Source of the DNA: a virus
Lineage: Duplodnaviria > Caudoviricetes
DNA length: 57,526 nt
Virus record (IMG/VR): IMGVR_UViG_3300017646_000068
Location: 1-57,526 of that record
Reading direction: 5' to 3' (one strand)
Shown: one piece after another, positions 1 to 57,526 of the stretch
Layout: every line of letters begins with the position of its first letter
How positions within the stretch are numbered: position 1 is the stretch's first letter
Notes under the pieces: generated by a model
The model's database searches: none
Seen by the model: only the letters and a program-made list of their open reading frames with translations
What the model was told of the DNA's origin: nothing
Translations under genes and position numbers: made by a program

Positions 1-148
1 GAACCGCCATTTGCGCAATGATGAGATTCAAGCTTTATTAGATGAATTACGGCATACGACCGACCCGTTTACATGCCCACATGGTCGTCCAATTATTATT
101 CACTACTCGTCATATGACATGGAGAAGATGTTTAAACGGGTGATGTGA
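1..148 (+). CDS. mutL: Host DNA mismatch repair protein MutL, 3' end (partial)
   Basis: Frame from base 2 reads [54 protein letters not shown] and the terminal FKR are MutL C-terminal endonuclease motifs. Confidence 0.95.
105..146 (+). repeat. attL (42 bp)
   Basis: ACTCGTCATATGACATGGAGAAGATGTTTAAACGGGTGATGT matches 57404-57445 with one synonymous mismatch (GAG/GAA). It contains the palindrome GTCATATGAC. Confidence 0.95.
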
Positions 149-176
149 CGGGCTTTGTGGCGGGGTGAAATTGATT

Positions 177-195
177 TTGCCCACCATTTGCCCAC
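177..195 (+). promoter_or_regulatory. Putative integrase arm-type sites (left arm)
   Basis: TTGCCCACCATTTGCCCAC carries TGCCCAC twice, 11 bp apart. A near-identical copy lies at 57284-57302. Confidence 0.7.
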
Positions 196-206
196 CTTCA
201 TCCTAA

Positions 207-1322
207 TTAACTTAAATATGACTCAAGTTTTAATAGATTTTCACCTTCATATTTTTTGGTAATATGAACATATACATCAGCTGTCATATTTATCGTTCTA
301 TGACCGAGTCGCTCACTTACAAATTTAATATCTGCACCACTTTCTAATAACATAACGGCATGTGTATGACGCAAACCGTGTGGCGAAATGTGGTGCAGAT
401 TTATTTTTGTTTTCTTTAAAATAGAATCAATCACTTTATTTACTCCGTATTCACCCATTTCTTTACCATTAGGACCGATTACCAAAAATTCTGATGAATG
501 ATAATCGGGACCATACTTTACTTTATTTTTCTTTTGCCAAAGTTGATATTGCTTTAGTTCCACAATCATGGTGTCATCTATGCCGATAGTGCGAATACTT
601 GATTTAGTTTTTGGTTTTTTAATCCCACGATCACTTCGGGTTTTAGTAATTGAAACGGTTTTATTTTCAAAATCAATATCATCCCATTTTAAAGCTAACA
701 TTTCACCTTTCCTCATTCCTGTCCGCAATAAGATCGAAGCAATTATATAGTGATGGAAAGGGGAGTTTTTAGCAGCCTCCATAAAAATGTCCACTTCTTC
801 TCTAGACAAATAATTTATCTTTTCCTCATCGTTTTCTACCTTGATAGATATTCCTCTGTATTTATTATGAGAGAGCATTTCTAATTCAACAGCCTTGTTA
901 ATCGCTGTACAAAAGATAGAATGAATCGTTTGTACAGTTTTTTTAGCATAGCCTTTTTGGATGAGAGTATTAATAAACTTTTGATATTCAATTTTTGATA
1001 GTTGATTTATTTTATAGTTACCAAGGGTAGGGATGATATGTTTGTTTATATACCGTTTCCTAGTTATTAAAGTGCCAGCCTCGCATTGGGCACCATATAC
1101 TTCTAACCATTCGTTTAGCCAATCTTTCAGAATGGTTTCCTGATTTTGAATGATTGTATGTTGTTGGAGATAGAGTTTTTTCTCTACTTCAGCAGCTTCT
1201 ATTTGTGCTTCTTTTTTTGTTCTAAATCCACTCTTTGTTTTTTCTTTTGCTTTACCTGTTGCTGGATCTTGATATTTGATTCTATATTGCCAAGTAGTAC
1301 CTCTTTTTCTGAATGAAGCCAT
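207..1322 (-). CDS. int: Tyrosine recombinase/integrase with N-terminal arm-binding domain
   Basis: Catalytic motifs TGMRKGE, HGLRHTHA, LGH and DVYVH; adjacent to attL. Confidence 0.96.
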   Translation of the reverse strand: MASFRKRGTTWQYRIKYQDPATGKAKEKTKSGFRTKKEAQIEAAEVEKKLYLQQHTIIQNQETILKDWLNEWLEVYGAQCEAGTLITRKRYINKHIIPTLGNYKINQLSKIEYQKFINTLIQKGYAKKTVQTIHSIFCTAINKAVELEMLSHNKYRGISIKVENDEEKINYLSREEVDIFMEAAKNSPFHHYIIASILLRTGMRKGEMLALKWDDIDFENKTVSITKTRSDRGIKKPKTKSSIRTIGIDDTMIVELKQYQLWQKKNKVKYGPDYHSSEFLVIGPNGKEMGEYGVNKVIDSILKKTKINLHHISPHGLRHTHAVMLLESGADIKFVSERLGHRTINMTADVYVHITKKYEGENLLKLESYLS

Positions 1323-1351
1323 TTTTTATCACTCCTTTTAAATTTAAAATA

Positions 1352-1365
1352 AGAATATATGTTCT
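1352..1365. promoter_or_regulatory. LexA/DinR (SOS box)-like site upstream of integrase
   Basis: AGAATATATGTTCT, one mismatch to GAAC-N4-GTTC. Confidence 0.55.
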
Positions 1366-1688
1366 GTTTTTGTTTGAAAGAAAAACCCCAAAAAGGGGAT
1401 AAGTAGTATTCTTTTTTGATTCACTATCCAGTAATCAATGTAGGTTTATTAATATATACCTTATATGATTTGATGGTTTGGCGTCAATGGTACTCTTACC
1501 AGAACAACATAGCGAACATGATAGGGGAAAAATCAAAGAAGAAGCTATTATAATTTGTTCTTCCAATTTCCTTTAGTGGTTTACCTTTACTTCCTTTTTG
1601 AGTTTAAATAAATTCGACTTCTATCTAGGTATGTAAGTTAACTTGTGTAATCTTTGTCGTCATGTTTGAATCTTCGATGTAGTAAGTG

Positions 1689-1702
1689 AGAATATATGTT
1701 CT
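1689..1702. promoter_or_regulatory. Second identical SOS box-like site
   Basis: AGAATATATGTTCT repeated exactly, next to the hairpin CCTGAT-TTT-ATCAGG. Confidence 0.5.
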
Positions 1703-1743
1703 GTATAAGGGGAGAAAGGAAAGCCCTGATTTTATCAGGACTA

Positions 1744-2397
1744 CTAATTATTAAGGGATGAAGTAAAAATAGTATAATTTTCTTCTGTTATTAGCTTTTT
1801 TAGAATATCTTTATTTCTATAAAAAGAATTATCTATAGTTTCACTTCGACAAATTAATAATAATTTAATGGAATTAGATAAGATTGATTCAAATTTTTTG
1901 AGAGATGAGTTCACCTTTAGATTTTCCCCAAAGTCATTTCTCTCAATTATCATTTTTAAAAATACACTGATCTCAATGTTTGCCTTTATATTACTATGTA
2001 CAAATAAACAACATTCATCATATTGTTTTTCGAACTGTTCAAATATTACAGATGCACCAGTATATTTATCTAACAACTTTTTGCTATTTTTAAATAATTT
2101 CATTACTCCCATGGAATCCTCGTTTTCTAATGCAAGCAGAACTCTCATAAAGTTTTCAACATAAGATCTAAGAATAAAATGATAATATCTTTCTGACTTT
2201 TGAGAGAGAGAGTCAATTATAGCTAGTGCATCTTGGATTAAGGAGTTTAAATAGTGAGTATTAGAAAGGCTATTTCCATAATATTTAAAGAAAATTATAT
2301 TGTAAGCAACGTTCTTTAAAGTTTCTTCATCCAACATCTTTTCTTTTGATTTTAAGAATTCAATAAATTTAGATACATCCTTATCAATAAATTCCAT
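1744..2397 (-). CDS. Hypothetical helical protein, HEPN/DUF5677-like (putative effector)
   Basis: 217 aa. ILRSYVE and YDECCLFVH resemble the R..E and Y...S..VH motifs of HEPN-like families. Confidence 0.5.
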   Translation of the reverse strand: MEFIDKDVSKFIEFLKSKEKMLDEETLKNVAYNIIFFKYYGNSLSNTHYLNSLIQDALAIIDSLSQKSERYYHFILRSYVENFMRVLLALENEDSMGVMKLFKNSKKLLDKYTGASVIFEQFEKQYDECCLFVHSNIKANIEISVFLKMIIERNDFGENLKVNSSLKKFESILSNSIKLLLICRSETIDNSFYRNKDILKKLITEENYTIFTSSLNN

Positions 2398-2401
2398 ATT
2401 A

Positions 2402-2776
2402 TTAAAAACCTTTCAACCATGTATCAAGTTTGTCGTTCGAATTTTTCTTTTGTTTTTTCTTTTCAGGACTTAATGGGTTATTTTTAGAGTTTATTTCAAA
2501 ATAATTAAGTAAGTTAGAATTGATGGTTTTAATCTCTTTTTTATCCATAATATACAATTCCCTTCCTAGTTTAGCACATATCAAAGTTCTGCTTTTTATT
2601 ATATAGGGCAAATAGGATATATTGAATACTTCTTTAAGAAAAGGCACAATATCTTTATTGTTTGTAAATACCTCTTTTGAATAAATTAATAGGGTTACAG
2701 TTCCTATTGTGTAACCAATGTCTGATTGTTTTTTTGGGTCTTTTAAATCATTAAGTAAGCTGTTCAGTGTCTTCAC
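2402..2776 (-). CDS. Hypothetical protein overlapping the ParA-like gene
   Basis: 124 aa. Overlaps the ParA 3' end and stops 4 nt before the next start. Confidence 0.75.
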   Translation of the reverse strand: MKTLNSLLNDLKDPKKQSDIGYTIGTVTLLIYSKEVFTNNKDIVPFLKEVFNISYLPYIIKSRTLICAKLGRELYIMDKKEIKTINSNLLNYFEINSKNNPLSPEKKKQKKNSNDKLDTWLKGF

Positions 2777-3632
2777 TTATATCATCCTCAATTATCTCTA
2801 CTTCACTTAATCTAACAAGAAGTTCATCTGTAATTCTCTCAATCTCTTCCAGAGATTTTTGATATTTCGAAGAGATGTTTCCTTGGTAACCAAACATTAG
2901 ATCATTTACTATTGTGGTAGAGTTTTCAAATATACCTAGATTCGAAACATCGGAATCCGATTCAAATTTTATTCTTATTTCTGAAGCTTTTTTTGTTTCG
3001 GCCATTTTTCTCATAGTATAGATTATGCCTAATGGTTTTATTTGTATATCCTCATCATACACCAAGTTATCAATTACTGTCTTTAGCATTTTAACCCCCA
3101 ATATTGAATATCTATCAATCTTTGAAGGGACTAAATAATAATCTGATGCGAATAATGCAGCATCAGTGTAAAATGAAATGGTTGGAGGACAATCAATAAA
3201 AATATAATCATAAGCTTCTTTTAGTTTATGTTCTGATATGAACTTTCTTAACCTTTTAAATAAGGATTTATTAGATGTATCATCTTTAATTATATCAATT
3301 GTTCCACATATTAAATCAATATTTGGCTCATTGGTAAAGTTGAGGATAACTTCTTCCCTTTCTGGGGTTTTTGGTCTTTCAGAAATGGTTTTAGTATCTT
3401 CAAATATTTTTCGAACTGTAATTCTATGGCGATAGTCTTCCATGTAGTTTTCTTCGTTATCTGTAAGATCCATTATTGATTGAGTGGTATTGAACTGTGG
3501 ATCAAGGTCAATAAATAAAACTTTTTTATGCTTAAAATTTGCAAGATATTCCCCTATACCTAAACATAAAGTAGTTTTTCCCACGCCGCCTTTCATATTA
3601 ATGAATGATATTACTTTACCATCTTTACTCAT
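2751..3632 (-). CDS. ParA/Soj-family ATPase
   Basis: Deviant Walker A KGGVGKTT, plus IDLDPQFN and YIFIDCPP. Confidence 0.92.
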   Translation of the reverse strand: MSKDGKVISFINMKGGVGKTTLCLGIGEYLANFKHKKVLFIDLDPQFNTTQSIMDLTDNEENYMEDYRHRITVRKIFEDTKTISERPKTPEREEVILNFTNEPNIDLICGTIDIIKDDTSNKSLFKRLRKFISEHKLKEAYDYIFIDCPPTISFYTDAALFASDYYLVPSKIDRYSILGVKMLKTVIDNLVYDEDIQIKPLGIIYTMRKMAETKKASEIRIKFESDSDVSNLGIFENSTTIVNDLMFGYQGNISSKYQKSLEEIERITDELLVRLSEVEIIEDDISEDTEQLT

Positions 3633-3669
3633 TATAATAACTCCTCTTCGTTAATAAAAATTTCAATAC

Positions 3670-4020
3670 TTAATTCTTTTTATATTCTTTGCCCCATCGC
3701 TTCAAACTGGCTAATTCTCCTTTACGGTTAATTAGAGCATCCACGCAGTGGCTGTAAGCAAGTTCCATTCTATAGTGAGCAAATTGCTCAGTAACAACGA
3801 AATAGTCGGCAATTTCTGAAATCAAGACTGGTTGATCTACTGCAGTGTTTATAACAGACAGTAAGAACTTGCTCGGCATAAGCAAATAGTCAGCCATTCG
3901 CTTTGCTTAATTTTCAGTTTTAGTTAAGAAGAATGGGTTATTCATTAACTGAAATGTATAGTGTGAGTACACATGACAAAATTCTTCAGCTAGAAGCAGT
4001 TTTTTTAATTGCATCTAAGA
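3670..4020 (-). pseudogene. Degraded ImmA/IrrE-like metallopeptidase remnant
   Basis: Reads KLLLAEEFCHVYSH...KTEN*AKRMADYLLMP with an in-frame TAA near 3908. The 5' end is missing. Confidence 0.7.
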
Positions 4021-4032
4021 CAGTAACAATAT

Positions 4033-5250
4033 TTAAAAGAATTTCTCAACATTTTCGATTTTTGATACAAGGTTCGGAATATCCCTAAATGAAAGGTTGG
4101 TTAAACAACTTTTCAAAAAGTAGGTTGTTTCATTTGTGTTTTTGTTTAATCGTGAACTAAGTCGAGCGTTAATAAACCCTGCCTCTTCAACTATAGGATT
4201 TTCTTTTAAGAAATTAGCGATTTCGTTGGATTTTACTGCGTATAATTTAGTATCTTCTTTTTGGTTAATATATTGCCCGACTAAATATCCAATAATCGTA
4301 GTACCTTGCGTTAGAACAGATGAAATGAAAAAATCACTTAAAGGATTGCCTTTATCAACTGAGTATTCCTCCATCGGTACTTTTAATAGTTTTTTATAGG
4401 ATTCAGAGTTTGGTAGCACAATTTTAATATCTTCAAATTCTTCAAAAGTACCCAACGATTCGATTTCCTCCGTAGAGTAATAAATTTTTTTCTCTTCTTT
4501 TTGCACCTCTTCGATATTTGTAGTTGCTTCCTGGGTTACTTGATTTTGCGTGGTAACATCAAATTTTTCACTAATGATTTCAGCTAAGGATTCTTGAATA
4601 CCTTTTTGAACTAAAGGTCGAGCAATATTTATAAACTGTTGAGTTACTTTAAATTTAAATCGTTCTTTTATGACGAATTTAATAAAATCATCATTTGGAC
4701 TTTCAAAAATTTCTTTAATTACGGATTTGAAAGATTGATAGTACATGAGAGATTCAGCTAGTGTTTTTATACTTTCATAATCGTATAAGTTTTTAGAAAA
4801 CTTAACCAAATGGTTAAAATTTTCTTCGTTATAGTTGCTTATATTAAAAATAAAAAATGGTTGCGAATCCATAATATTGGGATTATTTAAATCAGTAAAA
4901 AAGTGATATTCTATTCCATTTGTTAGGATTCCTAATCGTACACTAGGGAAGGTACTAAAGTATCTACTTAATTGAGGTGCACTTTTATTAATTTTATTGT
5001 TTATTGATTTTGCTTCAAGGAAAATTTTTGGTTCTCCATTTATAGAAATAGCGTAATCAACTTTTTCATTCTTTTTGTGGAAATCTGCCGTGAATTCTGG
5101 TGTAACTTCTTGGGGGCTGTAAGTATCGTAGCCAAGTCCTTTTAGTAAAGGTAAAATCAAAAATTGCTTTGTGGATTCTTCATTCTTTATGAGATCTTTA
5201 TTGTCATTAACAACTTTATTCAACATTTCCAAAGTTTCTTTAAGATTCAT
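4033..5250 (-). CDS. Type I restriction HsdR N-terminal (PD-D/ExK) domain protein
   Basis: EESTKQFLILPLLKGLGYD...PEF...KVDYAI...FLEAK...ILTNG. No helicase motifs follow. Confidence 0.8.
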   Translation of the reverse strand: MNLKETLEMLNKVVNDNKDLIKNEESTKQFLILPLLKGLGYDTYSPQEVTPEFTADFHKKNEKVDYAISINGEPKIFLEAKSINNKINKSAPQLSRYFSTFPSVRLGILTNGIEYHFFTDLNNPNIMDSQPFFIFNISNYNEENFNHLVKFSKNLYDYESIKTLAESLMYYQSFKSVIKEIFESPNDDFIKFVIKERFKFKVTQQFINIARPLVQKGIQESLAEIISEKFDVTTQNQVTQEATTNIEEVQKEEKKIYYSTEEIESLGTFEEFEDIKIVLPNSESYKKLLKVPMEEYSVDKGNPLSDFFISSVLTQGTTIIGYLVGQYINQKEDTKLYAVKSNEIANFLKENPIVEEAGFINARLSSRLNKNTNETTYFLKSCLTNLSFRDIPNLVSKIENVEKFF

Positions 5251-5322
5251 CCCACACACTCTCCTCAAATAACGAATTATAATGCAGTTAATTAGAACTG
5301 AGTTAATAGACCTATATAAAGG

Positions 5323-5754
5323 TTAAATTTTTTTGAGATGCGATAATTCACGGGGAATACCATGCATCTCGCAAGCTTCGTACATTGATAGATTACTATC
5401 TCTATACTCATAAATTGCTTCATCTAGAAGGAGAAGCTCAACTGCGAATGTATTTGCTTCGACTTCTATTTTATCAATTGAAAAAAATGTGTTTTTTTTG
5501 AGGAAGGGGGTGTTGGATCTCGGATGTAATATAGCATGTCCTAACTCATGGGCGCATACAAAGCGCTGCATCTCAGCTGATAGGTTATTATTAATATTAA
5601 TAAATTTAATGCGACTATCATGAAAATAAAAACCTAAAGTATTACCGAGGTCAGCGTACTGTATTTCAATGTTTTTTAACTTAGCGATTTGGTAAGGGTC
5701 GTTTGTTTTATATTTTCTGATTAGTTCATCAACTTTTCCTTTAATTGATTTCAC
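5323..5754 (-). CDS. ImmA/IrrE-family Zn metallopeptidase (anti-repressor)
   Basis: AHELGH and EVEANTFA; directly downstream of the repressor. Confidence 0.92.
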   Translation of the reverse strand: MKSIKGKVDELIRKYKTNDPYQIAKLKNIEIQYADLGNTLGFYFHDSRIKFININNNLSAEMQRFVCAHELGHAILHPRSNTPFLKKNTFFSIDKIEVEANTFAVELLLLDEAIYEYRDSNLSMYEACEMHGIPRELSHLKKI

Positions 5755-5767
5755 TAGTTAACACCCC

Positions 5768-6199
5768 TTACTCGCTGTCATCTCTGTATTTTTTAGGTGT
5801 GAATTTCTTTTTCGCTAGTTGTTTAGCAAGACGAAGATTACTTTCTATTTGTGCCTTTACAAGCTCACGAGTAGTTTCATCTAAAGGTTCACCATCAAAA
5901 GCCAATCCAGACTCACTGTCTAAATCGTTTAGTATACTTTCTAATTTTTTGGCGATGTCTTTTTCATCCTTTTGAGTTAAATCAGGCATATTAGTTTGTG
6001 TATTTTTTTTATTGTTGCCAGAGATTAAGTAATCGGTTGAAACATTATAAAAGTCTGCTAATTTTTTTAGTATTTCAGAATCTGGTTCACTTCTCCCGGT
6101 TTCATAATGGGATAATCTAGCTCTTGAAATCCCAATTTTAATAGCAATTTCTTCTTGTGAACGTTTTCCGCGAAGTTTTTTTAATCTTTCTCCAATCAT
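5768..6199 (-). CDS. Xre-family prophage repressor (ImmR/CI-like)
   Basis: N-terminal [29 protein letters not shown]; divergent from the cro-like gene. Confidence 0.92.
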
Positions 6200-6239
6200 A
6201 GGAAATCCCTTTCTATTACCAGTTTATAGTTACATTATA

Positions 6240-6347
6240 GATACAAAATGTATCGAAATAAATAAATGATAAGAAATGTATCAAAAATAGTTGACGATAC
6301 AAAACGTATCAAATATAATTGGGTTAACAAGTGATACGAAATGTATC
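6240..6347. promoter_or_regulatory. Lysis/lysogeny switch: four operators and divergent SigA promoters
   Basis: GATAC-N5-GTATC at 6240, 6268 (one mismatch), 6296 and 6333. Rightward TTGACG(6291)-17-TATAAT(6314). Leftward TATAAT at 6234-6239. Confidence 0.9.
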
Positions 6348-6366
6348 AAGAAAGGAGTGACCAATC

Positions 6367-6603
6367 TTGAGACAAAAACTTGTTGAGGAAAGAAATAAAA
6401 AAGGTCTTACGCAAAAACAAGTTGCGACAGCGATTGGTATTTCGGAAGTTTTTGTAAGAAAGATTGAAAAAGGTCTTAGAAATCCCGGGAGAGAGACCAT
6501 GTTAAAGTTCGAACAGTTTTATGGGATTTCTGATAGAAAACTTTTTCCTGATCTTTTTCAGATAGTCAATGATACGAAATGTATCGAAATGAATGCAGTC
6601 TGA
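6367..6603 (+). CDS. Cro-like Xre regulator
   Basis: HTH LTQKQVATAIGISEVFVRKIEKG; RBS AAGGAG and TTG start. Confidence 0.88.
   Translation: MRQKLVEERNKKGLTQKQVATAIGISEVFVRKIEKGLRNPGRETMLKFEQFYGISDRKLFPDLFQIVNDTKCIEMNAV
6571..6585. promoter_or_regulatory. Fifth operator inside the cro 3' end
   Basis: GATACGAAATGTATC, identical to the operator at 6333. Confidence 0.8.
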
Positions 6604-6617
6604 AAGGGTGGTACATC

Positions 6618-6764
6618 ATGCTGGACATTCGAGAGCTGCTCTATACGTCAGAAATGAGAACTGACATCTTACAAATTGCAAATGATTTAAACAGCGACAG
6701 CAAATACACGAAAGAAGATGCTGTTCAAGATTTACTCAAGTTGCTTGAAAAACATAATTTGTAG
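6618..6764 (+). CDS. Small hypothetical protein
   Basis: ATG after AAGGGTGG; in the early operon. Confidence 0.55.
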   Translation: MLDIRELLYTSEMRTDILQIANDLNSDSKYTKEDAVQDLLKLLEKHNL

Positions 6765-6775
6765 GAGGTGATTAT

Positions 6776-7054
6776 GTGATTAAGTCTCCGAAGAAATCTA
6801 AATCTCGTAAAAAATCTAAAGTTAAAACAACCAGTGAAGAGTTGTGCAATATCAAAGGTGTAAAGCGTGAGCGACTGATTTTAGAGCGTAAGAAACGTAA
6901 GCTCACTCAAGGTCAGTTAGGAGAATTATTAGGCGTTAAAGCAGCATTAATCTCACATCTTGAAAATGGACGTGTGAAGCCAAGTTTAGAAATTACTTTA
7001 GGACTTCAAGAGATTTTTGAGTTACCATTTGAAATCTTATTTCCTGATTTATAA
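6776..7054 (+). CDS. Xre-family HTH protein
   Basis: LTQGQLGELLGVKAALISHLENGRVKPS; RBS AGGAGGTG. Confidence 0.85.
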   Translation: MIKSPKKSKSRKKSKVKTTSEELCNIKGVKRERLILERKKRKLTQGQLGELLGVKAALISHLENGRVKPSLEITLGLQEIFELPFEILFPDL

Positions 7055-7237
7055 AAATAAGACTTGACATCGGAGATTTAGTTTTTTCCAAACCCTTGAT
7101 AAGGTTTAAAACATTTTGAAACAGTTGTTAATTCACTTCTATATAAATTTCTAAGTTTTTAAAATGATATGAAACAGCTTTCGTTTGAAATTGGAAAAAA
7201 CACAAAAATTTATAATAGAAGCAAGGAGGTGGTTGTT

Positions 7238-7534
7238 TTGTTTCAAATTCAAGTTGACGAACAACAACTAAAGGACCTTTACATGAGTGAGGTTAAAAAA
7301 CGTTTAGATCAACTAGATAAAGAGTTAACGTTCTGGGATGTAAAGGAACTCAAACGTCAAACGAATATGAGTTGGAATACCATGCAAGATAAGTTTTTTC
7401 ATCATCCTGAATTCCCAAAATTTAAAGCCGGTCAAAAATGGTACTTTCCAGCCGCCGAATGTCGTGCTTTTTTAATCAAATGGGCAAGAACTAACCAGTA
7501 TAACTTTAAAAAGTCAGAGAAGGAGGCTATTTAA
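7238..7534 (+). CDS. Excisionase-like DNA-binding protein
   Basis: TTG start after AAGGAGGT. WDVKEL...FPKFKAGQKWYFP resembles winged-helix Xis-like phage proteins. Confidence 0.55.
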   Translation: MFQIQVDEQQLKDLYMSEVKKRLDQLDKELTFWDVKELKRQTNMSWNTMQDKFFHHPEFPKFKAGQKWYFPAAECRAFLIKWARTNQYNFKKSEKEAI

Positions 7535-8232
7535 TGAGCCAACTAGTTTTTATCGAAAACAACAAGATTGTCACTGATAGTTTGACAGTCGCTGAAGTGT
7601 TTGGAAAGCCTCATGATAAGGTGATTCGTGATATTGAAGTGCAAATTGAAAAGTTACAACAGGCTAATGAAATTGAATTTTCAGCCGCCAACTTTGGCGA
7701 GTCAACTTACACTAATGAACGCGGAAGAACTTATCGAAAAATCAATCTGTCAGAAGATGCTTTTACCATTGTCGCGATGTCCTATATCACGCCAGAAGCA
7801 ATGAAGATGAAAGTGAAATTCATCCAAGAGTTCAAAAGCATGCGTGAACATATTGAGCAAAACAAAGTCAAGCCGTTATCTAAAGATCAAGCACTTGTAA
7901 CAGTTCTTCGTACCACAGCCGACTTGGTAGAAGATACACAAGCTATTAAAGAAGAACAGCATGAAATTAGAAAACTGATTACTCAAGTTGATCAAAAGGT
8001 CGAACAGCAAATCACACTGGACCATGGTGAGCAACGTCGCTTACAAAAATGTATTGCTTCAAAAGTTTATGAAATTAGCGATAATCCTAAAACAAGGCCA
8101 AAGCTCTTTAAGGAAATCTATCGAGAAATTAAAGATAGATTCGGTGTTGCTAGCTATAAAGACGTGAAACGCCAAGAACTTCAATCAGCTATTAACTACA
8201 TAGAGAACTGGGTGCCACGGAAAGTTTCTTAA
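7534..8232 (+). CDS. Rha-family regulator/antirepressor with ORF6C-like C-terminus
   Basis: TDSLTVAEVFGKPHDKVIRDI, KVKFIQEF and IKDRFGVASYKDV. Confidence 0.88.
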   Translation: MSQLVFIENNKIVTDSLTVAEVFGKPHDKVIRDIEVQIEKLQQANEIEFSAANFGESTYTNERGRTYRKINLSEDAFTIVAMSYITPEAMKMKVKFIQEFKSMREHIEQNKVKPLSKDQALVTVLRTTADLVEDTQAIKEEQHEIRKLITQVDQKVEQQITLDHGEQRRLQKCIASKVYEISDNPKTRPKLFKEIYREIKDRFGVASYKDVKRQELQSAINYIENWVPRKVS

Positions 8233-8286
8233 TTGGAATCTATTACTATTGTATCTTTGAAAACTAAATAATCGGAGGCGAACAAA

Positions 8287-8934
8287 ATGTCGAACAATTC
8301 AAGCAGAACGATTTTATATTCCCCTTCACAGATAGGAACAGTACTAAGAGTAGCGAGGGAGCGTTCTTGTCAAGTCGAACGCCGTACTAAACGTTATCTT
8401 TCACACGCTTTAGGGATAACGGAAAGACGTCTAACGAATATCGAGGAAGGGCATTCCATTCCACCTTTTGAATTAGCGATAGATTGGTGCCGGATTGTTA
8501 AGGACTACACGGCACTGGACAAAATCAAACATATCTATCAAGTTGGATTACCGGCTACAGACCCTAGATTACTAGAATCTGTGCCGGATCAATTGAATAA
8601 TTTAGTTCAGCAAGCTGAGGGGGCTATTAATGCCGCAGAGAATTTAAAACGAATGAGTAAAGATATGCGACCTGGACGTTCAATTGATGAACAAACTCGC
8701 GCAGAGCTAATGAAAATGGCAGAGGAAATTCTAGATATAAAACAGGCGGCAGAAGCCACTCTTTCTTCATTGAGACAAAATTGGGATTTGGACTACGAAC
8801 AAGTTGTAAAGAATTGGACGCGAGAAGCCATTTCAGATTATGTCATTATTCCATCCGTATCATACTTTGAGGATTTGAGGAAAGAGCAGTATTTTGAAGA
8901 GCGAGCACGTTCATTTGGGAGGATACAACATTGA
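8287..8934 (+). CDS. HTH-containing early protein
   Basis: LSHALGITERRLTNIEEG is HTH-like; RBS GGAGG. Confidence 0.7.
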   Translation: MSNNSSRTILYSPSQIGTVLRVARERSCQVERRTKRYLSHALGITERRLTNIEEGHSIPPFELAIDWCRIVKDYTALDKIKHIYQVGLPATDPRLLESVPDQLNNLVQQAEGAINAAENLKRMSKDMRPGRSIDEQTRAELMKMAEEILDIKQAAEATLSSLRQNWDLDYEQVVKNWTREAISDYVIIPSVSYFEDLRKEQYFEERARSFGRIQH

Positions 8935-9197
8935 AACAAGATTTATTTTTACCTCAAGACTATCAGAAAGCCTTGATTAAATATCGCAACACACTTGAAT
9001 TACTAGATGAGATTGAAACAAATACAACAATTGGGGATTTTTCACAGGCAGTATCAAGCGCTTATAATCTGCTTCATTCGGTTCAGGAATTGGATAAATT
9101 GTCGGAAAGAAAAGTTGCTCATGACATTAATCAAGAAATCGTTAGTAAGGGGATAAAGCAAGATTTGAAAATTGAATTGGTGGTGAGGTCCATATGA
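8931..9197 (+). CDS. Hypothetical protein
   Basis: 88 aa, coupled to the upstream gene, RBS GGAGG. Confidence 0.7.
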   Translation: MKQDLFLPQDYQKALIKYRNTLELLDEIETNTTIGDFSQAVSSAYNLLHSVQELDKLSERKVAHDINQEIVSKGIKQDLKIELVVRSI

Positions 9198-9339
9198 TTA
9201 TCAAAGCTGGCGAGTGGCTTAGCCTTTCTAAAGAAACGAAGCAGTTTCTTCTTTCAAAAATAAAAAAGTAGCAAGCTGGGGCTCACTACTTTTTAACTGC
9301 TTAAGTTAACGGCATTTATAGTTTAGCAGATTGATTCTG

Positions 9340-9425
9340 CTGCGGCAAGAATTCGTTCTTGCCGTGGGGCTCAAGAGAAAAAATATTTTCTCCATCTAAA
9401 ATCTATACCACCTTGAGTCCCACGG
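9340..9425 (+). other. Structured intergenic element (overlapping hairpins)
   Basis: CGGCAAGAA-TTCG-TTCTTGCCG overlaps a 14-bp stem CCGTGGGGCTCAAG/CTTGAGTCCCACGG, which encloses GAGAAAA-AATA-TTTTCTC. Confidence 0.6.
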
Positions 9426-9481
9426 TGTGAATGAAAAATGCACCTAGTCTTTGAAAGCTTAATAGAGAGGGGGCAAGGACA

Positions 9482-9613
9482 ATGCCTAAAAAACAGGCCT
9501 TAGAATTCGTTATTTTCTTTCTCGAAATCGAAGCAAATCTATTGAGCAAGGGTATGTTTAACGCTGCTAGTTTCGCAAGACGGCAGCATGAGAAGTACGC
9601 GAAATATTTATGA
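9482..9613 (+). CDS. Small hypothetical protein (43 aa)
   Basis: MPKKQALEFVIFFLEIEANLL... with a purine-rich RBS; not in the ORF track. Confidence 0.45.
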   Translation: MPKKQALEFVIFFLEIEANLLSKGMFNAASFARRQHEKYAKYL

Positions 9614-9627
9614 AAGGAGAGAAGTTA

Positions 9628-9846
9628 ATGAATATTCAACATCCCGATATTACTCAAGCTGAACGTACTGGCTATCCATACGGAGTTGAGAAAGAAGAAG
9701 CGATTGGCGTTGATTATTTCGGCAATGAAATTTGGCCTGGTGATGATTATTTTGAAGATCCTGAACGTGGTGAAATGGTTATGCAAGAATACTGGCAGGA
9801 TTACATGAGTGAAGTTTATGGGTTTAAATTCAGAACGGCTGAATGA
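9628..9846 (+). CDS. YqaI-like acidic phage protein
   Basis: HPDITQAERTGYP...DYFGNEIWPGDDY; upstream of the YqaJ-type gene. Confidence 0.7.
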   Translation: MNIQHPDITQAERTGYPYGVEKEEAIGVDYFGNEIWPGDDYFEDPERGEMVMQEYWQDYMSEVYGFKFRTAE

Positions 9847-9944
9847 AAAAGACTCATGCTGCAACATGAGTCAGAAGTTCAAAACTAATTTGAATACCAC
9901 TATTCTAGCACATTACTTCAATAGTGGTAAAGGAGGGCTTTCTT

Positions 9945-10892
9945 TTGGCAAAAGTATTAACTTCTACAAACGATTTGACTCGCGAGGAATGGTTAGAAGA
10001 ACGTACAAAGGGAATCGGCGGCTCTGATTCTTCAATTATTCTTGGTCTTAATAAATGGAAAACATCCTTTGAATTGTGGCTTGAAAAAACTGGACAAGTT
10101 ATCCCTCAAGAACTTCAAAGTGACGCTGCCTATTTTGGCTCCCTATTAGAGGATTTGGTGGCTAAGGAATTCGAGAAGCGTAGTGGTAAAAAGGTACGCC
10201 GTAAAAATGCTATGCTACAGCATCCAGAACACCCATTTATTATTGCCAATGTTGATCGAATGATTGTCGGTGAAAAGGCCATTCTTGAATGTAAAACCAC
10301 ATCAGCTTATAACGCAAAAGAATGGGAAAGTGAAGAAATCCCTGAGAGCTATATTATTCAAGTTCAACATTATCTCGGCGTTTTAGGTCCTGAATATAAG
10401 AAAGCTTATTTCGCTGTATTAATTGGCGGTAATAAATTCGTTTGGAAAGAGATTGATCGTGATGATGAATTAATCGAGATTATCTTTCAGCAAGAAATTG
10501 AATTTTGGAATACACATGTTCTTGGTGGTTCGGCTCCGGTTCTTGATGGTTCTAGTGCCGCAGAGCAATATTTGAAATTGAAATATGAAAAGGGCGAAAA
10601 AGGAAAAAGCGTGGATTTTACAGCTGAGTATGCAGAAAAGATTCAGCAATATCTAGCATTAACGGACTCTATTAAATCGTTAGAAGTACAAGCTAAAGAA
10701 ATTAAAAATCAGATTCAAGCTGAAATGAAAGATGCAGAAATCGGTTTTGTTCAAAACTTCCAGACTGAATGGAAAACAATTAATTCTAATCGAGTGGATA
10801 GTAAAACCCTTAAGGAGAAGTTTCCGGATATTTATAAACAAGTGGTTAAACCTTCTGTTTCTCGTCGTTTTGGTATTAAAGAAATCAGCTAA
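9945..10892 (+). CDS. YqaJ/lambda-exonuclease-family recombination nuclease
   Basis: WLEERTKGIGGSD, ANVDR, LECKT and QVQHY. Confidence 0.93.
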   Translation: MAKVLTSTNDLTREEWLEERTKGIGGSDSSIILGLNKWKTSFELWLEKTGQVIPQELQSDAAYFGSLLEDLVAKEFEKRSGKKVRRKNAMLQHPEHPFIIANVDRMIVGEKAILECKTTSAYNAKEWESEEIPESYIIQVQHYLGVLGPEYKKAYFAVLIGGNKFVWKEIDRDDELIEIIFQQEIEFWNTHVLGGSAPVLDGSSAAEQYLKLKYEKGEKGKSVDFTAEYAEKIQQYLALTDSIKSLEVQAKEIKNQIQAEMKDAEIGFVQNFQTEWKTINSNRVDSKTLKEKFPDIYKQVVKPSVSRRFGIKEIS

Positions 10893-10906
10893 AAGGGGGC
10901 AATCAA

Positions 10907-11719
10907 ATGGCAACTGCAGATTCAGTGAAAAATAAATTAGCCAATAAAGGCCAAGGGCAAACACAAGTACAAGCAAGTAGTTTAACTTTAAAGGATTTGC
11001 TCGGTACACCTACTATGAAAAAGAAATTCGAGGAGCTTATGAGTGAGCGTGCTCCACAGTACATTACATCTATTATCAATCTTTATAACAGCGAAGCTAC
11101 TCTGCAAAAATGTGAGCCAATGTCGGTTGTTTCATCGGCTATGGTAGCTGCTACATTAGAGCTTCCGGTGGATAAAAACTTAGGGTATGCCTGGATTGTT
11201 CCATACGGCAATAAAGCACAGTTTCAACTTGGTTATAAGGGTTACATTCAATTAGCGCTACGATCAGGTCAATATCGTTTTATTAACGTTACAGCCCTAC
11301 ATGAAGGGGAATTGAAGAAGTGGAATCCATTGACTGAGGAGATTGATATTGATTTTGAAAGTCGTCAATCGGATGCAGTGATTGGCTATGCAGCTTATTT
11401 TGAATTACTTAATGGCTTTCGTAAAACAATTTATTGGAGTAAGGAACAAGTCGAAAAGCATCGTAAGAAATTTAGTAAATCGGATTTCGGTTGGAAAAAG
11501 GATTGGGATGCAATGGCTACTAAAACCGTTTTAAAAGCCCTTTTATCTAAATGGGGAATTCTATCTGTAGAGATGCAGAAGGCCGTTTCAGAGGATAATG
11601 ACGAACGTGAGTTAAAGGATATCACCAATGAGGTAAAAGAGGTTACGGATATACAGGATCCGGACATTATTGATATGCCAAATGAAGAAGAAAAAACGGA
11701 AAAGCAATCTGCTGAATAG
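10907..11719 (+). CDS. recT: RecT-family single-strand annealing protein
   Basis: LGYAWIVPY, QFQLGYKGYIQLALRSGQY and MATKTVLK. Confidence 0.93.
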   Translation: MATADSVKNKLANKGQGQTQVQASSLTLKDLLGTPTMKKKFEELMSERAPQYITSIINLYNSEATLQKCEPMSVVSSAMVAATLELPVDKNLGYAWIVPYGNKAQFQLGYKGYIQLALRSGQYRFINVTALHEGELKKWNPLTEEIDIDFESRQSDAVIGYAAYFELLNGFRKTIYWSKEQVEKHRKKFSKSDFGWKKDWDAMATKTVLKALLSKWGILSVEMQKAVSEDNDERELKDITNEVKEVTDIQDPDIIDMPNEEEKTEKQSAE

Positions 11720-11736
11720 GCAGAACTTAACTTCGA

Positions 11737-11910
11737 ATGATTATCGACAATCAGGTTTCTACTTGTGTGTTGCTCCCTAAACGATTATGGGAGCAGGCAC
11801 GGGACCGGGAACATTTAAAGCAATTGATTTTGGAGTATATGGTCCGTTATCCAGATTATCAAATTAAATCCGTAAAAAATGGCTTTGCTATTTGTGAAAG
11901 AAGGGGTTAA
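11737..11910 (+). CDS. Small phage protein (57 aa)
   Basis: MIIDNQVSTCVLLPKRLWEQA...RYPDYQIKSVKNGFAICERRG fills the gap between recT and the HNH gene. Confidence 0.65.
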   Translation: MIIDNQVSTCVLLPKRLWEQARDREHLKQLILEYMVRYPDYQIKSVKNGFAICERRG

Positions 11911-11912
11911 GC

Positions 11913-12374
11913 GTGAAAGGGATATACCGTAAGCAATTCCACGAATGGGCTCAATCGGTTCCGTTTGATGAGGTACTAAGTGAATGCGATAAATGCAAAG
12001 AAGGTATTATGTGCGTCTATTGTGAAGGGTTTGAAGGTGTATACGAAGCTTATTGGAAAGGTGACGTTGATTATTTTTGTATAGAGTGCCTTAAAGAATT
12101 TGTTAACAATGATTTACCTCAACCGATTTCGACTGGCAATCTAAGAAAGAGATTCTTAGTTTTTTCTAGAGACGATTTCAAGTGTGTTTATTGCGGGAGA
12201 AATCCAAGAGATCATGAAACAACTTTAGAAATCGAGCATGTTCATCCTAAGTCTAAGGGCGGAACTGATTCCCTTGAAAACCTTGTTACAGCGTGCAGAG
12301 AATGCAATGCGGGCAAAGGTGATTACATTCTTAATCAAAGAAATTTAAAGACAATTAAACCTGATAGGTGGTGA
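11913..12374 (+). CDS. HNH endonuclease with N-terminal Zn-finger-like cysteines
   Basis: RDDFKCVYCG, EIEHVHPKSKGG and NLVTACRECNAGKG. Confidence 0.9.
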   Translation: MKGIYRKQFHEWAQSVPFDEVLSECDKCKEGIMCVYCEGFEGVYEAYWKGDVDYFCIECLKEFVNNDLPQPISTGNLRKRFLVFSRDDFKCVYCGRNPRDHETTLEIEHVHPKSKGGTDSLENLVTACRECNAGKGDYILNQRNLKTIKPDRW

Positions 12375-12380
12375 AACTTC

Positions 12381-13088
12381 TTGAATTATCTTAAAGAGCT
12401 GAACGCTTTTCATGAATGGCTGGACACAAATCCTACATCCAGTGGGGCTATTGTTCTCTGGTACACATTAATGGCAGTCAACAATAAAACTAACTGGATA
12501 GATGAGTTTACAGTCGCTAATTTAGCGCTTCAAGCTAAAACAGGTTTATCACGTCAGCAGTTAGATAGGGCAAGGGCAGATTTAATTAATGCAGGAAGAA
12601 TCAGATACAAAAAATCAGGGCGAGTGAACAAAGCGGGTAGCTATTCGATTGTTAGTTTTGATACACAAAATGGACACGAAACAAGGCACAAAACGGACAC
12701 GAAACGAACACAAAGTGAACAAGAAGTAACCACATTAGTTAAACATAAACTAAATAAAACTAAACAAAAAGAAGATAAAGAAGATGATGATAACGCGCGT
12801 GTAAATCCTTTTACTTTTTTCGAACAAGAGGGATTTGGAACGATAAGTGGATTCACAGCAGAACGAATTGGCTACCTTATTGATGACTATAGCGAAGAGT
12901 CTGTAATAGCTGCTATGAAAGAGGCTGTTTTACATGGTGCTAGGAATCTCAAATACGTGGAAGCGATTTTGAAAAATCCTAACAAGGATTCAGGAGCAAA
13001 AAGGAGGGGGAAAGTAAAAAATGTTAAAGGACATGAACCATCTGACAGCTTACTCAACAAATATGACTTCGGCACCCGTTTCGGATAA
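12381..13088 (+). CDS. Replication initiator with C-terminal DnaD domain
   Basis: N-terminal wHTH-like segment; AMKEAVLHGARNLKYVEAIL. Confidence 0.88.
   Translation: MNYLKELNAFHEWLDTNPTSSGAIVLWYTLMAVNNKTNWIDEFTVANLALQAKTGLSRQQLDRARADLINAGRIRYKKSGRVNKAGSYSIVSFDTQNGHETRHKTDTKRTQSEQEVTTLVKHKLNKTKQKEDKEDDDNARVNPFTFFEQEGFGTISGFTAERIGYLIDDYSEESVIAAMKEAVLHGARNLKYVEAILKNPNKDSGAKRRGKVKNVKGHEPSDSLLNKYDFGTRFG
12661..12730 (+). repeat. Iteron-like repeats; probable replication origin
   Basis: Tandem ACAAAA(T/C)GGACACGAAAC-type repeats inside the initiator gene, followed by an A-rich tract. Confidence 0.7.
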
Positions 13089-13845
13089 GCGTTGTACATC
13101 ATGCAAAAAGAAATTGTTTTTAAATGAACGTGGTGAACCTTTTTGCTGGTATTGCTCAGAAGTATCTCAGCAGGATTATCAACTAGCTAAAGAAACGGAA
13201 TATATTCACAAGAAAAAGCAGATTGAGGGTCTCTATGAGTCATTTGCTAATAATAGTTTGATTAACGAAAAACTTAAGAAGGCTACTTTTAAAAATTATA
13301 TTCCACCTAATCCTGAACTCGAAGCAGCTAAGAATCGCTACATAGATTTTGTGAGGGAATATGATTCAGATAATCCAATTAGCCTGTTAGTTATCGGTAA
13401 TTACGGTACAGGTAAAAGCCATTTAGCTGTTGCAGCTACGAAAGAATTTATGAAGATGGGCAAAACAGCTTTATTCATTCAGGTCAACAAGTTGCTCACT
13501 AAAATTAAGTCTACTTGGAATAAGAATAGTGAACTTACTGAAGGCAAGCTGCTGGATATTATATCGTCTGTAGATTTACTAGTCATTGATGATTTTGGGG
13601 CTGAGTTTACGGAAAAGGATAAGTCAGAAGTTACTTGGAAAGTCACGAAAATGAATGAAATTATAGATTCTAGAGCTGGTAGAGCTACTATTTTCACCAC
13701 TAATTTTACTATCGGTGAATTATCTAGTATGTACGGCGAGCGTGATTTTTCTCGAATGGTCCAGGATGCGGAATTCGTTGAAATGTACGGTGAGAATTAT
13801 AGATTGCGGAATTTTTCAAAAGGGAAGGTGGAGCAAGATGTATAG
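13021..13845 (+). CDS. DnaC/IstB-like helicase loader ATPase
   Basis: Walker A GNYGTGKS, Walker B LLVIDD, and IFTTN. Start codon uncertain. Confidence 0.92.
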   Translation: MLKDMNHLTAYSTNMTSAPVSDKRCTSCKKKLFLNERGEPFCWYCSEVSQQDYQLAKETEYIHKKKQIEGLYESFANNSLINEKLKKATFKNYIPPNPELEAAKNRYIDFVREYDSDNPISLLVIGNYGTGKSHLAVAATKEFMKMGKTALFIQVNKLLTKIKSTWNKNSELTEGKLLDIISSVDLLVIDDFGAEFTEKDKSEVTWKVTKMNEIIDSRAGRATIFTTNFTIGELSSMYGERDFSRMVQDAEFVEMYGENYRLRNFSKGKVEQDV

Positions 13846-14065
13846 AAAAATGATGGGTTTCAATGGTAATCCACTGTGTGTGATTTATTGGAACCTCAAC
13901 GGTATAGCTCAATCTAAAACGGTTTGCTATACAGAGGACGATAAGAAATGGGCGTTGGATCGTTTTGATACAGTTGGTGACTTTTATAACAGCTATGACA
14001 AGGCTGTTATTGATTACGGTGACGAAGTAGTTGAGCACAGTCATCTGAAAGAGATGTCAGCTTAA
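13838..14065 (+). CDS. Hypothetical protein
   Basis: ATG overlaps the dnaC-like end; RBS GGAG. Confidence 0.6.
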   Translation: MYRKMMGFNGNPLCVIYWNLNGIAQSKTVCYTEDDKKWALDRFDTVGDFYNSYDKAVIDYGDEVVEHSHLKEMSA

Positions 14066-14187
14066 TGTTTGAGTATATCTGCAAGGATTGTGAAGTATCA
14101 GAAATACAGTGCAAGGTAATTCCTAAGAAGGAGTGTCCGTGCTGCAAGGTGATGATGGGAGTCATTGAGTGGGAGGGAACGGAATAA
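14065..14187 (+). CDS. Small Zn-ribbon-like protein (40 aa)
   Basis: MFEYICKDC...ECPCCK; TAATG coupling on both sides. Confidence 0.6.
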   Translation: MFEYICKDCEVSEIQCKVIPKKECPCCKVMMGVIEWEGTE

Positions 14188-14660
14188 TGGCTGCGAAATA
14201 CGGCAACAAGAAGGTCATTAGGGATGGCCATAAGTTTGATTCCATTGCTGAGAGCAAATATTATGAGCAGCTGAAATGGTTGCTTCAGGCTAAACAGATT
14301 AAAAGCTTTAAATTGCAACCACGATATTTGCTCCAAGATTCATTTAAAAAGAACGGTGTAACGTTTCGGAAGATTGAGTATGTAGCAGATTTTGAAGTTC
14401 ATAGATTGGACGGATCCATTGAAGTAATTGACATAAAGGGAGCTCCACCAACAGCAGAGTTTAAGCTGAAACATAAGCTTTTCGAACATAAATACTTACA
14501 GAGTCTTAAAGTCATTTTCTATAAGCCCGAATATGGCGGTTTTATAACGTGGGAAAGGTTAAAAGAAATTGAAAAGAAGGTGAAGCCAAGTGCGAAAAAG
14601 AAACCTCGTGTGGGTGCTTCTGTATCGAAAAGAGGGAGAGCAAGACGTGTATCTTTATGA
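14187..14660 (+). CDS. DUF1064-family putative nuclease/resolvase
   Basis: KYGNKK..DGHKFDSIAE, LQPRY, YVADF and DIKG. Confidence 0.85.
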   Translation: MAAKYGNKKVIRDGHKFDSIAESKYYEQLKWLLQAKQIKSFKLQPRYLLQDSFKKNGVTFRKIEYVADFEVHRLDGSIEVIDIKGAPPTAEFKLKHKLFEHKYLQSLKVIFYKPEYGGFITWERLKEIEKKVKPSAKKKPRVGASVSKRGRARRVSL

Positions 14661-14721
14661 TCAATTACGCAAGAAGCAGCTAGCTAGCATGTTGAAGCAT
14701 GGATGGGAGATTTGTGAGTAG
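14590..14721 (+). CDS. Small hypothetical protein (43 aa)
   Basis: GTG start after AAGGTG; MRKRNLVWVLLYRKEG...KHGWEICE. Confidence 0.45.
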   Translation: MRKRNLVWVLLYRKEGEQDVYLYDQLRKKQLASMLKHGWEICE

Positions 14722-14735
14722 GGGGTATTTAAAAT

Positions 14736-15251
14736 ATGCAGGGTGTTTGTATTAACCCCGGGCCAACGGTAACGCTCCAGGAGGGGGAAACGTATTTTTT
14801 ATTTGATCATGGACTGAACAATTATTTAGTAAGTCGGTTTAATAATCCCAACGCGCATTTTGGGAGTTATGAGAAAAAGTTTTTTGAAGTGATTCAAGAG
14901 GAGCAGCTGGAGCCCTCGCAAGCGGAGCCAGCGAACTTATGGCCATTAAAGCGTCGTTATATAGCGGAGATTAGCTCTAAAAGAGATGCGTACAGGTTAG
15001 GGGAGCGGTTTATTATAGGGTCGGCAAAGAACGAGCCGTATTTCAACGTCTATTTACTGGATAACCCGGAGCGCGGGCCGATTGGATCATACATTCATAA
15101 TTTTTTTAACATATTAGAGCCATACGAGGAACCGGATATAACACCAGTTCCCAAATCACTAGAAGTGTCCCAGGAGAAGCCAATAGCAAAGCAGAAGTCG
15201 AAAAAAACGGTCGAATTTGAGCAACTTTCTATTTTTGAGTTTATTGGTTGA
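14736..15251 (+). CDS. Hypothetical phage protein
   Basis: 171 aa; ends EQLSIFEFIG. Confidence 0.75.
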   Translation: MQGVCINPGPTVTLQEGETYFLFDHGLNNYLVSRFNNPNAHFGSYEKKFFEVIQEEQLEPSQAEPANLWPLKRRYIAEISSKRDAYRLGERFIIGSAKNEPYFNVYLLDNPERGPIGSYIHNFFNILEPYEEPDITPVPKSLEVSQEKPIAKQKSKKTVEFEQLSIFEFIG

Positions 15252-15339
15252 TAGATTAAGAAAAACGATATTAAACGGAAATAAGCAGTGGACAAATAAT
15301 GGGAGGGAGCATAATAAAATAATATTTTTGCTGCCGAAA

Positions 15340-15465
15340 TTAATTTTTGTTTTTTTTGAAATCAGGATAAAACAGAATTCCCAATATTAAAAGGGGAGTA
15401 ATAAAGATGTTGAAAAGAACAAAAGGAGTAGTGTTAATGATGTGGTCATAAATCCATTCGTACAC
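15340..15465 (-). CDS. 41-aa single-membrane-span peptide
   Basis: GTG start after GAGGTG; MYEWIYDHIINTTPFVLFNIFITPLLILGILFYPDFKKNKN. Not in the ORF track. Confidence 0.6.
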   Translation of the reverse strand: MYEWIYDHIINTTPFVLFNIFITPLLILGILFYPDFKKNKN

Positions 15466-15564
15466 TGGAATCACCTCGATGTTTGCTAATTAATATGTAC
15501 AAAACAAAAAAAGATGATACGGAATGGACACAAACTGTGTATCAAGATATAAAAACAATCAGGA

Positions 15565-16047
15565 TTAACCCGATTGTTTCTCTGCTGATTTTCTAATTAA
15601 TGTTATCAAAAATCTAACAATTAAAAATGTGGAAGCTATTGAAATAAAACTATGTATTCCAGTCCAAGATTTTTTATAGGTAATTAATTTTGTGTTTTTC
15701 TCAAGCCAAAGTTCAGCTACTACAGTTGGAAAAGTAAACATGAAACACTTAGTGAGTATTCCTAAGATATTTGATTTTTTGGTTACTTGATTGAAATAAA
15801 TACACATTACAGGAAAAATTAGATAACTAAACAAAATGCTTATGTCAAAGCTCTTAAATAATCTTACTGGGTACTTTAAATAACCTTTTTTGACCAAAAT
15901 GTTATCTAAAATTGAAGCGATGTAACCTTTTAATAAGAAAATAAGTAACCAATCTTTTAATGGGGGTCTTCTAATTAAATAAAAAAAAGAAACGATTCCT
16001 ATGAAAAATGATAATCTTATTGTATTTTTTTCAAACTGATTAGCCAT
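15565..16047 (-). CDS. CBO0543-like membrane protein
   Basis: Multiple TM segments; KDWLLIF...YLKYPVRLF...YLIFPVMCIYFNQ...E.WLEKNTKLITY. Confidence 0.75.
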   Translation of the reverse strand: MANQFEKNTIRLSFFIGIVSFFYLIRRPPLKDWLLIFLLKGYIASILDNILVKKGYLKYPVRLFKSFDISILFSYLIFPVMCIYFNQVTKKSNILGILTKCFMFTFPTVVAELWLEKNTKLITYKKSWTGIHSFISIASTFLIVRFLITLIRKSAEKQSG

Positions 16048-16241
16048 ACGTCTCCTCCGTTGGAAGTTTCCATTAGTTTAACCAAAAAAAGATGAAAAAC
16101 AATTTTTTCTTTCTTTTTACTTATTGCACAGTACGAAGATAAAACGCTACTGAACGTGGTAGCGTTTCTGGCGAATGTAAAAAAGGAATTATTATAAAAA
16201 AACCACCTCATTAGCGAATGCTTTTAGAGGTGGCGAGCAGA

Positions 16242-16622
16242 TTAAGTTGCTATATCAGTTGTGGCGCCAGGAGCATAATTTGTTACTACTAAAACAACCG
16301 GTGAGTTTGCTTCGACTGTAGATCCAAGAGGAACAGTGATTACTAGTTGTCCTGTTCCAGCACCACCTGGAGTATAGGTTAGTAAACTCTCCATTTGTAA
16401 AACTCCATTTATATAAACATTGAAGTAACTATTATCGGTGGCTAATGCAGGTAAAGTGGTAGCATCTGCACCTGTATCTGTCCAGAAATCTTCAACAGGA
16501 ATTGTGATTGTACCAGCACCTACAACCTGTGCCGCAACCTCATTAAAGAAACGTTCTACTGTCGGGTCTACAATGACTGTAGTAGTTCCTGTAATAGCAA
16601 GTTTCATGATTTTCAGTGGCAA
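16242..16622 (-). CDS. DUF4183-like protein (spore-surface associated)
   Basis: NSYFNVYINGVLQ motif; RBS AAGGAGG and TTG start. Confidence 0.75.
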   Translation of the reverse strand: MPLKIMKLAITGTTTVIVDPTVERFFNEVAAQVVGAGTITIPVEDFWTDTGADATTLPALATDNSYFNVYINGVLQMESLLTYTPGGAGTGQLVITVPLGSTVEANSPVVLVVTNYAPGATTDIAT

Positions 16623-16777
16623 TTTATTTAACCTCCTTAAGGGATTCTCTATATATCATATAGTGATGTATGGAGAATGATTGGACTGTTAAAGTGTTTT
16701 TGAAAAATGATAAATCACTGCATAAAGGCTTTGATTATATATTGATATATAGAGGCTTTAGCGAGGAAGTGGGAGAA

Positions 16778-17110
16778 ATGTCAAAAAAAAACTCAAAAGT
16801 ATACTTAAATTTACCAAGTATACCCAAGCAGGAAAAACGTTTTATTTCCCCAAGAAAAGTATTGATATATGAATTTTATGCAATTTCTGACGGGTGTAGT
16901 CTAGTCTATAAAAACAAGGATGGACTTTGTGAAGTTGCAAAACAAGAAATTCTTGACCCAAAGGAAATATCATACATGAATCTTTTTATTAACGGTGTTC
17001 TACAGCCATATGAAAATTACATTGTGAAAAAAGGGGAAATTCGGTTAAAAACAGTTGATGTACCAATTAAAGGTGCGCCAATTATTTTACAAATGGTGAA
17101 AGTATTATGA
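16778..17110 (+). CDS. Second DUF4183-like protein
   Basis: SYMNLFINGVLQP...PIKGAPIILQ; divergent from the first copy. Confidence 0.75.
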   Translation: MSKKNSKVYLNLPSIPKQEKRFISPRKVLIYEFYAISDGCSLVYKNKDGLCEVAKQEILDPKEISYMNLFINGVLQPYENYIVKKGEIRLKTVDVPIKGAPIILQMVKVL

Positions 17111-17287
17111 AAAGCTTGTTTAAATGAGAGGAAGTTTTGAAGGTAAATTTGTTAATTGAAAATTTGACCTGAATATTTCAAAAAAGCATGTACAGGTAGA
17201 GAAGTTACTATATCATCGACCATGCCCAACAAGAAAACTATGTGGTAACGGCCATTGTTTAATATGGATTTCGTAGAAGATATAAAA

Positions 17288-17335
17288 GGAGCAAGGCCAG
17301 CTGGGTGTTACTCTCGATGATTAAACGCCTTACTC
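17288..17335. repeat. Repeated hairpin motif, copy 1
   Basis: GGAGCAAGGC..CTGGGTGTTA...ATGATTAAACGCCTTACTC. Confidence 0.65.
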
Positions 17336-17485
17336 TTATTTACGGTATGCCTTCCAGAGGGGATTGATACACGTCAAGGTAGCGTTTCAGATACAAACTG
17401 TGCAACAAAAGAGAATAAACTGTTGAATCGTTAGAGTCTTTATCAATTCAACAATTTAAAATTTTCTTTTAAGAATGTTATATAA

Positions 17486-17611
17486 TTATGATTTTTTATG
17501 TTCTTTATTCACAATGTATCTCGGTTTCCTTGATACTGCGATTAACGAAATAATAAAGCTAATCCCTAAGAATGATGATAATGTCCACGCAAATAGTTCG
17601 ATGGATGCCAT
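17486..17611 (-). CDS. 41-aa membrane peptide with basic tail
   Basis: ATG after GGGAGGG; MASIELFAWTLSSFLGISFIISLIAVSRKPRYIVNKEHKKS. Not in the ORF track. Confidence 0.65.
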   Translation of the reverse strand: MASIELFAWTLSSFLGISFIISLIAVSRKPRYIVNKEHKKS

Positions 17612-17885
17612 AGTTTATCCCTCCCTATTTTGTGTATTTTTTTAAGATATTCCATCAAGCTTGTCTTTTTGCTAACAAATTTATAAATGCAAATAAACGG
17701 AAGTTCATACACAAAATAAAAAGAAGCATTTGGCATCGCCTTCGCCAAATACACTGATAGCCACTCTTGCTATCCAACCTAATATAGAATTACATCCTGT
17801 GTGTAATAATATTTCTCACACCTCTTTAAAACGAAACCGGAAATGTATGTAATTTAAGTGGTGTCACAGTACTTAGATTAAGTGA

Positions 17886-17937
17886 GGGAGCAAGGCAGGC
17901 TGGTGTTAGTTCAGTCAATGACTAAACGCCTTGTCCC
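17886..17937. repeat. Repeated hairpin motif, copy 2
   Basis: GGGAGCAAGGC..GCTGGTGTTA...ATGACTAAACGCCTTGTCCC. A partial third copy starts near 18232. Confidence 0.65.
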
Positions 17938-18028
17938 ATATTATTTTATTTCCTCTAATGGGGTTCGCTATACGTTAAGGGGGGGTAATGTCGTATTACG
18001 AAGAAAAAGTGAAATAAGAAAGGTTTTT

Positions 18029-18199
18029 ATGATGTCAAAAATAACGGAGATATATGCACAGTATACAGCAGGGAAAAAGTTTAAAACTGTTTCAGAATTA
18101 GTTGAAGAATCATTACACATTAAGAACCCATCCGATTTAGTGGGTAGTAATAAGACAATGCAAGAATTGGCTAAAAAACACTCTAAATACTTTAAATGA
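18029..18199 (+). CDS. Small hypothetical protein
   Basis: Likely start MMSKITE after AAAGG. The longer track ORF runs through the RNA-like motif. Confidence 0.5.
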   Translation: MMSKITEIYAQYTAGKKFKTVSELVEESLHIKNPSDLVGSNKTMQELAKKHSKYFK

Positions 18200-18309
18200 T
18201 TTTAACACACAGCTCGAAGAAACCCGAAAGAAGCAAGGCTCAATGGTGGTTAATTCAATCACTAAATAATTAGTTAAAAGGCGTAATGCTCAATTCAGAA
18301 AATAATAAA

Positions 18310-18480
18310 TCATTTTGATTTAATTTTCTGATATTTGTTCAATAAAATATCTAACTCTTGACTGTACTTAATCGTATCAGGATGCGCAAGTCCTTTTGAT
18401 ATGCCAATAGTAATCATATGATCTCTCAAATAACAAATGGACGTTTCCAAATGTTTAAGAGATAAAGTTTTTGTATTCAT
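18310..18480 (-). CDS. Spo0E-family aspartyl-phosphate phosphatase (56 aa)
   Basis: LRDHMITIGISKGLAHPDTIKYSQELDILLNKYQK contains the SQELD signature; RBS AGGAG. Not in the ORF track. Confidence 0.9.
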   Translation of the reverse strand: MNTKTLSLKHLETSICYLRDHMITIGISKGLAHPDTIKYSQELDILLNKYQKIKSK

Positions 18481-18682
18481 GACTTAGCTCCTGTTAATTT
18501 GTAATTAAAAACCAAATAAAAAACAAGCATTTAACATTATAAACTAATTATTACAAAAATGTAATGAGACGATGAAATTTTTTTAGGAGGTTCAAGCCTA
18601 TAAAACCGGCTGTCAAACTAGCAAAATTCAATGTGGCCTTATATCCACTGAATTTTATTAATAAGAAGGAGGTTTAAAACAA

Positions 18683-19243
18683 ATGATTGGTGAAGTTCGT
18701 GAATGGAAAGAAATCAAAGGATATGAAGGCTTGTATGAAGTTTCAAACTATGGCCAGGTCAGAAGTTTAGACAAGGTTGATTGTTTAGGTCGTGAGCGTA
18801 AAGGGCGAGTTTTGAAACAACAGAAAAACAAAAGGGGTTATTTAAATATCGGCTTAACAAAGAACAAAACTCGAAAACTGTGTTATGTTCATAGGCTCGT
18901 TGCTCAAGCATTTGTTCTGAATCCTGAAAATAAAGCTGAAGTGAACCACATTGACGGTGACAAGGAGAATAATTTAGCAGAAAATCTCGAATGGGTAACA
19001 TCTTCAGAAAACAATCAACACGCTTATAATACAGGGTTGAATCAAGCATTAAACCGAGCAAAAGGAGAGAAACACGGGGAGTCAAAACTAACCGAAAAAC
19101 AGGTTGTTGAAATCTATGTTAGAGTCCACAATGGCGAATCTGGACGAAAATTGGCAAGTGAGTTCAACGTTACGCATTATACTATTTCAGACATAAAACG
19201 CGGCAAACGTTGGAGTTGGCTTACAAATATGATAGCAATTTAG
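18683..19243 (+). CDS. NUMOD4/HNH homing endonuclease
   Basis: WKEIKGYEGLYEVSNYGQVRS, VHRLVAQAF and VNHIDGDKENN...NLEWVT..EN..H. Confidence 0.93.
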   Translation: MIGEVREWKEIKGYEGLYEVSNYGQVRSLDKVDCLGRERKGRVLKQQKNKRGYLNIGLTKNKTRKLCYVHRLVAQAFVLNPENKAEVNHIDGDKENNLAENLEWVTSSENNQHAYNTGLNQALNRAKGEKHGESKLTEKQVVEIYVRVHNGESGRKLASEFNVTHYTISDIKRGKRWSWLTNMIAI

Positions 19244-19254
19244 GAGGGGATTTA

Positions 19255-19428
19255 ATGAGTTCACACGGAGAGGTTAAGACATGGTTTATGACACCTGAAG
19301 AATTAAGGGAATATGTAGAGAAGAATCCTATTAGACCGACGAAACGAGCTAACAAGAATACGAGAATGGATTATAAATGGAGACCCGAAAAAGCTGTTGC
19401 TGCAAGAAAGAAGAAGGGGCTTATATAA
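19255..19428 (+). CDS. Small hypothetical protein
   Basis: ATG after AGGAGGGG; VKTWFMTPEELREY. Confidence 0.65.
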   Translation: MSSHGEVKTWFMTPEELREYVEKNPIRPTKRANKNTRMDYKWRPEKAVAARKKKGLI

Positions 19429-19519
19429 ATAAAAATTCCCCGTCTGCCAACGGGGAACGACTAGAGATTTCTCTCTTTATTCACATACTTAATTTTACCA
19501 CACAAGGAGGAATCTTTTC

Positions 19520-19720
19520 ATGAGATTACAAAATATTGATATAGATCCTAGTACGATGAATCTTGAGGTTAACATAATGGAAATACCCAGTACCTGTGTA
19601 ATTGTTATTTGTGATGGGAAAGCAAAACTAAGAGAACTCCCTTCACATGGAGAGTACAAAATTATTACGCATCAAGGAAAAGTAAAAAGAATGAGGAAAG
19701 AAGAGGGGGAAGAATTTTAA
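19520..19720 (+). CDS. XtrA/YqaO-like protein
   Basis: DGKAKLRELPSHGEYKIITHQGKVKR; RBS AAGGAGG. Confidence 0.75.
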   Translation: MRLQNIDIDPSTMNLEVNIMEIPSTCVIVICDGKAKLRELPSHGEYKIITHQGKVKRMRKEEGEEF

Positions 19721-19797
19721 AATAAAAACACAAATGGTTTACTTTTTTAAGAATTATGTAGTATTGTTATATTAAATAATTCTGGAAAAGTGAGGCG

Positions 19798-20568
19798 TTG
19801 CTCATGAAAATTAGTTTAGGTATTAATCAAGAAGTAATTGGAGAACTGGTTAAAGCTTTTAGTGATTCTACAACACAAACATTAAATGAAGTAATACAAG
19901 AACAAGGTTGGGAAACTGGTAATTTTAAAAACGGTGCGAACTGGGATACTCGATTTAAACGTTTGAAAAAAGTAGCGCTACAAAATAATTTGGTGGTTCT
20001 TACTAGAAAAAGAGGGATTTGGACTTTTATTGTTTTATTAAATATACAAACAGGTGTCATGTATGTTTTTTCAAAGGAAAAAAATATTGAAATTGTAAAA
20101 AGAAATTTTGGAAAGAAGAAAATCCACTATTTTCATGCATTTCTTTCATTGAACTCGGGGCCTGTAGAACTAGATAATCAACAACTGGAGTTTTTTCCAA
20201 AGGTAACTGATGACTATGATGCAAGAAGAATCTTCGAAGTTCAAAAAATATTAGGAGAGGAATATCCTTTGGTCAAACAAGTTGTTTTTGTTGTTGCTAA
20301 AGAAGAGGGAAGAAAAATAATTGGAGTAGAAGCTCAATTATATAATCGGTATTTTGGATTGTTAGATTCCGAGGACTGGACTTCTAGTATGTCAGTGGAT
20401 CAATACGATGATTTATTAGAACCGGCTGAACAAACGTTTGACGAAGATGATATTTCTGATATTATTCCTAAAGTGAAGCAAACTGTCAAAGACCGCAAAA
20501 ATCATTTCGATAAAAAAATTGCGCAAAAGAAAAAAGAGACGGAACAAAGTAAAGAGGAAGAAAGTTAA
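19798..20568 (+). CDS. DUF5986-like protein, putative toxin of a RosmerTA-like pair
   Basis: 256 aa with RGIWTFI...Y...K...HY; immediately upstream of an HTH-ImmA fusion. Confidence 0.55.
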   Translation: MLMKISLGINQEVIGELVKAFSDSTTQTLNEVIQEQGWETGNFKNGANWDTRFKRLKKVALQNNLVVLTRKRGIWTFIVLLNIQTGVMYVFSKEKNIEIVKRNFGKKKIHYFHAFLSLNSGPVELDNQQLEFFPKVTDDYDARRIFEVQKILGEEYPLVKQVVFVVAKEEGRKIIGVEAQLYNRYFGLLDSEDWTSSMSVDQYDDLLEPAEQTFDEDDISDIIPKVKQTVKDRKNHFDKKIAQKKKETEQSKEEES

Positions 20569-20595
20569 TGAACAGTCCTCAGTCTGTAGGGAGGA

Positions 20596-21789
20596 ATGAG
20601 TGTGTTAGAACGTCAGTTTAACGGTGCGAGGTTAAGAGAAGGAAGAATATATCGAGGCTATACAATAACGGATCTTGCAAATGAATTAGGTGTTAGTAAG
20701 CAAATGATTTCAAAGTATGAAAATAATAAAGCTAATCCTACATTTGAAGCATTATTAGCGATAACCCATATATTAAAATTTCCAAAAGAGTATTTCTATG
20801 AAAAATCCGTTGAAGTAAAAACTGGCAATACGTATTTTCGGTCATTATTATCTACAGGAAAAAAGGAAAGGGAAATGCAGTATGATCGCGTAAAATACTT
20901 AACGATTATACGGTCATTGTTAGAAGAGTATGTAGACTTTCCAGAATTAGATGTACCAGATTTTTCAGAAGATGATATAGAAAATATTGAACAGGCAGCT
21001 AATCAGTTAAGGCAAGTATGGGGGCTTAGTGATGCGCCTATCAAAAATATTGTATACTTACTTGAAACAAAAGGATTTGTGATGAATTCAATTAAATTAG
21101 ATAAGAAAACAATTGATGCTTTTGGAGCTCATCATGAAACTAACGGGAAAAATTATTATTCCATCGTTCTAGGGAACGAAAAAAGGTCATATTACAGACG
21201 TCAATTTGATGCGGCTCATGAATTGGGTCATAAAGTGTTACATGATCCCTATTTGAACCTTGATGATTTGAGTAAAGAAGAGTTTAAACAAATGGAGCAA
21301 GAAGCAAATGACTTTGCAGCAGCATTTCTGTTACCAAGAGAAAGTTTCTTGAGAGACGTGTCTATTCATCCCAATGATTTAATGTATTACAAACTTCTTA
21401 AAAAGAAATGGTGTGTTTCTATCGGAGCAATGGTAATGCGTGCTTATAAATTAGGTGCTATATCAGATGGAACATATCAATATATGCAGCGATCAATTAG
21501 TCAAAAAGGATGGAGAAAAAAAGAGCCTTTAGATGACATAAAAGAAGTTAAAGATCCTGTTGCAATGAAACAAGCTGTAGAACTTCTAATAGAAAATGAT
21601 TATATAACAGGTGATGAGTTTATGCAGAAACTTTCCAAGCATTACGGTCTCAGTTTGTTTAGAGAAGAAGTGGAAGAGTTGCTTGGATTAGACCCAGGAT
21701 ATTTAAAGTCAGAAGAGATTGTTCATTCTAATAATATTGTCAGTCTAAAAGACAAAATTGAATCAAAATCGCAAGGGAAATTAAGTTAA
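20596..21789 (+). CDS. Xre-HTH plus ImmA/IrrE Zn-peptidase fusion (putative antitoxin)
   Basis: FNGARLREGR..HTH, RRQFDAAHELGH and EQEANDFAAAFLLP. Confidence 0.9.
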   Translation: MSVLERQFNGARLREGRIYRGYTITDLANELGVSKQMISKYENNKANPTFEALLAITHILKFPKEYFYEKSVEVKTGNTYFRSLLSTGKKEREMQYDRVKYLTIIRSLLEEYVDFPELDVPDFSEDDIENIEQAANQLRQVWGLSDAPIKNIVYLLETKGFVMNSIKLDKKTIDAFGAHHETNGKNYYSIVLGNEKRSYYRRQFDAAHELGHKVLHDPYLNLDDLSKEEFKQMEQEANDFAAAFLLPRESFLRDVSIHPNDLMYYKLLKKKWCVSIGAMVMRAYKLGAISDGTYQYMQRSISQKGWRKKEPLDDIKEVKDPVAMKQAVELLIENDYITGDEFMQKLSKHYGLSLFREEVEELLGLDPGYLKSEEIVHSNNIVSLKDKIESKSQGKLS

Positions 21790-21834
21790 TATTTTTAATG
21801 GGTGTAATAAAGTCTTGTTCTACCAGCCATCTGG

Positions 21835-21880
21835 AGAACACTGAATGACGCATTAAGCGTTGTTTGGTGTTCTTTTTTAT
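21835..21880 (+). terminator. Long intrinsic terminator-like hairpin
   Basis: 17-bp stem with four G-U pairs, AGAACACTGAATGACGC/GCGTTGTTTGGTGTTCT, followed by a T tract. Confidence 0.75.
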
Positions 21881-21900
21881 TTGCCAAAAGGAGTGAGAAT

Positions 21901-22098
21901 ATGAATCCACCTTTTAAGAACCAATTGAAAGACTGGAAACAACATCAAGAATCTACTCCTAAGAAGAAAAAGAAGCGTCATCAGAAGACGCAGAAAAGAA
22001 AATCGGAGCAATTAAGCGATTGGGAATGGAAAGAACTTATGGGGCAATTCGACCAAAGATTGAGCCGACATAATGGCGCATTAAGAAGAGGGAGGTAG
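21901..22098 (+). CDS. Small basic phage protein
   Basis: QLKDWK...EQLSDWEWKELMG...RHNGALR; RBS AAGGAG. Confidence 0.7.
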   Translation: MNPPFKNQLKDWKQHQESTPKKKKKRHQKTQKRKSEQLSDWEWKELMGQFDQRLSRHNGALRRGR

Positions 22099-22104
22099 GG
22101 AGAG

Positions 22105-22488
22105 ATGGGGGCAAAACAACTCAGTTTATTTGAAGATGTAAACGAGAAAGAAGTCCGACGTACTGTAGCGCGTGAACTTAAACAATATAAAGCTTTGAAG
22201 GTAGCGCAACAAAACCGAGACGAACGACTGCAAGAGGGAGTGAATTCTTTGTTTCCTTCCCTCAATCAAAACGAAAAAGAAAAGGAGTTAAAGGTAAGAC
22301 AAATTGACAGAGCCTTAGAATATGCTCTTGATGAAGTGGAGCGTCAAATTATTAGGGAGAAGTATCTTTCTCCCAAACGTGTGAAAGATATCAATTTATA
22401 TCTAGATATGGGGATGACGAAAGATCAATATTACACACGAAAGAAAGAAGCTATATTCCTCATTGCTGCAGCTCTCGAAATTATTTGA
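22105..22488 (+). CDS. ArpU/RinA-type late transcriptional activator
   Basis: QIDRALEYALDEVERQIIREKYL...YYTRKKEAIFLIAAAL; located at the early/late boundary. Confidence 0.88.
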   Translation: MGAKQLSLFEDVNEKEVRRTVARELKQYKALKVAQQNRDERLQEGVNSLFPSLNQNEKEKELKVRQIDRALEYALDEVERQIIREKYLSPKRVKDINLYLDMGMTKDQYYTRKKEAIFLIAAALEII

Positions 22489-22504
22489 GGGCTGCTTTAT
22501 TTTG

Positions 22505-22585
22505 CCGACAAAAACCCGACAAAAAGTAGGACATTTTTAGGGATAAAAGAGGGGAATTTTTATTTTCCCATTGAAGGTAAGATTT
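22505..22585 (+). promoter_or_regulatory. Putative late promoter with activator-binding direct repeats
   Basis: CCGACAAAAA at 22505 and 22516, degenerate GGACA/GGATA copies after them, then a TAAGAT -10-like box. Confidence 0.6.
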
Positions 22586-22830
22586 TCTTATCAGGTGTTT
22601 ACCTGATGGGAGATGCATCGTTCCCTTATCAATGGTGTACTCGAGTGTATCGAATGACTGAGAAGGTTGCCGGCTGAAATTACGGGGGGACAACTGGAGT
22701 CTAGCTGTATTGCGTGCGATAGCTACGGGGATGCAAAGTGTGAGATTCCTTTGTAAAGACTGACTGTCGATTTGTACAGCGACCGTTACTGCAATCCTGG
22801 CCTCCTCCTGGGTGATTGATATAGGACGGG
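22586..22830 (+). ncRNA. Candidate multi-stem late-leader RNA
   Basis: GC-richer, no credible ORF, at least six hairpins and a long-range helix 22627-33/22815-21. G-U pairs favour the + strand. Confidence 0.55.
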
Positions 22831-23138
22831 ATAGTTGAATTTATTAAGCGATTAGCATAATGGGGGAGATATTTGATTATACGTCACTCTTAGATGATGA
22901 CTTTTTATAAATTTATTTATTTAAGTATGAATATAAAGAAATAGTACTTGAATGCAGCTTACATAAGGAATTAGTTTCTATTTAATAACTGTGAATAAAT
23001 CGATGGGAATATAATTTAGGGGGATAGTTGAAAAAAAGGAGGCAAAAAGACAAAAAGATATAATTTTACTTGTGGATTTAGAGCCTGGTAAGTTTCCTTA
23101 CCAGAGAATCATTAATTTTTTCTACTGATTATAAATTC

Positions 23139-23201
23139 TTAACGGAAAATAAGAATTAAAAGAATCAGCAAAAGGACGGTAATGATTTTGTCTAAATCCA
23201 T
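23139..23201 (-). CDS. 20-aa hydrophobic peptide, type I toxin-like
   Basis: MDLDKIITVLLLILLILIFR with SD AAGGAGG and TATAAT at 23247-52. The 3' UTR is complementary to the SD and start codon. Confidence 0.7.
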   Translation of the reverse strand: MDLDKIITVLLLILLILIFR

Positions 23202-23425
23202 TGCTTTTGCCTCCTTATTCAATTTAACGTAAGTATTTTTCACTATATTATAGAAAATATACTACCCGGATTAAAAATTTGCTTTAAATTTCGGATAGGG
23301 CGGGAGAGTAGAATACACTTTCCGGTTATGAATAGAATTTTGTCTGTATTTCACCTTTCGGTGGCGTTTTTATAGGGATAGTTATTATTTTGAATATGAA
23401 TAATAAAGTAAAGAGGTGGTTGTTC

Positions 23426-23581
23426 ATGAAAAAAACGACAAAAGAAATTACGGATGAATTATTGAGACGAGAAGGGATTTCTCACTTAAATATTGAACCA
23501 TACGAGAAAGTGACGATAACTACCGGCCAAGGAGAACGGGAATTCACTGGACCGGTAATGATCATCATTAATCAAGATTAA
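23426..23581 (+). CDS. Small phage protein
   Basis: TKEITDELLRREGI...IEPYE...GPVMIIINQD; RBS GAGGTG. Confidence 0.7.
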   Translation: MKKTTKEITDELLRREGISHLNIEPYEKVTITTGQGEREFTGPVMIIINQD

Positions 23582-23784
23582 ACTTGTCTATACTGGTAAG
23601 CGTTTTTTATAAAAGCTGCATGATAACTTCCTTTTGAACCAGCATTCATCAAGCCTTGATAAACATGTAAGGGTACATTGAAATAGTCATATGTACCAGA
23701 ATGAAATCTGATACGTAATGTCTGCGTTGTGCTATCGTATCCAACAGCTTCTAAATTTGATGAACTCACGTATGTCATTTGCAT
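23578..23784 (-). CDS. KTSC domain protein
   Basis: VSSSNLEAVGYD...F.SG.YDYFNVP..VYQGLMNAGSKGSY....IK..Y. Confidence 0.9.
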   Translation of the reverse strand: MQMTYVSSSNLEAVGYDSTTQTLRIRFHSGTYDYFNVPLHVYQGLMNAGSKGSYHAAFIKNAYQYRQV

Positions 23785-23912
23785 AATCTTCACCTCCTCC
23801 TATATATCATGTATATTCAACAAAATATGCCATAATCCCTTTGTTTTTATAGGTACAAAGGAGGGGTAGGTGTTTTTTTGTCGAATTATAAAGGTGGAAG
23901 GAGCTATACAAC

Positions 23913-24377
23913 ATGATTAGAAAATGCTTAATAAGTTTAATGGTATTTATGCTTATCCCTATACCAGTATTGGCAAGTGGACAATCGGGTCAATTTTATC
24001 CACCTTCACATTCTGACTATTATAAGAAAAAGTTTTCATGGGAAATTTACGTATCTTATGGAGTTAAAAAGATTATATTCACTCAATATGACATGAAAAA
24101 GAGGAACAAGGGCTTTATCTATTATGACAATCCGCCACAAAACTCTTTCTTCTGGGCAGACTTTACCTGTAAAGGGAATATGAGTGTAGAGTTTTTTGAT
24201 AAAAAGGGGAAAGTAGTGGATTCGTTTGTTAGAGGTCCTGGTACAGCGTATTTAGATAATAGTGCATGCAATTATAATTCTTTTGCTAAACCTTCGGATT
24301 ATAACGAGGAACAAAGAAAATATAAAAGCGATAAATTTAAGAAAGATAATAGAAAAAAGAAAAGCTATAAATTTTAA
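23913..24377 (+). CDS. Secreted protein (moron)
   Basis: Signal peptide MIRKCLISLMVFMLIPIPVLA; own promoter and terminator. Confidence 0.75.
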   Translation: MIRKCLISLMVFMLIPIPVLASGQSGQFYPPSHSDYYKKKFSWEIYVSYGVKKIIFTQYDMKKRNKGFIYYDNPPQNSFFWADFTCKGNMSVEFFDKKGKVVDSFVRGPGTAYLDNSACNYNSFAKPSDYNEEQRKYKSDKFKKDNRKKKSYKF

Positions 24378-24428
24378 AAAACAAGAGTCGAGCATCCTTT
24401 TGGGTGCTTTTTTATTGGGATAAAAGCC

Positions 24429-24596
24429 ATGAAGAAATGTGAATCGTGTATATGGGTGAATAAGGTGAACGGATATGTGTGGGTATGCAAGTTTCAGAGA
24501 TGTGTGAAGGTGCAAGGATTTAAGGTGGATAACGAATTAAAGAATACACCATACACCTCGTCAAAATATGTAACAAGTGTATATAGTTTTGAATAG
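24429..24596 (+). CDS. Small Cys-containing protein
   Basis: MKKCESCIW...VCKFQRCVK; weak RBS. Confidence 0.4.
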   Translation: MKKCESCIWVNKVNGYVWVCKFQRCVKVQGFKVDNELKNTPYTSSKYVTSVYSFE

Positions 24597-24682
24597 AGTG
24601 ATGTGTCGTGAATAATTTGAGCTATTCGCAGGAAGTCATCTCCTTTTGTTGAATTAAGCAGATGAAAGTGTGGTGATATAAA

Positions 24683-24877
24683 ATGGATACGGAAAAATTA
24701 GAACTTATCCAGAGTAGGGCTATCGAAATAGCTAACGAACAAATAGAAAAATATGTACGAGGTTTAGGTGATGATAAAATAGAAAAACTAGCCGAAACTA
24801 TTATTATTATTAATGCAGCAGTAACAGCTCGACTTCTCGTTGAATACGACAACAATAAAGAAGCGGGTAATATTTAA
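24683..24877 (+). CDS. Hypothetical protein (moron)
   Basis: 64 aa; SigH-like promoter at 24628-24655. Confidence 0.65.
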   Translation: MDTEKLELIQSRAIEIANEQIEKYVRGLGDDKIEKLAETIIIINAAVTARLLVEYDNNKEAGNI

Positions 24878-24914
24878 AAAGGGTCTTTTCGAGGATGCTT
24901 TTGTTATTTAGCAT

Positions 24915-24965
24915 GGTATACAAATAAATTTATAAAATGAAGGTATACAAATAAATTTATAAAAT
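24915..24965 (+). repeat. 24-bp tandem duplication
   Basis: GGTATACAAATAAATTTATAAAAT at 24915 and 24942. Confidence 0.9.
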
Positions 24966-25034
24966 ATAATGTTAATGTGAAAGAAAAAAACGCTCTGATC
25001 AAGAGAGCGTCATAAATACGGTCTATTGCTAGTT

Positions 25035-25112
25035 TTATATTATGGTGGCAAGAATGGCGAGGATAACGACCAGGACAGGGTCGTTAATTGTAATTGAAAG
25101 GTTAATTTGCAA
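25035..25112 (-). CDS. 25-aa hydrophobic peptide, type I toxin-like
   Basis: TTG start after GGGAGG; MQINLSITINDPVLVVILAILATII. Terminator hairpin at 24990-25010 followed by a U tract on the minus strand. Confidence 0.5.
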   Translation of the reverse strand: MQINLSITINDPVLVVILAILATII

Positions 25113-25258
25113 ATTCATTCCTCCCTTCTTTATTTAATTTCTATGTATAGGCACATCTATATATGCTTACTGGGGCATTCCTTTTTTATTAGGGGAGTGC
25201 TTATTTTATTTGCAGGAATTTATCCCTTTTTGTCGAAATGTAGAAGTGTGGAGGGGAT

Positions 25259-25942
25259 ATGGTGAGTTTTGAAACTAAATATCTTATCAGATGGGGAATT
25301 CCAGGCTGGGTTTTTATAATATTTACCTATGTAACTCATCTCTCGTATAAAGGAAATCCTTTTCTTGGTAATCAATTCACAGTGCCGCAATTATTAGGAA
25401 TATTAATTTCACTGGGTTTTGTTGGTATAGTCTTGGGATATTTAATGCATCAAATATATTTTTCAGTGAACTGGATATTTTCTAAAAGTTCCTCCAAAAA
25501 ATTAAAGAAAACGATGGACTTGATTAGCGATAAGGATGTATTGGGAATAGATCCTTATGAATTCGATCACCATAGAGCATATTTCACATTTGAGTTTTAT
25601 TGGCAAAAGCAACTGCTTTTAGCTCCGGAAGATAAAAGAACCTATATTGCTGAAAGATACAGCTATTTGTTAACTACAATCCATGGGTTAGGAGCACTTC
25701 TTGTTTCAATCATTTTATCTGTGGTGTCTGTGGGAGCGATAATAATAAATAACGAATTGAATTGGTTTTCCGGCACTTTGGTTTTTATTTTAGGTTATTT
25801 ATGTTTCTCTGTTTTTAAGGGGTTCAGCTACTATTCAGAAAATCTGATTTATTTTCAAGCAAATTTCATTAATTCGTTTACGAAGAATGAATTCAAGGAA
25901 AAAAGTTCAAGAGAGAGAATTGAAATCAAAGAAAACAAATGA
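25259..25942 (+). CDS. Four-TM membrane protein (moron)
   Basis: Two pairs of hydrophobic helices; SigH-like promoter at 25212-25239 and terminator at 25941. Confidence 0.8.
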   Translation: MVSFETKYLIRWGIPGWVFIIFTYVTHLSYKGNPFLGNQFTVPQLLGILISLGFVGIVLGYLMHQIYFSVNWIFSKSSSKKLKKTMDLISDKDVLGIDPYEFDHHRAYFTFEFYWQKQLLLAPEDKRTYIAERYSYLLTTIHGLGALLVSIILSVVSVGAIIINNELNWFSGTLVFILGYLCFSVFKGFSYYSENLIYFQANFINSFTKNEFKEKSSRERIEIKENK

Positions 25943-26013
25943 GCATTCTTCGGGATGCTTTTTTCTTTGCTCCAAAACAACTTAAATCAAAAGGAGGTGG
26001 CAGGTGATGAGGG

Positions 26014-26919
26014 GTGGCTGAAAAATACGAACTAGCCGAACATGACTATATGAGCGGTATGAAATATAAAGATATCGCTGAAAAGTATGATGTCTCAATT
26101 AATACGGTTAAGTCATGGAAGACTCGATATAAATGGTCAAAAGACAAAAAAGGTGTGCACACAAAACAAAAAAGTATGCATACAAAAAAAGATACTCGAA
26201 ATAAAGGGAGCACCCCTAAAACAAAAGCTGCTGTTACAGAGGATTTACCATTCAATGAAGAGGGCGAATTGACCGATAAACAGTGGCTTTTTTGTATGTA
26301 TTACGTGAAATATTTCAATGCTACAAAGGCGTATCAAAAGGCTTATGAATGTGATTATATTTCAGCTAAATCTAATGGTTATAGGTTGCTTACAAATGAT
26401 TACATCAGAGTTGAAATAAATCGTATGAAAAAAGAAATAGTTGATGGTCTAATGTTAGACGCGAGTGCGGTTTTACAGAAATACATCGATATTGCTTTTG
26501 CTGATATTACAGACTTTGCAACTTTCGGTAAGAAAGAGGTTCAAGCAATGGGTGCTTTCGGTCCTTTAGAGGATGAAGAAGGAAATCCTATTATGGTTGA
26601 AGTTAACTATGTGAATTTTCAGGAATCATCAATGGTTGATGGAACAATCATAACCGAAGTCAAAAAGGGTAAAGACGGCGTATCTATTAAACTTGCTGAC
26701 AAGATGAAAGCACTTGATAAACTTGCTCAATACTTTGATTTATTTCCGGATAACTTTAAACGTCAAGTTGAAGAGGAAAAACTCAAAATTGCACATCATA
26801 AAGCGTTTGGCAGCGATGAAGCTGAGGAATATGAAGATGATGGCTTTGAGGATGCTTTAAATGCGACTACTTCGGAGGTGTGGGAAGATGTTAAAGACAC
26901 AGCCGAAGAAGAAAGTTAA
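26014..26919 (+). CDS. terS: Terminase small subunit
   Basis: [33 protein letters not shown]...FNATKAY and [13 protein letters not shown]. Confidence 0.92.
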
Positions 26920-28225
26920 GCAATTTTCCTTTCTAGTTAACGCGCCAAAAAAGAAGAAGCCTGCTCCATTTACTTTTAAGCCATTTTCTTTTAAGCAAAA
27001 ACAGGTATTAACCTGGTGGCGAAAAGATTCTCCGGTTAAAGATAAAGACGGCATCATTTGCGATGGATCCGTTCGTGCTGGGAAAACAGTCGTAATGTCG
27101 CTTTCTTATGTCATGTGGGGCATGGATACATTCAACGAAGTGAATCTAGGGATGGCAGGGAAGACAATTGGTTCTTTCCGTAGAAATGTGATTACACCTT
27201 TAAAGAGGATGCTTAAATCGAGGGGATATCAAGTTAAAGATCATCGGGCAGATAACTTCTTTACAATCACTTATAAAGGTAGGACAAACTACTTTTATAT
27301 ATTTGGTGGTAAGGACGAAGGCTCGCAGGATCTTATCCAAGGTATTACGCTTGCTGGCATGTTCTTCGATGAAGCGGCCTTAATGCCCCAATCGTTTGTT
27401 AACCAGGCGACAGCACGTTGTTCTGTGGATGGAGCAAAGTTTTGGTTCAACTGCAATCCAGCGGGACCTTATCATTGGTTTAAATTAGAATACCTTGACC
27501 AGTTAAAAGAAAAGAACATGCTGCACATCCATTTTACGATGGAGGACAACCTCTCTCTTACTCCAAAAACGATAGAGCGCTATAAAAGAATGTACAAAGG
27601 CATCTTCTATCAGCGATTTATCTTGGGTTTATGGGTGCTTGCAGAAGGTGTTATATATGACATGTTTAATAAGGACAAGCATGTCGTTTCTGCAGCAGAA
27701 AGAAAATATTCCAAGCACTATGTCAGCATTGACTATGGTACTCAGAACCCGACGACATTTGGTCTTTGGGGTCTTTGTGATGGAGTTTGGTATAAGGTAA
27801 AGGAATATCATTATGACGGCCGCCAAAAGAGCAAGCAAAAAACTGACCCAGAGTATTTAGAGGATTTGCAAAAGTTTTTAGAAGGAATTAATGATTTTAA
27901 AGGCGTGATTGTGGACCCGTCGGCGGCTTCTTTTATTGCTCTATTAAAAAAGAATCATATCAAAGTTATTAAAGCCAAAAACGAAGTTATTGATGGAATT
28001 AGAAATGTCAGTAATGCATTGAATAATGGATTGATTAAATACAATGCTTGCTGCAAGGAAACATTCAGAGAGTTTTCTTCTTATATTTGGGATGAAAAAG
28101 CTGCAGATCGTGGTGAGGACAAACCGGTAAAGCAGAATGATCATCAACTTGATGCTGATCGATATTTTGTTAATACGATTTTATTCGGGAAAACAAAAGC
28201 CCGTGCTGTACCATCTCTATACTAA
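26888..28225 (+). CDS. terL: Terminase large subunit, PBSX family
   Basis: [27 protein letters not shown] and [10 protein letters not shown]. Confidence 0.95.
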
Positions 28226-28239
28226 AGCGAGGTGAAAAA

Positions 28240-29607
28240 ATGAGACGCTCTACAATTAGAATGTCAGTCCATGAACCAACCGACGGAATCATAAAAGACC
28301 TTATAAAACAACATGCTGCATCTAAAAATACAACTCTAGGACTTTACAAACGATACGATCAAGAGGAGTTAGAAATTCAGAAACGAACCTTCACGGACCC
28401 GAAAAAACCAAATAATAAATTGGCTCATGACTACAGGGGTTATATCATTAATCAGGTTGTCGGCTATTTATGGGGTAATCCAATAGCTTATCAGATTGAT
28501 AAACTGAAATACGATGAAAGTAAATACAAAACGTATAACGACAAGCTGTCTAATTTTAATATTTTAAACACGATTGATGATGCGGACAGTGAACTAGGGA
28601 AAATAATGGGGATTTGCGGTTATGCGGCCAGACTTCTTTATGTGGATACAGAAGGCGTGGAGCGCGTTATGAATCTGTCACCTTGGGAAGTCGTATTCAT
28701 CCAAGATAAAAACAGAATTAATCATGCCATGCGCTACTATAAAGAATTGTATCGTGAAGGAAATGAGCAAAAAGAACGAACAAGGGTGGAATGGTACGAT
28801 TCGACTTATGTTTCTTTTTATGTAGAGAACAAAGACGGTAATTATGTTCTTGATGAAGAAGGACAAAAATCGCACTTATTTGACGATGTGCCGGTTATCC
28901 TTTTTCAGAACAATGATGAAGAGCGAGGTGATTTTGAAAAAGTAGAAACGTTAATTGATGCTTATGACAAAAATAGAAGTGATTCTACTAACGAGGTCGA
29001 GACCTTTGCTAACGCGTATATGAAATTTAAGGGTGTTTCAGTAGATAAAGAGGTCATTGATGGTGCTAAGCAAACAGGAGCATTTGAAGTGCCTGAAGAG
29101 GGTGATGTTGATTTTATCACGAAAAATATCAATGACACGTTTGTTGAAAACACCAGAAAGAATCTGAATGAAGATATTCATAAGTTTTCTGCAAGTGTTG
29201 ATATGGCGGACGAAAAGTTTTCTGGTGCTAATCAATCGGGTGAGAGTCGAAAATGGAAGCTCATCGATCTTGAAAATAAAGCAGGTACAAAAGCTCGTAA
29301 GTTCAGTAAAGGGCTACGTGAACAATTTAAAGTGTTGTGCAGCGCATGGAAGAAGAAAGGAATCCAATTAAACTATCTCGATGTATTTTGGGAGTTTAAG
29401 CGTAATTTACCGATTGATTTGCTTTATGTTGGTGATGCAGTGTCCAAGTTAAAGGGAATGCACAGTGATCAAACGTTGCTTGGTTTAATTCCTTACATTG
29501 ATGATGTAAGTTATGAACTTAATTTGATGGAGCAGGAGAAAGAGCTGCTAGGCAAACGAGTAAACTTGGACAAGGTTATAGATAATGAAAGGGATGAGGA
29601 ATCATGA
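28240..29607 (+). CDS. Portal protein, SPP1 gp6-like
   Basis: KPNNKLAH, GYLWGNPI, GDFEKVETLIDAYD and SGESRKWKL. Confidence 0.93.
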   Translation: MRRSTIRMSVHEPTDGIIKDLIKQHAASKNTTLGLYKRYDQEELEIQKRTFTDPKKPNNKLAHDYRGYIINQVVGYLWGNPIAYQIDKLKYDESKYKTYNDKLSNFNILNTIDDADSELGKIMGICGYAARLLYVDTEGVERVMNLSPWEVVFIQDKNRINHAMRYYKELYREGNEQKERTRVEWYDSTYVSFYVENKDGNYVLDEEGQKSHLFDDVPVILFQNNDEERGDFEKVETLIDAYDKNRSDSTNEVETFANAYMKFKGVSVDKEVIDGAKQTGAFEVPEEGDVDFITKNINDTFVENTRKNLNEDIHKFSASVDMADEKFSGANQSGESRKWKLIDLENKAGTKARKFSKGLREQFKVLCSAWKKKGIQLNYLDVFWEFKRNLPIDLLYVGDAVSKLKGMHSDQTLLGLIPYIDDVSYELNLMEQEKELLGKRVNLDKVIDNERDEES

Positions 29608-30041
29608 GTAAAAATACAGTAACGCCAGCACAAATTAATGCGATTCTTGATGATTCTGTTATTGATGTTCAAACAGTTTTGGATAAATGCACAGTAGTTA
29701 CATGTCAATTGCCGAATGGTTTCATTATTGTTGAATCCTCAGCTTGTGTAGATCCAGCCAATTACAATGAGAAACTAGGAGCTGAAATCTGTTTAAAACG
29801 AATTGAAAGCAAGATTTGGGAACTAGAAGGATATAAACTTCAAAGTGAATTAAGTGAAAATCCTAAACTTCGAGTTGGTGTAGATATTACTAGCTTGGAT
29901 GTGTATAAAGAAATTCTTTCTGTTGTACAGGAATGTGTAATTGATGATCGTATTCCCAAAGAAGTTCGTGAAAATATGGTAAATAGATTAGGTGCAGTGA
30001 TAGGGGAATTACAAAAAAATAATCCGAGGTGTTTCTATTGA
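29604..30041 (+). CDS. Gp49-like (N4 gp49/Sf6 gp66-type) protein
   Basis: LPNGFII..SSACVDPANYNEKLG.EIC.....KIWELEGYKLQ. Confidence 0.8.
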   Translation: MSKNTVTPAQINAILDDSVIDVQTVLDKCTVVTCQLPNGFIIVESSACVDPANYNEKLGAEICLKRIESKIWELEGYKLQSELSENPKLRVGVDITSLDVYKEILSVVQECVIDDRIPKEVRENMVNRLGAVIGELQKNNPRCFY

Positions 30042-30592
30042 GATATGAAGAATATCACGTTGTAGGCGAAGTTTCTAAAACAAGAGAATTTGAAGGCACT
30101 CCGGAAGAAATTGCGCAATTGATTAGTCTAACTGAAAAAGCCGAACCGACACCCTTACCTAAAATAACAGGTAGCAATATTGATAATTTGTCTTATCAGG
30201 AAAAACAAGACCTTTTGAAATATGCTCATTTAGCATTTCGTTATTTTGGTATCTCGCTAAGTGAATTGTTGCAAATGGATAAAAGCACAGTAGACTGGCT
30301 ATATATTTTCGTGGATAAGACTATTCGAAAAGAAAAAGGGGAACAGGAAAAACAGAAAAAGGCTGTTATTAATTCTAGTCCTTCTATAACTATTAATAGC
30401 GACAGTAATCCAACAGCAATTGCTAACGCTGTGAAAAAAGCTTTAGATGAAGCTTGGGAAAGGCTATTGGGATTATATGGAGGATCAAACGAACTAGGAA
30501 TTTGGAGTTTTGAACAACCGGTAACTGCGGATAATCAAGACTTAATAAAAGTGGCTCCTGATAAATTTTATGACCATAAGGTAAGAGACTAG
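30029..30592 (+). CDS. Hypothetical protein carrying a tape-measure C-terminus-like segment
   Basis: AVKKALDEAWERLLGLYG versus the TMP end AIRKALDEQWQRLISIYG. Confidence 0.7.
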   Translation: MFLLRYEEYHVVGEVSKTREFEGTPEEIAQLISLTEKAEPTPLPKITGSNIDNLSYQEKQDLLKYAHLAFRYFGISLSELLQMDKSTVDWLYIFVDKTIRKEKGEQEKQKKAVINSSPSITINSDSNPTAIANAVKKALDEAWERLLGLYGGSNELGIWSFEQPVTADNQDLIKVAPDKFYDHKVRD

Positions 30593-30709
30593 CAACTCAA
30601 AAATGAGGGGCTTTTTTTATTGTCCAAAAAACTGATGACATTAAAAGCTGTTAATCACATTGAACTTTACAGGGCCATAAGGAACTGTAAAAGGGCAAGG
30701 AGGATATTT

Positions 30710-31417
30710 ATGTTTAAAAAGCAATTGAAATTATACACACCGGTCTTTCCGTTATGTTTAGATATACAGTACTTCTCAGATGGAGGAGATGGAGGTACAC
30801 CGCCAGCTAATCCGCCGACAGGAGGAAATCCAACGCCGCCGCCTAATCCAGAGCCATTAAAACTCACTTTGGAAGCTGTACAATCATTCGTAAACGATGA
30901 TGAGGGCGGTAAGAAATGGCTTCAGTCTCTTACAGATACTCGTGTTACTGATGCGATTAAAACGTATGAGACAAAAACACTTCCTAAAAAGCTAGAAGAT
31001 GAAATTGCTAAACGGTTTCCTACTGAAACAGAAGCGGAGAAACAATTACGTGAGCTAAAACAGCAATTCGAAGAATCGCAACTAGAAGCGAAACGTGAAA
31101 AGTTACGAAACAAAGCGTTATCTGTTGCGACTGAAAAGGCGTTACCTGCTCAATTGGTAGACTACTTTATCGGGCAAGACGAAGAAACGACTTTGAAAAA
31201 CCTTGGCATGTTCGAAGAAGTGCTTTCTACTGCTATTCAATCTGGTGTTGAAGCGAAGTTTAAAAGTGGTGGTCGTGATCCGCATCCTTCTACACCGAAT
31301 GTAGGAATTGAGTCTCAAATTGAAGAAGCGAGAAAGAAAGCAATGGCATCAGGTAAACAAGAAGATCGTGTTGCATACGCAGCTTTAAAAATGAAAAAAG
31401 AAATGCAGGGAAAATAA
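30710..31417 (+). CDS. Capsid scaffolding protein (DUF4355-like)
   Basis: ATG after AAGGAGG; LDIQYFS Prp-type motif, coiled coil, directly before the capsid gene. Confidence 0.85.
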   Translation: MFKKQLKLYTPVFPLCLDIQYFSDGGDGGTPPANPPTGGNPTPPPNPEPLKLTLEAVQSFVNDDEGGKKWLQSLTDTRVTDAIKTYETKTLPKKLEDEIAKRFPTETEAEKQLRELKQQFEESQLEAKREKLRNKALSVATEKALPAQLVDYFIGQDEETTLKNLGMFEEVLSTAIQSGVEAKFKSGGRDPHPSTPNVGIESQIEEARKKAMASGKQEDRVAYAALKMKKEMQGK

Positions 31418-31430
31418 GGAGGAATTTTAA

Positions 31431-32519
31431 ATGACGATTTATACAGCTGATATGATTGGAAAAAAGTTTTCGATTGTCGATGAATTAATGATGCTTAATC
31501 CGCATCAAACACCTTTAGTTTCACGTTTAGGATTTGGAGAGGCAGTTACAAATACCACACATGAATGGTTTGAAGATGCGATGTTTTCTTTCGAATCGAC
31601 GGCAGACGGAGCTTTCCTTGTGTCAGATACAACTATTAAGGTGGTAGATGCGGAGCCGTTTCGCACGGAACAAGTTATTCGTAATGGTGATGAGCTGATG
31701 TTAGTTACAGCCGTTAATGGTGCGACGAAAGAATTGACAGTTGTTCGAGGCCACGCTTCAACTACTGCTGAGCCGATTACAAGCGGTGGTAAAATTGAGG
31801 TTATGTTCGTTGAAGGTCAAGAGGGTCGCGACGCACGTCAAGCTCGTTACAAAAAACGCGTGAAAAAATCCAATATCACTCAAATTTTCGATGACACAAT
31901 CGAGGTAACAGGAACAGCGCAATCCGTAACACAATACGGCATTTCTGATATTTACGAGAATGAAAAACAAAAGAAACAAGTGGAGTTAGCATTACAGCTT
32001 GAAAAAGCGATTATCAACGGCATCCTGTATGAAGATGGAGATAAACGCTTGATGAAAGGGATTCGTGACTATATCGCAACAAATGTGACAAATGCTAGTA
32101 ATGCTGCACTAACAATCGATATGATTAATGATTTAGCTCAACAACAATATGAGAAAGGCGCATTCAATGAAGGCGGTCAATTTGCGATTATGGTTGGAGC
32201 TAAGCAAAAACGTAAATTATCCAAGTTGGATGAAAATAAAATCATCTTACCACGAGCTGATGATACGCGCGGTTCTGCAGTAGATCGCATTGTAACGGAT
32301 TTCGGTGAATTTGACATCATGTTAAACAATAACCTACGTCCAGATGAATTGCTGATTGTGGACACGAATCGTATTAAAATTCGTCCACTAAAAGATCGTG
32401 ATTTCTTCCATAAATATTTGGGAGACAAAGGGGATTATGTAACCGGAATGCTAGTTGGTGAATATACACTAGAATTCAAGCAAGAGGCGGCACACGGGCG
32501 ATTACACAACTTAGCGTAA
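31431..32519 (+). CDS. Major capsid protein (DUF5309/SU10-like)
   Basis: HEWFED, NITQIF...VTGTAQ, LEKAIING and GEYTLE. Confidence 0.88.
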   Translation: MTIYTADMIGKKFSIVDELMMLNPHQTPLVSRLGFGEAVTNTTHEWFEDAMFSFESTADGAFLVSDTTIKVVDAEPFRTEQVIRNGDELMLVTAVNGATKELTVVRGHASTTAEPITSGGKIEVMFVEGQEGRDARQARYKKRVKKSNITQIFDDTIEVTGTAQSVTQYGISDIYENEKQKKQVELALQLEKAIINGILYEDGDKRLMKGIRDYIATNVTNASNAALTIDMINDLAQQQYEKGAFNEGGQFAIMVGAKQKRKLSKLDENKIILPRADDTRGSAVDRIVTDFGEFDIMLNNNLRPDELLIVDTNRIKIRPLKDRDFFHKYLGDKGDYVTGMLVGEYTLEFKQEAAHGRLHNLA

Positions 32520-32562
32520 GGGTTTATTCCCTTGCGCTTGTATTTTTGAAGGAGGGGTATTC

Positions 32563-32733
32563 ATGAAATTCACAAGTGAAAAGTATCCAGAGTTAGGATT
32601 CTATGTTGATGGCGAACGCAAGAAGTTTGTCAACGGTGTTTATGAAGCGAACACCAAAAAAGAACAAGAGGTTCTAAGTAAGTTGAAAGGTGTAACAAAA
32701 GTCGCTGAAAAAAAGACACCTGATGACAAATGA
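32563..32733 (+). CDS. Small capsid-associated protein (56 aa)
   Basis: RBS AAGGAGG; ATGA overlap with the next gene. Confidence 0.7.
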   Translation: MKFTSEKYPELGFYVDGERKKFVNGVYEANTKKEQEVLSKLKGVTKVAEKKTPDDK

Positions 32734-33656
32734 GCAATCTGAATAAATCAGCGGAGCTCATCGAAAAACTACTCGATGCTCAAATAGATGGCTCTGAAAA
32801 GGTGATTGCCAAACGATATGCCAAGCTTTTGAATGAGATTCGGTTAGAGCTAAGTAAAGTCTTTGAACAATATGAAAAAGATGGTGTTCTGACCTACTCT
32901 GAAATGGCGAAATATGACCGTTTACACAAGTTTTTAAGTACGGTAAACCATTTACTCTCAGTGAACTATAAAGACGTAAAAACAGTCGTTTATGGAGCGT
33001 TAGAGAGTATATACAAAGAAGGTTATTATCGTACAGCTTGGGCGATTGAAACAGATTCATTGAGTAAATTAGCTTATGCAGCTGTTACGGCTGATGTAGT
33101 GACGGCCATGATTGAAAACCCAATCAGTGGACTGACGCTTTCCCAACGTCTTGAGAAAAATCGGACGAACATTATTTATACGATTCAACAAGAAATCACT
33201 AGAGGTCTAGTTGAAGGTAATACGTATTCTACAATGGCCAAACGATTGAAAGAGTCAATTGAAGTGGATGCTTCAAAGGCCATGCGGATTGTACGCACTG
33301 AGGCTCATCGTGCAAGTCAATCAGGTCAGCTTGAGAGCGCTGTTGAGGCAACGAAAAAAGGTGTTGTGATGCTTAAAGAGTGGGGAAGTATGGAGGATGA
33401 AAGAGTAAGGCATGGAAAATCGAATCATCGAAAACTAGATGGGGAGAAAATTCCAGTCAATGACTTATTTGACGATGGTTTAAGTAAGGGTTTGGCACCA
33501 GGGCAATTAATGGGCGCTAAATCTGCCTCGTCTAATATAAATTGTCGCTGCGTACTCTTCTATTCTATTGATAAGATTACAAAACCTGATGCGAAAGAGC
33601 TTGAAGGCATGACGTTTGAACAATGGGAAAAAGAACGCCTAAAATCCTCGAAATGA
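32730..33656 (+). CDS. Minor head protein (SPP1 gp7/Mu gpF-like)
   Basis: RIVRTEAHRA, KEW...DERVR..H..LDG and INCRC. Confidence 0.9.
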   Translation: MSNLNKSAELIEKLLDAQIDGSEKVIAKRYAKLLNEIRLELSKVFEQYEKDGVLTYSEMAKYDRLHKFLSTVNHLLSVNYKDVKTVVYGALESIYKEGYYRTAWAIETDSLSKLAYAAVTADVVTAMIENPISGLTLSQRLEKNRTNIIYTIQQEITRGLVEGNTYSTMAKRLKESIEVDASKAMRIVRTEAHRASQSGQLESAVEATKKGVVMLKEWGSMEDERVRHGKSNHRKLDGEKIPVNDLFDDGLSKGLAPGQLMGAKSASSNINCRCVLFYSIDKITKPDAKELEGMTFEQWEKERLKSSK

Positions 33657-33665
33657 GGTGAGTAA

Positions 33666-33977
33666 ATGGAGTTAGAAGAACTAAAAAAACGCTTAAAAGT
33701 GCCGCAAGAGGATACGTCTCAGGATGACTATTTAAAGATGGCACTGGAAGATGCGGTTGATTACGTTAAAACATACTGTAATAACCTATTTGCGGACGGT
33801 TTGCCCGGCGGAGTGAAGAAGGCCACCGCGTTGATTGTTAAATCAATGGGAGAAGCGTCGAATGTTCAGTCACAAAGCCTAGGAGATATGGAAAAAAGCT
33901 TCTTTGAAGGCGGCACAATGAACGAAGCTCATCGTTATCTTGAGCCTTATTGTGTAAAGAAGGTGAAGTTCCTATGA
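33666..33977 (+). CDS. Head-tail connector/adaptor
   Basis: LEELKKRL...DDYL...YCNN...SQSLGD; position in the module. Confidence 0.8.
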   Translation: MELEELKKRLKVPQEDTSQDDYLKMALEDAVDYVKTYCNNLFADGLPGGVKKATALIVKSMGEASNVQSQSLGDMEKSFFEGGTMNEAHRYLEPYCVKKVKFL

Positions 33978-34492
33978 GGAGAAGCGGGATAACAATAAGA
34001 GGTACGGATAACACGGGCCGGCTTCTCGATAGTTTACAACAACTCGGGGCCAAAAGGATCAATGTTGGTGTGTTTGGGGCAGATGATTCCGAATTGGTCA
34101 TGATTGCAGCTGTTCACGAATTTGGAACAGAAATTCAAGTGACAGACAAAATGCGTGGCTGGTTTGCGGCAAATGGTTATCCACTTAAAAAGGAAACAAC
34201 TGTTATTAAAATACCTGAAAGGTCGTGGCTCCGTAGCGGATATGACGAAAATATTGATGCTATCGCAAATAAGGTTCAAGAATTATTGCCTGATGTATTA
34301 GACAACAACATAGATCCTAATACCTTTATGGATTCTATTGGTTTGGAGTTTGCAGGAATGATTCAACAGAAATTAAGAAATCTTCAGGATCCTGCCAATA
34401 GCAGCATGACCACTGAAAGAAAAGGTAGTACGAATCCATTGATTGATAGTGGTCGTTTAGTCGGCGCTATTAGACATGAGGTTGAGCGATGA
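33974..34492 (+). CDS. Neck/tail completion protein
   Basis: AAVHEFG, IPERSWLR and NPLIDSGRL. Confidence 0.8.
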   Translation: MRRSGITIRGTDNTGRLLDSLQQLGAKRINVGVFGADDSELVMIAAVHEFGTEIQVTDKMRGWFAANGYPLKKETTVIKIPERSWLRSGYDENIDAIANKVQELLPDVLDNNIDPNTFMDSIGLEFAGMIQQKLRNLQDPANSSMTTERKGSTNPLIDSGRLVGAIRHEVER

Positions 34493-34851
34493 GTAAACAA
34501 TTTGAATTTGCCGATTTCGTCGAAGAGTTTAAAGTGCCTTTTATCGCTTATGAAAAGAGAAATGGCTATTGGGCGGATAATGCTGATTGGGTTCCTGTCG
34601 GTCAATTGGCCTCAATAAATTTAATAGGAATCATCTTACCTTTAACAGAGGACGATCTTCGATATTCTGAAAGCGGCTCTTATAGTGTGAAGGACAGGAA
34701 AGTATATACCACACACAAATTAGAGATGGGACAGAGAATTCAATATAAGGGGATTACGTACACCATCCAAAACTTTAAGGATTACAGTGATTATGCTGAC
34801 GTTAACATCTATTTCGCGAGGTGGGCAGGAAATGAATCTCAAAGCAGTTAA
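34489..34851 (+). CDS. Head closure protein
   Basis: Size and position; beta-rich. Confidence 0.6.
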   Translation: MSKQFEFADFVEEFKVPFIAYEKRNGYWADNADWVPVGQLASINLIGIILPLTEDDLRYSESGSYSVKDRKVYTTHKLEMGQRIQYKGITYTIQNFKDYSDYADVNIYFARWAGNESQSS

Positions 34852-35320
34852 AGAAATGATGGCCCAAATAAAAAAAGATGTCGGTATTCAAATCATTAAA
34901 GGAAATATAGAAGCTCCACAGCCTCCTTTGCCTTACGGGATGTACAACATCACTTCTCCTTATATCAAAGGAAGGGGAAGAGGAGCTGTCACTTTACATG
35001 ATGATGAATCTGGACCATACGAAAAGCGGACAGAAGAGTATAAATTCATAATCTCTTTTTCTATTTTTGGTGAAAATACGGAAACTGCTATCGGACTTGC
35101 TCACAAGGTTCGACAGTGGTTTTTATTTTTGGGTGAGGAATTTATTAGAGAAAAAGACCTTGTCGTCTCCAGTGTCGGTAATATTCAAAACCGCACTGTT
35201 TTTCTAGTTGATGATTATGAATACAAGTTTGGGTTTGATGTTCAATTCAGAGCTGTAGATGAACAGATTCGTCAAATTGAAACGATTGAAAAAGTAGAAA
35301 TTACTAATTTAGGAGGTTAG
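34832..35320 (+). CDS. Tail terminator/neck protein
   Basis: APQPPLPY and YEYKFGFDVQFR; precedes the sheath gene. Confidence 0.7.
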   Translation: MNLKAVKEMMAQIKKDVGIQIIKGNIEAPQPPLPYGMYNITSPYIKGRGRGAVTLHDDESGPYEKRTEEYKFIISFSIFGENTETAIGLAHKVRQWFLFLGEEFIREKDLVVSSVGNIQNRTVFLVDDYEYKFGFDVQFRAVDEQIRQIETIEKVEITNLGG

Positions 35321-35323
35321 GAT

Positions 35324-36331
35324 ATGCCGTTAAGTGATGTAACAGTAACCATTGATATTCAAAAACCAACAAGACTTATTGGGCTTGGGAAGCCTTTGAT
35401 TCTTGCTAAAAAAACAGGAACAAGTACGTACAAAAGTTATAGCGATTTGACAGCAGTTAAAGCAGATTACGCAGAATCAACGAATGCTTATAAGAAAGCG
35501 GCTGCCATTTTTGCTCAAGATCATGCTCCAGCTGAAATCGCCATTGCTTCGTATGATACAGCTGGCACGGCCATCAAGACAGCGAAAGAAGCTGTTGAAA
35601 AATACTATGAAAACGACTGGTATTTTGTCCTTGATGCTGATGCTGCGGTAGCAGATCAAGTGGCTGTTGCCGACTATGTAGAATCCCAAAAGTTTAAATT
35701 ATATGTTGTGAAGACAAAAGATACTGCAGATCGAAATGCTTTTAAACAAAATGCGTATGATCGTACAGTTGTATTTCATCACACCATTGATACTGAATTC
35801 CCAGATGCAGCATTGGTTGGTGAATTAGGAAGTCAAACGGTCGGGTCTATTACTTGGAAGTTTAAAACGTTAAAAGGAATCACTCCACTCGATTTAACTA
35901 AAACAGAACTTGCAGCTATTCATGCAGATAAAGCTATCGCTTATGTAACTAAAGCGGGCATTCGCCAAACAAGTGAAGGAACAGTAGCGAGTGGGGAATA
36001 CATTGATGTTATGCACGGAAAAGATTGGATTAAAGTAGACATGGAAAATAACATCCAAACAGCTTTCGCTAACAATCCAAAACTTCCTTTCGATGCTCGA
36101 GGAATTAGTGTGTTAAATGGACAGGCTACCACTACTCTTTTACGTGGGAGTACGAATAAAATTATTGCGGTTGATGATGACGATAACCCATTATTCACAG
36201 TGAAAACTAAATCAAGACTTGAAACACCAGTAGCAGAACGGGCATCTCGTATTTATAAAGGTCTATCCTTTTCTTTTCAATTGGCTGGTGCTATTCATAG
36301 CGCGAATATTTCAGGTGAGGTACTCATTTAA
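35324..36331 (+). CDS. Tail sheath protein (DUF3383-like)
   Basis: GSITWKFKTLKGI, GEYIDVMHGKDW and LAGAIH. Confidence 0.85.
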   Translation: MPLSDVTVTIDIQKPTRLIGLGKPLILAKKTGTSTYKSYSDLTAVKADYAESTNAYKKAAAIFAQDHAPAEIAIASYDTAGTAIKTAKEAVEKYYENDWYFVLDADAAVADQVAVADYVESQKFKLYVVKTKDTADRNAFKQNAYDRTVVFHHTIDTEFPDAALVGELGSQTVGSITWKFKTLKGITPLDLTKTELAAIHADKAIAYVTKAGIRQTSEGTVASGEYIDVMHGKDWIKVDMENNIQTAFANNPKLPFDARGISVLNGQATTTLLRGSTNKIIAVDDDDNPLFTVKTKSRLETPVAERASRIYKGLSFSFQLAGAIHSANISGEVLI

Positions 36332-36382
36332 CCAAGAACATCTAAGGATGTTTTTTATTTTGAATTTAAGGAGGAATGAATA

Positions 36383-36775
36383 ATGGGTCAGTATGATGCT
36401 AACCTATGTACATTAGTGGTAGATGGGAGATTTATTACAGGGTTTGATGAAGGTTCGATGATTAGTGCAGCAAAGGATGAGGAATCATTCTCTGTTAAAG
36501 TCGATGCACAAGGAGTGCCAATTGTCTCTGAAACCAATAATCCACTTGGTACCATTACAGCAACGCTTTCACAAACATCACCATCTTATGCTTACTTAAT
36601 GCAAAAAGCGAAATCGAGTCAGGAATTCCCTGTTTGGGTGACGTATGCAGGTGTACCAGCTGAAAAAGCAGGAGGTACACGGGCACGTATTAAAAAGACA
36701 CCAGATAAAGAGTTCGCGAATGAAGCTGGAGGTCGTGAATTTGCATTCCAGGTCTTTGACTATTCAGAAGAGTAA
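36383..36775 (+). CDS. Tail tube protein (DUF3277-like)
   Basis: ITGFDEGSMI and GTITATLSQTSPS. Confidence 0.8.
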   Translation: MGQYDANLCTLVVDGRFITGFDEGSMISAAKDEESFSVKVDAQGVPIVSETNNPLGTITATLSQTSPSYAYLMQKAKSSQEFPVWVTYAGVPAEKAGGTRARIKKTPDKEFANEAGGREFAFQVFDYSEE

Positions 36776-36867
36776 TCTAGATGGTTAGAAAGAAATCAAA
36801 TAATCAAACGAGGCAGTCCAATCGGGCTGTCTTTTCACATTTAAAACTAAAATCGGAGGTATTTAAA

Positions 36868-37128
36868 ATGGCTAAAATCGGTACTCAAAAAACAATTGAA
36901 GTAGAAGGAATTGAATATACACTGCAACATCCTGGAAGTCGTGCAAATGCACAAATCCAAGACCGTACGATGACAGATAAGGGGATTCCGTCGATGGAGA
37001 AAACGGCGGAAGAGATTTTTAAACACGTTATTGTAAATCCGAAAGTATCTTTCGAATACTTCGATGAACACGATGGTTACGACGAGGTGCTTGAAGAAGC
37101 TATGAAATTTCTTAGAACAGGAAAGTAA
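36868..37128 (+). CDS. Tail assembly chaperone (G part)
   Basis: YTLQHPG; lies between the tube and tape measure genes. Confidence 0.8.
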   Translation: MAKIGTQKTIEVEGIEYTLQHPGSRANAQIQDRTMTDKGIPSMEKTAEEIFKHVIVNPKVSFEYFDEHDGYDEVLEEAMKFLRTGK

Positions 37129-37312
37129 GGAGAAGAGCTTCGATTCAATCAAGCGAGAAGTAAAAGAGGAATGGTGGTTTTACCGTCCTATCGTAGAAAA
37201 AGTTGTTTCTTATACAGAAGCTCTTCATATGTCTAGGTTGCAATTGATGAAAATTAATGCGGCACTAGATATCAAGGCAGAACGTGAAGAAGCGGCTATG
37301 AAAAGGAAATAG
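37106..37312 (+). CDS. Tail chaperone extension (T part), probable +1 frameshift product
   Basis: The +1 frame is open from 37106: EEWWFYRPIVEKVVSYTEALHMSRLQLMKINAALD. No start/RBS at its 5' end. Confidence 0.65.
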   Translation, partial: NFLEQESKEKSFDSIKREVKEEWWFYRPIVEKVVSYTEALHMSRLQLMKINAALDIKAEREEAAMKRK

Positions 37313-37346
37313 ACTATTACAAATAACCGAGAAAGGAGGGGAAATC

Positions 37347-40300
37347 ATGGCTGAAGAATTAAGGAATATGACCGTATCGATTGGTTTTGATATACCTCGT
37401 TCGCCATTAAGCGGGCTAAACCGAGAAATGAATCAATTTACCCGGCATACCACAACGGCCAGTAGTGCGATGGGATCTTTTTCATCTGCGAACCGGGGAA
37501 TGATTCGCGAAAGTCGGGCGTTAAATCGAGCAGTCAATCGTCAAACTGAATTTATCAGAAGGTTGTCGGGAACATCAGGAATGACCGCGACTCAATTAGC
37601 AGATGATTGGGCACATATGTCAACTGAGATGCGTAGATCGTTCATACAAAATCATAATCAATTGATAGTACATCAAAGAGATTTGCTTGGCGTTGAAGAA
37701 AACATGCGTCGACTCGGTAATCAAATGGGTCATTATACAGGTACTACAAGTGACTTTATGAATGAAGTTCAACGATTAGGACGAGAGCACAGACGAATAT
37801 CTGATCAAATGATTAACAATGATATGTCTTTACGACAAGGATTCATCCCAACGGTTGCTACGATGTCTACAATGAGCACTCAGAGTGATAAAATCAGAGC
37901 GAATTACGAGCGTATGGGCCGAGCTATTTACAATGTAAACAGACCTTTTTTAGCTGTAACAAACAATTTAGAACGCATGGCGCGTTCAGGGAATGCGGCG
38001 CAACTAGCATTAGAAATGCTAGGACCTAACGCTAGTATGAAAGCTTTGCAAGACCAAGTGCGGTTGATTAACCAAGGGGTTATGAGACAGCAAGCGGTAG
38101 TTGTAGCAGCTGGTATTGCTTGGCTTGGTTTTACAGCTATTTTAGCGAACGCGGCTCTTGGCCCCGACCCTGCGGAAGTACGAGCAGAACAGGACCAATT
38201 AACACAAATTTATAAAGAAGAATGGCGAAAACGAGTAGATGAAATCAGTCATTTTGTCGGTATTTTTGAAAAAGTTTCTGTTCCGAAAGTAAAACCGTCT
38301 GATGTCATGAAAGCCATGCAATCGCAATTAAAGGCGGTACAAACATGGCGGAAGAGCTTGCAATCCCTAATTAAAAAAGGGGTAGATGAGGGCTTAATTA
38401 AGGAATTACAGAAGGCTGGACCAGCGGCTGCTTATGAAATCCGGGCCATTGATAGGATGAGTCAGCCGGAGCTTGATAAATATGTGCAAACATGGCGAGA
38501 TAAAATGTCACTCGCACGAACACAAGCGACAGATGAACTAACCAAGTTGAAACAACAAACGGATGCTAAAATCAAAGAATTACAGGATAGCATTAAACCG
38601 TTGGGTGCAGCATGGGAAAAATTCAAAGGGACTTGGGCAACGGCTCTTAAACCATTTGTGGATTTGTGGGGGCAATTAGCAGCTGGTTTCGTTACGATTG
38701 GAACGAAAATCGGTGAGTTCGTAAACTATCTAAATAGTATTAGCCCGTGGATTACTAAGTTAGCAGGCATGTTCATTTACTTAGTTGCTACATTCACGTT
38801 ATTACTTTCTCCTTTAGCGGTTGGTATTGGCTATATCATGGGTGTAAGGGCAGCATTTACGGCACTATGGATGCTTATCAGTCCATTAGTAACAGGCCTA
38901 GGAGCCATGATGGGTACAGTGCTACTCGTTTCTGGTGTTGTACTTGGATTAGGTGTAGCCCTATACCTTTTATGGACTCGATCTGAAACATTCCGAAATG
39001 GCGTGATTAAAGGGTGGAACGCGATTAAATCAGCGGCAGTGTCCGTTTATGGGTTTATTCGTCCATATATCATGCAAGCGATTGGTGCGGTCACTACTTT
39101 CGTAGGTCAAAAATTAGCCCAACTGAAAACCTTTTGGGATGAAAATGGTGCAATGATTCTTCAAGCGACTAAGAACTTTTTCACTCCAATTGTTTTCATT
39201 GTCCGTACTGTACTTGGAGCGGTCTGGTCTGTCATGAAATTCATGTGGCCTGTGGTGCTTTTATTGGTGAAATCTGTTTGGTCGAATATACGCGGAGTGA
39301 TAGATGGGGCTCTAAAAATTATTATGGGCTTGGCGAAAATATTCGGCGGTTTGTTCACTGGAAACTTCTCGAAAATGTGGGAAGGGGTTAAACAAGTATT
39401 TTTTGGAGCCATTCAATTTGTTTGGAATCTCATCAATTTAATGATGTTCGCAAAGATCTTGAGTGCTGGAAAAATGTTCATTACAGGGTTTAGAGATGTT
39501 TTTGTCGGTCTCTGGGCAGGACTGCGTACTCTGTTTACAAAGAGTGTTACTAACGTTAAAAACACCGTGCAGTATGGATTCACAGCAATGAAATTACTTG
39601 GCCAGACTATTATGACTGGTTTTAAAAATTCTATTAACGGCATCTGGACTGCAATACACGGGAATATCCGAGGAATGCTTGGAAGGATAGGCACTAGTAT
39701 TAAAACCGCCTGGACAACAGCTAGAACAGAAACCAAGACACTGTTCGGAATGATTAAAGATGATGTGACTGGAGTCTTTAAAAATATCGTACAGGCTGCT
39801 AAGGATTTACCGGGTAAAATCGGAAGAGGAATTAGTAGTATGGCCGGAAGAGTTGAAGAGGGTATCGGAACATTCGCTGGCAAGGTGTTCAGCGGCTTTA
39901 AGAAAGTCGTAAACGGCGCGATTGATGGGATTAACTGGGCGATGAAAGGGATTGGTCTTGAAACGACTATCGAGCTATGGAAGCCTCCTAAATACGCTAA
40001 AGGTACTTCTTTTCATCCTGGTGGACCCGCGATTCTCGGAGACGGTGGAGGGCCGGAATTATATCGTACACCATCTGGGCATGTTGGTTTATCTCCTGGT
40101 AGAGACACGCTCATGAACCTTCCTAAAGGAACAGAGGTATTGCCGTACAAACAATCCATGCAACTTCTAAACGCCGGACTTCCTGCTTACAAGAGTGGCG
40201 CGAAAGGAAAAGGTGAAAACGGAAGTGTTTTACACGATGCTGTGAATAAAGGGAAAAACATAGCTGGAAAAGCGTGGGACACTACTAAAAATGTTGCTGG

Positions 40301-41600
40301 AAATGTAAAGGAAGCTGCTTTTGATGTTTGGTCCTATATCTCTAATCCATCCAAATTAGCATCAAAGATATTCAAAGAGTTCGGAGTGGAGTTCCCTAAG
40401 ATGTCTGGTGCTGCTTACGAATTTGGTAAAGGGTCGGTTAGCTTCTTGAAAGATAAAACAATCGGGTTCTTAAAGGAACAACTTGCGGGCCTTTCCTTCG
40501 TCGGCAGTGAAAGTAAAGATCCCGGCGCTGTTGGTCCCGGTTCAGGATATGGCGGCATGATGAAATATGTTGAAGCTGTATATAACTCCGTTAAATCTCG
40601 TTTCGGGAAAACGCACTTCATGGGCGGTTACAATAACCGGAATGTGGTAGGCGGAAGCTCAAAATCTATGCACGCTTATGGTCGAGCTTTTGATATTGGT
40701 GGTTCTCACGAAACAATGTCTAAGATTGCGGAGTATTTACGTACAACAGCATCTCAACTTCAATACGTTATTTACAACAGACGGATTGCTGGTCCAGGCA
40801 TGGGGAAAGCGTGGAGAAGGTATACAGGGTTAAATCCTCATACAGACCATGTTCACGCTGATTTTAAAGCGGTCAGAAACAGTATTCCTGGTGACATTGG
40901 TAAATCCACGGGAAGTGCATCTGCGTGGAGAGATGACATCATTAGGGCAGCTGCGCAAATGAAAGAGTTTGTCACTCCATCAGAAATAAACGGTATCGTT
41001 GCACAGATTCAACGTGAATCCACAGGTAATCAAAGGATTGTGCAAAGTCCTTTGGTACGTGATGTTAATACAAGAAACGGAAACCCAGCCAAGGGATTGC
41101 TCCAATATATCCCGCAAACATTCGCTAAATATCGTATGAAAGGGTATGGAGATATTTTCAATGGGTATCACCAACTTCTCGCCTTCTTTAATAACCGAAA
41201 TTGGAGACGGGATTTGCCATATGGAAAACGCGGTTGGGGGCCGACAGGGTTAAGGAAATACGCAACAGGCGGAATTGCTTGGAGGCCGCAAATCGCTTCA
41301 TTAGCGGAAAACGGTTGGAAAGAATTTATCATCCCAACTCAGCCAAGTATGAGAAAAAACGCTCATGCTCTGCTTCAACAAGCGAATCATGAACTTGGAT
41401 ATACACCAGAAAGTTCAGGAAGTAGTTATACATCCTCAAGCGGAGGCTCACGTCCTGTTATCAACTTTAATCCGACCATTAACATCGATATGAGTGGCAA
41501 CAGTAACAATAGTGTTGATGTGGAAAAAGCGATACGAAAGGCGTTGGACGAACAATGGCAACGTCTTATTTCAATTTACGGAATTGAGGTGGTTCGATAG
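37347..41600 (+). CDS. Tape measure protein with peptidase-like and lytic transglycosylase domains
   Basis: 1417 aa with W/F periodic repeats; SMHAYGRAFD...HTDHVH and QRESTGN...KGLLQYI. Confidence 0.93.
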   Translation: MAEELRNMTVSIGFDIPRSPLSGLNREMNQFTRHTTTASSAMGSFSSANRGMIRESRALNRAVNRQTEFIRRLSGTSGMTATQLADDWAHMSTEMRRSFIQNHNQLIVHQRDLLGVEENMRRLGNQMGHYTGTTSDFMNEVQRLGREHRRISDQMINNDMSLRQGFIPTVATMSTMSTQSDKIRANYERMGRAIYNVNRPFLAVTNNLERMARSGNAAQLALEMLGPNASMKALQDQVRLINQGVMRQQAVVVAAGIAWLGFTAILANAALGPDPAEVRAEQDQLTQIYKEEWRKRVDEISHFVGIFEKVSVPKVKPSDVMKAMQSQLKAVQTWRKSLQSLIKKGVDEGLIKELQKAGPAAAYEIRAIDRMSQPELDKYVQTWRDKMSLARTQATDELTKLKQQTDAKIKELQDSIKPLGAAWEKFKGTWATALKPFVDLWGQLAAGFVTIGTKIGEFVNYLNSISPWITKLAGMFIYLVATFTLLLSPLAVGIGYIMGVRAAFTALWMLISPLVTGLGAMMGTVLLVSGVVLGLGVALYLLWTRSETFRNGVIKGWNAIKSAAVSVYGFIRPYIMQAIGAVTTFVGQKLAQLKTFWDENGAMILQATKNFFTPIVFIVRTVLGAVWSVMKFMWPVVLLLVKSVWSNIRGVIDGALKIIMGLAKIFGGLFTGNFSKMWEGVKQVFFGAIQFVWNLINLMMFAKILSAGKMFITGFRDVFVGLWAGLRTLFTKSVTNVKNTVQYGFTAMKLLGQTIMTGFKNSINGIWTAIHGNIRGMLGRIGTSIKTAWTTARTETKTLFGMIKDDVTGVFKNIVQAAKDLPGKIGRGISSMAGRVEEGIGTFAGKVFSGFKKVVNGAIDGINWAMKGIGLETTIELWKPPKYAKGTSFHPGGPAILGDGGGPELYRTPSGHVGLSPGRDTLMNLPKGTEVLPYKQSMQLLNAGLPAYKSGAKGKGENGSVLHDAVNKGKNIAGKAWDTTKNVAGNVKEAAFDVWSYISNPSKLASKIFKEFGVEFPKMSGAAYEFGKGSVSFLKDKTIGFLKEQLAGLSFVGSESKDPGAVGPGSGYGGMMKYVEAVYNSVKSRFGKTHFMGGYNNRNVVGGSSKSMHAYGRAFDIGGSHETMSKIAEYLRTTASQLQYVIYNRRIAGPGMGKAWRRYTGLNPHTDHVHADFKAVRNSIPGDIGKSTGSASAWRDDIIRAAAQMKEFVTPSEINGIVAQIQRESTGNQRIVQSPLVRDVNTRNGNPAKGLLQYIPQTFAKYRMKGYGDIFNGYHQLLAFFNNRNWRRDLPYGKRGWGPTGLRKYATGGIAWRPQIASLAENGWKEFIIPTQPSMRKNAHALLQQANHELGYTPESSGSSYTSSSGGSRPVINFNPTINIDMSGNSNNSVDVEKAIRKALDEQWQRLISIYGIEVVR

Positions 41601-42178
41601 TGGCGAAGCTTGGAAAGGTATATTTACAGATAACAAGCGAAGATATAAATGATTCAGTGGCAGCCACCTCTTATCCTGTCGAAAAAGGTGTTCCGTTTTC
41701 AGATCACGTTCAACGACAACCGAAATCCATATCGCTCAGCGGGTATGTGCTAGGCAGGGATTCTAAACAACGTCTGCAGCAATTACGAGATTCTATGAAT
41801 AAAGGCGAAATACTAAGCTACACTGGCCGTTCAATACTCAAAAATGTCATTATCTTGAGTATTGATGACAACCGAACAAACGAAACGGCAAATGGTAGTG
41901 CAGTAAACATCCAACTACAATTTATTCGTATTGTGAATACTTCGTGGGATAAAGTGCCAGCTAAGCAAAAAACGCAGCAGAAAAAGCAAACAAACGCAGG
42001 CAAAAAGCAACCGGTCTCTAAGAAAAAGACAACAGCTGTTTATCATATCGTGAAAAAGGGTGAAACGTATTCATCTATTGCTAAAAAATACGGCGTTTCT
42101 ATTAACTCGTTAAGAAAATTAAACCCTTGGAAAGATCGTTCTATTCCGATTGGAGCGAAAATGAAGGTGAAAGCATGA
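41600..42178 (+). CDS. Tail tube initiator/baseplate protein with LysM
   Basis: SYPVEKG...SDHV; C-terminal YHIVKKGETYSSIAKKYG..LRKLN. Confidence 0.85.
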   Translation: MAKLGKVYLQITSEDINDSVAATSYPVEKGVPFSDHVQRQPKSISLSGYVLGRDSKQRLQQLRDSMNKGEILSYTGRSILKNVIILSIDDNRTNETANGSAVNIQLQFIRIVNTSWDKVPAKQKTQQKKQTNAGKKQPVSKKKTTAVYHIVKKGETYSSIAKKYGVSINSLRKLNPWKDRSIPIGAKMKVKA

Positions 42179-42507
42179 GAGATTACATTCCTTTCGATAA
42201 AAATGCGATTCCTGAACGCTTTGAAATAGACTTAGCGGAGGAATCGTTTTTTCTTGAAATCAATTACAACGAAATAGGCGATTTCTTCACTATGGATCTT
42301 TTTGATGCTGACGAGAATCCACTTGTATTAGGCGAGAAAATAAGGTTAGGCATTCCTTTATGGTCAGATGTTCCTAACCCTAATCTTCCGGCACCAACTC
42401 TTATTCCACTTGATCAAAGTGGAAAAGAGAATCGCATCACATTTGATAATTTCGGTGAAACGGTATTTGTTTATATTGATGATGTAGGTGATGAAGATGA
42501 GCCCTAA
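42175..42507 (+). CDS. Small baseplate protein
   Basis: INYNEIGDFFTMDL...GEKIRLG; position. Confidence 0.7.
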   Translation: MRDYIPFDKNAIPERFEIDLAEESFFLEINYNEIGDFFTMDLFDADENPLVLGEKIRLGIPLWSDVPNPNLPAPTLIPLDQSGKENRITFDNFGETVFVYIDDVGDEDEP

Positions 42508-43342
42508 TGCGATGTTTGGTCGTGTCATAAAAATAACGGTAAAGGGCAAGTATTCCACAACCTTTTCTAATAAAGATCTAGAAATACGTTTTGACGTTCC
42601 TTTTGATGACGATGCCAAGCCTAATACTAGCACTGTAGAGATTTATAATCTCTCGAAAGATTCGATTAATCGGATGAAAAAAGACGATACTTGCACGATT
42701 CAAGCGGGATATAAAGATGATTACGGCGTGATTGCATCGGGGAAAATCACAACAATCCTTACAAATCGAAATGGTGTAGACAAAATCACAACGATTTCTT
42801 TTTTAGAAGGAGATGATTATTCTCGGGTTAAAGTCACTTCTAAAACAGCGGACAAAGCAGAAAAAGGAAAGAAGCAAAAACTGAAGATTGCCTTTAAAGC
42901 AGGAACGAAGGGGTCAACTATCATCAAAAAAATTTGCAGCGTGTTAGGGATTAAATTAGCACAAATGAAGTTGCCGAAAGATGTTACTTATAAAAAGGGT
43001 TATACGGTCACCGGTCAAATATTAAACAATCTGGAAGAAGTCGTGAAAGATTGTGGTGCTGCTCTTTATTATAAGCGAGGAAAGTTAATCATCCGGTCGA
43101 TTAAAGAAGGGGACGACGAACGATTTACACTTGAAGAAAAAACAGGTTTAATCGGTAGTCCTGAACCTTTCGATGATGAAAACGGAAAAGGATATAAAGT
43201 ACAATGCCTTCTCCAACATCGGCTGGCTGTTGCATCCATCGTTAAATTGAAGGCCAAAGGAATTGATGGTAAATATCGAGCAAAAAACGGTAGGCATTAT
43301 TGCGACGGTAGTGATTTTATGACGGAAGCGAGTGTCATCTAA
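42497..43342 (+). CDS. Baseplate hub protein
   Basis: IYNLS, IQAGY and TGLIGSPE. Confidence 0.8.
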   Translation: MSPNAMFGRVIKITVKGKYSTTFSNKDLEIRFDVPFDDDAKPNTSTVEIYNLSKDSINRMKKDDTCTIQAGYKDDYGVIASGKITTILTNRNGVDKITTISFLEGDDYSRVKVTSKTADKAEKGKKQKLKIAFKAGTKGSTIIKKICSVLGIKLAQMKLPKDVTYKKGYTVTGQILNNLEEVVKDCGAALYYKRGKLIIRSIKEGDDERFTLEEKTGLIGSPEPFDDENGKGYKVQCLLQHRLAVASIVKLKAKGIDGKYRAKNGRHYCDGSDFMTEASVI

Positions 43343-43797
43343 TGGCCAATGATACGAAATTTATTGATTTATTAGAACGGAGGATTAAGCTAAGTATCCA
43401 TACAACAGCCCCAGCAAGGGTTATCTCTTATAATGAATCGAAGTGCACAGCTGATGTGGAGCTTCTTTTTATGTCTGTAGATCAAGACGATAATGCGGAG
43501 AAATATAAAATTATTGAAGGTGTGCCGGTACAGGGGATGAGATATAAAATACCTGAATCGTTCAAAGCAGCTATTTCGAGCCTCATCCCGACTGAGGGAA
43601 GTATTGATGGTTCAAATGCTTCAGTTAAGATTGATAACGCGATTGAGTTTACTCCATTTTTGAAAAAAGACGATGTTGTGGTCGTCTCTTTTGCAGAAAG
43701 AGCGCTAGATAATCTTAACGGAACAAAAACATTTGATCCTGAATTTCATCGTACTCATGACATAAATGATTGCATTGTACTGGGGGTGTTATTTTGA
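43342..43797 (+). CDS. Baseplate spike-like protein (Gp138 N-terminal type)
   Basis: IHTTAPARVISY, VSFAERALD and RTHDINDCI. Confidence 0.75.
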   Translation: MANDTKFIDLLERRIKLSIHTTAPARVISYNESKCTADVELLFMSVDQDDNAEKYKIIEGVPVQGMRYKIPESFKAAISSLIPTEGSIDGSNASVKIDNAIEFTPFLKKDDVVVVSFAERALDNLNGTKTFDPEFHRTHDINDCIVLGVLF

Positions 43798-44159
43798 TAT
43801 CTCCAAAAATAGTGGATGGAGACTTAGTGATTGATGAAAATGGCGATATTGTCATGGTGGAAGGCGATGAAGAACTAAAGCAATCCGTACGGATGATTCT
43901 CGAAACTAGACAAGGAGAGTTTTTTCTTGAACCGGACCATGGCTTGGTTTTCGATAACCTTTTAGGGAAAGAAGCCGACCTAGCAAAAGCTCATGAAGAT
44001 ATTGTTGAAGCAGTTTTACAAGAAGAGAGAATTGCCTCTGTTGAAGACGTTATTTTTACTGATAACCAGCAAGAACGGACTAGATCTGTTTCTCTGAAAA
44101 TGCAAAAAACAGATGGAGGAACGCTTTCTTTGGAGGGGGTGAATATAGAATATGCTTGA
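43794..44159 (+). CDS. Baseplate wedge/sheath initiator (DUF2634/gp25-like)
   Basis: LETRQGEFFLEPDHGL. Confidence 0.8.
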   Translation: MISPKIVDGDLVIDENGDIVMVEGDEELKQSVRMILETRQGEFFLEPDHGLVFDNLLGKEADLAKAHEDIVEAVLQEERIASVEDVIFTDNQQERTRSVSLKMQKTDGGTLSLEGVNIEYA

Positions 44160-45321
44160 TGAACATGGATTTAAGAAAAAGACATACGCTGAACTAATTG
44201 AAGAAATGGAAGCGAAAGCTAGAGAAGGATTCGGTGAAACAATTAATCTATCGCCACGATCTTTTCTTGGCATCTTAATACGTCTTTATGCGTGGTTTTT
44301 AGCTATCGTATGGCAGGTAATAGAGAAGGTTTATAACAACTCATTCCCTGGTACAGCTGAAGGTATTTCTCTTGATCGAGCCGTAAGATTCAAGGGTATT
44401 AGTCGAAATCTTGAAGAGTATGCTTATGGAAACGTGAAAATAAGGGGAACGCCCGGTGCAACCATAGAGGCTGGTTTTATCGTAGGCACGAAAAAGAATA
44501 TTTATTTTGAGACAACGGAAGATGCCGTCCTGGATGAAATAGGGGTAGCTATCGTAGAGATTTATGCAGAAGAAAAAGGAACGCAAGGGAATGTGGCTGC
44601 TGGCGAAATTACAGAGATTTTATATCCCGACCCAGAAGTCATTTTTGAGGTTATTAATCTAGAACCAACAGCGGGTGGTACAGATAGAGAAACAGATGCA
44701 GCTCTATATGATAGGTATCAATCCTATCCTCCCAATAAAGGTGCATCCGATTTAGAAGGGATTCAGGCTGAACTATTAGAAGTGCCTGGTGTTCGTGATG
44801 CTATTGTAAGTCAGAATACATCAATGGTAGAGAAGGATGGAATTCCTCCTAAATCTATTGCACCGTTTGTTTTTGGTGGTACAGATCTTGATGTGGCAAA
44901 AGCTATTTTTGGAAGAAAAGCTGGTGGGATACAGTCATTCGGTTCAACGGTAGTAGAAGTTTTCGATTCAAAAAATATCAAGCATTATATTGGATTTACC
45001 CGGCCTGAAATTATTCAGATTTATGTACGAGTGACTTTAACAAAGAAAGCTAATTTTCCGTCCGATGGGATAGAAATAGTACGTGCTCAAATCTTAAATT
45101 ATATAGGTGGGGAAAATGAGTCCGGCACAGAATATCCAGGTCTTGGACTTAAACAGAATGTGATTATTAACCAAATCGTCTGGTCCATTATAGAACTAAA
45201 TATTGTAGATGATGTGGCAGTTGAATTAAGTACAGATGGAGTAACATACACATCCGGAAATATCACCGTGCTTGACGGTAAGGTCGCTAAAACGAGTTTT
45301 GATAAGGTTGTGGTTTCATGA
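44152..45321 (+). CDS. Baseplate J-like protein
   Basis: TAEGISLD, GTQGNVAAG, GGTDRETD and KAGGI. Confidence 0.92.
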   Translation: MLDEHGFKKKTYAELIEEMEAKAREGFGETINLSPRSFLGILIRLYAWFLAIVWQVIEKVYNNSFPGTAEGISLDRAVRFKGISRNLEEYAYGNVKIRGTPGATIEAGFIVGTKKNIYFETTEDAVLDEIGVAIVEIYAEEKGTQGNVAAGEITEILYPDPEVIFEVINLEPTAGGTDRETDAALYDRYQSYPPNKGASDLEGIQAELLEVPGVRDAIVSQNTSMVEKDGIPPKSIAPFVFGGTDLDVAKAIFGRKAGGIQSFGSTVVEVFDSKNIKHYIGFTRPEIIQIYVRVTLTKKANFPSDGIEIVRAQILNYIGGENESGTEYPGLGLKQNVIINQIVWSIIELNIVDDVAVELSTDGVTYTSGNITVLDGKVAKTSFDKVVVS

Positions 45322-46118
45322 TTTTTTTAGACAACATTCTCTCGAAACTGACCGATGCGTATAAAAAGACGAAAGAAAGCAAGATTGGAAGATTAATATC
45401 TATCGGCGCCTCACCGTTAGACGATATCGACAGTACGTTAACCCGTATGGAGGAATGGCGTGATATTGATTTAGCGAAAGGCAAAGCATTAGATCGATTA
45501 GGTCAAGAAATCGTTGGGGAATTTCGAGGCTCGTCTACGGATGAAGAGTATCGCTTGAAAATAAAGACAAGGATTGTGACAAACTTTTTATCAGATGGGG
45601 ACATCGAGAGTATAAATCGGCTCCTACAAATCTATTTGAATGAACATTTTATTAGTGCTCAAGAAGGGTGGAGTCTTAAAGGAAGTCCTTTTGATGGAGA
45701 ACCAGCCATGCTTTTTATTACGGTAAAAGGCGATGGTAATCCATACGGTATTCCCTTTTCTGACTTAAATCGAGTGGGGATAGGCGGAATAGGTACACAA
45801 TGGCAATATCTCTTGGAAAGAGAATTAACTGCAGCCGATGAATACCAACGCTGGATGTATCCATTTGAAAACTACGCTGGTCACATGATAGCAGCTGGCG
45901 AACAAATCACAAATGGGAACGCACTTTATCAAGCATCTTTAGAAATCAGCGGTGCTTATTCCAAAGCGGATAACCTTTATCTAATCTGCGGGGACTATGT
46001 TTCTGGAGACAATATCAGCAAGGATTACAACTCTAACTTTGAACTAAGTGGGGTTTATTCGTCGTTTTTACAAAACTATCCGATTTGCGGAAATTTTGTT
46101 GCAGGAGAGGTGATTTAA
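45318..46118 (+). CDS. Baseplate wedge protein
   Basis: DIDLAKGKALDRLG...R..STDEEYRL.IK. Confidence 0.78.
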   Translation: MIFLDNILSKLTDAYKKTKESKIGRLISIGASPLDDIDSTLTRMEEWRDIDLAKGKALDRLGQEIVGEFRGSSTDEEYRLKIKTRIVTNFLSDGDIESINRLLQIYLNEHFISAQEGWSLKGSPFDGEPAMLFITVKGDGNPYGIPFSDLNRVGIGGIGTQWQYLLERELTAADEYQRWMYPFENYAGHMIAAGEQITNGNALYQASLEISGAYSKADNLYLICGDYVSGDNISKDYNSNFELSGVYSSFLQNYPICGNFVAGEVI

Positions 46119-46414
46119 TGGCTATTACAACTGGTGGACATACCAAAATGAAAAACTGGCTGAAGGGATTTATTAAAGAAGGTCAATACACGATGGGTGG
46201 AGTGAAATACAAAACGCCTATCTATAAAACAGATTTAACAGGCGATGTTATTACGATTTATCTGTATTTAGATGATACGGTTTCCGGTACGATTACTAAG
46301 TTTGAATTACTTGATCAAGATGGAGCCGTATTCGATGATCAACCGGATAACATCGTAAAACCAAACATAAACGGTTTACTCATTTCTTTTAAATACACAT
46401 TAAAGAGAGTCTAG
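46118..46414 (+). CDS. Baseplate/tail fibre attachment protein
   Basis: Coupled TAATG start; position. Confidence 0.6.
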   Translation: MAITTGGHTKMKNWLKGFIKEGQYTMGGVKYKTPIYKTDLTGDVITIYLYLDDTVSGTITKFELLDQDGAVFDDQPDNIVKPNINGLLISFKYTLKRV

Positions 46415-46425
46415 GAGGTAATTGA

Positions 46426-48993
46426 ATGCCTTATTCACAAAAACAATGGCAAGATCGTATTAAAGATGCACAAGGAAATATTATTCAAGAAGGCACGCCT
46501 TTTAGTGCTGGTAACATGAACCGGATGGAGCAAGGAATTGCTGATGCCCACGCACAGTTAGAAGAAGCAGCTAGAGCAAAACAAACATTAATGCATGGTG
46601 TTAGCGTATTAAATGGCACTGTCGATGCTCCAGTTAATATCGAAATTGAAGGCCGTACATTAATTCCTATGCAAAACACGGTACTCGATCCATTAAAGTA
46701 CTATGTTTTAGCCGATAAGCGCACAAAATTAAAGTGGGCCGATGCAACGATTCAAGCTGGAATCGCTAAATTCACGGTAAAGGCAGAACGGCCAACATTA
46801 ATCCGCGTTGCGAATTTCGAGGGGAAAACGACGGGCAGTACGTTGGAGAATCCACATTTTTATAAAGGGAGACAGAATGCAGTCTTAGGGAATCCTACGG
46901 TAGGGGCCGATTTTGTAGAGAGGGCGCAGAGTGAAATTGATAAGATTAAATCACTTGACGGTTCGGTGAACAATAACCCGTTGTCTATAACGAGTGGGAA
47001 TATACCCCAACAATTATTTTCATTCGACCTAATCGCGGAAATAGAGCGTCAACTAGGTCGCATCCCGCGAACAACAGTTACGGATAAGGTGCAATGGATT
47101 AAAGACAATGTGAAAGAAGTGAGAATAAATTGGCACGGCTACGGAAATAGTGTCGTCGGGAATAAAGCTACTTTAGCGATTTGGAGAGTTGATACGAGTG
47201 CGTGGGATTACTCTCAAAATCACACTTCTGCAAGTGTCGCAAAAATAGGTTATGGATCAACAGCTATGAATACAAGGGTTGATGCAAATGCCTTCATCCA
47301 CTTCCTGGCCTACGCCGAACCATCAGACGGTGTAACATCATCAACAATCAACACCGACTATGTAGAGTTAGAAATCGAACTAAAACCGGAAGTTATCCTA
47401 CATGCTCCGCGCGTACCACTTTACGAGGTAACAAAAGAGCATTATGATGCAATCCTTGTAACGATGCTTGAGGATGAAGTCTTACGCCGTTATCCATCGG
47501 TGGAGGGTGTAACTCACTTACAAAACCCGTACATCATGGCGGAGGGCGAGAACTTATTGCCGCCGTTTAGTGAGTGGAATGTTCACGCTAATGCAACGAT
47601 TAAAGGCGCTTATGATATAGAATTAAACCCAACATCAACAGGGCAAGCGAACGTTTCACCTGTTATAATGTTTTCTTCTTTTGGCCAAAAAGTTACATTG
47701 ACAGGTGAGTTATCCGGAACTGCTAATTTGAATAGATACGATAAAAACGGGAATTATTTACGAACTACATCAATAACTACATTGCCAACAACGGTGACGC
47801 TAGCAGATGACACATATGGGGTCGCAATCAACTTTAATAACGCTTTGACAATAGGTAAATGCACATTAAAAAACCCAATGCTAACACTAGGCGATGTTGC
47901 AAAACCATTCACACCACGCAATCCATCCTATGCATTGTTTGAAACAAAGCTAGGTTCAGTCGGCGGCGTTGCAGACCGTTTATATGAGCAAGATGCGAAG
48001 TATTTCAAGCGCAAATCGATTGAGGATGTTGTTTTGGACGGTTCGATTCCTTGGGTGTTTGAGTCTAGCAAAACCGGTTATAAAGTATTCCGAGCTAATG
48101 CGCTACTAAATGTACCTACTGTTTCTTATTATCAATTGGTGGCAACTTCAAAATACAATGGTAAGATGTTGCCGAACTTACCGGCGACAACTGATTTTAC
48201 AGACGGGGACCAACTACATGTGTCTACATCACCGAGTTCGGGGTCAGTTAAAATATCTATCTCTAACCAAGATTCGGGGTTATCTGAAAGCAGAACGCCA
48301 ACAAACGATGAAGTAAAAGCTTATTTCAACGGCTGGAAAGTCAAAACAACCGACCCAACAACGTTTATTGGAACGGCGTGGACTTCTATCTTTGATGGAA
48401 CAGATGCACCAACGCAGACGTTAGACTATGTAAAAGCTAATAAAGCTCCAGGTTACACACCTTACAAACTGTCTTATGTCCTGCCGACTCCAAAAGTCGA
48501 AGAAATCAAATCCGAGGGCGCAATCAGTGTTAACGGATTAACGCAAATCGAAGTTGGTAGCGGGATTATTGTGAGGGAGAAAGTAACACCATCAACAACA
48601 GCAAGTTACGCTCATATCAACAATGTTGGCGTTGTCGGTGCGACTGATAATCCACTTTCAAAAAGAGCAGCGAAAATTTTAAATATTTATGCGAACGGTC
48701 AAAAAGATACTCAAAAATGGACTCCTTTTTCTACGTATGCAAACGGAGCGCAACGTATGCACTTGGAAATTGCGAATTATGATGCAACGGCAATATACAC
48801 CGTAACGTATCTAGTTTTTGACCGTCAACCGTTCACAGCAAATCCGGTTAATGTATCAGCTCAATTTGCCAATAACATCCGAACAGCTTTAGAAGATACA
48901 ACCAAAAAGGTTGAGGATGTTAAAACGGAAACATCTGTAAATTCATTAATTTTATATGATGTACTAAAACGATTAAAAGCGGGGGGCCTCTAA
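46426..48993 (+). CDS. Tail fibre/receptor-binding protein
   Basis: 855 aa; N-terminal WQDRI...GTPFSAGNMNRMEQGI, then a beta-rich body. Confidence 0.8.
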   Translation: MPYSQKQWQDRIKDAQGNIIQEGTPFSAGNMNRMEQGIADAHAQLEEAARAKQTLMHGVSVLNGTVDAPVNIEIEGRTLIPMQNTVLDPLKYYVLADKRTKLKWADATIQAGIAKFTVKAERPTLIRVANFEGKTTGSTLENPHFYKGRQNAVLGNPTVGADFVERAQSEIDKIKSLDGSVNNNPLSITSGNIPQQLFSFDLIAEIERQLGRIPRTTVTDKVQWIKDNVKEVRINWHGYGNSVVGNKATLAIWRVDTSAWDYSQNHTSASVAKIGYGSTAMNTRVDANAFIHFLAYAEPSDGVTSSTINTDYVELEIELKPEVILHAPRVPLYEVTKEHYDAILVTMLEDEVLRRYPSVEGVTHLQNPYIMAEGENLLPPFSEWNVHANATIKGAYDIELNPTSTGQANVSPVIMFSSFGQKVTLTGELSGTANLNRYDKNGNYLRTTSITTLPTTVTLADDTYGVAINFNNALTIGKCTLKNPMLTLGDVAKPFTPRNPSYALFETKLGSVGGVADRLYEQDAKYFKRKSIEDVVLDGSIPWVFESSKTGYKVFRANALLNVPTVSYYQLVATSKYNGKMLPNLPATTDFTDGDQLHVSTSPSSGSVKISISNQDSGLSESRTPTNDEVKAYFNGWKVKTTDPTTFIGTAWTSIFDGTDAPTQTLDYVKANKAPGYTPYKLSYVLPTPKVEEIKSEGAISVNGLTQIEVGSGIIVREKVTPSTTASYAHINNVGVVGATDNPLSKRAAKILNIYANGQKDTQKWTPFSTYANGAQRMHLEIANYDATAIYTVTYLVFDRQPFTANPVNVSAQFANNIRTALEDTTKKVEDVKTETSVNSLILYDVLKRLKAGGL

Positions 48994-48994
48994 T

Positions 48995-49225
48995 ATGGAT
49001 GAGTTGTTGCAAAGAGTATTACAGCAGTTAGGTAAAACACCAGAAGAATTTGATCAAGATGTTGAGGAAATGCGCAAGCAGTCAAACTCTGAAATGATGG
49101 CTAATTTAATTGCCATGCTGATGCAAAATGCAGAGTTTACAGCCATGATGCTATCAACATTAATGATGGAAAATGCTGATTTAAAATCAAGAGTTGAACA
49201 ATTAGAAGGGGGACAACCTGTATGA
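48995..49225 (+). CDS. Fibre-associated coiled-coil protein
   Basis: LMMENADLKSRVEQLEGG; position after the fibre gene. Confidence 0.65.
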   Translation: MDELLQRVLQQLGKTPEEFDQDVEEMRKQSNSEMMANLIAMLMQNAEFTAMMLSTLMMENADLKSRVEQLEGGQPV

Positions 49226-49338
49226 TAAACATGTATACAAGTGCCGTAAAATATGGATATATGACAATTGATCAAGTACCAACGCAATATCGCCTACAAG
49301 TTGAAGAAGCACTAAACCCGCAAACACCTGCTCAGTAA
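49222..49338 (+). CDS. XkdX/CD1375-like small protein (38 aa)
   Basis: MYTSAVKYGYMTIDQVPTQYRLQVEEAL. Confidence 0.7.
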   Translation: MINMYTSAVKYGYMTIDQVPTQYRLQVEEALNPQTPAQ

Positions 49339-49375
49339 GGTGTATTTTTTATGACTTGAAAAGGAGTGTTGGAAA

Positions 49376-49468
49376 ATAGAATTTTTCAAGGGCTGCATGT
49401 GGGGTGGTTTATTATCCATCCCAATGTGGATTATCATTATTTTGGCCATACGAGCTTTAATAAATTAA
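49376..49468 (+). CDS. Small hydrophobic ORF with ATA (non-canonical or mutated) start
   Basis: EFFKGCMWGGLLSIPMWIIIILAIRALIN after AAGGAG. Confidence 0.35.
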   Translation: MEFFKGCMWGGLLSIPMWIIIILAIRALIN

Positions 49469-49538
49469 TAAACAACTTCATGATCTGAGAAATGCCCTGT
49501 ACCGAGCAGGGCTATTTTTATGTAGAGCAGGTGGAGGA

Positions 49539-49829
49539 ATGACAATTGAAATTGGGTCATTAATTGCAGTTTGTGGCTTGCTGCTAAGTTATCTTACTTA
49601 TCAATTTAATAAGCAGAAAGAGAACAAGACAGATACACAGCAAGATGCGCGAATACAAGCGCAATTGGACTATATCAGCAAAGGTGTCGATGACATCAGA
49701 ATTGACCAAAAGGCAAGCGAAAAACAAATGGCAGCACATGGCGAGCGAATCACTAGACTTGAAGAATCTGCAAAGCAAGCTCATAAACGGTTAGATGCAA
49801 TGGAAAATAAGGAGGTAAATGAACGATGA
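49539..49829 (+). CDS. XhlA-like lysis accessory protein
   Basis: N-terminal TM, LDYISKGVDDI and ERITRLEESAKQAHKRLD. Confidence 0.75.
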   Translation: MTIEIGSLIAVCGLLLSYLTYQFNKQKENKTDTQQDARIQAQLDYISKGVDDIRIDQKASEKQMAAHGERITRLEESAKQAHKRLDAMENKEVNER

Positions 49830-50050
49830 AAGATATAGTTACTTTGCTAGGAGGGTTCTTAACGGCCCTTCTTTTCTTTTTTGGCACGATTGGCATTAAG
49901 TTTGATTGGTTTACCGAAGAAAGTATTAATGCCTTTGTATTAGTCTTATCTGCTTTTGTAGCACTTGTTATTAATCTATTCGCAGTGTGGAAAAATACTC
50001 ATACTGGTTGGTTTAAAAAGAAAAACCCCAAAAGGAAGGGGGATAAATAA
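49826..50050 (+). CDS. Holin
   Basis: Two TM segments, AVWKNT, basic tail; precedes the endolysin. Confidence 0.85.
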   Translation: MKDIVTLLGGFLTALLFFFGTIGIKFDWFTEESINAFVLVLSAFVALVINLFAVWKNTHTGWFKKKNPKRKGDK

Positions 50051-50736
50051 TGACTGATTATGCAGTAGTAGCTGGACATAATGACATTATTCCGGGAGCA
50101 TCTGGGAATGGATTTAAAGAACACGTTGTGGCAAGACAAATCAAAGATCGAGTGATTTATTTTTTAAAGCATCTTGGCGAAAAAGCTTATGATTGTACCG
50201 ATGAAATAGGTAAAACAAAAGAACAGGTATGGTTAAATGCAGCTAATAATTGTAATAAAAAAATCGGTAAAGATGGCATAGTGATTGCTTTACATCTTAA
50301 TGCTGGCGGCGGCACTGGAACAGAGGTATTTGATTATAAAGGTAAACAAAAAGCTAAATGCCAAGCCGTAGCGCAAAGGCTGGCAAAAGATTTTTGTTGG
50401 CCAACAAGAGGGGACAAAGGTTGGAAAGACGGGGATTGGATTGGACTGATTAAAAAAGCACAGGCCCCAGTTGTTTATATTGAGCTGTGCTTTATTGATA
50501 ATATTACAGATATCACTAAATTAACTCGTAATATCGACATGGCTGCAATCGGAATCGTTGAAGAGATTACAGGAAAGAAAGTTAATACTTCCTCTTCTAA
50601 GGAAACAAAACTAGCTGTTAAAGCGTCTGAAAATAAGTTTTATCGTGTGCAAGTTGGAGCATTCCAGAATAAAGAACATGCATTAGCCCTTGCAGCTGAA
50701 CTAAAGAAAAAAGGTTATCCAACTGTGATTGTTTAA
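50050..50736 (+). CDS. Endolysin: Amidase_3 plus SPOR-like binding domain
   Basis: AGH...E, ALHLNA, IELCFIDN and YRVQVGAF. Confidence 0.93.
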   Translation: MTDYAVVAGHNDIIPGASGNGFKEHVVARQIKDRVIYFLKHLGEKAYDCTDEIGKTKEQVWLNAANNCNKKIGKDGIVIALHLNAGGGTGTEVFDYKGKQKAKCQAVAQRLAKDFCWPTRGDKGWKDGDWIGLIKKAQAPVVYIELCFIDNITDITKLTRNIDMAAIGIVEEITGKKVNTSSSKETKLAVKASENKFYRVQVGAFQNKEHALALAAELKKKGYPTVIV

Positions 50737-50743
50737 TGTGAAA

Positions 50744-50770
50744 AGCCCTTACTCGTTTTGAGTAGGGGCT
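50744..50770 (+). terminator. Endolysin terminator; 27-bp direct repeat copy 1
   Basis: AGCCCTTACTCGTTTTGAGTAGGGGCT, identical to 53715-53741. Confidence 0.9.
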
Positions 50771-50986
50771 TTTATATTTTTTTTGTGTAAAAAGCACTAG
50801 TTATCTTGATGTTGTAGGGCTAGTGTGCTAGCCTTGAATAAGGCTTTCTATTATTTCGAAATATCTCTTTTTGTTTAAAGTTCTTTTTTATAGAAGGACT
50901 TCTTTTTTTATTTATTGGTGGCTTTAGTTTCCTCATGTTCTCTATTTTGGAATCAGCAGCAAAAAAGTCTTTAATATTTTAGGGAC

Positions 50987-51015
50987 TTGATTTATTATGA
51001 ACTTAACAATATAAT
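50987..51015 (+). promoter_or_regulatory. SigA-type promoter of the three-gene cassette
   Basis: TTGATT-17-TATAAT. Confidence 0.7.
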
Positions 51016-51105
51016 ATGAAAATTTAGATGTTTGTTTGATATTAGGTCAAAAAGGACATATTTATTAATAAAACCATCTTATTTTATTAGGAGGAGGAGT
51101 AGCGA

Positions 51106-51654
51106 ATGAGTAAAAAATTATATATGTATCGTATTTTACCGGGCTACAAAGATACCCCTTTCCATAGTAATGAACAAGATGGTGTATTCCTTTCTCATAA
51201 TTGGCCTTTACTAGGTTTAGACAGACAGATTTGGCGTGGACAGAAAGTTAAAAAATTCCAAACTGAAATTCCAGTGAAGCCTTTTGAAGTGAGACAAAAG
51301 AAGTTTGATCTTCTTATTTCCATATCAAAAGAGATAGGAATTAGGCTAATTAAAATTAATTTTTCAAATGATTTGTATGAGGAAGAACATATAGCTTTGC
51401 TTAGCCTTATTCGAATGTCTGATATAGAAGGAATTCTGCAGTTTATTGAGCAACAAAGGTATGATTTTGGTAATGATATCGAATCAATTACTTTTTTAGT
51501 GGATGACAGTAATCCTAAAGAACATGTTACGTTTACAAGAGAAGGTGTTTTGATTAGTGATATAGATGATGAACAAGAGCTGGAAGATATGCTATCATCT
51601 TTACCAATAGGTGTTTTATCTGGTACTTATTTACCGAATCTAGAAGAGTTGTAA
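51106..51654 (+). CDS. Hypothetical protein, gene A of the three-gene cassette
   Basis: 182 aa; RBS AGGAGGAGG. Confidence 0.85.
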   Translation: MSKKLYMYRILPGYKDTPFHSNEQDGVFLSHNWPLLGLDRQIWRGQKVKKFQTEIPVKPFEVRQKKFDLLISISKEIGIRLIKINFSNDLYEEEHIALLSLIRMSDIEGILQFIEQQRYDFGNDIESITFLVDDSNPKEHVTFTREGVLISDIDDEQELEDMLSSLPIGVLSGTYLPNLEEL

Positions 51655-51673
51655 AATGGGGGATGATTATTAG

Positions 51674-52369
51674 TTGGAAAGAGGACTTGTTTTTCGTGAA
51701 TTGATTAAACAACTCATTTCTCTTGGGTTGTTTTATTGTTTAATGAGCATTTGGTGGGGAGATGAACAATGGTTTAAAGATAAAGTAAAAGAACTTTCTT
51801 TTTTTATCAGTATGGGCTTTATTTTTCTAATTGTCTCCCTGCTAACTTATGCGATATCTAGACCCATTCTCCTTCAAATTGAACAGACTAATAAGCACTT
51901 TGGTAGATCGGAAACCACTTTTTCTATTTCTGGAACCCAAAAAACTCAAGAGCATGAACGGGTCGTAGACTTAACAATTAATGTTGTTAAGAATGTATCT
52001 ATTTGGACTTGGCTTACAAGAAAGATTATAGAAAAAATGGATATTTATATTTTAATAGAACCGGTAACCCCGGGACTAGTATTAGAAGCGGAAAATGAGG
52101 CAATGCGTACTGATATTGTGTCCACACCAACAGGGTTCAAAATTAAGGTAGGAGAATATATTGCTAGAATTTTAAGAAGGTCTAATTCAGGCGAACATAG
52201 CAAGGGCTGTGAGTACGTTATTCAGGAGGACAGAGGAAATGTTGTAAGTAGCGAAACATTTCAAATAAACCCTGTGCTAATGTCACGTAATAAAGAAGCT
52301 CCTTCATGGGTGACCCTCTTTATTCGATTTAATAGCCCAAGCCACATCGTTCATTTTAAATGGGAGTGA
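51674..52369 (+). CDS. Two-TM protein, gene B of the cassette
   Basis: Two N-terminal hydrophobic helices, then a beta-rich soluble domain. Confidence 0.85.
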   Translation: MERGLVFRELIKQLISLGLFYCLMSIWWGDEQWFKDKVKELSFFISMGFIFLIVSLLTYAISRPILLQIEQTNKHFGRSETTFSISGTQKTQEHERVVDLTINVVKNVSIWTWLTRKIIEKMDIYILIEPVTPGLVLEAENEAMRTDIVSTPTGFKIKVGEYIARILRRSNSGEHSKGCEYVIQEDRGNVVSSETFQINPVLMSRNKEAPSWVTLFIRFNSPSHIVHFKWE

Positions 52370-52378
52370 GGTAAAAGA

Positions 52379-53419
52379 ATGGCAGGGAAAGAAACTAAAC
52401 TAACTGTATGGGCTTTAGATCCTGAACTATCAATTGATGATATTCCGGAACTTCTTAATTTAGATTATTCGAAATATATTGAATATCTCAATGGTGCAGA
52501 CAGAGACTTGAATGAGTTTGACCGGAAATTGTTACATAGATGGCGAGAGTATAGTAATACTCAAGGAATCAATATTCAGAGTAAGGAAATATCAGGTCTG
52601 ACCATCAGGTGTGTCTCTGCATACGCCTTTATCGAGAGTCCCGCCCCTCAAAATCAGGCAGTGATAGGGGATTTTGTTTTACCACGCGAAAGAAGGGTCA
52701 GTCCTACGGAACTTCCTGTTTTCTTTTTTGAGTATATGAGAAGGGTGTACGCAATAGTTGTTGGTCCCGAATATAAGACAAGATATATACGCTCGGCGTT
52801 AATGGGCGGAGGACGTAATCCTGATGAGCAGCATACTAGATGGAAGAAGGTCCAATTTAAGGATATTCCAAATTACACATTCTCCAGTGATTTCTTTTAC
52901 TGGCTAATAAGTAAACAAAATACGACTGTAGGTACATCTTTAGTAAACATGGATATTAGCGATATCAGGTATTTATCTCAATCTGCTGATAGGAGAGATG
53001 TACATCACGAAAGTGAAGGAGATAACTTACTGGATGAAGCCATGTCTAAAACTGGTTTAGGTGTTAACAGCCGAGTTGGACAAGTTGGAACCACTATTAC
53101 ATGTCCAGGGGCTAACTTGAGATTTATCTTATTTGAGACAGGGGACTGCTATGTTGATAATTACCTTTCATCTGTAATTGGGCCTACGGGAGAAATCGAG
53201 CCGTTTGAAAATTATTTGGATATAGGCGCACTCATGTTATATGCAATAGTTCTTCCGGAACTAAAATCTGCATTTAACCACGAGAAAGATAGTCTCCAAT
53301 GGACAACCCGACACCAAGCTGATTCACGTAAAACGTGGGCTCTGGGAGCAATAAATGAACTTTGTTCAGAAAATGATATTAGCATAGAAGAAATTAAAGA
53401 TCTCGATTGGTTTAAATAA
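52379..53419 (+). CDS. Hypothetical protein, gene C of the cassette
   Basis: 346 aa; followed by the terminator CTGCTC..GAGCAG and a T tract. Confidence 0.85.
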   Translation: MAGKETKLTVWALDPELSIDDIPELLNLDYSKYIEYLNGADRDLNEFDRKLLHRWREYSNTQGINIQSKEISGLTIRCVSAYAFIESPAPQNQAVIGDFVLPRERRVSPTELPVFFFEYMRRVYAIVVGPEYKTRYIRSALMGGGRNPDEQHTRWKKVQFKDIPNYTFSSDFFYWLISKQNTTVGTSLVNMDISDIRYLSQSADRRDVHHESEGDNLLDEAMSKTGLGVNSRVGQVGTTITCPGANLRFILFETGDCYVDNYLSSVIGPTGEIEPFENYLDIGALMLYAIVLPELKSAFNHEKDSLQWTTRHQADSRKTWALGAINELCSENDISIEEIKDLDWFK

Positions 53420-53527
53420 AAAGGTTCTGCTCTAATTTGGAGCAGGCTTTTTTTATGTCAAATTCGTGAAGTTGAAGGATTTACTCTATCCAACGCTGAA
53501 TTATTCAGAAAAGGAGAGGTGATACAT

Positions 53528-53713
53528 ATGAAGAAACTACTTGAAATTCATTGTTGGGATTGTCGCCTGAGACTAGATCCAGACGATGTAGTTAACATGG
53601 ATGAAATCTACACGTTAACACACGACTTTTGCAACTCTATGGGGTTTAAGATTGAAGATACGGGGACATATGAGGAAATAGCGAAAAGACACCCGTACTA
53701 TTATAAGAAATAA
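53528..53713 (+). CDS. Small CxxC/HxxC Zn-binding protein
   Basis: CWDC...HDFC; SigH-like promoter at 53474-53502. Confidence 0.7.
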   Translation: MKKLLEIHCWDCRLRLDPDDVVNMDEIYTLTHDFCNSMGFKIEDTGTYEEIAKRHPYYYKK

Positions 53714-53714
53714 T

Positions 53715-53741
53715 AGCCCTTACTCGTTTTGAGTAGGGGCT
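53715..53741 (+). repeat. 27-bp direct repeat copy 2 (terminator)
   Basis: Identical to 50744-50770. Confidence 0.9.
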
Positions 53742-53772
53742 AAATAAAAAAAGTCTTAATCAATTTACTGTT

Positions 53773-54381
53773 CTAACTTCCTTCACTTTCCACTAATTGT
53801 TTATTCGGTTGCCTTCCGTACTTATACATCAACTCAGCCAGTTCGTGCCTATCGACTAGCTTGATGCGGTTTGCCTTCGCTAAGTTTTCTGCCGGTTTAG
53901 TAAAAAATCGATTAGTAACAACGATACCTTCGGAAGCTTTATACATCGCCAGTGCTCCCACGACTTCCTGCACCGCTTTCACGCCTACTTTTTTTCCTTC
54001 ACCATAGCATTTAGCTTGAATGATGCTTATGCAGCCTTTTCGTTTTAAAATTAAGTCGGCGCCATATTCTCCTGAACCTTTTGTTACTTTGGCTCGATAG
54101 CCTTGTTGTTCATAAAGGGGAGCTAGGAAGTGTTCAAACTCATGACCACTCAAACTATCGACATCTTCAATGCTGGACTGCAGGTAACGCCTTGCCTGCA
54201 TATAACCAGCGATTGGCTTACCGAACAGAAGATATGCCCCTGTAAACAAAAGAATGATTAGGAGAGGCATGAAAAAGCTATAGAGTGATTTGGCTTGAGG
54301 TAGAATCAAAAGAACGATAATTACAGCAAGTGGTGTGATGCTGATTACTTTTGGTTGTCTTCTCCTTCGTCGTCTGGCCAT
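53773..54381 (-). CDS. Membrane-anchored Mrr-like restriction endonuclease
   Basis: Two TMs, then LSGHEFEHFL...GY...GADL...IQAKCY...AVQEV...VVTNRFFT. Confidence 0.88.
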   Translation of the reverse strand: MARRRRRRQPKVISITPLAVIIVLLILPQAKSLYSFFMPLLIILLFTGAYLLFGKPIAGYMQARRYLQSSIEDVDSLSGHEFEHFLAPLYEQQGYRAKVTKGSGEYGADLILKRKGCISIIQAKCYGEGKKVGVKAVQEVVGALAMYKASEGIVVTNRFFTKPAENLAKANRIKLVDRHELAELMYKYGRQPNKQLVESEGS

Positions 54382-54495
54382 AATACCGCCTACCTTGTTT
54401 TTCTTTTAGGGATTTCCCATAGAGACAATGTTTATTCAATAATTTTATTTGGATTAGCACTCCTGAAAGCTCACCTGAAAAATAGGTGGGCTATT

Positions 54496-54693
54496 TTATT
54501 CTGCTAAATGCCCCCATAATTCCTCTACTGTCATCTCTAGCACCCTTGCTATTCTCATGGCTACTGGTAACGTAGGAATCGATTTCCCTCGTACAATTAA
54601 ACTAAAAGCACCTCGTGATAAACCAGCCTTTTCCGCAATAAATCCCTGTTTCAACCCTCGTTCATCGAGTATCTTTTTTAATTTCGTCTCCAT
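54496..54693 (-). CDS. Xre-family regulator
   Basis: LKQGFIAEKAGLSRGAFSLIVRGKSIPTL; divergent from the FtsK gene. Confidence 0.88.
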   Translation of the reverse strand: METKLKKILDERGLKQGFIAEKAGLSRGAFSLIVRGKSIPTLPVAMRIARVLEMTVEELWGHLAE

Positions 54694-54734
54694 TCTAATC
54701 ACCTCGTTATTTTTATATTCGATGAAAATTTTGC

Positions 54735-54932
54735 TTGTCCTTTAAACTTTTTAGTTATAGGACAAATCATGCCTTCAATATACATTTACAAATTCACAAA
54801 AACATACAGAAACAAGGTCGCCACAACATTCGTTTTCTATGTTCGTTCAACGATTCGTTATATGAATATGCAAGCGAACTTTACAAGACCCATCGTTTCA
54901 AGGGTTTCGGCACTTATTTCGGCATTCGTTTT
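54735..54932. repeat. Inverted repeat and TTCG-core direct repeat cluster
   Basis: TTGTCCT-N17-AGGACAA (54735-65); TTCGTT at 54829, 54842, 54854 and 54925; TTTCGGCA at 54905 and 54917. Confidence 0.7.
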
Positions 54933-54976
54933 CCTTGAAACTATTTATAAATAAATACTTAAAAGGCGGTGGTGTG

Positions 54977-56275
54977 ATGCTGTTTGAAATTACAACAACT
55001 TCATTGATGGCTGGTTTAGTCGGATATTCTTATTTGAAAAAGAACGGTCTCTCCGATGTAGATAAGATTCAAAAGATTTGTTTGAATTGCGGATTGACCA
55101 TTAAAGAAGGGAGCGATACGAAAACAATACAGTTATATAGAAAGAAAAAATATGATTGGGGAACAGAGTATGTGTATAGAATTCCTCTTGGTCTTTCATT
55201 CCAAGATTTCGAGAAACGAATCCATCATTTGAGAGATGGCTTAAATAGCAAAAAGTCTGTTATAGAACTTTCTGATTTGCTTAAGTTAAATTTCAGAACA
55301 AACATTATTAAACAGGTTCAGAACGTTATTAAAAATCGAAAACATTTACAGAAAGATGTTGAATTGGAGTATGACGGGATGCTTCATATAAAGGTCCTGA
55401 GTAATCCTTTGCCAGTAAACCTTCTATTTGATGAATCGTTACTTAGTAAGTGTAAAGGTTGGCAAATACCACTAGGTCAAACTCGATATGGATTTATTCA
55501 TTATGACATGGAAAGGGGACATATTACTTTAGCTGGATCAACCAGGAAAGGGAAAACTGTATTTCTTAAATTGCTAATTACTTCATTAATATATCGACAG
55601 TCTAATAATACAAAATTAACGCTTATCGATTTAAAAGGCGGCCTTGCTTTTACTCGATTCAAGGATCTTAAACAAGTAGAAACGGTTGCTACTGATTTGA
55701 ATAGTGCATTAAAAGCTTTAAAAAACGTCAAAAACGAAATGGAGAAAACGAAAGGATGGTTTGATAAAAGTGGATGTGAAGACATTAAAGAAGCTGGGAT
55801 TAATACTAGACATTTCATTATTGTTGATGAAGCAGCGCAAATCTCGCCGCAAATCATCACCGGGAAAGAAGAGAAAGAAAAAGCGCGTCAATGCGAAGAA
55901 GTACTCTCGGAAATAGCGCGAATCGGAGCTGGGTTAGGGTACCGTCTTGTCTATTGCTCACAGTATCCTACGGCCGATGTAATGAACAAGCAAATCAAGC
56001 AGAACTGCGATACGGTTATTACTTATAAATTGAGGGATGCTATTGCTTCTCGTGTGGTCTTAGATGAATCAGGAGCAGAAGATTTACCGATACCAGGTCG
56101 AGCGATATATAAAACGCCAGATGGTGTGCAGATTGTTCAAACTCCGTTTATAACGAATGAACAAATAGAAAAAATCATTAAGCCTAACATTGTTATGAAA
56201 GCCAGGAAGGAGGATATAGCTATTGAAGAACCAGCAGAGGCTAGAAGAAATACTTTTGAGCTTGAAGAAATGTGA
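54977..56275 (+). CDS. FtsK/SpoIIIE-family ATPase
   Basis: N-terminal hydrophobic segment, AGSTRKGKT, IDLKGG, IIVDEAA and SQYP. Confidence 0.92.
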   Translation: MLFEITTTSLMAGLVGYSYLKKNGLSDVDKIQKICLNCGLTIKEGSDTKTIQLYRKKKYDWGTEYVYRIPLGLSFQDFEKRIHHLRDGLNSKKSVIELSDLLKLNFRTNIIKQVQNVIKNRKHLQKDVELEYDGMLHIKVLSNPLPVNLLFDESLLSKCKGWQIPLGQTRYGFIHYDMERGHITLAGSTRKGKTVFLKLLITSLIYRQSNNTKLTLIDLKGGLAFTRFKDLKQVETVATDLNSALKALKNVKNEMEKTKGWFDKSGCEDIKEAGINTRHFIIVDEAAQISPQIITGKEEKEKARQCEEVLSEIARIGAGLGYRLVYCSQYPTADVMNKQIKQNCDTVITYKLRDAIASRVVLDESGAEDLPIPGRAIYKTPDGVQIVQTPFITNEQIEKIIKPNIVMKARKEDIAIEEPAEARRNTFELEEM

Positions 56276-56792
56276 CTATCTTTCCAGAGAGCAATTACAG
56301 AAGATGCATGATCTTGGTCAAGATAGAAATGCTCAACGCGTTCTTAGTAATATGAACGAATACATTTCTCATTTTACTGAGGAAAGGAAAAAAATTTATT
56401 ACCTAAATGCAGCTGGACGCGAAATGATTCAGTCAGAAAAAGTCCGCAAGAAAACAGCCTTAGTTAACCACTATCTAATGCGAAATGATCTATACATTCA
56501 CTTTAAACGCCCTTCTAGTTGGAAGAATGAAATCAAAGTAGCCTTGAATGACATGTCCCTCATTGCAGATGCAGCATTTATCTCCAATAAACTCCACCAT
56601 TTTATTGAAGTTGATTATAAGCAATCCATGTCCAAAAATATTCAAAAGATAAAAAAGTACAGACAATTGGCCGCACTCAATCCACAATTCGCACTAATAT
56701 GGGTTACAACAACTCCGTATCGGAAAAAGAAAATAGAATCCTTATGTGAAGGTCTGAAAGGTAGAGTTTTTCTTTGGGATGATATTAAATAG
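56223..56792 (+). CDS. Replication-relaxation (Replic_Relax) family protein
   Basis: wHTH LSREQLQKMH, HYLMRND, IADA...FIEVD...KIKKY. Confidence 0.85.
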   Translation: MKNQQRLEEILLSLKKCDYLSREQLQKMHDLGQDRNAQRVLSNMNEYISHFTEERKKIYYLNAAGREMIQSEKVRKKTALVNHYLMRNDLYIHFKRPSSWKNEIKVALNDMSLIADAAFISNKLHHFIEVDYKQSMSKNIQKIKKYRQLAALNPQFALIWVTTTPYRKKKIESLCEGLKGRVFLWDDIK

Positions 56793-56804
56793 GAGGGGTT
56801 CATC

Positions 56805-57221
56805 ATGAAAACACAAACTATGACAATCAGAGCGTTTATGAGCGGTGAATATAACAATAGGAAGAAAAGAGATTTTAGACCTCTCCAAGCTGCAACAGCT
56901 ATAGTTACACCATTTATTTTATCGCCACTTAAAACTTCAGCTGAAACTATTCAAGCGGTACCCGTTGGCGCAGTCACTAAAGCTGCAGGTACTAACCTTA
57001 CCGAAGTTATAGCGCATGCATTAGATCCGTTAGTTGATATCATGGTTGCTTTGTCTTTCCCAGTTGCATCAGTCGTAATCGTTGGAGCCTGTTTCTTCTT
57101 TATGTTTGGTCAAGGCGATAGAGCATGGACCATGATTATGAATTCAGGATTAGGATATGTATTAATTCAGATATCTCCATTATTTTTGAAAATATTGAAG
57201 GATATAGGAGCAGCGATTTAA
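56805..57221 (+). CDS. Membrane protein, TrbC/VirB2 pilin-like
   Basis: Leader, then two hydrophobic helices split by GQGDRAW; GLGYVLIQ..P. Confidence 0.55.
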   Translation: MKTQTMTIRAFMSGEYNNRKKRDFRPLQAATAIVTPFILSPLKTSAETIQAVPVGAVTKAAGTNLTEVIAHALDPLVDIMVALSFPVASVVIVGACFFFMFGQGDRAWTMIMNSGLGYVLIQISPLFLKILKDIGAAI

Positions 57222-57283
57222 GGGAGTGAATAAACAGTATTTTATTTTCGAAGATGATGAAAGAGGGGGGCAACTGATGATGG

Positions 57284-57302
57284 TTGCCCACCATATGCCC
57301 AC
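57284..57302 (+). promoter_or_regulatory. Putative integrase arm-type sites (right arm)
   Basis: TTGCCCACCATATGCCCAC, 18/19 identical to 177-195. Confidence 0.7.
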
Positions 57303-57403
57303 GTATACTTGAAAAGGTATAATCCAAAAAGAAAAGGCATAATCGAAAAATATAAAGTTAACGATATTTGAAAAGGTTTGATTTGGTTTAAAAACACCTG
57401 ATA

Positions 57404-57445
57404 ACTCGTCATATGACATGGAAAAGATGTTTAAACGGGTGATGT
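57404..57445 (+). repeat. attR (displaced original mutL 3' end)
   Basis: 41/42 match to attL; reads [13 protein letters not shown] followed by TAA. Confidence 0.95.
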
Positions 57446-57452
57446 AATTTCT

Positions 57453-57498
57453 AGCACTGAATAATCCTTGCTATATAAGGATTATTCAGTGCTTTTTT
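57453..57498 (+). terminator. Host mutL intrinsic terminator, displaced by the prophage
   Basis: Perfect 17-bp stem AGCACTGAATAATCCTT/AAGGATTATTCAGTGCT followed by a T tract. Confidence 0.9.
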
Positions 57499-57526
57499 GG
57501 TAGATTGACTACATTTCTTACCTGGA

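What the first reader, a model, noticed from the sequence alone, without database searches (positions are those of the whole stretch)
30029..30592. Head-module protein mimics the tape-measure C-terminus: possible tail-assembly decoy
Seen: VINSSPSITINSDSNPTAIANAVKKALDEAWERLLGLYG aligns with the TMP end VINFNPTINIDMSGNSNNSVDVEKAIRKALDEQWQRLISIYG (about 41455-41585). The shared residues mostly use different codons, so conservation is at the protein level. Just upstream, FGISLSELLQMD...KEKGEQEK looks like a tail-chaperone T segment. The gene sits with a gp49-like gene between portal and scaffold, where the minor head gene usually lies. Known: the TMP C-terminus nucleates on the baseplate, and prophage proteins that block tail assembly of rival phages exist. 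Inference: a chaperone-plus-TMP-tip mini-protein acting as a dominant-negative inhibitor of related phages, a decoy for TMP-sensing defences, or an assembly regulator.
Basis: partly seen in the sequence, partly recalled or inferred. Interest (0 to 1): 0.75.

Follow-up and report, generated by a model that had tools for sequence, protein, structure and literature searches.

The report
Small phage protein copying tape-measure tip
A rare small gene in the head-gene block of a soil Bacillales phage ends in a genuine protein-level copy of the tip of the phage's own tail tape-measure protein and sits among anti-defence genes, so it may be a decoy that protects tail assembly, though this is untested.

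Summary
Residues 111-151 of the ORF at 30029/30038..30592 are homologous to the last ~45 residues of the phage's own tape measure protein (TMP): BLASTP E 5e-8, 0 of 500 shuffles reach the score, and a profile built from other phages' TMP ends finds it at E 8e-7. The match is at protein level: 13 of 18 identical residues use different codons. Three homologues stop exactly where the TMP stops. The claimed tail-chaperone "T segment" is not supported.

The gene is real (N-terminal dN/dS 0.26) and translationally coupled to the upstream gene. That gene is an Acb4-family anti-CBASS sponge (PF13876). The portal-to-scaffold slot is hypervariable in related phages. The ORF's N-terminal module recurs there beside Acb4, Acb2/Tad1 or Tad2 sponges.

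The family is very rare, while the matching baseplate hub has 329 or more homologues, so it is an accessory gene and not a core assembly factor.

In solved relatives (Pa193, Mu) the equivalent TMP end docks on the spike and hub.

My best reading (confidence 0.35) is a late-expressed decoy for factors that target the TMP tip, such as Tab-like blockers. Rivals are tail interference, a reused oligomerisation motif, and a relic. No binding was shown.

The parts
30038..30592 (+). The gene (184 aa from TTG 30038, or 187 aa from GTG 30029). It is a small accessory late protein with a TMP-tip-like motif.
   Evidence: ORF list. GAGGTG lies 6 nt upstream of the TTG, and a TTGA overlap joins it to the upstream stop. 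Four homologues start MRYE (P0004, P0005, P0007, P0008). dN/dS is 0.26 over the first 66 codons against L004.
30038..30136 (+). N-terminal module (MRYE...EGTPEEI...L), predicted as a beta-hairpin plus helix. This is the family signature.
   Evidence: Invariant columns in alignments A1 and A3. AF2 gives E4-12, E15-23 and H25-36 at low confidence. The module recurs as 44-64 aa ORFs in the same slot in other prophages.
30137..30358 (+). Linker and helical middle region.
   Evidence: AF2 helices at 48-115 with pLDDT 50-70. No significant likeness to the G or T frames.
30359..30481 (+). TMP-tip-like motif: a short strand-like segment (VINxxPxIxI), a loop, and an amphipathic helix ending YG.
   Evidence: AF2 gives coil at 116-127 and a helix at 128-149.
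30482..30592 (+). A 36-residue C-terminal extension that homologues P0002-P0004 lack. It is predicted disordered and is probably read-through after a one-base gain.
   Evidence: The homologues end 5 residues after YG, as the TMP does. The next frame reads DQTN-stop at that point. pLDDT is below 40. The same sequence without indel stands in contigs of two other runs.
29604..30041 (+). Upstream gene: Acb4-family (PF13876) nucleotide-sponge homologue with a 63-aa C-terminal extension. It is translationally coupled to the ORF.
   Evidence: Pfam E 6.2e-23. PF13876 is stated to be the Acb4 family in passages of bioRxiv 10.1101/2024.12.30.630793. dN/dS is 0.20 against L004.
41451..41600 (+). C-terminal tip motif of the phage's own tape measure protein, the template of the mimic.
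   Evidence: It is conserved at the ends of TMPs of related Bacillales myophages.
37347..41600 (+). Tape measure protein, 1417 aa.
   Evidence: phrog_167 E 1.9e-153 over residues 26-1408. Peptidase_M15_3 E 2.9e-5.
42488..43342 (+). Baseplate hub (E217 gp41 family), a presumed docking partner of the TMP tip.
   Evidence: PF22759 E 1.7e-7. 329 homologues at E<=1e-10. The profile hits hub chains in the PDB.
43342..43797 (+). Baseplate spike or tail tip, a presumed partner of the TMP-tip helix by analogy with Pa193 gp44.
   Evidence: Pfam match to a phage spike N-terminal domain, E 9e-8. The best PDB matches are weak (E 0.22): E217 gp43 and Pa193 gp44.

Best explanation
The ORF is a real, rare accessory gene of the late operon. 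It was inserted together with an Acb4-type sponge gene into a hypervariable slot between portal and scaffold. Its product joins a family-specific N-terminal module to a copy of the last ~45 residues of the phage's own tape measure protein. In solved relatives that TMP segment is the helix plus tail that docks on the spike and hub. The most likely function is a soluble decoy. It would be made at the same time as the tail proteins and would offer the TMP-tip surface to a host- or prophage-encoded factor that recognises that tip, such as a Tab-like tail-assembly blocker or another TMP-directed defence. The real TMP could then still nucleate tails.

Shown: the homology, protein-level conservation, late-operon coupling, the anti-defence neighbourhood, and dispensability in relatives.

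Inferred: that the motif is the spike/hub-docking surface, that a defence targets it in this host, and that the small protein titrates that defence.
For: Homology to the TMP tip is significant by three tests. It also holds for diverged homologues, including a 94-aa form, P0007, with a different build.

P0002-P0004 end exactly where the TMP ends. P0003 aligns end to end with 24 of 49 identities.

The family motif is closest to the window-lineage TMPs among 7 TMP ends compared, for 4 of the 5 family members; P0007 is the exception.

Codons differ at 13 of 18 shared residues.

The gene is under purifying selection: N-terminal dN/dS 0.26, with 10 synonymous and 11 non-synonymous changes.

A TTGA overlap couples it to the Acb4-family gene. 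No promoter-like site lies directly upstream.

Of 10 loci with the N-module and readable context, 7 have a sponge gene within about 1.2 kb. These are the window and L004 (Acb4), L009 and L033 (Acb4), L005 and L030 (Acb2/Tad1 hairpin) and L031 (Tad2).

The slot is empty or holds other small ORFs in phages with homologous portal, scaffold, capsid, sheath and TMP end.

Defences aimed at the TMP exist. Tab acts through the C-terminal part of the TMP, and its counter-protein anti-Tab is encoded in the late operon overlapping the upstream gene (PMC10884400, sections 7 and 8). SNIPE binds TMPs (PMC13190303, passages).

[quoted passage not shown] Mu is similar (PMC11915804, passages).
Against: No target defence is known in this host, and none was found next to the gene. 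There is no minus-strand or Tab-like partner near the packaging genes, and PADLOC gives no hit for the ORF.

Neighbourhood is weak evidence. 3 of the 10 N-module loci (L003, L023, L032) have no sponge gene nearby, and most N-module proteins lack the TMP-like end.

A decoy made together with the phage's own TMP could also poison its own tails.

The window's allele has lost the last five TMP-like residues and gained 36 disordered ones, which could mean decay.

The C-terminal domain of the G288 member has no paralogue in its own genome, so 'N-module plus copy of a virion protein' is not a general rule.

Known anti-Tab and Ati proteins are reported to bind the blocker, and the sections I read do not describe them as mimics of the target.
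Confidence: 0.35

Rival explanations
1. Tail interference or regulation. The motif docks on the spike/hub in place of the TMP tip. The protein then acts as a competitive cap. It either delays the phage's own tail nucleation until heads are ready, or poisons the tails of co-induced or superinfecting relatives with similar baseplates.
For: The copied segment corresponds to the part of the TMP that contacts spike and hub in Pa193 and Mu. P0002-P0004 keep a free C-terminus at the same position as the TMP. Blocking tail assembly is a proven strategy, as with Tab and Tai.
Against: The gene lies inside the late operon with no promoter-like site of its own, so it would not be made from the prophage to exclude rivals. 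It is absent from phages with homologous tails: 329 hub homologues against 4 close relatives, and the slot is empty or different in G364, G393 and AP45. It therefore cannot be a needed regulator. The window allele lacks the terminal residues that bind the hub in Pa193 by analogy.
Confidence: 0.2
2. Reused oligomerisation element. The strand-plus-amphipathic-helix end makes TMP trimers. Here it only serves to multimerise an accessory protein whose activity lies in the N-terminal module or middle helices, for instance an unknown anti-defence activity.
For: TMP ends are trimeric helices in solved tails. The N-module is the invariant part of the family and occurs alone or with other C-termini. The neighbouring sponge families are described as sponges in the papers read.
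Against: The likeness extends beyond the helix to the strand-like segment and, in three homologues, to the exact end of the protein. That is more than a generic coiled coil needs. The motif is closest to the phage's own TMP lineage for 4 of 5 family members.
Confidence: 0.2
3. Relic. A fragment of a TMP gene's 3' end was captured by illegitimate recombination in a recombination-prone slot and is drifting without function.
For: The slot is a hotspot of gene turnover. The family is tiny: 4 proteins in the 5.8-billion-protein search, and 5 at E<=0.001 among 1.84 billion representatives. The window allele seems to carry a frame change at its end. No RNA holder is listed, which is no evidence either way.
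Against: The frame is kept in homologues of 65-78% identity. The TMP-profile positions are kept in five diverged members. The codons have diverged while the residues are kept. N-terminal dN/dS is 0.26. A ribosome-binding site and translational coupling are present.
Confidence: 0.12
4. Packaged or ejected protein. The N-module targets the protein into the prohead, and it enters the next host with the DNA. Its TMP-like end would act there, for example at the channel made by the TMP.
For: The N-module genes always lie directly before the scaffold or prohead protease gene and carry variable C-termini. This recalls capsid-targeting sequences of internal head proteins; that comparison is recalled, not tested.
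Against: There is no homology to any known targeting sequence or internal protein. The window phage has no recognisable prohead protease in this block. No virion data exist.
Confidence: 0.08

Closest known systems
C-terminal tip of myophage tape measure proteins (Pa193 gp41 residues 840-858; Mu gp42 residues 674-690)
   Same: Sequence homology to the last ~45 residues of the phage's own TMP and of related Bacillales TMPs. It has the same amphipathic helix with acidic and hydrophobic residues. In three homologues the end of the chain is at the same position.
   Different: The motif is carried by a protein of 94-187 aa encoded in the head block, not by a tail-lumen protein of more than 1000 aa. 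The loop is 3 residues shorter. The window allele replaces the last five residues with a 36-residue disordered tail.
Anti-Tab (JBD26 gp30) and AtiEcA, the counter-defences to tail-assembly blockers
   Same: It is a small accessory protein encoded on the late-operon strand and overlapping the upstream gene. Its proposed role is to keep tail assembly going in the presence of a blocker that acts through the TMP C-terminal part.
   Different: No cognate blocker gene lies beside it. Anti-Tab and Ati are reported to bind the blocker, and the sections I read do not describe them as copies of the target. I had no sequences of them to compare, and supplements were closed.
Tab and Tai prophage tail-assembly blockers
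   Same: It could also act on tail assembly through the TMP or tail tip.
   Different: Tab is on the opposite strand with its own promoter and is made from the prophage. This gene is embedded in the late operon with no promoter-like site and gives no PADLOC hit.
Phage nucleotide-sponge anti-defence genes (Acb4 PF13876, Acb2/Tad1 PF24729, Tad2 PF11195)
   Same: They share the neighbourhood. These genes sit beside the N-module ORFs in 7 of 10 loci, and one is translationally coupled to this ORF.
   Different: The ORF itself matches none of these families.
Tail assembly chaperone T domain (the G/GT frameshift product)
   Same: It is a charged helical stretch rich in Lys and Glu.
   Different: The likeness is not significant: BLASTP gives nothing, and 225 of 1000 shuffles reach the score.

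Membership tests
TMP C-terminal tip motif of E217/PBSX-type myophage tape measure proteins | Sequence homology to the last ~45 residues of these TMPs | tested here: met
   BLASTP E 5e-8. 0 of 500 shuffles reach the score. A profile of 6 other TMP ends gives E 8.4e-7, with the next unrelated frame at 0.99.
TMP C-terminal tip motif of E217/PBSX-type myophage tape measure proteins | The motif forms the extreme C-terminus of the chain | tested here: not met
   The window ORF runs 36 residues further. Homologues P0002-P0004 do end at the TMP-equivalent residue.
Tape measure protein (as a whole) | A long tail-lumen protein encoded between the tail chaperone and the baseplate genes | tested here: not met
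   The ORF is 187 aa and lies between portal and scaffold. The true TMP is at 37347..41600.
TMP C-terminal tip motif | Binds the spike N-terminus and the hub | not testable with these tools
   This is known only by analogy with Pa193 and Mu. The one complex job gave no verdict (see Tried and rejected).
Tail assembly chaperone T domain | Sequence likeness to the T frame of the phage's own chaperone or to chaperone families | tested here: not met
   No chaperone family in Pfam or PHROGs.
Anti-Tab / Ati-type counter-defence | Encoded in the late operon, overlapping the upstream gene | tested here: met
   TTGA overlap with the upstream stop, and a GAGGTG ribosome-binding site.
Anti-Tab / Ati-type counter-defence | An adjacent cognate blocker gene (tab or tai) in the same element | tested here: not met
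   No opposite-strand or unassigned gene lies beside it. The neighbours are portal, an Acb4 homologue and scaffold.
Anti-Tab / Ati-type counter-defence | Sequence homology to anti-Tab or AtiEcA | not tested
   No sequences of these proteins were at hand, and supplements were closed.
Tab/Tai-type tail assembly blockers | Expressed from the prophage through its own promoter, apart from the late operon | tested here: not met
   No promoter-like site lies between 28448 and 30857 on the + strand. This is only a consensus scan. The gene is coupled to the upstream late gene.
Nucleotide-sponge anti-defence families (Acb4, Acb2/Tad1, Tad2) | Match to PF13876, PF24729 or PF11195 | tested here: not met
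   The ORF has no Pfam family at E<=0.1 except RWD at 0.079. The neighbouring gene does match PF13876.

The most novel reading that the evidence does not exclude
Phages of Bacillales carry, in a head-block anti-defence slot, a modular family in which a conserved N-terminal module is joined to a copy of the tape measure tip. That copy would be the first described structural-protein decoy that shields tail nucleation from defences aimed at the TMP tip. It would imply that Tab-like, TMP-tip-directed immunity exists in Firmicutes.
Probability: 0.3. Interest if true: 0.8.

Novelty: new variant of a known kind. Interest (0 to 1): 0.55.

Why it matters
Defences that stop tail assembly or seize the tape measure protein have only recently been found (Tab, Tai, SNIPE). 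The known counter-proteins are reported to bind the blocker. A phage-made copy of the targeted tip would be a different principle: molecular mimicry of the phage's own virion part. If so, it could serve as bait to look for the matching, still unknown defence in Bacillales. It would also mark the portal-to-scaffold slot of these phages as a place to look for anti-defence genes. If the protein instead caps the hub and spike, it would be a natural tool for probing how the TMP tip starts tail assembly.

Tried and rejected
Complex prediction. I sent three copies of the hub (alignment A2, 43 rows) with three copies of ORF residues 106-152 (alignment A1). The verdict was 'no answer', score 0.00, and the controls were not run. 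This is no evidence either way. The spike was left out for size, and the Pa193 paper, read afterwards, names the spike as the main partner of the TMP helix.

Structure of the ORF. Mean pLDDT was 56, so I ran no fold search.

Structure of the spike without an alignment. Mean pLDDT was 35.7. The helix at residues 3-14 is not reliable.

ESM Atlas: no usable hit.

PDB sequence search with the TMP end: only chance-level matches at E>=0.58, to designed proteins.

Library searches with the ORF. GenBank phages by tblastn gave no match. Pfam, PHROGs and PADLOC gave nothing significant.

P0006 (789 aa, 7 matched stretches, E 1.5e-13) was set aside. It is a Thr/Gly/Ala-rich repeat protein that matches residues 114-180 weakly in each repeat, and I did not follow it up.

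Of 6 genomes that hit the N-module profile, I dropped G450 and G501. Their hits are small immunity-like proteins; in G501 the gene lies beside a large toxin-like gene. I left G606 as uncertain.

Of 10 places that hit the TMP-end query in 401 genomes, inspection showed a TMP end in only four: L011, L012, L013 and L016. No small-frame mimic was found in those 401 genomes.

'N-module plus copy of a virion protein' as a general rule. The G288 member's C-domain has no second match in its own genome.

Expression. No RNA holder is listed among 22 runs. The contigs of 4 DNA runs only show that the same allele, without indel at 30451-30700, stands in X5 and X8.

dN/dS over the motif itself could not be computed, because no DNA of P0002-P0004 was available.

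The supplementary figures and sequences of the Tab and Tai papers may bear on whether anti-Tab or Ati resemble their targets.

Literature. Two searches for a TMP mimic or decoy (listings only, apart from passages of PMC13190303) showed no such protein. This covers only the held library.

Full report
What is there. The window is a complete 57.5-kb virus record. It is a temperate myophage. An integrase, an ImmA-like protease and an HTH repressor lie at the left end. An SPP1-type portal, a DUF4355 scaffold, the capsid protein and a MuF protein follow. The tail has a sheath, a tube, a 1417-aa tape measure protein (TMP; phrog_167, E 1.9e-153) and a simple baseplate. The baseplate comprises a Dit-like/LysM tube initiator, a Pam3-gp18-like plug, an E217-gp41-like hub, a spike, a sheath initiator and a baseplate J protein. 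TMPs with an end 97% or more identical over the last 60 residues occur in Peribacillus asahii. The DNA is held by soil metagenome runs.

The ORF of the finding runs 30029..30592. Its likely start is TTG at 30038, because four homologues begin MRYE (P0004, P0005, P0007, P0008) and GAGGTG lies 6 nt upstream. The start overlaps the stop of the upstream gene as TTGA.

The observation. Residues 111-151 align with TMP residues 1369-1412, with 18 of 44 identities and E 5e-8. None of 500 shuffles of the ORF reaches the score: 96 against a mean of 37.4, sd 5.0 and maximum 63. A six-frame search of the whole phage finds only the ORF itself and the TMP end.

I built a profile from six TMP C-termini of other phages: four Bacillales prophages, phage AP45 and a metagenome TMP. 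I ran it against all 507 window frames of 40 aa or more plus six family proteins. It gave the window TMP 6e-24, P0003 6.4e-8, the ORF 8.4e-7, P0002 4.8e-5, P0004 6.3e-5 and P0007 2.7e-4. The next score was 0.99. The likeness is therefore true homology to a motif that marks the ends of this class of TMPs.

BLASTP against the phage's own T frame (37106..37312) finds nothing, and 225 of 1000 shuffles reach the observed score.

The family. The family is very small. A word-indexed search of 5.8 billion proteins gave 4 proteins including the ORF itself. An exhaustive phmmer search of 1.84 billion representatives gave 5 at E<=0.001, one of which (P0006) I set aside as a repeat protein. GenBank phages gave nothing.

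P0002, P0003 and P0004 (153-156 aa, 65-78% identical) keep the motif and stop five residues after its YG, exactly as the TMP does. P0003 aligns with the TMP end to end, 24 of 49 identical.

P0007 (94 aa) has the N-terminal module, a short linker and only the helix part of the motif.

The window allele instead runs on for 36 residues that AF2 leaves disordered (pLDDT below 40). The neighbouring frame reads DQTN-stop at that point. The extension is therefore probably read-through after a one-base gain. It is not an assembly error, because contigs of two other runs carry the same sequence without indel.

For 4 of the 5 family members the motif is closer to the window-lineage TMPs than to any of the other five TMP ends compared; P0007 is the exception.

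The gene is real. Against the related contig L004, the first 66 codons show 10 synonymous and 11 non-synonymous changes, dN/dS 0.26. For comparison, the upstream gene gives 0.20 and the portal 0.05.

Context. The upstream gene is PF13876 (E 6.2e-23). Passages of bioRxiv 10.1101/2024.12.30.630793 identify PF13876 as the Acb4 anti-CBASS sponge family.

The ORF's N-terminal module (predicted hairpin plus helix with an EGTPEEI signature) has no relative among the other genes of these phages. It recurs as a small ORF at the same place, just before the scaffold or prohead protease gene, in other prophages and viral contigs. I found ten loci in about eight lineages.

In 7 of the 10 loci a nucleotide-sponge gene lies within about 1.2 kb:
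- Acb4 in the window, L004, L009 and L033.
- An Acb2/Tad1-hairpin protein in L005 and L030 (E 1.5e-19 and 7.7e-20).
- A Tad2-like protein in L031 (E 2.2e-23).
L003, L023 and L032 have none.

Most of these N-module proteins are 44-64 aa and have no TMP-like end. One (G288) carries an unrelated 180-aa domain with no paralogue in its genome.

In phages with homologous portal, scaffold, capsid, sheath and TMP end, the portal-to-scaffold slot varies. It is empty in G364 (131 nt), holds one unrelated 50-aa ORF in G393, and holds two unrelated 83-aa ORFs in AP45.

The hub has 329 homologues at E<=1e-10. In 401 sampled Bacillales genomes, four have a TMP with this end, three have an N-module gene, and none has a small protein with the TMP-like end.

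The gene is thus an accessory passenger of a hypervariable, anti-defence-rich slot. It is not a core assembly factor. No promoter-like or terminator-like site separates it from the late genes.

What the copied piece does in the TMP. In Pa193, whose hub belongs to the same Pfam family, TMP residues 840-858 are an amphipathic helix with hydrophobic and acidic residues. [quoted passage not shown] In Mu the last 17 residues of the trimeric TMP contact the hub and spike and seal the channel (PMC11915804, passages). By analogy, the copied helix here is the spike-binding element and the last five residues are the hub-contacting tail. This is inference.

How it most likely works. Defences aimed at the TMP are known. 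Tab blocks tail assembly through the C-terminal part of the TMP, and its antidote anti-Tab is a small late-operon gene that overlaps the upstream gene (PMC10884400, abstract and sections 7 and 8). Tai systems and their Ati antidotes act on tail-tip proteins (PMC11364771, abstract and sections 10 and 12). SNIPE binds TMPs at injection (PMC13190303, passages).

Given late co-expression with the tail genes, coupling to a sponge gene, and residence in an anti-defence slot, I rate a decoy for a TMP-tip-directed factor as the best single reading, at 0.35.

The rivals are:
- Competitive capping of spike and hub, as self-regulation or interference with relatives (0.2).
- A reused trimerisation element on a protein whose activity lies elsewhere (0.2).
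- A relic of recombination (0.12).
- A packaged or ejected protein (0.08).

Against the decoy reading: no target is known, no partner gene lies beside the ORF, neighbourhood is weak evidence, and the window allele may be decaying at its end.

Comparison and novelty. The protein is not a TMP, not a chaperone T domain and not a member of any sponge family. It shares gene placement with anti-Tab, but it has no adjacent blocker gene, and I could not compare the sequences. In two literature searches I saw no description of a small protein that copies the TMP tip. These searches cover only the held library. I file it as a new variant of a known kind, namely phage accessory or counter-defence proteins that act by mimicry, with the function unproven.

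Noticed in passing
window 29604..30041: The gp49-like gene is an Acb4-family (PF13876) sponge homologue. It carries a 63-residue C-terminal extension (residues 83-145) that matches no Pfam family and is conserved in L004.
   Followed up: partly
window 36781..37128 and 37106..37312: The tail chaperone gene (phrog_1778) is followed by an overlapping 68-codon open frame in the +1 register that ends just before the TMP gene. This is probably the frameshift extension (G/GT). The slippery site was not located.
   Followed up: no
window 53773..54381 (-) and 54935..56275 (+); also 4033..5268 (-): Candidate prophage-borne defence genes near both ends: an Mrr-type nuclease (PF04471, E 5.5e-33), a protein matching the SspH/HerA models of PADLOC (E 3e-18), and an HSDR_N-domain protein.
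   Followed up: no
window 37347..41600: The TMP carries a Peptidase_M15_3 match (residues 1097-1136) and weak lysozyme/SLT matches (residues 1208-1267) shortly before the conserved tip motif.
   Followed up: no
L031 3001..4566; L004 733..984: A 70-kb viral contig has, after MuF, an N-module ORF, a ~96-aa ORF of the same kind as the 83-aa ORF upstream of Acb4 in L004 (MAKYRKKPV... start, no Pfam family), several small ORFs, and a Tad2-like gene. This looks like a whole anti-defence islet inside the head block.
   Followed up: partly
L003 10001..10162 and L003 about 19733..19909: The 53-aa N-module protein of the Virgibacillus sediminis prophage ends with SPTINI, which resembles the strand-like start (APEINI) of that prophage's own TMP tip motif. 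The match is too short to test.
   Followed up: no
P0006 (789 aa, metagenome protein): A Thr/Gly/Ala-rich repeat protein matches ORF residues 114-180 in seven repeats (summed E 1.5e-13), including the 36-residue extension (G-G-S..L-G.W-S...P-V-T pattern). I judged this compositional or repeat-driven but did not examine it further.
   Followed up: no
L024 922..1713 (-), genome G606: A 263-aa phage protein outside any head block begins with a similar strand plus LEGTPEEI helix (E 0.001 to the N-module profile), followed by repeated small beta domains. Its relation to the family is uncertain.
   Followed up: no

Follow-up and report, generated by a model that had tools for sequence, protein, structure and literature searches.

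What does a small cassette with its own regulation, resembling the half of a conjugation system that cuts and pumps DNA, do at the end of a tailed prophage? Within the window, that is, the whole stretch of 57,526 nt that was analysed, the locus was one copy of a conserved cassette encoding an Xre regulator, a TcpA/FtsK-like ATPase, a MOBC-type Replic_Relax nuclease and a VirB2/TrbC-like protein (Table 1). All four genes, the 53-nt overlap between the FtsK and Replic_Relax genes, the inverted repeat and attR lay where the initial annotation had placed them; the gene identities and the conjugation-like flavour that it had proposed were strengthened by the similarity of the ATPase to the 6o1z set of solved chains, the identity of PF13814 with MOBC and an oriT-like leader. 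This type of cassette is already known, being common and annotated in phages of Bacillus-type bacteria; literature searches agreed with the earlier statement that no function has been demonstrated, the cassette having been noted in print without a functional test. Its gene identities, intact catalytic motifs, conserved synteny and cis-site architecture are shown by the data, whereas the "minimal DNA-transfer system" of the initial annotation is a hypothesis. What is added here is a conserved cis architecture in the leader between the Xre and FtsK genes, comprising an operator palindrome, phased direct repeats and a covarying hairpin.

Table 1. Features of the cassette and of the adjoining prophage boundary, numbered by position in the window
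Feature	Position	Strand	Basis and remarks
Xre-family (HTH_3) regulator, 68 aa	54496-54702	-	Pfam HTH_3 E 1.1e-09; divergent from operon
Operator-like inverted repeat TTGTCCTTTAA-N9-TTATAGGACAA	54735-54765	.	Repeat search, 91% complementary
Three phased direct repeats (A/G)TTCGTT	54826-54861	+	Spacing 13 and 12 nt; repeat search
Perfect 7-bp hairpin/palindrome TATTTAT-aa-ATAAATA	54942-54957	+	AAC before; ends 19 nt 5' of FtsK start codon
TcpA/FtsK-like P-loop DNA translocase, 432 aa	54977-56275	+	PF01580; phrog_1358 E 1.5e-102
Replic_Relax (MOBC-type), 189 aa	56223-56792	+	PF13814; phrog_2190 E 3.4e-58
VirB2/TrbC-like small membrane protein, 138 aa	56805-57221	+	phrog_5422 E 1.9e-43
attR core	57404-57445	.	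Direct repeat of attL 105-146, 98% identity over 42 nt

The attR, which is the prophage boundary and lies outside the cassette, was followed by a terminator hairpin at 57453-57493; attL corresponded, by sequence reading, to the 3' end of a mutL-like host gene, and no tRNA was found at the att site. The cassette was located in the moron zone, with lysis genes on one side, attR on the other and an Mrr-type nuclease adjoining, and 3.7 kb of unrelated ORFs separated it from the endolysin gene in this prophage. DnaD-like and DnaC-like genes were found at 12381-13845, with RecE/RecT close by; because these genes sit elsewhere, the cassette is not the replication module of the prophage. A ParA-like gene was also present. 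Within the 57.5-kb window there was no match to the VirB4-type families PF12846 and PF03135, bearing out the absence of VirB4 claimed at the outset, and no sigma-factor gene. A near-identity DNA search of phages gave no match, and an Rfam search of 54400-57526 (E≤1) returned only a chance lncRNA match.

The ORF of the ATPase spanned 54935-56275, opening at TTG 54935; its start is most likely ATG 54977, because MLFEI and the ribosome binding site are kept in 4 relatives. The protein matched PF01580 with 62.1 bits (Pfam cut-off 24), and Walker A residues G187, G192 and K193 as well as Walker B residues D284 and E285 were invariant among 38 sequences. In a PDB sequence search, its best relatives were 6o1z/6o1x/6o1w, described as "DNA translocase coupling protein" (E 3.2e-21 to 1.3e-19, query residues 145-414), whereas FtsK chains (E 1.2e-13) and EssC/EccC were more distant; no VirD4/TrwB chain was among the matches listed at E≤0.001, and the NCBIfam model TraD matched at E 7.5e-4 only. 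The three best chains are taken to be TcpA of pCW3, from the description in a review in which the code was printed 6OZ1. No gamma or wHTH domain was present after the motor, the match to the solved motor stopping at residue 414 of 432 with no further Pfam domain beyond. The N-terminus was conserved and mildly hydrophobic (MLFEI...), followed by KK; no confident transmembrane helix was predicted and no 19-residue window reached KD 1.6, whereas the N-terminal anchor of TcpA consists of two transmembrane helices. Membrane translocation by this ATPase is thus far an assumption. The FtsK gene of phage Fah belongs to the delayed-early transcripts and is hence expressed in infection (PMC4113786).

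The protein predicted for the overlapping downstream gene matched PF13814, the MOBC relaxase family (PMC5357655 Table 1; PMC12857230), with 49.6 bits (Pfam cut-off 25.3), and this domain was carried by all 120 homologues listed. Its AF2 model (pLDDT 96) comprised an N-terminal winged HTH, folded as helix-helix-helix-strand-strand, and a C-terminal PD-(D/E)xK nuclease, for which Foldseek matched the PD-(D/E)xK nucleases VC1899, Cdn1, Can2, Bax1, BstEII and FokI, from E 3.6e-05. Residues D116, E129, D131, Q134 and K142 were invariant; the "EVD" motif noticed earlier is real, E129-V-D131 being invariant in the alignments. The AICE initiator RepAM belongs to PF12307 and not to PF13814. A predicted complex of the ATPase with Replic_Relax scored 0.44 versus 0.00 for the best control, with partner pLDDT of at least 84 and at least 60% of contacts shared between runs. 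Of 80 solved complexes, 58 attained the score mark applied, as did 2 of 110 mismatched pairs, and scores of 0.60 or below were obtained by only 7 of those 80 solved complexes but by both passing mismatches; the modelling thus gives the complex weak support.

The 138-aa protein remained below the Pfam cut-offs of both pilin models used, TrbC/VirB2 (PF04956; 19.1 bits versus 27.9, E 0.0016) and T4SS_pilin (PF18895; 17.1 versus 26.6, E 0.0059). In its family, for which 504 homologues were found, 38 of 42 homologues matched T4SS_pilin and 28 of 42 TrbC at E≤0.01, with best E values of 9e-07 and 7.5e-07, respectively. The protein possessed, in order, a conserved N-terminus, a basic stretch, a signal-like segment ending at the invariant A46 and a two-helix hairpin (AF2 helices 57-100 and 104-137, pLDDT 83-94 over residues 71-120) with one strongly hydrophobic segment at 72-105. 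Thus, it has the build of VirB2/TrbC-type proteins, a long leader with a signal-peptidase-like end followed by a helix hairpin. Foldseek and VIA searches with the model returned generic helical hairpins, with no pilin chain among the matches listed; such fold searches do not separate this hairpin from other helical hairpins. No fourth small gene followed.

Homologues of Xre were observed in the equivalent position in related loci (L008-L011) and many genome loci, and the matching gene was annotated as XRE in phage PK5.2, a Bacillus phage-plasmid and WBeta; the protein is probably the private repressor of the cassette. The inverted repeat was kept in L008, L010, L013, L017, L021, L022, L024-L026 and L045, and GGACA occurred in 47 of 77 upstream regions versus 10.6 in shuffles. 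Judged from the layout, the GGACA half-sites may double as -35-like elements of two divergent promoters.

Downstream of the operator, TTCGTT was found at 54829, 54842, 54854 and 54925, all on the + strand (54 occurrences in the whole window, both strands), the last of these lying within a fourth exact copy of the repeat, CATTCGTTTTC, at 54923-54933. Phased arrays of at least 3 copies about 12 nt apart were detected, at -120 to -180 relative to the start codon, in 39 of 77 distinct related loci versus 6.1% of shuffles, and were undetected in the other 38. This phased-repeat test replaced a count of the most repeated 7-mer per locus, which was uninformative (p≤0.05 in 5 of 81 loci). Comparison of the TTCGY repeat type with Replic_Relax, ATPase and Xre gave no discrimination among the three (Spearman 0.42 for Replic_Relax versus 0.50 for the ATPase). 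By analogy with TraX of pAD1, the repeats are a candidate binding array for the Replic_Relax wHTH.

Hairpins homologous to that ahead of the FtsK gene were present in 80 of 81 upstream regions, 70–130 nt downstream of the repeats. Their covariation was strong, with 40 different left arms, all Watson-Crick paired, in 75 distinct sequence segments and 3-4 Watson-Crick pair types at each of stem positions 1-8 from the loop. A G-T wobble at the first unpaired position was seen in 5 of 68 loci, giving no sign of RNA-specific pairing. The hairpin is a candidate nick or processing site or, alternatively, a leader RNA hairpin; lying in a transcribed leader, it could be an RNA element or a palindromic protein site, and direct repeats with a hairpin equally describe a replication origin or autoregulatory sites. 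With regular expressions built on the consensus, neither sigE-like (3 of 77 versus 9.1 in shuffles) nor sigK-like -10 boxes (25 of 77 versus 28.2) were enriched.

The cassette was found in temperate, plasmid-borne and lytic phages, and every search placed it only in phages or prophages of endospore-forming Bacillales. The initial annotation had mentioned similar FtsK plus Replic_Relax pairs in Bacillus temperate phages; the cassette is not peculiar to temperate phages, since lytic Andromedaviruses and phage-plasmids of about 50 kb also carry it. The three core genes were in order at all 8 other loci compared and at 72 of the 80 genome loci that the 138-aa protein alone had retrieved. Of the 8 loci without the full cassette, seven had only an ORF or fragment similar to that protein, several N-terminally truncated and in non-cassette contexts, and the remaining one had such an ORF with an ATPase fragment; no obvious T4SS neighbourhood was seen in the ORF lists of these 8 loci. 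Replic_Relax homologues were encoded in 105 phage records and 124 plasmid records, many of the latter about 50 kb and phage-like. The closest copies had ATPases 70-77% identical, except for one of 89% in a Peribacillus asahii contig. In more than 100 phages, position after the lysis genes and gene order were constant, with no alternation with other systems. The main difference between two B. subtilis phages of 96% nucleotide identity is a 2,525-bp block of four ORFs with the composition of the cassette, as described in the available text of PMC9476937.

These features make it plausible, although the reading is held tentatively, that the cassette is a self-contained, separately regulated unit by which DNA of the phage itself is processed and translocated, much as in conjugation but without a type IV secretion system. 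Judged from the layout, Xre would bind the GGACA palindrome and hold the divergent operon off. Once the operon is on, the Replic_Relax wHTH would bind the leader repeats phased at about 12 nt, as TraX suggests by analogy, and its PD-(D/E)xK domain would nick or cut at the covarying hairpin that follows 70-130 nt downstream, or close to it. Through the weakly supported complex, Replic_Relax would then pass the DNA to the ATPase hexamer, the product of the upstream gene that overlaps its own. This ATPase might move the DNA across a membrane or septum, aided by the VirB2-like membrane protein, with the forespore, a sister cell of the same chain or a recipient as possible destinations. A bolder version, which we regard as doubtful, holds that the three proteins form a T4SS-independent conduit moving genomes of spore-former phages without a virion, into the forespore or between chained sister cells, with Replic_Relax as sequence-specific loader at an oriT-like site and the TcpA-like motor as pump. 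The forespore idea raised earlier fits the host range, but the lack of enrichment of sigE/sigK-type -10 motifs does not favour it. It counts against translocation in general that a benefit of exporting DNA is hard to see for lytic phages with their own polymerases.

Three other explanations have to be weighed against such processing and translocation. In one, which we consider unlikely, the cassette is a plasmid-type replication or segregation accessory, left over from a plasmid-prophage lifestyle or serving it: Replic_Relax, as a resolvase or as an initiator that binds iterons, would act at the repeats and hairpin as an origin, and the motor would segregate or decatenate extrachromosomal phage genomes. 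The family names (PHROGs "replication initiation protein", Pfam replication-relaxation), the 124 plasmid records, many of them phage-like plasmids, the origin-like elements ahead of the operon and the ParA-like gene are consistent with this, and it is the reading adopted in the available parts of PMC9658697 and PMC11526630. However, a complete replication module of the DnaD/DnaC type is already present in the prophage, the cassette neighbours phage-encoded polymerase genes in lytic Andromedaviruses and in phage Jayan, and in phage RBClin15 it adjoins a separate repA-like gene and parABS (PMC11526630). It is not obvious what a secreted, VirB2-like membrane protein would contribute to replication, and the ATPase is nearer to solved coupling-protein chains than to FtsK and has no gamma domain.

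Superinfection exclusion or anti-plasmid/anti-phage defence, in which the nuclease and translocase, together with a membrane partner, would be expressed from the prophage under control of the cassette's Xre and intercept incoming foreign DNA, appears improbable. The alternative had been raised by the initial annotation, and the moron-zone position between lysis genes and attR beside an Mrr-type nuclease, the private regulator and the occurrence of FtsK-like ATPase domains in the defence proteins SspH and mad8 agree with it, as does the variable block in the B. subtilis phage pair, which suggests a dispensable accessory unit (PMC9476937). But it gained no support from PADLOC-DB 2.0 beyond generic ATPase matches (SspH, mad8, HerA), no model there matching Replic_Relax or the 138-aa protein; one position and one gene order over more than 100 phages, conservation of a cis site in the DNA of the phage itself and presence in lytic phages also argue against it. 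It is highly improbable that, as in an IME, the relaxase and coupling protein hand excised phage DNA to a mating pore supplied by a conjugative element in the same cell. Streptococcal IMEs do combine a TcpA-type coupling protein with a non-canonical relaxase and borrow the T4SS of a helper (PMC5357655), and MOB-suite typed 28 of the 124 plasmids as mobilizable and 41 as conjugative. Against this, a VirB4-like AAA_10 gene was present in only 1 of 5 cassette-bearing host genomes and was not found in the genome with the closest copy, so that the cassette is probably independent of a resident T4SS; lytic phages with the cassette cannot be mobilised as stable elements; and in the available part of the survey TcpA never accompanied MOBC, the MOBC IMEs having VirD4 (PMC5357655).

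Few unexplained modules are as widespread as this cassette in phages of Bacillus and relatives, the well-studied gamma/WBeta group included, and its usual annotations, "cell division protein" and "replication initiation protein", are names given without tests. If the cassette does move phage DNA free of a capsid, this would give phages a new way to persist or spread, and the cassette would be a minimal machine for DNA translocation that links phages with conjugative elements. VirB2 homologues are said to be missing from Gram-positive T4SS classes (available text of bioRxiv 10.1101/2025.01.22.634366). Under the bolder version, the 138-aa protein would be the first VirB2-like protein shown to function without VirB4 in a Firmicute. 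The repeat array and covarying hairpin offer a defined cis site for binding, nicking and transfer assays, and the natural phage pair differing mainly by a cassette-type block (PMC9476937) is a ready comparison.

Among known systems, those of pCW3 and of ICEs/IMEs that pair TcpA with a non-canonical relaxase likewise have an FtsK-like motor, the present ATPase being closest to the solved coupling-protein chains, and tcpA lies directly upstream of the relaxase gene in ICEs/IMEs, the same order as that of ATPase and Replic_Relax here (PMC5357655). The cassette differs in lacking VirB4 and other T4SS genes and confident N-terminal transmembrane helices, in its tailed-phage context and in its MOBC-type partner, the TcpA partners in the available part of that survey being RCR-related relaxases. 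TraX, the MOBC relaxase of Enterococcus plasmid pAD1, likewise has PF13814, an N-terminal winged HTH and a restriction-endonuclease-like catalytic domain, and binds 5 direct repeats 70-120 bp from the nic site, a spacing at oriT2 similar to that between repeats and hairpin in the cassette leader (PMC12857230). TraX, however, depends on a coupling protein of the VirD4 type and on a complete T4SS for its work, and binding and nicking by the phage Replic_Relax are predictions. Streptomyces TraB, a single FtsK-like motor, moves double-stranded DNA with no need of a T4SS and reads short repeats, clt, on its own element (PMC3218068). Whereas TraB reads clt itself, the cassette motor ends about 20-30 residues past the ATPase domain with no wHTH, recognition would need the separate Replic_Relax protein, and the lineages are unrelated. 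SpoIIIE, which pumps the chromosome in sporulating Bacillus, shares the PF01580 motor family, and the host range of the cassette is endospore-forming Bacillales; its similarity is far weaker than that of coupling-protein chains, the cassette motor has neither a multi-span membrane domain nor a gamma domain, and no sporulation-type promoter was detected before the cassette. The closest counterparts are the FtsK/SpoIIIE-Replic_Relax-TrbC/VirB2 cassettes of Bacillus phages, some with a small DNA-binding protein, from which the present one differs by the 3.7-kb gap to the endolysin gene and the absence of a fourth small gene. Such cassettes, found in Andromedaviruses Novomoskovsk and Bolokhovo (PMC9658697), Geobacillus phage PK5.2, B. 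subtilis 268TH007/008 and B. cereus-group phage-plasmids of about 50 kb, agree with it in the three core genes (protein identities 26-61%), in their order and in the ATPase/Replic_Relax overlap, and their temperate members share with this prophage the divergent Xre and the position after the lysis genes.

The cassette in the window was a new copy of a widespread, already annotated gene set and no one-off system. ORF, Pfam and repeat analysis placed the four genes, the gene overlap and the inverted repeat where the initial annotation had put them, and its remark that no VirB4 gene accompanies them also held, a VirB4-type gene being found nowhere in the window. As judged from the sequence, the ATPase most likely starts at ATG 54977, because MLFEI and the ribosome binding site are conserved in four relatives. 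No fourth gene was found between the 138-aa ORF and attR, where there was only a 28-aa GTG ORF with, on sequence reading, no spaced ribosome binding site.

Features of the prophage and its cassette, from left to right where positions are given
Feature	Position (nt)	Strand	Remarks
Direct repeat, left copy	105-146		42 nt
Box, left copy	179-196
Tyrosine integrase	207-1322	-
ParA-like partition gene	2751-3632	-	phrog_164, E 1.2e-49; lysogeny arm, beside phrog_4225 endonuclease
ImmA/repressor pair	5323-6199		Main pair; right of ParA-like gene
Anti-repressor			Right of ImmA/repressor pair
RecE/RecT			Between anti-repressor and replication pair
DnaD-like and DnaC-like replication pair	12381-13845
Second HTH and ImmA-like metalloprotease fusion	20596-21789	+	phrog_2439, E 3.9e-109
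Terminase, then structural genes			Right of replication pair
Endolysin	50050-50736
Four unmatched ORFs	51106-53713	+	182, 231, 346 and 64 aa; between endolysin and Mrr gene
Mrr-type (Mrr_cat) restriction-type nuclease	53773-54381	-	202 aa; Pfam E 5.6e-33
Xre	54496-54702	-	HTH_3
Inverted repeat	54735-54765
ATPase ORF	54935-56275		PF01580
Replic_Relax	56223-56792		PF13814; 53-nt overlap with ATPase gene
138-aa ORF	56805-57221
Box, right copy	57286-57302
Direct repeat, right copy	57404-57445		42 nt
Terminator hairpin of mutL-like gene	57453-57493

The record represented a complete virus of 57.5 kb (CheckV 100%), bounded by a direct repeat whose two copies shared 98% identity. The left copy supplied the final codons of a host gene resembling mutL, whose terminator hairpin came after the right copy; the prophage sat in the 3' end of this gene and provided substitute terminal codons. 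A box, GCCCACCAT(T/A)TGCCCAC, was repeated just within both ends, and these copies are probably arm-type integrase sites. Gene order ran from the integrase to the endolysin, which preceded the attR region. The HTH/ImmA-like fusion lay mid-prophage, separate from the main ImmA/repressor pair, and the ParA-like gene of this integrating prophage may point to an ability to persist extrachromosomally. The cassette was placed right of the four unmatched ORFs and the Mrr-type nuclease gene, before attR. These ORFs form an accessory block without explanation: searches of Pfam, PHROGs, PADLOC and NCBIfam assigned none of them with confidence, and the 346-aa ORF had one sub-threshold Pfam hit. The Mrr_cat protein, with an arginine-rich and then hydrophobic N-terminus, matched ZorD-type nuclease domains in PADLOC and is possibly a defence protein; since its gene adjoined the cassette in none of 88 related loci, it was regarded as a separate moron.

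Walker A and Walker B were invariant in the ATPase homologues. By sequence comparison with PDB, the best solved relatives of the ATPase were the 'DNA translocase coupling protein' chains 6o1z, 6o1x and 6o1w (E 3.2e-21, residues 145-414), which outranked FtsK (1.2e-13) and EssC/EccC and were taken to be TcpA of pCW3. Solved TcpA is described in a 2025 review as more like FtsK than VirD4-type coupling proteins (PMC12857230). The C-terminus extended only 18 residues beyond the matched motor, and the protein therefore lacks a gamma-type DNA-reading domain; no confident transmembrane helix was found in it.

The highly confident AF2 model of the Replic_Relax protein (pLDDT 96) combined an N-terminal winged helix with a C-terminal domain that matched PD-(D/E)xK nucleases such as VC1899, Cdn1, Can2, Bax1, BstEII and FokI in Foldseek, from E 3.6e-05, and residues D116, E129, D131, Q134 and K142 were invariant. 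PF13814 has been placed in the PD-(D/E)xK superfamily, in most cases as a fusion with an HTH (PMC3424549), and in CONJscan terms it is the MOBC relaxase family (PMC5357655, Table 1). The predicted complex of ATPase and Replic_Relax scored 0.44 versus 0.00 for the best control, with a partner pLDDT of at least 84 and at least 60% of contacts shared between runs. Of 80 solved complexes, 58 attained this mark, as did 2 of 110 mismatched pairs; passing scores of 0.60 or less were seen in only 7 of the 80 complexes and in both passing mismatches. The modelling weakly supports association of the two proteins.

Matches of the 138-aa protein to TrbC/VirB2 and T4SS_pilin were both below the Pfam cut-offs; at E<=0.01, T4SS_pilin was matched by 38 of 42 family members and TrbC by 28. 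In the family alignment, the N-terminus was conserved and led into a basic stretch and a signal-like segment up to the invariant A46; next came two helices, which formed a hairpin in the AF2 model that fold searches could not distinguish from other helical hairpins. As Gram-positive T4SS classes are said in a preprint to be without virB2 homologues (10.1101/2025.01.22.634366), the presence of a VirB2-like family among phages of Bacillales is in itself unusual.

Among phages, the ATPase query matched 323 records, 96 of them over at least 80% of its length; the Replic_Relax query matched 105 (Bacillus 97, Geobacillus 6 and 'Staphylococcus' 2), and the 138-aa query 60 (Bacillus 51, Geobacillus 4, Staphylococcus 2, deep-sea thermophilic phage 2 and Brevibacillus 1). 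Among plasmids, Replic_Relax matched 124 records, many of about 50 kb and phage-like. The three genes occurred in the same order in a B. cereus-group phage-plasmid, B. subtilis phage 268TH008, Bacillus phage Jayan, Blastoid (a lytic Andromedavirus with terminal repeats) and the temperate Geobacillus phage PK5.2, where they followed the lysis genes with a divergent Xre and adjoined the integrase. In the variant carried by WBeta (locus L093, 1335-4407), a divergent Xre was followed by two small ORFs, one of them of membrane type, and by the ATPase gene, which a Replic_Relax-like gene overlapped; a 75-aa membrane protein took the place of the 138-aa type. Small membrane peptides lay on both sides of the ATPase/Replic_Relax pair in this variant. 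Scanning one genome per prokaryote species with the 138-aa family alone gave 80 loci, 72 of which had the ATPase, Replic_Relax and third gene in order; seven others had only a 138-aa-like ORF or fragment, and one such an ORF plus an ATPase fragment. All 80 loci were from spore-forming Bacillales genera except one contig (L043) labelled as a Candidatus Bathyarchaeia MAG. The cassette on it was complete and Brevibacillus-like, with identities of 43% in the ATPase, 40% in Replic_Relax and 44% in the third protein, and the contig most likely results from mis-binning of bacterial or phage sequence. The closest copy, on a Peribacillus asahii contig (L012, 5701-8414), shared 100% identity in the third protein, 99% in Replic_Relax, 89% in the ATPase and 88% in Xre, and these unequal values indicate a recombination breakpoint inside the cassette.

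The cis architecture of the leader is the new element of this analysis. In a comparison of the window and 80 related loci over the 330 nt preceding the ATPase start, an operator-like palindrome of GGACA half-sites was aligned near the Xre start, GGACA being present in 47 of 77 distinct upstream regions versus 10.6 in shuffles. Phased direct repeats, defined as at least three copies of a 6-mer with up to one mismatch spaced by 11-13 nt, were observed 120-180 nt before the ATPase start codon in 39 of 77 distinct loci versus 6.1% of 1,540 shuffles, and their motif varied with lineage (TTCGY, ATACCA, CCCGAT, TAACA). In the window, the + strand carried TTCGTT at 54829, 54842, 54854 and 54925, out of 54 copies counted on both strands of the whole window.

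A perfect hairpin with a stem of 5-10 bp and a loop of 2-5 nt was present in 80 of 81 regions, usually after AAC; the median distance from its end to the start codon was 34 nt. In 74 regions the stem had 6 bp or more, and in 44 of them 7 bp or more. A hairpin at a single locus is not rare by chance (shuffle fraction 0 to 0.55), and the evidence rests on shared position and compensatory changes. Left arms were of 40 different sequences among 75 distinct windows, and each stem position from 1 to 8, counted from the loop, used three or four Watson-Crick pair types; such extensive covariation indicates that pairing itself is under selection. G-T was not enriched at the first unpaired position (5/68), and there is therefore no specific pointer to RNA; the hairpin lies within the transcribed leader, which leaves room for an RNA role, and an Rfam search of the cassette region gave no family match.

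A search of the literature found no experimental test of cassette function. In the Novomoskovsk/Bolokhovo paper, TrbC/VirB2, Replic_Relax, FtsK/SpoIIIE and an RHH protein are already named as a set and interpreted as remnants of plasmid replication or segregation (PMC9658697). In a genome announcement, two B. subtilis phages of 96% nucleotide identity differ mainly by a four-ORF block of 2,525 bp with exactly this composition (PMC9476937), and a review gives the phage Fah FtsK gene as a delayed-early transcript (PMC4113786).

We tentatively read the cassette as a self-directed DNA-processing and translocation unit, a reading held at somewhat less than even chance. Xre would repress the operon via the palindrome; Replic_Relax would load on the repeat array, nick or cut at the hairpin and hand the DNA to the TcpA-like motor, with the VirB2-like protein as a membrane component. 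Confinement to phages of endospore formers and presence in lytic phages fit forespore delivery; this distribution may, however, be simple phylogenetic reach. A promoter of sporulation type was not confirmed: -10 patterns following sigE-like and sigK-like consensus sequences were not enriched in leaders (3 of 77 versus 9.1 and 25 of 77 versus 28.2 in shuffles, respectively), and no sigma-factor gene was found in the window.

An accessory for replication or segregation of a plasmid-like state, in line with the published reading of remnants, is an unlikely explanation. The cassette as main replication module of the prophage was rejected, that role belonging to the DnaD-like and DnaC-like pair. 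Superinfection exclusion or defence, the latter also raised by the initial annotation, appears doubtful, as PADLOC returned generic ATPase matches only and no known defence system. Helper-dependent mobilisation is very improbable: a VirB4-like AAA_10 gene was present in only one of five cassette-bearing host genomes, which argues against general reliance on a resident T4SS, and was not found in the host genome with the closest copy. The remaining weight belongs to explanations not yet considered.

The interest lies in the cassette family as a whole and in its well-defined cis site, the latter making function directly testable. The conjugation-like reading first proposed for the window stands as reasonable and is somewhat strengthened by the likeness to coupling proteins, the MOBC family and the oriT-like layout. 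TraX of pAD1 is reported in the 2025 review to bind five direct repeats located 70-120 bp from nic, with a covalent intermediate not detectable (PMC12857230). The cassette leader shares this layout, its repeat array and an inverted repeat lying 70-130 nt apart.
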